DNA of 5,214 nucleotides, taken from positions 1 to 5,214 of the IMG/VR virus record IMGVR_UViG_3300045988_031142, one strand, 5' to 3'. This document shows, one piece after another, positions 1-5,214 of this stretch. This stretch comes from a virus. The translations under genes and the position numbers were made by a program. Every line of letters begins with the position of its first letter. Positions within the stretch are counted from its first letter, which is position 1. A model generated the notes under the pieces. That model was not told the origin of the DNA. It was given only the letters and a program-made list of their open reading frames with translations, and made no database searches.

Positions 1-176
1 CTGATAAGTCTTCTGCTGCATCCCGCTATGGTGCTGATAAGTCTTCTGCTGCATCCCGCTATGGTTCTGATAAGTCTTTTGATGCTAAAAAGCGTTATGG
101 CAATGGTGGAATGTTTGGTTATTTTTCTGGTAATCTTGCTGATGCATTGACTGAAATTATAGGAGTTTTTAAGTGA
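1..176 (+). CDS. C-terminal part of the VP2 (minor capsid / DNA pilot) gene. It is the continuation of the CDS that begins at 4382 and runs off the window end. Codon phase: first full codon at 3; stop TGA at 174-176.
   Basis: Positions 1-55 are identical to 5160-5214. Reading on from 5214 into position 56 keeps the frame exactly (…SRYGADKSSAASRYGSDKSFDAKKRYGNGGMFGYFSGNLADALTEIIGVFK*). The same 33-nt/11-aa SRYGADKSSAA repeat unit is present. Confidence 0.8.
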   Translation, partial: DKSSAASRYGADKSSAASRYGSDKSFDAKKRYGNGGMFGYFSGNLADALTEIIGVFK

Positions 177-256
177 TGTATAGTCTTGTTCTTTGTTTGG
201 CTATGTCTGTTGTAGCTGCTGTTTTTTATCTTGTGATTAAAAATCTAATTAGATAA
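176..256 (+). CDS. Small hydrophobic ORF, 26 aa: MYSLVLCLAMSVVAAVFYLVIKNLIR. Predicted single transmembrane helix with a basic C-terminal tail. Hypothetical membrane peptide, candidate lysis or accessory protein.
   Basis: The ATG at 176 overlaps the VP2 stop (aagTGATGta). AGGAG at 161-165 lies 10 nt upstream. 18 of 26 codons end in T, matching the strong third-position T preference of the confirmed genes. Residues 4-21 form an uninterrupted hydrophobic stretch followed by K-N-L-I-R. Too short to appear in the supplied ORF track. Confidence 0.4.
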   Translation: MYSLVLCLAMSVVAAVFYLVIKNLIR

Positions 257-267
257 ATTTCTTTTAT

Positions 268-317
268 AAAGGAAGCGAAGCGAGTCGCGCCCCTGCGCCA
301 AGCTCCGCTTCTTTTTT
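268..317 (+). terminator. Rho-independent terminator downstream of the VP2 / small-ORF module.
   Basis: GC-rich imperfect hairpin: gaagcg 272-277 pairs with cgcttc 306-311; inner pairs agc 279-281 with gct 302-304, and gcgc 287-290 with gcgc 295-298 around loop ccct. It is immediately followed by TTTTTT at 312-317. The A-run at 268-270 upstream can extend the stem. Confidence 0.6.
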
Positions 318-337
318 GCACTCCTTGCCAAAATGGT

Positions 338-356
338 ATGCAGTTTCAGACTGCAT
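338..356. other. Short perfect hairpin: 7-bp stem, 5-nt loop.
   Basis: atgcagt (338-344) / ttcag loop / actgcat (350-356) are exact reverse complements. Confidence 0.5.
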
Positions 357-386
357 AAAATCTCGGCTGCCGTATCGCATGCCGAA

Positions 387-423
387 CTCGTGCCCATTAC
401 CTTCTTGATGTAATGGGCACGAG
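387..423. promoter_or_regulatory. Perfect 14-bp inverted repeat with a 9-nt loop in the intergenic region. Candidate origin of replication / Rep nick site, or complementary-strand origin or packaging signal.
   Basis: ctcgtgcccattac (387-400), loop cttcttgat (401-409), gtaatgggcacgag (410-423), exact reverse complements. The loop contains CTTGAT, which resembles the phiX174 gene-A nick-site core (…ACTTG^ATATTAAT…, recalled from memory). Confidence 0.45.
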
Positions 424-511
424 TGACACCAAGACACGCAAACTTTCGTTCATATTCTTAAATAGCTACCTAAATTATTTAATAAATATACGAATATACG
501 CTAAATTTATA

Positions 512-540
512 TTGACATAAAATAAAAAATATTCTATGAT
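512..540 (+). promoter_or_regulatory. Sigma70-type promoter for the VP4 (rep) transcription unit.
   Basis: TTGACA at 512-517, 17-nt AT-rich spacer, TATGAT at 535-540. It sits in a ~150-nt AT-rich tract (440-590) containing a tandem 8-mer aatatacg x2 (485-500). It lies ~70 nt upstream of the VP4 start. Confidence 0.55.
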
Positions 541-609
541 ATAAATAAAGTTATAAAAGTACTTAAAAATTAAGAGGATATCGCATCCCCTTATTGAGGT
601 GTTTGCTTT

Positions 610-1575
610 GTGTCTTGTTTTCATCCTATGTTGGCAGTCAGCACTGGTTTAAATTCCAATGGCAAGCGTGATATCAAATTTGTTGCTGGCCCTACCGAGT
701 GGGAATCTTACCCGCCTAACGCTCGTCTAAAGATTCCTTGTGGTCGCTGTGTTGGTTGTCGCCTTGAGCGTTCCCGTCAATGGGCTAATCGTTGTATGTT
801 GGAATTGCAGTATCATGAGTCAAGTTACTTTGTCACGCTGACTTATGATGATGACCATGTCCCTGTGACGTATTATTCTGAGAATGATGATGGTGAAGCT
901 CGTAGTGGTCTAACGCTTCGTTCTCGTGATTTCCAGCTTTTTATGAAACGATTGCGAAAGGAACATTCATATGAGCGTCTACGCTTCTTTGCCTGTGGCG
1001 AGTATGGGTCTACTACTTATCGCCCTCATTATCACGCAATTATTTTTGGACTCACTATCGACGATTTGCGACCCTACAAACGTAGCCCCCAAAACTATGA
1101 TTATTTCATTAGTGATTCTCTTGCTAAGTGTTGGGGTCTCGGCTTTGTTGTGGTCGGTGCGGTAACGTGGGAAACTTGCGCCTACACTGCTCGTTATATT
1201 ATGAAAAAAGCCCTTGGTGAAGGTGCTGAGGTGTATGACCGCTTTAATATTGAACCTGAGTTTGTGCGGATGTCTCGTAAGCCTGGCATTGCTTATCAGT
1301 ATTACGCTGACCATCCTGATTTGTATCAGTATGAATATATCAATCTTCCGACCGATAAAGGCCAGCTGAAATTTCGCCCGCCTCGTTATTATGACCGCCT
1401 TTTTGATGTTGATAATCCCGAGCAGATGGCAAGGATAAAGGCAAAGCGCCAGCACGCCGCGTTGGTAGATGTTCATAACAAGTCTTTGCAAACGTCCCTT
1501 ATTGAGCCTGACCGTTTGGCAGTTGAAGAAGCTGCTTTGACGGCTCGCATAAAATCACTTGAAAGGAAGTTGTAA
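610..1575 (+). CDS. Replication initiator protein VP4 (rolling-circle HUH endonuclease; Microviridae gene A / VP4 family). GTG start.
   Basis: 321-aa ORF. The N-terminus MSCFHPMLA matches the conserved MxCxHP start of microvirus Rep proteins. Cys cluster CGRCVGC. HUH motif RPHYHAIIFGL. Catalytic tyrosine motif AYTARYIMKKAL. GAGGTG at 596-601 lies 8 nt upstream of GTG 610. An alternative ATG at 628 has no Shine-Dalgarno sequence and would delete the conserved N-terminus. Confidence 0.9.
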   Translation: MSCFHPMLAVSTGLNSNGKRDIKFVAGPTEWESYPPNARLKIPCGRCVGCRLERSRQWANRCMLELQYHESSYFVTLTYDDDHVPVTYYSENDDGEARSGLTLRSRDFQLFMKRLRKEHSYERLRFFACGEYGSTTYRPHYHAIIFGLTIDDLRPYKRSPQNYDYFISDSLAKCWGLGFVVVGAVTWETCAYTARYIMKKALGEGAEVYDRFNIEPEFVRMSRKPGIAYQYYADHPDLYQYEYINLPTDKGQLKFRPPRYYDRLFDVDNPEQMARIKAKRQHAALVDVHNKSLQTSLIEPDRLAVEEAALTARIKSLERKL

Positions 1576-1576
1576 A

Positions 1577-1690
1577 ATGCGCAAGAAAACTAAACCCAAG
1601 TTGGACAACAAAATTTTCCGTCGCACCGCTGCCCGCAGTAAGAAGATTAACATTGACCCTAAAATTTTTCGTGGAGGTATTCGCTTATGA
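1577..1690 (+). CDS. Small highly basic protein, 37 aa: MRKKTKPKLDNKIFRRTAARSKKINIDPKIFRGGIRL. Putative DNA-binding / DNA-condensing protein (phiX J-like / gokushovirus ORF8-like).
   Basis: The ATG at 1577 is 1 nt after the VP4 stop, with AAGGAAG at 1563-1569 upstream. 13 of 37 residues are K/R. Its stop overlaps the VP5 start in ATGA (1687-1690). Not in the ORF track because it is under 60 aa. Confidence 0.55.
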   Translation: MRKKTKPKLDNKIFRRTAARSKKINIDPKIFRGGIRL

Positions 1691-1935
1691 AACTCGGACT
1701 TTATTCCATCAAGGACGCCAAGACCGGCTTTATGACCCCTGTGCTTGAGCAGGGTGACCCCGCTGCTCTCCGTAACTTTGCTCATGCTGTGAATCAGTCT
1801 GATTCTATCATGCATGACTGCCCTAATGATTTCTCTCTTTTCAAGGTCGCGAACTTCGATACCGATAAAGGTGTTGAGCCTGTGACCAGCCCTATTCTCA
1901 TTGTTGATGCCTCTGAGGTGCTGCGCAATGGCTGA
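1687..1935 (+). CDS. VP5 (non-structural; gokushovirus VP5 family, thought to act in ssDNA synthesis / packaging).
   Basis: 82 aa: MKLGLYSIKDAKTGFMTPV…ALRNF…PNDFSLFKVANFDTDKG. This matches the conserved pattern of gokushovirus VP5 (MKLF.V.D.K…AIR.F…P.DF.L…FD..TG). Size and position after rep are typical. Confidence 0.75.
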   Translation: MKLGLYSIKDAKTGFMTPVLEQGDPAALRNFAHAVNQSDSIMHDCPNDFSLFKVANFDTDKGVEPVTSPILIVDASEVLRNG

Positions 1936-2065
1936 AATGTGTGATTTGTATTTTAATATTGATGTTTCTGAGGCTCTTAAGATTCTTGACGTTTCTCAAT
2001 TAACTGCTCTTTTGAATGAGTGCAGATATGAGCTTGAAAGGAGAATTGTTTCTGATGAAAAATAA
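1928..2065 (+). CDS. Hypothetical small acidic protein, 45 aa: MAEMCDLYFNIDVSEALKILDVSQLTALLNECRYELERRIVSDEK.
   Basis: The ATG overlaps the VP5 stop (ATGGCTGA, 1928-1935). 26 of 45 codons end in T, matching the genome-wide coding bias. No internal stops. No clear Shine-Dalgarno sequence, so it would need translational coupling to VP5. Confidence 0.35.
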   Translation: MAEMCDLYFNIDVSEALKILDVSQLTALLNECRYELERRIVSDEK

Positions 2066-2186
2066 GTTTTTGCATATTATCGGCGCGTTTGTGCTGAAAT
2101 TCTTTTCCCGCGAAAATGTGTCTGCGCTGGTTGATCAGTTGCTTGATGCTCTCTATGAGAGAGGAGTTGGAAACAAAGATGTTTGA
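2055..2186 (+). CDS. Hypothetical small ORF, 43 aa: MKNKFLHIIGAFVLKFFSRENVSALVDQLLDALYERGVGNKDV. An alternative or additional ORF in the VP5-VP3 spacer.
   Basis: ATG at 2055 with GAAAGGAGA at 2036-2044 about 11 nt upstream. It ends in a TGA overlapping the VP3 start. The third-position T bias is weaker than in the confirmed genes (17 of 43). Confidence 0.2.
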   Translation: MKNKFLHIIGAFVLKFFSRENVSALVDQLLDALYERGVGNKDV

Positions 2187-2670
2187 TACTCAGTATACCC
2201 CGCATAATCGCATTGCCGCCAATGCTGGCTCACCCGTCAAGGTTCTTTACGGCGGTAAGTATGATGCTAACGGCCGTGTTGTGCTTGAGAAGAAAGGTGA
2301 AGAGAATCTATATGACTATATCCAGTCTTTTCGCGACTCGGTTGATCTCAACGTTATCCTCGCCCGCTTTACCAACGGCGATGTGGAAGCCCTTAATAAG
2401 GCTCAGGGCTTTTATGCAGACGTGACCGATTTTCCGAAGAATATGGCCGATGCTCTTAACCGTATCAATCAGGCCGAAGAGATGTTCAAGGCTCTTCCGC
2501 TCGAGACCCGGCAGAAGTTCGATTGTTCGTTTGAACAGTTTCTTGCTCAGTCTGGTACTGAGGATTGGTTGTCTAAGATGGGCTTTGAGACCTTTTCGCC
2601 GGTAGAGTCCGAGACCCCACCTGCGCCGGTTTTGCCTGATGCTGTAAAGGAGATCAAGAATGAATCGTAA
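2179..2670 (+). CDS. VP3 internal scaffolding protein (gokushovirus VP3 family).
   Basis: 163 aa starting MFDTQYTPHNRIAAN, with GAGGAG at 2161-2166 upstream. The region …LYDYIQSFRDSVDLNVILARF… resembles the conserved core of gokushovirus VP3. The ORF track starts the frame at ATG 2116, but that ATG has no Shine-Dalgarno sequence and the extra N-terminal codons do not follow the genome's T3 codon bias. Overlaps VP1 by 11 nt. Confidence 0.75.
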   Translation: MFDTQYTPHNRIAANAGSPVKVLYGGKYDANGRVVLEKKGEENLYDYIQSFRDSVDLNVILARFTNGDVEALNKAQGFYADVTDFPKNMADALNRINQAEEMFKALPLETRQKFDCSFEQFLAQSGTEDWLSKMGFETFSPVESETPPAPVLPDAVKEIKNES

Positions 2671-4327
2671 TGTTGAATCGCATTTTGCGCTGAATCCGAC
2701 TCGTATTGATATGTCCCGTTCGACGTTTGATCGTTCGGCCTCTGTCAAGACCTCTTTTAATGTCGGTGATATCGTCCCTTTTTTCCTCGAAGAGGTGCTT
2801 CCCGGCGATACGTTCAATGTACGTACTTCCAAAGTTGTGCGTATGCAGACCCTTCTAACGCCGATGATGGACAATCTCTACCTTGATTCGTACTTTTTCT
2901 TTGTTCCGAACCGTTTGGTTTGGAATCACTGGAAGGAGTTTAACGGTGAAAACACTGAAAGCGCGTGGATTCCTACGACGGAGTATTCTGTACCTCAGAT
3001 TACGTCGCCTTCCGCTGGTTGGTCTGTTGGTACTCTTGCCGATTATTTTGGCCTGCCTACAGGTGTCGGCGGTCTGAGTGTGTCCGCTTTGCCGTTCCGC
3101 GCTTATGCACTCGTTATGAACGAGTGGTTTCGCGATCAGAACTTGCAAGATCCGCTTGTTGTGCCGGTTGATGATGCTACGGTCGTTGGCGTCAATACCG
3201 GAAATTTCGTGACCGATTGTGCGAAAGGCGGTCTTCCTTATATCGCTGCCAAGTATCATGATTATTTTACGTCCTGCCTCCCCAGCCCGCAGAAAGGTCC
3301 TGATGTAACTCTTTCTGTTGCTTCTCAGGGTGATTTGCCGGTATACGCTGGTTCTCAGTCTATTTCGTCTGATTTTAATCAGACTTCGATGCGTATGACT
3401 GGTATTAATGGCTTAGGTGCTCAAGCTTCTAATATTATTCTTTCTGGCACTGGTAACGAGCGTGGTGTTGTTGCGTCTAATTTTACTGGTGGTGTTGGTG
3501 ATAGCAATTGGATTTTAGCTCCGTCTAATCTTTGGGCGCGAAATTCTGGCAATGCTATTATTGCTACTATTAACCAACTTCGTATGGCCTTTCAGATTCA
3601 GAAACTTTACGAGCGCGACGCGCGCGGCGGTACTCGTTATATCGAGGTTCTCAAGTCTCACTTCGGTGTGACTTCTCCTGATGCTCGTTTGCAGCGTCCC
3701 GAGTATCTCGGTGGTAACCGTGTTCCGATTAATGTGAATCAGGTAATCCAGCAGTCCGGCACTGGCGCCGGTGCTGATACTCCGCAGGGCACTGTTGTTG
3801 GTATGTCTCAGACTACGGATTCCAACCACGATTTTATGAAGTCGTTTACTGAGCATGGCTATATTATTGGTGTTATGGTCGCTCGTTATGATCATACCTA
3901 TCAGCAGGGTATTGAGCGTCATTGGTCTCGTAAGACGCGCTTTGATTACTATTGGCCGGTCTTCGCCAATATTGGCGAGCAGGCTGTGCTTAATAAGGAG
4001 ATTTTTGCGCAGGGTACCGCAAAGGATAATGAGGTTTTTGGCTATCAGGAAGCATGGTCTGATTACCGCTATAAGCCTAATCGCGTTACCGGTGAGATGC
4101 GTTCGGCCTATGAACAGTCTCTTGATGTCTGGCATTTGGCGGATGACTATGCGAGTCTTCCGTCACTGTCTGATAGTTGGATTCGTGAAGATAAGAATAC
4201 CGTTGACCGTGTTCTTGCAGTTAAGTCTTCTGTTTCTGACCAGCTTTTTGCGGATATCTATGTTTCCAATCGCGCCACGCGCCCGATGCCTATGTATTCT
4301 GTGCCCGGCCTTATTGACCATCACTAA
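2660..4327 (+). CDS. VP1 major capsid protein (Microviridae F / gokushovirus VP1 jelly-roll capsid protein).
   Basis: 555 aa. The N-terminus MNRNVESHFALNPTRIDMSRSTFDRS…FNVGDIVPFF.EEVLPGDTF is the characteristic gokushovirus VP1 start. AAGGAG at 2647-2652 lies 7 nt upstream. There is a long Ser/Gly/Asn-rich insertion (~nt 3300-3540), as in the gokushovirus threefold 'mushroom' loop. Confidence 0.92.
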   Translation: MNRNVESHFALNPTRIDMSRSTFDRSASVKTSFNVGDIVPFFLEEVLPGDTFNVRTSKVVRMQTLLTPMMDNLYLDSYFFFVPNRLVWNHWKEFNGENTESAWIPTTEYSVPQITSPSAGWSVGTLADYFGLPTGVGGLSVSALPFRAYALVMNEWFRDQNLQDPLVVPVDDATVVGVNTGNFVTDCAKGGLPYIAAKYHDYFTSCLPSPQKGPDVTLSVASQGDLPVYAGSQSISSDFNQTSMRMTGINGLGAQASNIILSGTGNERGVVASNFTGGVGDSNWILAPSNLWARNSGNAIIATINQLRMAFQIQKLYERDARGGTRYIEVLKSHFGVTSPDARLQRPEYLGGNRVPINVNQVIQQSGTGAGADTPQGTVVGMSQTTDSNHDFMKSFTEHGYIIGVMVARYDHTYQQGIERHWSRKTRFDYYWPVFANIGEQAVLNKEIFAQGTAKDNEVFGYQEAWSDYRYKPNRVTGEMRSAYEQSLDVWHLADDYASLPSLSDSWIREDKNTVDRVLAVKSSVSDQLFADIYVSNRATRPMPMYSVPGLIDHH

Positions 4328-4340
4328 ATATCATGTTATA

Positions 4341-4367
4341 GTGGGGGCTGTTGCCCCCACTTTTTTT
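4341..4367 (+). terminator. Intrinsic terminator / attenuator between VP1 and VP2.
   Basis: gtgggggc (4341-4348), loop tgtt, gcccccac (4353-4360): a perfect 8-bp GC stem. It is followed by TTTTTTT at 4361-4367, and then the VP2 ribosome-binding site AAGGAG at 4370-4375. Confidence 0.7.
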
Positions 4368-4381
4368 GAAAGGAGATTTAT

Positions 4382-5214
4382 ATGTCTGATTTTTCTGAAG
4401 CTTTAAACACTGGTGCCAATCAGATTGCTCATATGCAAGGCGTTGCACAGGCAAATAATGCATGGTCTGCCGGACAAGCTCAAATTCAGCGTGAATGGCA
4501 GGAGCAACAGAATGCTAAGGCTATGGCTTTTAACCAGAATGAGGCTGCTAAAAATCGTAACTGGCAGGAGATGCTTTCTAATACTGCTCATCAGCGTGAG
4601 GTGCGTGACCTTATGGCTGCTGGTCTTAATCCTGTGTTATCTGCCATGAATGGAAATGGCGCTTCTGTCGGCTCCGGCGCTACCGCTCAAGGTGTGACCT
4701 CGCAAGGTGCTAAAGGTGATACAGATACTTCCGCTAATGGCGCTATTGCTAATCTGCTTGGTTCTATCCTCTCTGCTCAGACCCAAATAGAGGCCGCTAA
4801 TATCAACGCTAAGACACAGGAAGCCGTTGCAGATAAGTATACTGCCATGGAGAAGATTGTTGCTGAGACTGCCGCTGCTGCTTCGCGTTATGGTGCTGAT
4901 ACTTCTTCCGCCGCTTCTCGCTATGGTGCTGATACCTCTGCCGCCGCTTCTCGCTATGGTGCTGATAAGTCTGCTTCTGCTTCTCGTTATCATTCTGATC
5001 GGAGTTATGAAGCTTCTCGTTATGGAAGTGATCGCGCTGCTATGGCATCTATGTTTGGTTCTTCTCAGATGGCTTCTGCATCTCGTTATGGTGCGGAACA
5101 GTCTCGTCTTGCTTCTCAGTATGCTTCTGACAAGGCTTATGCTGCATCCCGCTATGGTGCTGATAAGTCTTCTGCTGCATCCCGCTATGGTGCTGATAAG
5201 TCTTCTGCTGCATC
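4382..5214 (+). CDS. VP2 minor capsid / DNA pilot protein, 3'-truncated by the window edge. It continues at window position 56 (or equivalently 1) through to the stop at 174-176. Full length ~317 aa.
   Basis: ATG at 4382 is 6 nt after AAGGAG. The frame stays open to the window end (277 codons); the supplied ORF track lists only ORFs with an in-window stop, so it misses this one. N-terminus MSDFSEALNTGANQIAHMQGVAQANNAWSAGQAQIQREWQEQQNAKAMAFNQNEAAKNRNWQEMLSNTAHQREVRDLMAAGLNPVL: the Gln/Asn/Ala-rich helical region and the …LMAAGLNP… motif are typical of gokushovirus VP2. The position after VP1 is as expected. Confidence 0.85.
   Translation, partial: MSDFSEALNTGANQIAHMQGVAQANNAWSAGQAQIQREWQEQQNAKAMAFNQNEAAKNRNWQEMLSNTAHQREVRDLMAAGLNPVLSAMNGNGASVGSGATAQGVTSQGAKGDTDTSANGAIANLLGSILSAQTQIEAANINAKTQEAVADKYTAMEKIVAETAAAASRYGADTSSAASRYGADTSAAASRYGADKSASASRYHSDRSYEASRYGSDRAAMASMFGSSQMASASRYGAEQSRLASQYASDKAYAASRYGADKSSAASRYGADKSSAA
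4880..5214 (+). repeat. In-frame tandem array of a 33-bp (11-aa) unit, consensus A-S-R-Y-G-A-D-K/T-S-S-A. Ten units, continuing into window positions 1-98.
   Basis: Units read from the translation: SRYGADTSSAA, SRYGADTSAAA, SRYGADKSASA, SRYHSDRSYEA, SRYGSDRAAM…, SRYGAEQSRLA, SQYASDKAYAA, SRYGADKSSAA, SRYGADKSSAA, SRYGSDKSFDA. The last copies are identical at the nucleotide level (gctgataagtcttctgctgcatcccgctatggt at 5159-5191, again from 5192, and at 33-65). Confidence 0.9.

What the first reader, a model, noticed from the sequence alone, without database searches (positions are those of the whole stretch)
176..256. Unannotated 26-aa single-TM peptide translationally coupled to the VP2 stop: candidate lysis or membrane effector
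A TGATG stop/start overlap with VP2, an AGGAG 10 nt upstream, a strongly T-ending codon bias matching the real genes, an 18-residue hydrophobic core followed by a basic tail (KNLIR), and an intrinsic terminator immediately downstream. No lysis gene is established for gokushoviruses as far as I know. Small TM peptides are the classic form of single-gene lysis proteins, and phiX E likewise relies on an N-terminal TM helix. It could also be a small membrane-targeting accessory protein.
Basis: seen in the sequence. Interest (0 to 1): 0.65.

Follow-up and report, generated by a model that had tools for sequence, protein, structure and literature searches.

The report
Unannotated small membrane-peptide gene after VP2
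A 26-codon gene for a tiny membrane-spanning peptide sits directly behind the DNA-pilot gene of this gut gokushovirus; comparison with relatives suggests it is a real but dispensable accessory gene, so it is probably not the long-sought gokushovirus lysis gene.

Summary
The window is a circular gokushovirus genome. VP2 wraps the ends and stops at 174-176. ATG 176 overlaps that stop (TGATG), AGGAG lies 10 nt upstream, and the ORF encodes MYSLVLCLAMSVVAAVFYLVIKNLIR. A conserved hairpin plus T6 follows 15 nt later.

In isolation the ORF is only modestly unusual (about 3% of shuffles). The weight comes from 32 distinct relatives sharing the hairpin:
- 5 carry this 26-aa peptide intact.
- 16 carry, in the same slot, a gapless 36-37-aa peptide ending IRWLNRH.
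- 3 are disrupted.
- 8 lack the DNA altogether.

The IRWLNRH family (71 clusters, no curated family, no paper) is clearly protein-coding. It always follows the pilot gene, including in Treponema and Bacteroidales prophages, and it survives as solitary chromosomal copies beside dif. Sequence homology of the window peptide to that family is unproven (6.9 bits, p about 0.05).

The lysis reading is weakened but not excluded. Collinear relatives and lytic E. coli gokushoviruses lack the gene, and solitary copies are tolerated by hosts.

Verdict: probably a real accessory inner-membrane peptide translated by coupling to VP2. A non-lytic role is favoured (about 0.45), lysis is about 0.2, and a spurious ORF about 0.13.

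The parts
4382..5214 (+). VP2 (DNA pilot protein) gene, 5' part; continues at window 56 because the genome is circular.
   Evidence: The ORF reads through the window end. Bases 1-55 are identical to 5160-5214. GenBank relatives annotate the homologue as 'similar to VP2' or DNA pilot protein. It contains 33-nt tandem repeats.
1..176 (+). VP2 gene, 3' part (1-55 duplicates 5160-5214); stop codon TGA at 174-176.
   Evidence: The C-terminus ...GNLADALTEIIGVFK is shared with L005-L008.
161..165 (+). Shine-Dalgarno AGGAG inside the last VP2 codons, 10 nt before ATG 176 and 7 nt before GTG 173.
   Evidence: An SD-like core (AGGAG, GGAG, AGGA or GGAGG) is kept in all ORF-bearing relatives. In family B it is encoded by the VP2 C-terminal 'GGF'. 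It is absent from the VP2 ends of relatives that lack the ORF.
176..256 (+). Small ORF of 26 codons plus TAA (alternative in-frame GTG start at 173): MYSLVLCLAMSVVAAVFYLVIKNLIR.
   Evidence: It is intact in all 5 distinct family-A genomes, with 13 variable sites and no stop or frameshift. Codon-position T profile is 0.23/0.58/0.69. It is not in any protein collection.
185..238 (+). Predicted transmembrane helix, residues 4-21 (LVLCLAMSVVAAVFYLVI).
   Evidence: Kyte-Doolittle 17-residue mean is 2.79 and 19-residue mean 2.65. VP2 itself reaches at most 0.96. All 6 replacements seen in relatives stay apolar or small.
239..253 (+). Basic C-terminal tail KNLIR, predicted cytoplasmic by the positive-inside rule.
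   Evidence: This can be read directly from the sequence. Relatives have RNLIR or KNLKK. hhalign pairs VIKNLI with IIRWLN of family B, but without significance.
268..317 (+). Intrinsic terminator: interrupted GC-rich hairpin (stem 271-311) followed by T6 (312-317).
   Evidence: Energy -22.2 kcal/mol, z = -2.6. It is nearly invariant in 32 distinct relatives whether or not the small ORF is present.

Best explanation
Bases 176-256 are a genuine, so far unannotated gene of a circular gokushovirus genome.

Shown:
- It is the last cistron of the late VP1-VP2 transcription unit.
- Its start overlaps the VP2 stop (TGATG) behind an SD that lies in the last VP2 codons.
- It ends 15 nt before a conserved hairpin-T6 terminator.
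- It encodes a 26-aa peptide with an 18-residue hydrophobic helix and a basic tail.

Inferred:
- Ribosomes finishing VP2 re-initiate on it. It is therefore made late and in small amounts.
- It inserts into the cytoplasmic membrane with the 3-residue N-terminus outside and KNLIR inside.

It fills a 'peptide slot behind the pilot gene'. In sister genomes that slot holds 36-37-aa peptides of a Microviridae-wide family with an almost invariant ...VIRWLNRH tail.

The slot is empty in a quarter of the closest, otherwise collinear relatives and in lytic E. coli gokushoviruses. Family-B copies also survive alone next to chromosomal dif sites. I therefore read it as a dispensable accessory membrane effector, not the phage's lysis gene.

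The mechanism I favour is inference only. The peptide sits in the inner membrane of the infected (or lysogenic) cell. Through its short cytoplasm-facing tail and helix it interferes with, or tunes, passage of microvirus DNA delivered by VP2-type pilot proteins. That would be superinfection exclusion, or a phiX174-K-like fitness function.

Sub-probabilities:
- real translated gene: 0.8
- non-essential: 0.75
- non-lytic accessory role of any kind: 0.45
- exclusion specifically: 0.25
For: Anatomy.

Presence or absence of the whole segment:
- When the ORF is present the VP2 stop lies 90-128 nt before the hairpin. When it is absent the distance is 10-38 nt. The extra DNA therefore exists only as an ORF.
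- 21 of 24 segment-bearing genomes have it intact.

Family B in the same slot is demonstrably coding:
- 16 distinct sequences align without gaps over 36 codons, with 76 of 108 sites variable.
- There are 0 in-frame stops, against 1-4 stops in the other two frames.
- The hydrophobic core shows at least 51 amino-acid replacements, of which only 1 is polar or a stop. The expectation is 18% (p = 4e-4).
- The IRWLNRH tail is kept through synonymous swaps: Arg CGA/CGT/CGG/AGG/AGA/CGC, Leu by several synonymous codons including CTT, TTA and CTA, plus ATT/ATC, AAT/AAC and CAT/CAC.

Start context: overlap or close proximity to the VP2 stop and an SD are conserved.

Same slot in distant lineages:
- other gokushoviruses, L083-L103
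- a Treponema socranskii prophage
- Alpavirinae-like Bacteroidales prophages
- a gokushovirus prophage

Dispensability:
- 8 of 32 relatives lack it and 3 of 32 have it disrupted, with no substitute gene.
- E. coli gokushovirus prophages have basic VP8 and then dif after VP2. Phage EC6098 nevertheless lyses E. coli (PMC7062461).

Host tolerance:
- Solitary intact copies with a TAnnTTTG-like motif upstream lie beside dif in prophage-free Bacteroidales alleles and in a Phocaeicola MAG.
- One lysogen carries both a resident and a phage copy.
Against: - Family A on its own shows no statistical sign of selection. pN/pS is 0.65, variable sites by codon position are 6/4/3, and the core test gives p = 0.25.
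- Its homology to family B is unproven. hhalign probability is 1.9%. The score against the family HMM is 6.9 bits, reached by 89 of 2000 shuffles, and the best unrelated window ORF scores 5.9 bits.
- The dispensability and solitary-copy arguments come largely from family B and from distant lineages, so they are extrapolated.
- Solitary copies could be neutral remnants next to dif rather than selected genes, and their expression is not shown.
- No exclusion protein of any microvirus is known for comparison.
- No lysis gene has been identified anywhere in these genomes, so a lytic role cannot be excluded.
- Closely related ssRNA phages also differ in where their lysis genes lie (PMC7693330). Absence in relatives is therefore weak evidence against lysis.
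- The TM prediction rests on hydropathy only.
Confidence: 0.45

Rival explanations
1. Lineage-specific single-gene lysis (or lysis-timing) peptide. Low-level, late, VP2-coupled synthesis delivers a TM peptide that blocks a cell-wall precursor step or depolarises the membrane and so triggers lysis. This would be analogous to phiX174 E or to the 35-37-aa lysis proteins of ssRNA phages.
For: - It meets the operational Sgl candidate criteria of at least 25 codons, an SD and a TMD (PMC7693330).
- It is coupled to the termination of a late structural gene, as MS2 L is (my knowledge).
- No other lysis gene is recognisable in these genomes, and no peptidase lies next to any family member examined.
- Gokushovirus lysis is an open question.
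- Lysis-associated accessory genes of other microviruses occupy the VP1-VP4 interval (PMC9239249).
- Patchy distribution and a fast-evolving TM segment are typical of Sgls.
- In the hairpin clade, family B has a mid-helix Pro in 15 of 16 sequences, reminiscent of Pro21 of E.
Against: - 8 of 32 collinear close relatives and the lytic E. coli gokushoviruses lack it, with no visible substitute.
- In family B the conserved part is the 7-residue cytoplasmic tail, not the TM segment. It is conserved across phages of Spirochaetota and Bacteroidota. This is unlike known Sgls, which share almost no similarity.
- Solitary intact copies are tolerated in host chromosomes.
- The window peptide has no Pro.
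- There is no hit to Pfam Microvir_lysis.
- In the Sgl screen most TMD-bearing candidates had no phenotype: 178 of 293.
Confidence: 0.2
2. A cofactor of the pilot protein. The peptide supplies in trans the membrane anchor that this clade's VP2 lacks. It would act during DNA delivery as a minor virion component, or during VP2 handling and assembly at the membrane.
For: - Strict synteny with the pilot gene holds in three deeply divergent microvirus lineages.
- Coupled translation would give a fixed stoichiometry with VP2.
- VP2 of this clade has no TM-like segment (maximum hydropathy 0.96). VP2/H proteins are generally described as having an N-terminal TM domain (PMC3394797, PMC3091885).
- The peptide type co-varies with the VP2 C-terminal type.
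Against: - Relatives with a near-identical VP2 N-terminal domain and no TM segment manage without the peptide.
- The co-variation may be simple linkage inside one recombining cassette.
- In some Bacteroidales prophages the gene lies 48-560 nt from VP2 and seems to have its own promoter.
- Solitary copies make no sense for a virion or assembly factor.
- Gokushovirus virions are reported to contain only VP1 and VP2 (PMC3091885).
Confidence: 0.12
3. A non-functional ORF: a chance open frame in T-rich spacer DNA between VP2 and the terminator, or a decaying relic of the longer family-B gene.
For: - 20% of shuffles keep an ORF of at least 25 codons, and 2.8% are also TM-like.
- Hydrophobic SD-led ORFs abound in alternative frames.
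- Family A shows no codon-level selection signal.
- Only five distinct sequences exist.
- It is 10 codons shorter than family B and has lost the W and H of the tail.
- Disrupted family-B copies exist: L014, L018 and L019.
Against: - A 5-kb ssDNA genome rarely keeps about 80 nt of useless spacer. Relatives without the ORF have deleted the spacer.
- All 5 variants keep the start, the SD, the frame, the stop and the hydrophobicity.
- The segment is as conserved as the flanking functional DNA: 94.4% identity, against 88.9% in the VP2 3' end.
- The codon-position composition is gene-like and unlike the adjacent non-coding DNA.
- The slot is occupied by a demonstrably coding gene in sister genomes.
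Confidence: 0.13
4. Not a separate gene. A programmed -1 ribosomal frameshift near the end of VP2 would add the hydrophobic segment as a C-terminal membrane anchor to a fraction of VP2.
For: The ORF is in the -1 frame relative to VP2, and a T5 run (166-170, GTTTTTAAG) precedes the stop.
Against: - There is no canonical X XXY YYZ heptamer.
- The T run is broken in L005 and L006 (GTTTTCAAG, GCTTTCAAG), and family B has unrelated sequence there.
- There is no stimulatory RNA structure (z = -0.5).
- A start codon and an SD are conserved instead.
- In other lineages the gene is separated from VP2 by 3-560 nt.
Confidence: 0.02

Closest known systems
Uncharacterised Microviridae small-protein family with a C-terminal ...(A/L)(V/I)IRWLNRH tail (for example UniRef A0A8S5MVQ9, 'Uncharacterized protein, Microviridae sp. 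ct4S516'); called 'family B' here.
   Same: - Same genomic slot: directly behind the pilot gene and before the same conserved terminator in sister genomes.
- Same start context: overlap or proximity to the VP2 stop, with an SD in the VP2 3' codons.
- Same architecture: a 2-5-residue, often acidic, N-terminus, one hydrophobic helix and a short basic tail.
- The tail pattern VI[KR]xLxR is shared.
   Different: - The window peptide is 26 aa rather than 32-56 aa.
- It has no mid-helix Pro.
- Its tail is IKNLIR: it lacks the aromatic residue, the Asn and the terminal His.
- Profile scores do not separate it from noise.
- The family itself has no known function, no Pfam, PHROGs, NCBIfam or PADLOC model, and no literature.
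phiX174 lysis protein E (Pfam Microvir_lysis; inhibitor of MraY).
   Same: A small microvirus protein with an N-terminal TM helix in an N-out/C-in orientation, made in small amounts late in infection. It is the only lysis mechanism worked out in Microviridae (PMC3394797).
   Different: - E is 91 aa and is embedded out of frame inside scaffold gene D (my knowledge). Here the gene is a free-standing cistron.
- E's activity lies in its TM helix with an essential Pro21 (my knowledge). The window peptide has no Pro, and in family B the tail is the conserved part.
- There is no sequence match.
- The gene here is dispensable in close relatives.
Single-gene lysis proteins of ssRNA phages (MS2 L; 35-37-aa Sgls such as LysM; the candidates of Chamakura et al. 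2020, PMC7693330).
   Same: Similar size, a single TMD, an SD, dependence on translation of the upstream structural gene (MS2 L; my knowledge), and patchy distribution among relatives.
   Different: - Those Sgls share almost no similarity with each other and arise de novo, mostly embedded in other genes.
- The slot peptide here is syntenic across deep lineages, and in family B it has an invariant motif.
- No lytic phenotype has been tested.
phiX174 protein K (a small, hydrophobic, non-essential protein reported to raise burst size; my knowledge).
   Same: A small hydrophobic accessory protein of a microvirus. It is dispensable and is made from the same polycistronic transcripts.
   Different: K is 56 aa and overlaps genes A and C (my knowledge). 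There is no sequence similarity, and its mechanism is equally obscure.
Phage superinfection-exclusion inner-membrane proteins (for example T4 Imm, HK97 gp15; my knowledge).
   Same: Small phage-encoded inner-membrane proteins that are harmless to the host and block DNA entry of related phages. They are often kept in prophages and prophage remnants, as the solitary family-B copies next to dif are.
   Different: Those proteins are larger (about 80 aa or more, often with 2 TM segments), belong to tailed phages and are unrelated in sequence. No PADLOC hit was found. No exclusion assay exists for any member of this family.
Type I toxin peptides (Hok, Fst, PepG1).
   Same: A 25-50-aa peptide with a single TM helix and a charged tail. 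Family member P0032 gives weak sub-threshold hits: PepG1 at 16.6 bits against a cut-off of 70.
   Different: The scores are far below the cut-offs. No antisense RNA partner was looked for or seen. The genes are phage-borne and coupled to a structural gene.

Membership tests
phiX174 E / Pfam Microvir_lysis | Sequence match to the family profile | tested here: not met
   A Pfam scan of the window peptide and 9 family-B members at E up to 10 gave only sub-threshold generic TM hits and no Microvir_lysis hit.
phiX174 E / Pfam Microvir_lysis | Gene embedded out of frame within the scaffold gene; TM helix with an essential proline | tested here: not met
   The ORF is a free-standing cistron after VP2 and shares only 1 nt with it. 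The window peptide has no Pro. The definition of E's features is from my knowledge.
Single-gene lysis candidates (operational criteria of PMC7693330) | [quoted passage not shown] | tested here: met
   26 codons, AGGAG 10 nt upstream, and hydropathy 2.79 over 17 residues. Criteria as quoted. TMHMM itself was not available.
Single-gene lysis candidates (operational criteria of PMC7693330) | Lysis or growth arrest on induced expression | not testable with these tools
   This needs wet-lab expression, and the native host is unknown.
IRWLNRH-tail microvirus peptides (family B) | Gene immediately downstream of the pilot (VP2) gene, at the end of the late operon | tested here: met
   The window ORF overlaps the VP2 stop. 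Family B is in the same place in 16 sister genomes and in distant prophages.
IRWLNRH-tail microvirus peptides (family B) | Short N-terminus, one hydrophobic helix and a short basic C-terminal tail; total length about 30-55 aa | tested here: met
   The architecture is the same, but at 26 aa the window peptide is shorter than any of the 71 cluster representatives (29-56 aa).
IRWLNRH-tail microvirus peptides (family B) | C-terminal motif I-[RK]-[WYF]-L-[NDE]-R-[HK] | tested here: not met
   The window has I-K-N-L-I-R. Only I, K/R, L and R fit. The aromatic residue, the Asn and the His are missing.
IRWLNRH-tail microvirus peptides (family B) | Profile score above background | tested here: inconclusive
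   hhalign probability is 1.9%. The score against a 95-sequence HMM is 6.9 bits, the best among 138 window ORF tails, but the next scores 5.9. 89 of 2000 composition-matched shuffles reach it.
Translationally coupled distal cistron | Start codon overlapping or abutting the upstream stop, with an SD inside the upstream gene, conserved in relatives | tested here: met
   TGATG in family A. ATGA, GTGA, or GTG 11 nt before the stop in family B. The SD core is conserved. Actual re-initiation is not testable here.
Rho-independent terminator | GC-rich hairpin directly followed by a U-tract | tested here: met
   Stem 271-311 plus T6 at 312-317, -22.2 kcal/mol, z = -2.6. It is conserved in 32 relatives.
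Programmed -1 frameshift extension of VP2 | A conserved slippery heptamer and a downstream stimulatory structure | tested here: not met
   There is no X XXY YYZ heptamer. The T run is not conserved. No structure is present (z = -0.5).
Anti-phage defence / superinfection-exclusion proteins (PADLOC models) | Match to a known defence-protein profile | tested here: not met
   No PADLOC family at E up to 10 for 10 peptides. The functional analogy therefore rests only on context.

The most novel reading that the evidence does not exclude
The peptides encoded directly behind the pilot gene may form a previously unrecognised, widely distributed gene class of Microviridae. This class would include the 26-aa form here and the IRWLNRH-tail family. 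The peptides would act at the cytoplasmic membrane on the DNA-entry step mediated by the pilot protein, as a gate or a block. Bacteroidales would have domesticated them next to their dif sites as anti-microvirus immunity genes. An equally novel alternative is that they are the missing lysis effectors of gut gokushoviruses and act through the conserved cytoplasmic tail on a universal envelope-synthesis target.
Probability: 0.25. Interest if true: 0.8.

Novelty: new member of a known kind. Interest (0 to 1): 0.55.

Why it matters
Microvirus genomes hold only six to ten genes and are among the most abundant phages of the gut. An extra conserved gene that annotation has missed, because it falls below gene-caller length limits, changes the parts list.

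How gokushoviruses lyse cells, and how they exclude one another, is unknown. This slot supplies concrete, synthesisable candidates of 26-50 aa for both questions. The invariant IRWLNRH tail of the sister family points to a defined molecular partner.

The solitary copies beside chromosomal dif sites suggest an unexplored case of phage-gene domestication in Bacteroidales. They also offer a tractable test system.

If the peptide does turn out to be lytic, it would be a new protein antibiotic lead of minimal size.

Tried and rejected
- Exact and similarity searches for the window ORF. The phage collection by DNA and by tblastn, IMG/VR by exact DNA and exact protein look-up found nothing beyond four near-identical relatives.
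- The search for homologous proteins refuses queries under 40 aa. I worked around this with a 48-aa family member as the first row of the alignment.
The replacement DNA-pattern scan gave 15 hits, of which only 1 was genuine (Phocaeicola) and the rest were chance.
- PHROGs, Pfam, NCBIfam, PADLOC and Rfam gave nothing above cut-offs.
- Codon-level pN/pS was 0.65 in both families and is not discriminating for short TM peptides. I replaced it with a hydrophobicity-preservation test and a synonymous-codon test.
- Homology of family A to family B by hhalign and HMM was marginal.
- RNA structure sequestering the SD or start: none.
- -1 frameshift fusion with VP2: rejected.
- An alternative universal lysis candidate is the 64-aa two-TM ORF overprinted on VP4 (971-1165). 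It is open in all relatives, but the chance of that given the VP4 protein is 0.27 and there is no T3 excess, so it is a by-product.
- I looked for the slot peptide in the experimentally tractable E. coli gokushoviruses. It is absent; VP8 and then dif follow VP2.
- A dif-like motif in the window: only a weak ATAA-N6-TTAT at 541-556 inside the promoter region, so I make no claim.
- GenBank phage records carrying family B: none detectable. The low-complexity filter may contribute.
- Complementary distribution with M15 peptidase genes could not be tested, because the loci of the 6.7-kb group do not cover whole genomes.
Full report
**What the window is.** The 5214-nt window is a complete circular gokushovirus genome with a 55-nt terminal redundancy (1-55 = 5160-5214). 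The gene order is VP4 (610/628-1575), a basic VP8-like ORF (1577-1690), VP5 (1687-1935), two small ORFs, VP3 (2179-2670), VP1 (2660-4327) and VP2. VP2 runs from 4382 to 5214 and continues from 56 to 176. The closest GenBank records are pig-faeces 'Microviridae sp.' genomes whose homologous ORFs are annotated 'similar to VP1/VP2'.

**Check of the observation.**
- The VP2 stop is TGA at 174-176. ATG 176-178 overlaps it as TGATG, and an in-frame GTG lies at 173.
- AGGAG lies at 161-165.
- The ORF runs 176-256 and encodes MYSLVLCLAMSVVAAVFYLVIKNLIR. It has an 18-residue apolar core (Kyte-Doolittle 2.79 over 17 residues) and the tail KNLIR.
- T frequencies by codon position are 0.23/0.58/0.69. Third-position T in the real genes is 0.35-0.57, and T in the neighbouring non-coding DNA is 0.31.
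- An interrupted hairpin (stem 271-311) followed by T6 (312-317) folds at -22.2 kcal/mol with z = -2.6. The consensus scan missed it because of its internal loops.

As a single-sequence observation this is only moderately unusual. 20% of shuffles of the spacer keep an ORF of at least 25 codons behind the fixed ATG, and 2.8% are also TM-like. The T-rich codon bias also creates many hydrophobic, SD-preceded ORFs in alternative frames of the real genes.

**Comparative evidence in the closest clade.** I anchored on the near-invariant terminator hairpin and on VP2. This collected 32 distinct relatives from GenBank, IMG/VR and metagenomes.
- *Family A.* Five genomes, including the window, carry the 26-aa peptide. 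All are intact. They show 13 variable sites with no stop or frameshift, and every replacement is apolar or conservative.
- *Family B.* Sixteen genomes carry a 36-37-aa peptide in exactly the same place: ...LLVP...VIAVIRWLNRH.
- *Disrupted or divergent.* Three genomes have a frameshifted (L014), internally deleted (L018) or divergent (L019) version.
- *Absent.* Eight genomes have no ORF, and they also have no spacer. VP2 stops 10-38 nt before the hairpin, instead of 90-128 nt.

So the extra DNA exists only where it is an ORF. The eight ORF-less genomes are otherwise collinear and have no additional gene. They differ in the C-terminal part of VP2, so 'VP2 C-terminus plus peptide' behaves as one exchangeable cassette. 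ORF-bearing VP2s end in ...GGF(G/K/R).. or ...G(V/A/F)FK, whose codons supply the SD. ORF-less VP2s do not.

**Is the slot coding?** For family B the answer is clearly yes.
- The 16 sequences align without a single gap over 108 nt, although 76 sites vary.
- They have no in-frame stop, against 1-4 stops in each other frame.
- The hydrophobic core has undergone at least 51 amino-acid replacements. Only one is to a polar or charged residue or a stop, where 18% would be expected (p = 4e-4).
- The tail IRWLNRH is preserved through synonymous codon swaps. Arg is encoded by CGA/CGT/CGG/AGG and by AGA/CGC/CGA. Leu is encoded by several synonymous codons, including CTT, TTA and CTA. Ile, Asn and His each use two codons.

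For family A the same tests are underpowered: pN/pS is 0.65 and the core test gives p = 0.25. What can be said is that the segment is as conserved as its functional flanks. Its identity is 94.4%, against 88.9% for the VP2 3' end and 95.9% for the terminator region.

**The wider family.** A profile of family B finds about 40 clusters in a 5.8-billion-protein database and 71 cluster representatives in a 1.84-billion-protein library. All are 29-56 aa, and those checked in the first search lie mostly on contigs of about 5 kb. They are unnamed or labelled 'hypothetical', for example UniRef A0A8S5MVQ9 from Microviridae sp. ct4S516.
- The helix varies freely in sequence and length. The tail (A/L)(V/I)I(R/K)(W/Y/F)L(N/D)R(H/K) is nearly invariant.
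- No Pfam, PHROGs, NCBIfam or PADLOC model matches above its cut-off. The motif occurs in no searchable paper.
- In every context examined within a phage genome or prophage, the gene directly follows the pilot gene. These are gut gokushoviruses, including more distant ones (L083, L102, L103), a gokushovirus-like prophage in the Treponema socranskii chromosome, Alpavirinae-like prophages and circular genomes of Bacteroidales, and a gokushovirus prophage next to a RadA-like gene.
- Other gokushoviruses have differently tailed TM peptides at the VP2 stop (L084, L085, L087, L089-L091, L094).
- Some lineages have none: L092-L100, the 6.7-kb group, and the E. coli enterogokushoviruses, where basic VP8 and then the phage dif follow VP2.

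**Is the window peptide a member?** By position, start context and architecture, yes. By sequence, this is not demonstrable.
- hhalign pairs VIKNLI with IIRWLN at 1.9% probability.
- Against a 95-sequence HMM the peptide scores 6.9 bits. That is the top score among 138 ORF tails of the window, but the next is 5.9 bits, and 89 of 2000 composition-matched shuffles reach it.

I therefore file it as 'same slot, same design, homology unproven'.

**Solitary copies and dif.** In a Bacteroidales population one lysogen (L176) carries an Alpavirinae-like prophage. The prophage is flanked by direct copies of TTTTCCCATAATCGGTATTATGTTAAAT, a dif-like site whose XerD arm is identical to that of E. coli dif.
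- The phage's peptide gene ends 20 nt before the phage-side dif.
- A second, resident copy lies just outside the prophage in inverted orientation.
- Prophage-free alleles (L146-L149, L154-L155) keep only this resident copy. It comes with about 146 nt of upstream sequence, including a TAnnTTTG motif, and with a degenerate half-dif. It occurs in at least three intact variants that differ by in-frame indels.
- A Phocaeicola MAG has another solitary intact copy, whose tail uses six codons different from the gokushovirus version.

These are prophage remnants in which every phage gene except the peptide gene was lost.

**How it most likely works.**

Shown:
- a free-standing distal cistron
- a start overlapping the VP2 stop
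- an SD inside VP2
- a terminator directly behind
- a hydrophobic helix plus a basic tail

Inferred:
- Expression occurs by termination-reinitiation, so it is late, low and proportional to VP2. There is no RNA structure gating the start, and no conserved slippery site that would allow a frameshift fusion.
- The topology is N-out/C-in by the positive-inside rule.

Function cannot be read from sequence. The lysis reading has these points in its favour:
- the Sgl-candidate criteria are met
- no other lysis gene is visible
- the question is open in the field

Against it:
- the gene is absent from collinear relatives and from E. coli gokushoviruses that lyse normally
- the conserved element of the sister family is a cytoplasmic tail shared by phages of different phyla, which is unlike Sgls
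- hosts retain solitary copies

I therefore favour a dispensable, non-lytic membrane effector (0.45). Superinfection exclusion at the pilot-mediated DNA-entry step is the most specific guess (0.25). Lysis or lysis timing stays at about 0.2, a VP2 cofactor at 0.12, a non-functional ORF at 0.13, and a frameshift extension at 0.02. Much of the argument against lysis is borrowed from family B, and it would weaken if family A proves unrelated.

**Comparison with known systems and novelty.** The closest known things are phiX174 E, ssRNA-phage Sgls, phiX174 K, small exclusion proteins of tailed phages and type I toxins.
- The peptide resembles all of them in size and design, and it is a demonstrable member of none.
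- It is a new, unannotated example of the general kind 'small phage-encoded single-pass membrane peptide'.
- The pilot-adjacent slot and the IRWLNRH family appear not to have been described.

I rate interest at 0.55. This is a credible new gene in a minimal genome, it is linked to two open questions (lysis and exclusion), and it comes with concrete test systems. Its function is unresolved, however, and the headline lysis idea is weakened.

Noticed in passing
window 1-85 and 4880-5214: The window ends fall inside a 33-nt tandem repeat of VP2 (11-aa unit about ASRYGADKSSA, roughly 10 copies). Bases 1-55 duplicate 5160-5214, so the true circle is 5159 nt (or 5192 nt, because the repeat makes the overlap ambiguous). 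Relatives that lack the small ORF have only 2-3 copies.
   Followed up: partly
window 386-424: A perfect 15-bp inverted repeat (ACTCGTGCCCATTAC / GTAATGGGCACGAGT) with the loop CTTCTTGAT. It is conserved at 87-95% identity in many otherwise divergent GenBank gokushoviruses (H6-H24). The loop resembles the phiX174 origin nick site CAACTTG|ATA, so this is probably the (+)-strand replication origin recognised by VP4.
   Followed up: partly
window 334-358: A second small hairpin (ATGCAGT ttcag ACTGCAT) lies between the terminator and the origin-like hairpin. Its stem is kept in relatives, while its loop and inner stem vary.
   Followed up: no
window 512-540: A near-consensus sigma-70 promoter (TTGACA-17-TATGAT, 11 of 12) lies upstream of VP4. 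Together with strong AGGAG-type SDs before most genes, it argues against a Bacteroidota host for this clade. This is inference only.
   Followed up: no
window 971-1165: A 64-aa ATG-initiated ORF with two hydrophobic segments is overprinted in the +1 frame on the HUH-motif region of VP4. It is open in all 24 or more relatives, including those without the small ORF. The chance of an open frame given the VP4 protein and the codon usage is 0.27, and there is no excess of T at VP4 third positions. It is most likely a by-product and not an E-like gene.
   Followed up: yes
window 1928-2065 and 2055-2186: Two SD-preceded small ORFs (45 and 43 aa) fill the VP5-VP3 interval. The interval is only about 90 nt in relative L033. 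This looks like a second variable accessory slot.
   Followed up: partly
L176 1883-1913 and 8816-8846; L146 5751-5781: Bacteroidales Alpavirinae-like prophages are flanked by a dif-like 28-mer, TTTTCCCATAATCGGTATTATGTTAAAT, whose XerD arm is identical to that of E. coli dif. This implies Xer-mediated integration. A resident solitary peptide gene lies about 220 nt from the chromosomal dif site.
   Followed up: partly
L141 1606-6144 (Treponema socranskii GCA_050768795.1): A gokushovirus-like prophage (Rep, ORF5, Phage_F, a 125-aa ORF, a 269-aa pilot-like ORF, and a 47-aa peptide ending IIRWLNRKDRK) is integrated in a spirochaete chromosome between an FtsW/RodA-family gene and sugar-nucleotide genes.
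   Followed up: no
L004 938-1651 (MG945407) and L029 4770-5198: In relatives without the small ORF, a long alternative-frame ORF with a hydrophobic start overlaps the 3' half of VP2 and runs through the terminator hairpin. GenBank annotates it 'similar to hypothetical protein'. Whether it is a functional overprinted gene was not examined.
   Followed up: no
L174 5776-6000 and L175 5918-6120 versus window 1577-1690: The basic VP8/J-like gene (...RGGIRL) lies after VP2 and before dif in E. coli enterogokushoviruses, but after VP4 in this window. This is a gene-order difference within Gokushovirinae.
   Followed up: no
L028 (IMGVR_UViG_3300045988_040015, 5654 nt): This contig carries the terminator hairpin twice (484 and 5614), with two different family-B peptide variants upstream. 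It is probably a chimeric or over-length assembly of two co-occurring strains.
   Followed up: no

Follow-up and report, generated by a model that had tools for sequence, protein, structure and literature searches.

An intergenic hairpin with a phiX174-like loop motif as candidate replication origin of a gokushovirus

Described microviral origins and the hairpin of the window

In gut and aquatic viromes, gokushoviruses belong to the most abundant phages with single-stranded DNA. Neither the large comparative papers nor the paper on E. coli gokushoviruses was found to describe where their replication starts, and the site seems to be undescribed for this group; an earlier mention in the original Chp2, phiMH2K and SpV4 papers is possible. 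The closest characterised system is phiX174, where protein A cleaves CTTG^AT between G4305 and A4306. The phiX174 origin lies inside gene A, forms no hairpin and has an AT-rich spacer after the cleavage site. The PriA site in phiX174 and hairpins in G4 are priming signals for the complementary (-) strand. In phiX174 this (-) origin lies between genes F and G as a PriA-bound intergenic hairpin of the viral strand; it overlaps a terminator, and the host protein reads its structure. Olo Ndela et al. (2022) considered whether intergenic hairpins that are conserved, with compensatory changes, in other small microviruses could be (-) origins; they assigned no function and reported no link to the phiX cleavage motif (PMC9865509). 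Hairpins that carry the initiation site itself are known from other replicons with HUH Reps. The nonanucleotide stem-loops of geminiviruses and circoviruses and the double-strand origins of pT181/pC194-type plasmids comprise an inverted repeat with an invariant loop motif containing the nick, are intergenic, lie adjacent to the rep gene or not far from it and occur once per genome.

The window, the whole 5,214-nt stretch of DNA analysed here from a small gut phage, contained one sizeable non-coding gap (256-609), bounded by the stop of a 26-codon ORF (176-255) and the start of VP4 (610). Within this gap, two perfectly complementary 15-nt arms on the + strand, ACTCGTGCCCATTAC at 386-400 and GTAATGGGCACGAGT at 410-424, enclosed a 9-nt loop, CTTCTTGAT, at 401-409, with CTTGAT at 404-409. 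The original prediction had given a 14-bp stem and a 9-nt loop at 387-423; the hairpin and its loop size were borne out, while the stem comprised 15 bp because A386 and T424 also pair. The hairpin was the longest inverted repeat of the whole window, and its 15 bp exceeded the 7-11 bp of the longest perfect inverted repeats seen when the genome was shuffled 100 times by mononucleotide. Folded as single-stranded DNA, positions 380-430 reached -17.3 kcal/mol versus -4.1 +/- 1.7 in 200 dinucleotide shuffles (z = -7.9), none of which folded as well. A second conserved block, overlooked in the first reading, was TGACACC at 424-430 (+ strand). It begins at the last stem base, keeps a fixed spacing and is proposed as a putative Rep-binding ('key') sequence.

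The layout corresponds to that of the other HUH hairpin origins, but the loop is unrelated to the TAATATT^AC-type nonanucleotides of geminiviruses and circoviruses, the cognate Rep is of the two-tyrosine phiX type, and the TGACACC box at a fixed 3' distance is an additional part. The Rep presumed to act on the hairpin is VP4 (610-1575, + strand), an HUH rolling-circle replication initiator that matched Pfam PF23343 (REP_ORF2-G2P) with E = 5.9e-19 and phiX174 protein A in BLASTP with E = 1e-5. The aligned motifs were TLTY/TLTL and RPHYH/RLHFH; outside the aligned segment, YTARYIMK of VP4 and YVAKYVNK of protein A fitted the same Y-x3-Y-x2-K regular expression. TLT, HUH and Y-x3-Y are common to the two homologous Reps. 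For the protein A equivalents Thr202, Thr204 and Arg261, a possible role in stabilising or positioning DNA near the cleavage site was proposed (preprint, doi 10.64898/2026.07.25.740675).

The loop CTTGAT has the same letters as the phiX174 cleavage site from -4 to +2. CTTCTTG^ATG of the window and CAACTTG^ATA of phiX174 matched at 7 of 10 positions with an identical core, and 18 of the 30 positions of the phiX174 origin agreed in an ungapped comparison. Both sites lie on the viral (coding) strand; counted from the nick, known in phiX174 and predicted here, both have GAC at +18 to +20 and a C at +23. TGACACC, at +17 to +23, matched the phiX174 key sequence (...AGACCAC) at four of seven positions (G, A, C and the final C). 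The analogy is partial because the phiX174 origin lacks a hairpin and lies inside gene A, whereas the element is an intergenic hairpin. Moreover, the positions of the AT-rich spacer in phiX174 are occupied in the window (+3 to +16) by a G+C-rich, covarying stem arm that varies between lineages.

The original prediction had given the phiX174 origin correctly as CAACTTG^ATATTAATAACACTATAGACCAC, with the rep_origin annotated at A4306, and had likened its core to the loop. This likeness held for CTTGAT. The further resemblance of GTAAT to ATTAAT was not that of a conserved motif: GTAAT forms the top of the stem and is substituted in other lineages by ATGATTG, CTAACTG or ATGTATG with compensation. 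For the same region, the columns of a full position matrix were invariant as a product of the search pattern, and the matrix, which did not rank the true origin of phiX174 first, was therefore replaced by a 13-position bipartite consensus. With this consensus, the true phiX174 origin was in the top tie (10/13 matches; 6 of 21,544 position/gap combinations), a post hoc test that lends modest support. A covariance model scan of phiX174 did not detect the origin.

Conservation of the element across gokushoviruses

A 366-nt intergenic query matched 77 of 50,697 phage records in blastn. Apart from a few closest relatives, these records aligned only to approximately 380-442 of the window, with 80-95% identity, while coding DNA in the same virus groups matched in VP1 alone, at 72-80%. 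In distant gokushoviruses, no part of the gap other than the element was conserved. Some 100 different versions of it shared CTTGAT at the 3' end of the loop, the TGACACC box and a stem that changed freely yet remained paired. The original prediction had named a lack of conservation of hairpin and loop in relatives as the observation that would speak against it; the comparison found the opposite.

Eighty loci were selected by VP4 similarity alone, a choice unbiased for the element. It was present on the VP4 strand in 67 of them, and three further contigs stopped at or just before it. The remaining 10 loci lacked the element, and most of these looked incomplete. The pattern CTTGATGTAAT-N8-12-TGACACC, which covers the loop, the 3' box and the first part of the 3' arm and leaves stem pairing unspecified, matched no fewer than 119 viral contigs, whose lengths were almost all 4.1-5.5 kb. 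These folded into a hairpin enclosing CTTGAT, with the exception of chance matches on the large contigs L137 and L158 and arguably L189. The spacer N was 9 in 111 of 121 unique versions, corresponding to a gap of 14 nt between CTTGAT and TGACACC (13-17 allowed). As a negative control, the same pattern was searched in 596 Gb of bacterial genomes, giving 83 matches, approximately the chance number estimated from the pattern size. Their spacers were scattered over 8-12 nt and most were chance matches; a hairpin was found only in two real microviral loci and one small replicon.

CTTGAT was invariant in the alignments and the first two to eight loop bases varied, with CTTGAC (L096) and CTTGTT (phiMH2K, SpV4) as related forms. 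TGACAC was invariant and its final C at least 90% conserved in sequences gathered by patterns specifying TGACAC or TGACACC. Since the collecting patterns fix CTTGAT and TGACACC, an unbiased view of this invariance comes only from the VP4-selected set and from variants found by the covariance model; lineages of the latter kind, in which the whole stem was replaced, retained both motifs. The 5' arm differed by lineage and pairing was kept. Pair changes on both sides were counted in 254 cells versus 96 +/- 6.6 in shuffles, and the covariation score was 0.419, compared with 0.134 after shuffling and at most 0.091 with the partners slid. Twelve of the 15 stem pairs showed changes on both sides in some sequences. 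An alignment made without fitting to the structure gave similar covariation.

In three cultured phages, hairpins were located by a plain hairpin scan. The longest perfect hairpin of Chp2 and of phiMH2K, and one of the two longest of SpV4, presented ACTTG(A/T)T in the loop. The Chp2 hairpin (2904-2941) had the loop tctaCTTGAT followed by gTGATAGC, that of phiMH2K (3296-3335) contained ctaCTTGTT, and that of SpV4 (512-544) contained ttaCTTGTT and was followed by tTGACGAC. With the full position matrix, built from the metagenomic elements, the phiMH2K and SpV4 sites ranked first in their own genomes, and the Chp2 site ranked first by the bipartite consensus. The covariance model gave only weak matches to the cultured phages, with 10.8 bits at the correct site of phiMH2K and 7.3 bits at that of SpV4.

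Three features general to hairpin origins of HUH Reps were observed together: a covarying stem, an invariant loop motif and an HUH endonuclease gene (VP4) on the same replicon. Conservation, stem covariation, the loop motif and the cultured relatives all support the predicted reading as a Rep nick-site candidate. The hairpin, conserved and presenting the phiX174 cutting sequence in its loop, is very probably the Rep nick site of this phage. We consider the hairpin at 386-424 together with TGACACC at 424-430 to be probably the viral-strand (+) rolling-circle origin of this gokushovirus, with a rough probability of 0.7 on this comparative evidence.

The hairpin could instead be solely a (-) origin, a double-stranded signal on the incoming single-stranded genome that cues a host primosome, primase or RNA polymerase to make the primer, with the Rep nick elsewhere. 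Every microvirus needs a (-) origin, the element is a stable intergenic hairpin on the gene strand, presumably the packaged one, and compact 4.2-kb genomes have practically no other non-coding element. The phiX174 F-G hairpin and the candidates of Olo Ndela et al. (PMC9865509) provide precedents of similar appearance. The phiX174 (-) origin, however, has no motif in common with the element, and the reekeekee- and roodoodoovirus hairpins, found by comparison only, belong to different clades of Microviridae and resemble it in description (intergenic position, conserved loops, compensatory stems). The invariance of the element resides in its loop and 3' flank and not in its structure; the loop motif is the same as the cleavage site of the phiX Rep, and GAC stands at +18. 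The bipartite consensus found no other comparable nick-like site in the window, the next best scoring 10/13 versus 13/13 for the element. The motif was also common to phages and prophages of very different hosts, including E. coli and Sutterella prophages and phages of Chlamydia, Bdellovibrio and Spiroplasma. Priming machineries differ among those hosts. Conservation across unrelated hosts argues against a host-specific priming signal, and it is a homologous Rep that these phages share. An exclusive (-) origin is therefore unlikely; a dual role, with complementary-strand priming added to the (+) origin, is compatible with the preferred reading.

The original prediction had also pointed to a second perfect 7-bp hairpin at 338-356 as a possible part of a complementary-strand origin or packaging signal. 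This hairpin exists on the + strand with an 8-bp stem at 337-357 (337-344, TATGCAGT; loop TTCAG; 350-357, ACTGCATA). The suggested function found no comparative support: the hairpin occurred only in the closest relatives, was cut to 6 bp without compensatory change and was gone at 69% VP4 identity.

Placement, transcription signals and integrated copies

In 172 of 176 cases, the element had the orientation of the genes, sharing the strand of VP4 and VP1. In some lineages it was located 130-750 nt upstream of VP4, in others 75-250 nt upstream of VP1; it is therefore not linked to any single gene. In two of the 176 microviral genomes, L183 and L200, it was antisense to all genes; in L200 it overlapped the end of an ORF on the opposite strand. 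A comparison of left and right flank identities (200 nt each) gave only three discordant among 1485 genome pairs, and no excess of recombination breakpoints was seen at the element. No shared repeats resembling iterons were seen by eye across clades. Some clades carried GCGAGCG repeats or the motif CCAAGCGTGAGCGCGG near the element, both absent from the window.

A transcriptional or RNA role, as intrinsic terminator, as mRNA-stabilising or processing hairpin or as VP4 operator, would be conceivable from the placement in compact relatives, where the element follows the VP3 stop, precedes the VP1 start and is probably transcribed; intergenic hairpins of phiX also act as terminators. In the window, the hairpin was positioned between other transcription signals. 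A terminator-like hairpin on the + strand (268-317), 70 nt upstream, closes the transcription unit of VP2 and the small ORF; it had an RNA fold of -21.9 kcal/mol (z = -2.9), was followed by TTTTTT and was kept in sequence in relatives down to 69% VP4 identity. About 90 nt downstream of the element, a sigma-70-like promoter (TTGACA-17-TATGAT; 512-540, + strand) precedes VP4, with 11/12 consensus matches, the best in the window and a consensus match only. The element thus lies in a likely untranscribed gap of the window. Its stem is followed by GACACCAAGAC on the + strand, no T-run occurred on either strand and a terminator scan made no call. The missing T-run and the separate upstream terminator-like hairpin rule out an intrinsic terminator. 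For RNA roles in general, the shift between VP4-upstream and VP1-upstream gaps and the pair changes, nearly all from Watson-Crick to Watson-Crick with few G-T intermediates, are unfavourable, and the whole window gave zero matches at E <= 1 to Rfam 15 covariance models. Such a role is improbable.

The hairpin is a cis element that is conserved, strand-specific and found once in each genome, which would also suit a packaging or procapsid-docking signal distinct from the nick site. Such a signal would not explain why the loop motif equals the Rep cleavage site. In phiX174, packaging is coupled to origin-bound protein A and not to a separate signal, which likewise counts against an independent packaging function; we regard it as quite improbable.

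Integration was weighed as a further function, since some gokushoviruses integrate at dif and the element is an imperfect-palindrome-like site in a non-coding region. Host XerC/D was suggested to insert proviruses of Bacteroidetes microviruses and gokushovirus prophages of enterobacteria at dif (PMC3091885; PMC7062461). The architecture of the element (15-9-15) differs from the 11-6-11 (28-bp) arrangement of dif-like sites, and a fixed loop between freely varying arms is the opposite of what a recombinase site shows. In the integrated gokushoviruses of E. coli C41 (L290, 4083-4136) and Sutterella (L207, 6785-6838), the element was intact between VP3 and VP1 and lay internally, away from the host-gene boundaries seen in the locus. 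These prophages contradict a XerC/D attachment site, the probability of which is negligible.

Proposed mechanism, ancestry and use of the element

As the predicted (+) origin, the element would operate on the supercoiled double-stranded replicative form, in which the inverted repeat would extrude or melt and present CTTGAT single-stranded in the loop. We infer that VP4 would dock on the TGACACC box and the stem base and cut at G407^A408. One of its two tyrosines would become bound to the 5' end, and the host polymerase would extend the 3'-OH. After one round, the second tyrosine would cleave and join the regenerated site and free the circular viral strand for packaging. The cleavage position, the part played by TGACACC and the extrusion of the hairpin are predictions drawn from the motif and the phiX174 analogy.

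The element was also present on a 5.5-kb Ihubacter replicon, for which no Rep was recognised by Pfam, PHROGs or motif search. A broader scenario would unite this replicon, phiX174 and the gokushoviruses. One bipartite origin may be ancestral to all Microviridae, with ACTTG^(A/T)T in a hairpin loop and a TGAC-type box about 17 nt past the nick, read by a two-tyrosine Rep. The phiX-like phages would have retained both blocks at the same distance, given up the hairpin and shifted the site into gene A. The element would set the packaged strand, making L183 and L200 the first microviruses that package the non-coding strand, and the origin may have been acquired by unrelated small replicons, for example the Ihubacter element. 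This scenario as a whole is speculative, less likely than not and more doubtful than the origin assignment itself.

An element of this kind is expected for an HUH Rep, so the finding fills a gap and overturns nothing. If the nick site is correctly placed, it would provide a natural zero coordinate for thousands of circular genomes, account for assemblies often breaking there and permit origin-plus-Rep vectors and in vitro nicking assays. It would also tie gokushovirus replication to fifty years of phiX174 biochemistry. As a 54-nt covariance model, the element serves as a marker for finding such phages and prophages, and it picked out the elements in the E. coli and Sutterella chromosomes.

Genome layout and the intergenic hairpin

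The window held a circular gokushovirus genome (Microviridae) of ~5159 nt, whose exact length, like the number of VP2 repeats, is uncertain because the 55-nt terminal overlap sits within these repeats. The nearest GenBank records were uncultured Microviridae from pig and human faeces. Every gene was located on the + strand. The HUH Rep VP4 (610-1575, Pfam PF23343) was followed by VP5 (1687-1935, PF20577), the VP3 scaffold (2116-2670, PF09675) and the VP1 capsid (2660-4327, PF02305). VP2 started at 4382 and wrapped to 176; it had no Pfam match and was named from its position and the annotation of relatives. Its C-terminal third comprised tandem 11-residue repeats (SRYGADKSSAA and variants) with a 33-nt DNA period at 4880-5214 and 1-110. 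Two further ORFs were recognised by translation only, a basic one of 37 codons (1577-1690) and a hydrophobic one of 26 codons (176-255). The latter, MYSLVLCLAMSVVAAVFYLVIKNLIR, overlapped the VP2 stop codon with its start and could encode a small membrane or lysis peptide. Immediately 3' of VP1, a clean intrinsic-terminator-like hairpin (AGTGGGGGC tgtt GCCCCCACT TTTTTTT; 4340-4361 plus T7) overlapped a promoter-like site (4314-4342) ahead of VP2.

The sole large non-coding stretch was 256-609. Its first element was a terminator-like hairpin (268-317) with a T6 run; a hairpin of 8 bp (337-357) came next, then a small imperfect one and the main hairpin. An AT-rich stretch 3' of the main hairpin contained TTGACA-17-TATGAT (512-540), the best promoter-like match in the window. 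In the main hairpin, 386-400 paired perfectly with 410-424 over 15 bp, enclosing the 9-nt loop CTTCTTGAT; the original prediction was right about the hairpin and its loop and had counted a stem of 14 bp. Its ssDNA fold reached -17.3 kcal/mol (z = -7.9 against dinucleotide shuffles). With 15 bp, it was the longest inverted repeat of the genome; shuffled genomes had maxima of 7-11 bp. A terminator was excluded for the main hairpin, which lacks a T-run, and a separate terminator-like hairpin exists. The 8-bp hairpin, for which a role as complementary-strand origin or packaging signal had been proposed, was kept just in relatives whose VP4 identity was 94% or more, cut down there to TATGCA/TGCATA without compensation, and was gone at 69% VP4 identity. 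This comparison gives no support for a function.

Conservation and anatomy of the element

A search of 50,697 phage records with the 366-nt intergenic region returned 77 records. Past the few closest relatives, only the hairpin and its 3' flank (~380-442) matched, with 80-95% identity. Coding DNA of the same virus groups was detectable just in part of VP1 (72-80%). Annotation over the matched hairpin region was absent in these records apart from an occasional 'hypothetical protein'. Hairpin and loop motif were kept in relatives, including distant gokushoviruses. Eighty IMG/VR loci were then selected on VP4 similarity alone, from 98% down to 52% identity. In 67 loci a covariance model detected the element, on the VP4 strand without exception; three of these matches were clipped by the contig start. 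Three more contigs stopped at or just before the element. It was not found in the other ten of the 80 loci, most of which look incomplete.

Two blocks were constant. CTTGAT at the 3' end of the loop was invariant across lineages, preceded by 2-8 variable loop bases, and TGACACC directly 3' of the stem was invariant or nearly so among the collected sequences. The stem sequence differed by lineage with pairing always kept, for example CTCGTGC/GCACGAG, CTCGGGC/GCCCGAG, CAGCC/GGCTG, TCCGGCCAATTAC/GTAATTGGCCGGA and CACAGTTAC/GTAACTGTG. A likeness of GTAAT to ATTAAT of phiX174 had been pointed out, but GTAAT belongs to this covarying stem. In some lineages it was swapped for ATGATTG, CTAACTG or ATGTATG, compensated in the other arm, and CTTGAT and TGACACC were unchanged.

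The stem was tested independently with the IMG/VR pattern CTTGATGTAAT-N8-12-TGACACC, in which the 5' arm was left unspecified. At least 119 contigs matched, nearly all of them microvirus-sized. All listed matches formed a hairpin around CTTGAT except two chance matches on large contigs (L137 and L158) and arguably L189. Among the matches listed, 111 of 121 unique versions had a free spacer of 9 nt, and nine had one of 10 nt. As a control, the identical pattern had 83 hits in 596 Gb of bacterial genomes, approximately the chance number estimated from pattern size. Hairpins were lacking and spacer lengths were scattered from 8 to 12 nt, except in two genuine gokushovirus loci and a single small replicon. 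Strong stem covariation was present in both a 121-sequence MAFFT alignment and a 97-sequence model-fitted alignment. In the latter, both sides changed in 12 of 15 pairs, with 254 such cells versus 96 ± 6.6 after shuffling, and the covariation score was 0.419 versus 0.134 shuffled and at most 0.091 with partners slid. An RNA element is unlikely, since the window had no Rfam match and the pair changes were nearly all from Watson-Crick to Watson-Crick.

In the cultured gokushoviruses Chp2, phiMH2K and SpV4, the covariance model had weak hits only; a plain perfect-hairpin scan found the same design in all three. Chp2 held it at 2904-2941 between VP3 and ORF8, with a 14-bp stem, the longest of the genome, and the loop tctaCTTGAT followed by gTGATAGC. 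The phiMH2K copy (3296-3335) had an 11-bp stem, also the longest of its genome, the loop ...ctaCTTGTTgtaa and then cacagaaac. In SpV4 (512-544), a joint longest stem of 10 bp enclosed the loop attaCTTGTTata, followed by tTGACGAC. Within their own genomes, the metagenomic position matrix scored the phiMH2K site 12.0 (next -14.0) and the SpV4 site 3.5 (next -12.9). Two integrated gokushoviruses carried the element as well. An enterogokushovirus prophage was located between fimA and hipA of the E. coli C41 chromosome (NZ_CP127252.1, 3020367-3024653; L290 2472-6758), and its element (L290 4083-4136, 51.9 bits) read CCTGGCACAGT gccctaCTTGATgta ACTGTGCCAGG TGACACC between VP3 and VP1. A VP1 match was present in 7 of 5426 complete E. 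coli genomes. The second was located on a 69-kb contig of an uncultured Sutterella sp. (UQUS01000004.1; L207 2832-7634, - strand), in the order VP5, VP3, hairpin, VP1, VP2, VP4. It adjoined host genes for an AAA-ATPase/PD-(D/E)XK protein and a dicarboxylate symporter, which suggests that Sutterella is the host and that the phage genome was opened between VP4 and VP5. A dif-like attachment site was excluded: the arms are variable, the loop is fixed, and the element was intact and internal in both integrated phages.

Several IMG/VR contigs broke in or beside the hairpin. L008 ended and L022, L032 and L071 started there, L032 with GATGTAAT, one base ahead of the predicted nick; L005 and L016 ended just upstream. 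These breaks probably arose during assembly, through the inverted repeat, rather than marking a biological end. A second conserved non-coding motif, CCAAGCGTGAGCGCGG(T/C)(T/A)AGCG, recurred in several clades of gokushoviruses, either ~40-60 nt upstream of the hairpin (L055, L072, L063 and L024) or ~10 nt downstream of it (L026, L056 and L073). It was absent from the window and could be a complementary-strand origin or Rep-binding site.

Relation to the phiX174 origin

The viral-strand origin of phiX174 reads CAACTTG^ATATTAATAACACTATAGACCAC and is cut between G4305 and A4306. CTTGAT of the gokushoviruses was identical to positions -4 to +2 of this cleavage site. At +17 to +23 from the nick, TGACACC corresponds to AGACCAC in phiX; without a gap, the two agree in GAC (+18 to +20) and in the C at +23. 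A 13-position bipartite consensus (CTTGAT, 14-15 nt, TGACACC) had a single 13/13 site in the window and ranked the Chp2 site first in its genome (11/13). On phiX, the true origin was in the top tie with 10/13 (6 of 21,544 position/gap combinations). This likeness is partly post hoc and modest alone; it gains its weight by coinciding with the two blocks invariant in gokushoviruses. VP4 matched protein A in BLASTP with E = 1e-5, aligning FVTLTYDD with FDTLTLADD and RPHYHAII with RLHFHAVH. Outside the aligned segment, YTARYIMK of VP4 and YVAKYVNK of protein A both fit Y-x3-Y-x2-K. A recent phiX mutagenesis preprint (doi 10.64898/2026.07.25.740675) proposes that three protein A residues, Thr202, Thr204 and Arg261, may steady the DNA backbone or help to place the substrate close to the cleavage site; the BLASTP alignment gave VP4 equivalents of all three. 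The gokushovirus element is probably the homologue of the phiX origin, presented differently.

The element is most likely the viral-strand origin and the predicted nick site of VP4. We infer that the inverted repeat would extrude or melt in supercoiled replicative-form DNA, exposing CTTGAT single-stranded, and that VP4 would dock on the TGACACC box and the stem base. It would cut G407/A408, one tyrosine keeping VP4 on the 5' end and the free 3'-OH priming rolling-circle synthesis, and a second tyrosine would cut and join the regenerated site after one round. That the element is purely a complementary-strand origin is the serious alternative: every microvirus needs a signal of this kind, phiX and G4 use a hairpin for it, and other small microviruses have conserved hairpins that were examined as candidate (-) origins (PMC9865509). 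However, the sequence of loop and flank is invariant here, not the shape, the invariant loop sequence is the Rep cleavage motif, and phages whose hosts are as different as E. coli, Sutterella, Chlamydia, Bdellovibrio and Spiroplasma have all kept it. These phages have the Rep in common, but not the priming machinery. A dual origin role is possible, above all in the compact 4.2-kb genomes, where the element is located upstream of VP1 and practically no other non-coding element is present.

Nick sites that HUH Reps cut in hairpin loops are a well-known kind of element. Among such sites, the gokushovirus element with its predicted nick is apparently new and family-wide. It was undescribed in the literature searched: the large comparative studies, the provirus paper (PMC3091885) and the E. 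coli gokushovirus paper (PMC7062461) mention no origin or hairpin; the original Chp2, phiMH2K and SpV4 papers, outside this scope, may hold an early remark.

Strand, position and exceptional loci

The element was located on the VP1/VP4 strand in 172 of 176 microviral instances. It was mobile among intergenic gaps: one position, shared by the window, is 130-750 nt ahead of VP4, and the other, in lineages arranged differently, is 75-250 nt ahead of VP1. Because its placement depends on the lineage, it is a genome-level cis element and not a regulator of a single gene. Recombination breakpoints showed no excess at the element (200-nt flanks, 1485 genome pairs, only 3 discordant). This result, the ten VP4-selected loci in which the element was not found, and the exceptional loci described next sit poorly with the origin reading. 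On two gokushovirus contigs, L183 (4462-4514, +) and L200 (2443-2495, +), it was antisense to VP1, VP4 and all long ORFs. An inversion during assembly could account for this, or else these phages may have their antisense strand nicked and packaged.

One copy, complete with hairpin, CTTGAT, 9-nt spacer and TGACACC, was present on 'plasmid unnamed1' of the cultured strain Ihubacter sp. rT4E-8 (NZ_CP187533.1; L276 6394-6446, +; 53.7 bits). It sits on a 5.5-kb unit, assembled as a partly duplicated 'plasmid' of 9.6 kb, and most ORFs of the unit are opposite in strand to the element. Pfam, PHROGs and motif searches recognised no microvirus capsid or Rep in the unit, just a holin-like protein of 110 aa. 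The unit may represent a small replicon or phage of unknown type that shares this origin. A MAG contig of 5554 nt was 99.98% identical to the unit and carried the element at L213 3970-4022.

What the first reader, a model, noticed from the sequence alone, without database searches (positions are those of the whole stretch)
4880..5214. VP2 pilot protein carries ten 11-residue (hendecad) tandem repeats, several perfectly identical at DNA level
The SRYGADxSSAA repeats (33 bp) make up roughly a third of VP2. An 11-residue periodicity is what one sees in right-handed / hendecad coiled coils. The phiX174 H pilot protein forms an alpha-helical barrel DNA-translocation tube with 7- and 11-residue repeats (established structural work, recalled from memory). 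This array may be the gokushovirus analogue of that tube-forming segment, with copy number setting tube length. Perfectly identical adjacent copies imply recent expansion by slippage or recombination, and a locus prone to length polymorphism and assembly collapse.
Basis: partly seen in the sequence, partly recalled or inferred. Interest (0 to 1): 0.7.

Follow-up and report, generated by a model that had tools for sequence, protein, structure and literature searches.

The report
Variable 11-residue repeat helix in VP2
The DNA-delivery ("pilot") protein of this small gut phage contains a real run of eleven 11-amino-acid repeats that is predicted to form one very long helix and whose copy number changes between near-identical relatives, so it probably acts as an adjustable-length rod or tube; the exact copy number in this genome is uncertain because the assembly breaks inside the repeat.

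Summary
The repeat is real. A 33-bp in-frame tandem array starts exactly at 4880 and encodes A-S-R-Y-G-A-D-x-S-x-x units. Two corrections apply.

1. The window is a circular gokushovirus contig whose first 55 nt duplicate its last 55 nt, and that junction lies inside the array. After de-duplication VP2 is 317 aa, with 11 units (aa 167-287) plus a degenerate twelfth.
2. Only one pair of units (9 and 10) is identical at DNA level. The other "identical copies" are the terminal redundancy. The true number of identical units is therefore at least 2 and unresolved.

The array is conserved, not an artefact. It appears in more than 100 independent assemblies. Unit counts range from 5 to 11, and this window has the most. 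Proteins with identical flanks differ by whole units.

Three lines of evidence indicate a helix:
- AlphaFold2 with a diverse alignment gives one continuous helix over residues 117-262, with pLDDT 85-95 for residues 130-250.
- Residue covariation peaks at i+3 and i+4.
- dN/dS is about 0.1-0.16.

The array sits where cultured gokushovirus VP2s carry a Gln/Asn/Arg-rich helix. It aligns only weakly (not significantly), but in register, with the phiX174 H hendecads.

A length-adjustable coiled-coil tube or stalk is the best reading. Tube formation itself is untested.

The parts
4382..5214 (+). VP2 (DNA pilot protein) CDS, 5' part: aa 1-277 plus 2 nt. It continues at window 56 once the duplicated 55 nt are removed.
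   Evidence: ORF and translation. PHROG pilot-protein families, best phrog_5158 at E 2e-106. It lies downstream of VP1 (Phage_F) in a genome with Chlamy_scaf, Phage_ORF5 and Rep.
56..176 (+). VP2 CDS, 3' part: the rest of unit 11's first codon onward, the degenerate unit, the Gly-rich hydrophobic tail and the TGA stop at 174-176.
   Evidence: In-frame only if 55 nt (or 22 nt) of terminal overlap are removed. The tail AKKRYGNGGMFGY.SGNLADAL.EI.GVFK is shared by P0001-P0003.
1..55 (.). Terminal redundancy: an exact copy of 5160-5214 (a k=55-type circular-contig overlap), lying entirely inside the repeat array.
   Evidence: suffix equals prefix at 55 nt, and also at 22 nt because the period is 33. 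Relatives' contigs have overlaps of 30 or 127 nt located elsewhere.
4880..5209 (+). Hendecad array units 1-10 (aa 167-276), each 33 nt, consensus A-S-R-Y-G-A-D-x-S-x-x.
5144..5209 (+). Units 9 and 10 (ASRYGADKSSA twice), the only 33/33 identical pair. Unit 10 is also represented by window 18-50.
   Evidence: Pairwise identity matrix.
51..83 (+). Unit 11 (ASRYGSDKSFD), 30/33 identical to unit 10.
84..116 (+). Degenerate twelfth unit (AKKRYGNGGMF), out of register by one residue. It starts the C-terminal tail.
   Evidence: conserved in P0001-P0003 and P0099.
4730..4879 (+). Pre-array helix (aa 117-166), including the diverged hendecads TQIEAANINAK / TQEAVADKYTA / MEKIVAETAAA. It is continuous with the array helix. 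This is the stretch that aligns weakly with phiX174 H hendecads 1-3.
   Evidence: AF2 helix 117-262; register display; hmmsearch and hhalign alignments.
4463..4594 (+). N-terminal conserved domain with an aromatic residue every 11 (W28, W39, F50, W61), rich in Gln, Asn and Arg. It is followed by the family signature SNTAHQRE...AGLNP.
   Evidence: Invariant columns in A1 and A2; composition.
4340..4361 (+). GC-rich hairpin plus T-run between the VP1 stop and the VP2 start (terminator-like). A possible dosage control for VP2.
   Evidence: a consensus scan only.

Best explanation
The array is a genuine, selected, in-frame 33-bp tandem repeat. It encodes 11-residue (hendecad) units in the C-terminal half of the gokushovirus DNA pilot protein VP2.

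The units extend a long uninterrupted alpha-helix that begins at about residue 117. With 3.67 residues per turn, each unit presents two faces: one of small residues (Ala1, Gly5, Ser9, Ser2, Ala6) and one of large or charged residues (Arg3, Asp7, Tyr4, Lys8).

By position in the protein, and by analogy with phiX174 H, this helix is the part that oligomerises into the coiled-coil tube or stalk used to carry the ssDNA across the host envelope. This step is inferred. Each unit would add about 16.5 A.

Units are gained and lost at both edges of the array, by replication slippage or unequal recombination. The result is a tape-measure-like series of lengths (5 to 11 units) among otherwise near-identical phages, of which this genome is the longest seen.

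Shown: the repeat, its conservation, purifying selection on it, copy-number change, and the helix prediction. Inferred: oligomeric tube formation, and that length matters functionally.
For: - Identity of the gene.
- Repeat statistics.
- Homologue lengths cluster in 11-aa steps (283/294/305/316 and 295/306/317).
- Inner units (ASRYHSDRSYE, ASRYGSDRAAM, ASMFGSSQMAS) are positionally orthologous across relatives, while the edge units vary in number.
- 117 protein pairs have N-terminal parts at least 97% identical (many 100%) and tails at least 93% identical, yet differ in unit count.
- Among 149 representatives of clusters at 50% identity or less, lag 11 or 22 is the strongest self-similarity in 105. 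Related units such as ASKYSSDSARA, ATRYSADRHAA and AQMYGADRSAA occur in distant clusters.
- Identical amino-acid units are encoded by different codons. dN/dS for the array core is 0.10-0.16.
- AF2 with 83 diverse sequences gives helix 117-262, with pLDDT 85-95 over residues 130-250.
- The volume spectrum peaks at 3.67.
- Residue-class covariation peaks at separations 4 and 3, then 7 and 11. It survives two controls. Arg3 and Asp7 co-occur.
- The only PDB sequence hits of the family profile are hendecad coiled coils: V-ATPase subunit E and the phiX174 H tube, the latter in hendecad register.
- Cultured gokushovirus VP2s have a Gln/Asn/Arg-rich helix at the same post-linker position.
- G4 H carries a two-heptad insertion, so whole-repeat indels in the tube also occur in Bullavirinae.
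Against: - No oligomer model or experiment exists. A monomer AF2 helix does not show a tube.
- Similarity to H is statistically insignificant.
- The array almost lacks the Gln and Asn that line the H lumen.
- The N-terminal domain (aa 25-79) looks more H-like in composition and also has an 11-residue aromatic spacing, so it could be the lumen-forming part instead.
- Units 9-11 have low pLDDT (40-47), though probably because few alignment rows are that long.
- Cryo-ET of another microvirus (Ebor) did not see a periplasm-spanning tube (PMC11980548), so tube formation is not established outside phiX174.
Confidence: 0.55

Rival explanations
1. The array is a helical spacer or stalk but not the DNA conduit. 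It forms a low-order coiled coil, or a single long helix, that merely separates the conserved N-terminal domain (the real H-like, Gln/Asn/Arg-rich channel or DNA-contacting part) from the Gly-rich hydrophobic C-terminal tail. Alternatively it packs inside the capsid against DNA through Arg, Lys and Tyr.
For: - VP2 25-79 has Gln 16% and Asn 15%, like the H tube (Gln 19%, Asn 7%), whereas the array has Gln 2% and Asn 0%.
- W28, W39, F50 and W61 sit at 11-residue spacing and are invariant.
- The array carries a net charge of +5, with one Tyr per unit.
- Its length is tolerant, at 5-11 units.
Against: - The weak but in-register match to H hendecads falls on the pre-array and array helix, not on the N-terminal domain.
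- In EC6098, Chp2 and phiMH2K the Gln/Asn/Arg-rich long helix is C-terminal to the Gly-rich linker, at the array's position.
Confidence: 0.25
2. The array is an intrinsically disordered, low-complexity Ser/Ala/Gly/Tyr linker. Its length drifts neutrally through slippage and it has no defined structure.
For: - Composition is Ser 25%, Ala 24%, Gly 7%.
- The first AF2 run, with a shallow alignment, gave pLDDT 39-59.
- Copy number is highly variable.
Against: - AF2 with a diverse alignment gives pLDDT 85-95 for a continuous helix.
- Covariation peaks at i+3 and i+4.
- Unit positions 1-5 and 7 are nearly invariant, with synonymous codon variation.
- dN/dS is 0.10-0.16.
- The motif is conserved across clusters at 50% identity or less.
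Confidence: 0.07
3. The array is an apolipoprotein / alpha-synuclein / LEA-type amphipathic 11-mer (3-11 helix) that lies flat on, or inserts into, host membranes during entry.
For: An 11-residue tandem periodicity is the hallmark of that class (own knowledge). Pilot proteins must engage membranes.
Against: - There is no hydrophobic face. The non-charged face is Ala, Gly and Ser.
- Mean hydropathy is -0.88, and the hydropathy spectrum is dominated by 5.5 rather than 3.67.
Confidence: 0.06
4. The array, or its unusual length, is an assembly artefact.
For: - The contig ends lie inside the array, with a 55-nt overlap.
- At 11 units it is the longest of 121 close homologues.
Against: - The same array architecture occurs in more than 100 independent assemblies from ENA, JGI and Logan, including complete contigs that break elsewhere.
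- Units 1-8 and 11 are all distinct at DNA level, so they cannot be produced by looping.
- Only the number of identical ASRYGADKSSA units is in doubt, and collapse would make it an underestimate.
Confidence: 0.05

Closest known systems
phiX174 protein H coiled-coil DNA-translocating tube (PDB 4JPP/4JPN; hendecads 151-183 QKELTKMQLDN/QKEIAEMQNET/QKEIAGIQSAT followed by 11 heptads; PMC7354561)
   Same: - Same functional class (Microviridae DNA pilot protein).
- A long uninterrupted helix of similar size: 121 residues in H, 121 in the array and 146 or more in the predicted VP2 helix.
- Sequence-repeated hendecads.
- A weak alignment that keeps hendecad register: VP2 Q135/Q146/E157/S168-R169 against H Q151/Q162/Q173/S184-R185.
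- Whole-repeat indels also occur in H (a 14-aa insertion in G4).
   Different: - H has only 3 hendecads and then heptads. VP2 here has at least 14 consecutive hendecads and no heptad section.
- The H lumen is lined by Gln, Asn and Arg, whereas the array is Ser/Ala/Arg/Tyr/Asp.
- H has an N-terminal hydrophobic segment, whereas this VP2's only hydrophobic segment is C-terminal.
- Homology is not statistically demonstrable.
- No copy-number series of this kind is reported for H.
Tape measure proteins of tailed phages with variable numbers of 11-amino-acid repeats marked by conserved Trp/Phe (PMC3271669)
   Same: - An 11-residue tandem unit with one conserved aromatic at a fixed position (Tyr4 here; W/F every 11 in the N-terminal domain).
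- Copy number varies between relatives by duplication and loss of whole units.
- Orthologous units are more alike than paralogous ones.
- A long helical protein involved in DNA delivery whose length is thought to set a physical length.
   Different: - Microviruses have no tail, and no tail tube or chaperones read the 'tape'.
- There is no sequence relationship.
- VP2 is about 300 aa, against 600-2000 aa for tape measure proteins.
VP2 of cultured gokushoviruses (EC6098, Chp2, phiMH2K)
   Same: - Shared N-terminal signature (W/F-Q-E-x-M-S-N-T-A-H/Y-Q-R ... A-G-L-N-P).
- A Gly/Ser-rich linker followed by a long helix.
- Gene order VP1-VP2.
   Different: They have no lag-11 tandem array. They carry a non-repetitive Gln/Asn/Arg-rich helix instead, are shorter (186-259 aa), and have an N-terminal Gly-rich hydrophobic segment.
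Peripheral-stalk subunit E of A/V-type ATPases (right-handed hendecad coiled coil; 4DT0, 2DM9)
   Same: It is the best, though marginal, PDB sequence hit of the VP2 family profile over the array region (E 0.34-0.49). It is an Ala- and charge-rich hendecad helix more than 100 residues long.
   Different: It is an unrelated function, forms a heterodimeric two-helix stalk rather than a tube, and has no tandem DNA repeat.

Membership tests
Microviridae (Gokushovirinae) DNA pilot protein VP2 | Encoded directly downstream of the major capsid gene VP1 in a gokushovirus genome | tested here: met
   VP1 (Phage_F, E 1.5e-169) lies at 2660-4327 and VP2 starts at 4382. Chlamy_scaf, Phage_ORF5 and Rep are present.
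Microviridae (Gokushovirinae) DNA pilot protein VP2 | Sequence membership, including the conserved SNTAHQRE...AGLNP core | tested here: met
   PHROG pilot-protein families match, with the best at E 2e-106. There are 16651 library hits, 292 of them at E<=1e-30. Invariant columns W61, Q62, S66, T68, A69, H70, R72, E73, D76, A80-P84.
Microviridae (Gokushovirinae) DNA pilot protein VP2 | N-terminal transmembrane-like segment (stated as typical of VP2/H in PMC3091885 and PMC3394797) | tested here: not met
   The maximum 19-residue Kyte-Doolittle mean in the first 40 residues is 0.07. The most hydrophobic segment is C-terminal, at 298-316 (0.96). The phiX174 H N-terminus scores 1.4. Many relatives do have an N-terminal Gly/Ala-rich extension.
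Microviridae (Gokushovirinae) DNA pilot protein VP2 | Virion component ejected with the DNA | not testable with these tools
   Requires virions and a host.
phiX174 H-type decameric coiled-coil DNA tube | Long uninterrupted alpha-helix of about 120 residues or more | tested here: met
   AF2 predicts helix 117-262, with pLDDT 85-95 over residues 130-250. This is a prediction only.
phiX174 H-type decameric coiled-coil DNA tube | 7- and/or 11-residue periodicity | tested here: met
   Lag-11 identity is 69/110 and the 11/3 harmonic is strongest. There is no heptad section.
phiX174 H-type decameric coiled-coil DNA tube | Detectable sequence homology to the H coiled-coil domain | tested here: inconclusive
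   hmmsearch of the family profile gives 4jpn at E 0.36 and 4jpp at E 0.71. hhalign gives P 0.014 and 0.03, with probability 1.6-3%. The same region and register appear each time.
phiX174 H-type decameric coiled-coil DNA tube | Lumen lined mainly by Gln, Asn and Arg side chains | tested here: not met
   The array has Gln 2%, Asn 0% and Arg 10%, against Gln 19% and Asn 7% for H 151-271. Which residues would face a lumen is unknown.
phiX174 H-type decameric coiled-coil DNA tube | Parallel decamer with a lumen of about 22-25 A | not testable with these tools
   Only monomer prediction was available.
Tape-measure-type 11-residue repeat proteins | Tandem 11-aa units with a conserved aromatic marker, in variable number among relatives | tested here: met
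   Tyr or Phe at position 4 in 11 of 11 units. Relatives have 5-11 units. Compare PMC3271669.
Tape-measure-type 11-residue repeat proteins | Part of a tail-assembly module of a tailed phage | tested here: not met
   The genome is a 5.16-kb tail-less microvirus. This is an analogy, not membership.
Apolipoprotein/synuclein/LEA amphipathic 11-mers | A hydrophobic face giving a strong hydrophobic moment at 11/3 | tested here: not met
   The non-polar face is Ala, Gly and Ser. The hydropathy spectrum is dominated by 5.5, and mean hydropathy is -0.88.

The most novel reading that the evidence does not exclude
Gut gokushoviruses carry a built-in tape measure. The VP2 hendecad array would form the wall of the DNA-delivery tube. 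Slippage-driven gain and loss of 16.5-A units would then tune tube length (about 80 A between 6 and 11 units) to the envelope thickness of different hosts. Pilot-protein repeat number would thus be a rapidly evolving host-range determinant in tail-less phages.
Probability: 0.25. Interest if true: 0.7.

Novelty: new variant of a known kind. Interest (0 to 1): 0.5.

Why it matters
How microviruses other than phiX174 move DNA across the envelope is unresolved. A periplasm-spanning tube was not seen for Ebor (PMC11980548).

A pilot protein whose helical segment comes in a natural series of 5 to 11 identical-length modules, on otherwise identical backgrounds, is a ready-made experiment. Rod or tube length, oligomer state and infectivity can all be compared across natural alleles.

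It also matters practically. The repeat breaks or collapses short-read assemblies, creates false or ambiguous direct terminal repeats, and causes frameshifted or truncated VP2 calls in databases. Examples are P0123 and the 278-aa truncated product obtained by joining this contig directly.

I found no paper in the searchable library that describes this array. The literature notes only that VP2 and H share coiled-coil regions.

Tried and rejected
- **Pfam scan of VP2:** no family.
- **phmmer of VP2 against PDB sequences:** only a chance hit.
- **hhalign with the shallow alignment A1 against H:** nothing.
- **First AF2 run with 37 close homologues:** helical but low confidence (mean pLDDT 53), so not used as evidence.
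- **Foldseek of the good model:** 0 hits against PDB and nothing significant against BFVD, as expected for a single long helix.
- **Rfam:** no hit in the window.
- **Alternative reading frames through the array:** they stay open on both strands. This is a trivial consequence of repetition; one relative, P0123, is simply a frameshifted reading. I rejected this as evidence of overlapping genes.
- **L001 (10.6-kb ENA scaffold carrying P0001's VP2 next to host-like genes):** only VP2 and the downstream non-coding region match the window. I treated it as a chimeric or unresolved scaffold, not as prophage evidence.
- **Literature searches:** searches for a description of the repeat found none.
- **Membrane-binding amphipathic 11-mer:** considered and rejected for lack of a hydrophobic face.

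Full report
**What the window is.** The 5214-nt window is a complete circular gokushovirus genome. It encodes VP4/Rep (610-1575), an ORF5 protein (1687-1935), the VP3 scaffold (Chlamy_scaf), VP1 (Phage_F, 2660-4327) and, downstream of VP1, VP2 starting at 4382. VP2 matches PHROG families annotated "pilot protein for DNA ejection", with the best family at E 2e-106. The closest GenBank record is a pig-faeces microvirus at 87% nucleotide identity. Complete metagenomic relatives are 86-91% identical.

**The contig junction lies inside the finding.** The first 55 nt of the window are identical to its last 55 nt.
- Joining the ends directly gives a stop codon after 278 aa.
- Removing the 55-nt redundancy gives an in-frame VP2 of 317 aa (4382-5214 plus 56-176).
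- Removing only 22 nt is also in frame and adds one more unit (328 aa).

Relatives' circular contigs have overlaps of 30 or 127 nt that fall elsewhere in the genome. So a break inside the repeat is specific to this assembly.

The exact period-33 stretch is 85 nt, and the duplicated 55-mer lies entirely within it. For an arbitrary break point that has a chance of about 31/5159 = 0.6%. All 55-mers of the stretch are unique only if there are at most two identical units. A longer identical run would collapse to exactly the two-copy path seen here. I therefore read the copy number of the ASRYGADKSSA unit as "at least two, unresolved". This step is an inference from de Bruijn graph logic.

**The observation.** TRF reports period-33 arrays at 4880-4990, 5120-5214 and 1-85. 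Unit 1 starts exactly at 4880.
- After de-duplication there are 11 units (aa 167-287) plus a degenerate twelfth.
- Lag-11 identity is 69/110, against 16.3 +/- 3.5 in shuffles.
- Positions 1-5 and 7 are nearly invariant: A 11/11, S 11/11, R 9/11, Y 10/11 plus one F, G 8/11, D 8/11.
- Only units 9 and 10 are 33/33 identical. Units 10/11 share 30/33 and units 1/2 share 29/33.

"Several perfectly identical" partly reflects the same bases appearing at both ends of the window.

**The array is conserved, selected and variable in number.** The 120 best homologues have lengths clustering at 283/294/305/316 and 295/306/317.
- In register, the inner units ASRYHSDRSYE, ASRYGSDRAAM and ASMFGSSQMAS are orthologous across genomes. 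The ASRYGADTSAA-type units at the N-edge and the ASRYGADKSSA-type units at the C-edge vary in number.
- Unit counts among 121 close proteins are 5 (6 proteins), 6 (46), 7 (29), 8 (31), 9 (2), 10 (2) and 11 (1, this window).
- 117 pairs have N-terminal 166 residues at least 97% identical (often 100%) and tails at least 93% identical, yet differ in unit number.
- Identical amino-acid units are often encoded by different codons.
- dN/dS for the orthologous array core is 0.10-0.16, against 0.035-0.055 for the N-terminal part.
- In a library of clusters at 50% identity or less, 16651 proteins match. Of the best 149 representatives, 105 have lag 11 or 22 as their strongest self-similarity.
- Related units (ASKYSSDSARA x7, ATRYSADRHAA, AQMYGADRSAA, GTRYSADQH..) occur in distant clusters.
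- 43 of 150 representatives have at least 3 strict units, with arrays of 3-11 units.

Three different C-terminal tails follow the array in different relatives, so the protein is modular.

**Structure.** A first AF2 run with 37 close homologues gave helices at low confidence. With 83 diverse sequences the model has one continuous helix over 117-262, with pLDDT 85-95 across residues 130-250. This covers the pre-array hendecads and units 1-8. Units 9-11 drop to 40-47, probably because few alignment rows are that long.

Independent sequence evidence agrees:
- The strongest harmonic of side-chain volume is 3.67 = 11/3.
- Over 213 distinct unit windows from diverse clusters, residue-class covariation peaks at separations 4 and 3, then 7 and 11. 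It does so again after excluding the positions used to select units, and after shuffling only within proteins.
- Arg3 and Asp7 are gained and lost together (89+59 against 35+30).

On an 11/3 wheel the unit has a small face (A1, G5, S9, S2, A6) and a large or charged face (R3, D7, Y4, K8).

**Relation to phiX174 H.** H residues 151-271 form the decameric tube. They comprise three sequence-repeated hendecads (QKELTKMQLDN, QKEIAEMQNET, QKEIAGIQSAT), a transition and eleven heptads, and the lumen is lined mainly by Gln, Asn and Arg (PMC7354561).

The VP2 family profile searched against all PDB sequences gave only four marginal hits. All are hendecad coiled coils: V-ATPase subunit E (E 0.34, 0.49) and the H tube 4jpn/4jpp (E 0.36, 0.71). 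hhalign of the profile against H, or against a four-member H alignment, picks the same stretch: VP2 133-175 against H 149-191, P 0.014 and 0.03. Hendecad register is preserved (Q135/Q146/E157/S168-R169 against Q151/Q162/Q173/S184-R185). This is suggestive but not significant.

Positional evidence is better. In EC6098, Chp2 and phiMH2K, the segment after the Gly-rich linker is a non-repetitive Gln/Asn/Arg-rich helix, and the array occupies that slot here.

Against a simple equivalence:
- The array has almost no Gln or Asn.
- The N-terminal domain (aa 25-79) is Gln/Asn-rich, with invariant aromatics every 11 residues (W28, W39, F50, W61).
- This VP2 lacks the N-terminal hydrophobic segment of H and of the cultured VP2s. 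Its only hydrophobic stretch is C-terminal.

**Mechanism proposed.** The array extends a long helix that oligomerises into the coiled-coil tube or stalk of the pilot protein. Slippage or unequal recombination adds or removes 33-bp units at the array edges, and each unit changes the helix by about 16.5 A (11 x 1.5 A). Eleven units correspond to about 180 A, and the whole predicted helix to more than 220 A. That is comparable with the 170-A H tube.

The closest functional analogy outside Microviridae is the tape measure protein. Some tape measure proteins carry variable numbers of 11-residue repeats marked by a conserved aromatic residue (PMC3271669). G4's H protein has a two-heptad insertion relative to phiX174, so whole-repeat length changes in the tube also occur in Bullavirinae. 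Tube formation, and any functional meaning of length, remain inferences.

**Novelty and verdict.** The literature I could search says only that VP2 and H share coiled-coil regions (PMC3091885, PMC3394797). I found no description of this tandem hendecad array or of its copy-number series, and no cultured gokushovirus has it.

I rate it a new variant of a known kind of protein. It is of moderate interest and has a clear experimental route. It also carries a practical warning that the repeat compromises short-read assembly and VP2 annotation.

Noticed in passing
window 177-257: A small ORF overlaps the VP2 stop (TGATG). It encodes MYSLVLCLAMSVVAAVFYLVIKNLIR (26 aa), a single hydrophobic helix, and is a candidate membrane or lysis peptide.
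   Followed up: no
window 4314-4368: A GC-rich hairpin (4340-4361) followed by a T-run sits between the VP1 stop and the VP2 ribosome-binding site. A promoter-like site (4314-4342, 10/12 with TG) overlaps it. This may set the VP1:VP2 expression ratio.
   Followed up: partly
window 258-609: A non-coding region contains a perfect 15-bp inverted repeat (386-400/410-424), a hairpin plus T-run near 272-312, and an 11/12 sigma-70-like promoter (512-540) upstream of the VP4 GTG start. It is a candidate terminator, origin and promoter region.
   Followed up: partly
window 4463-4594 (VP2 aa 28-71): The conserved N-terminal domain also has an 11-residue beat. The invariant aromatics W28, W39, F50 and W61 sit in a Gln/Asn/Arg-rich helix, so hendecad periodicity is not confined to the tandem array.
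   Followed up: partly
window 4382-4440 and 116-173 (VP2 termini): This VP2 lacks the N-terminal Gly-rich hydrophobic segment found in phiX174 H, EC6098, Chp2, phiMH2K and many relatives. Its only hydrophobic stretch is at the C-terminus (aa 298-316). Relatives carry three unrelated C-terminal tails after the array.
   Followed up: partly
L005:4564-5577 (phage G4 gene H): G4 H has a 14-residue (two-heptad) insertion in the coiled-coil domain relative to phiX174, alpha3 and WA13.
   Followed up: no
L001 (ENA scaffold, 8250 nt held), 3684-6008: A VP2 91% identical to the window's sits beside HSP90-, Zip- and LysM/GH18-like genes. Between them is a 2.3-kb stretch that is open on both strands and does not match VP1. 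This is a chimeric scaffold or an unexplained sequence.
   Followed up: partly
P0123 (237 aa, relative): This database protein switches into the +1 frame of the array, giving a Leu-rich tail. It is an example of frameshift or assembly error caused by the repeat.
   Followed up: no
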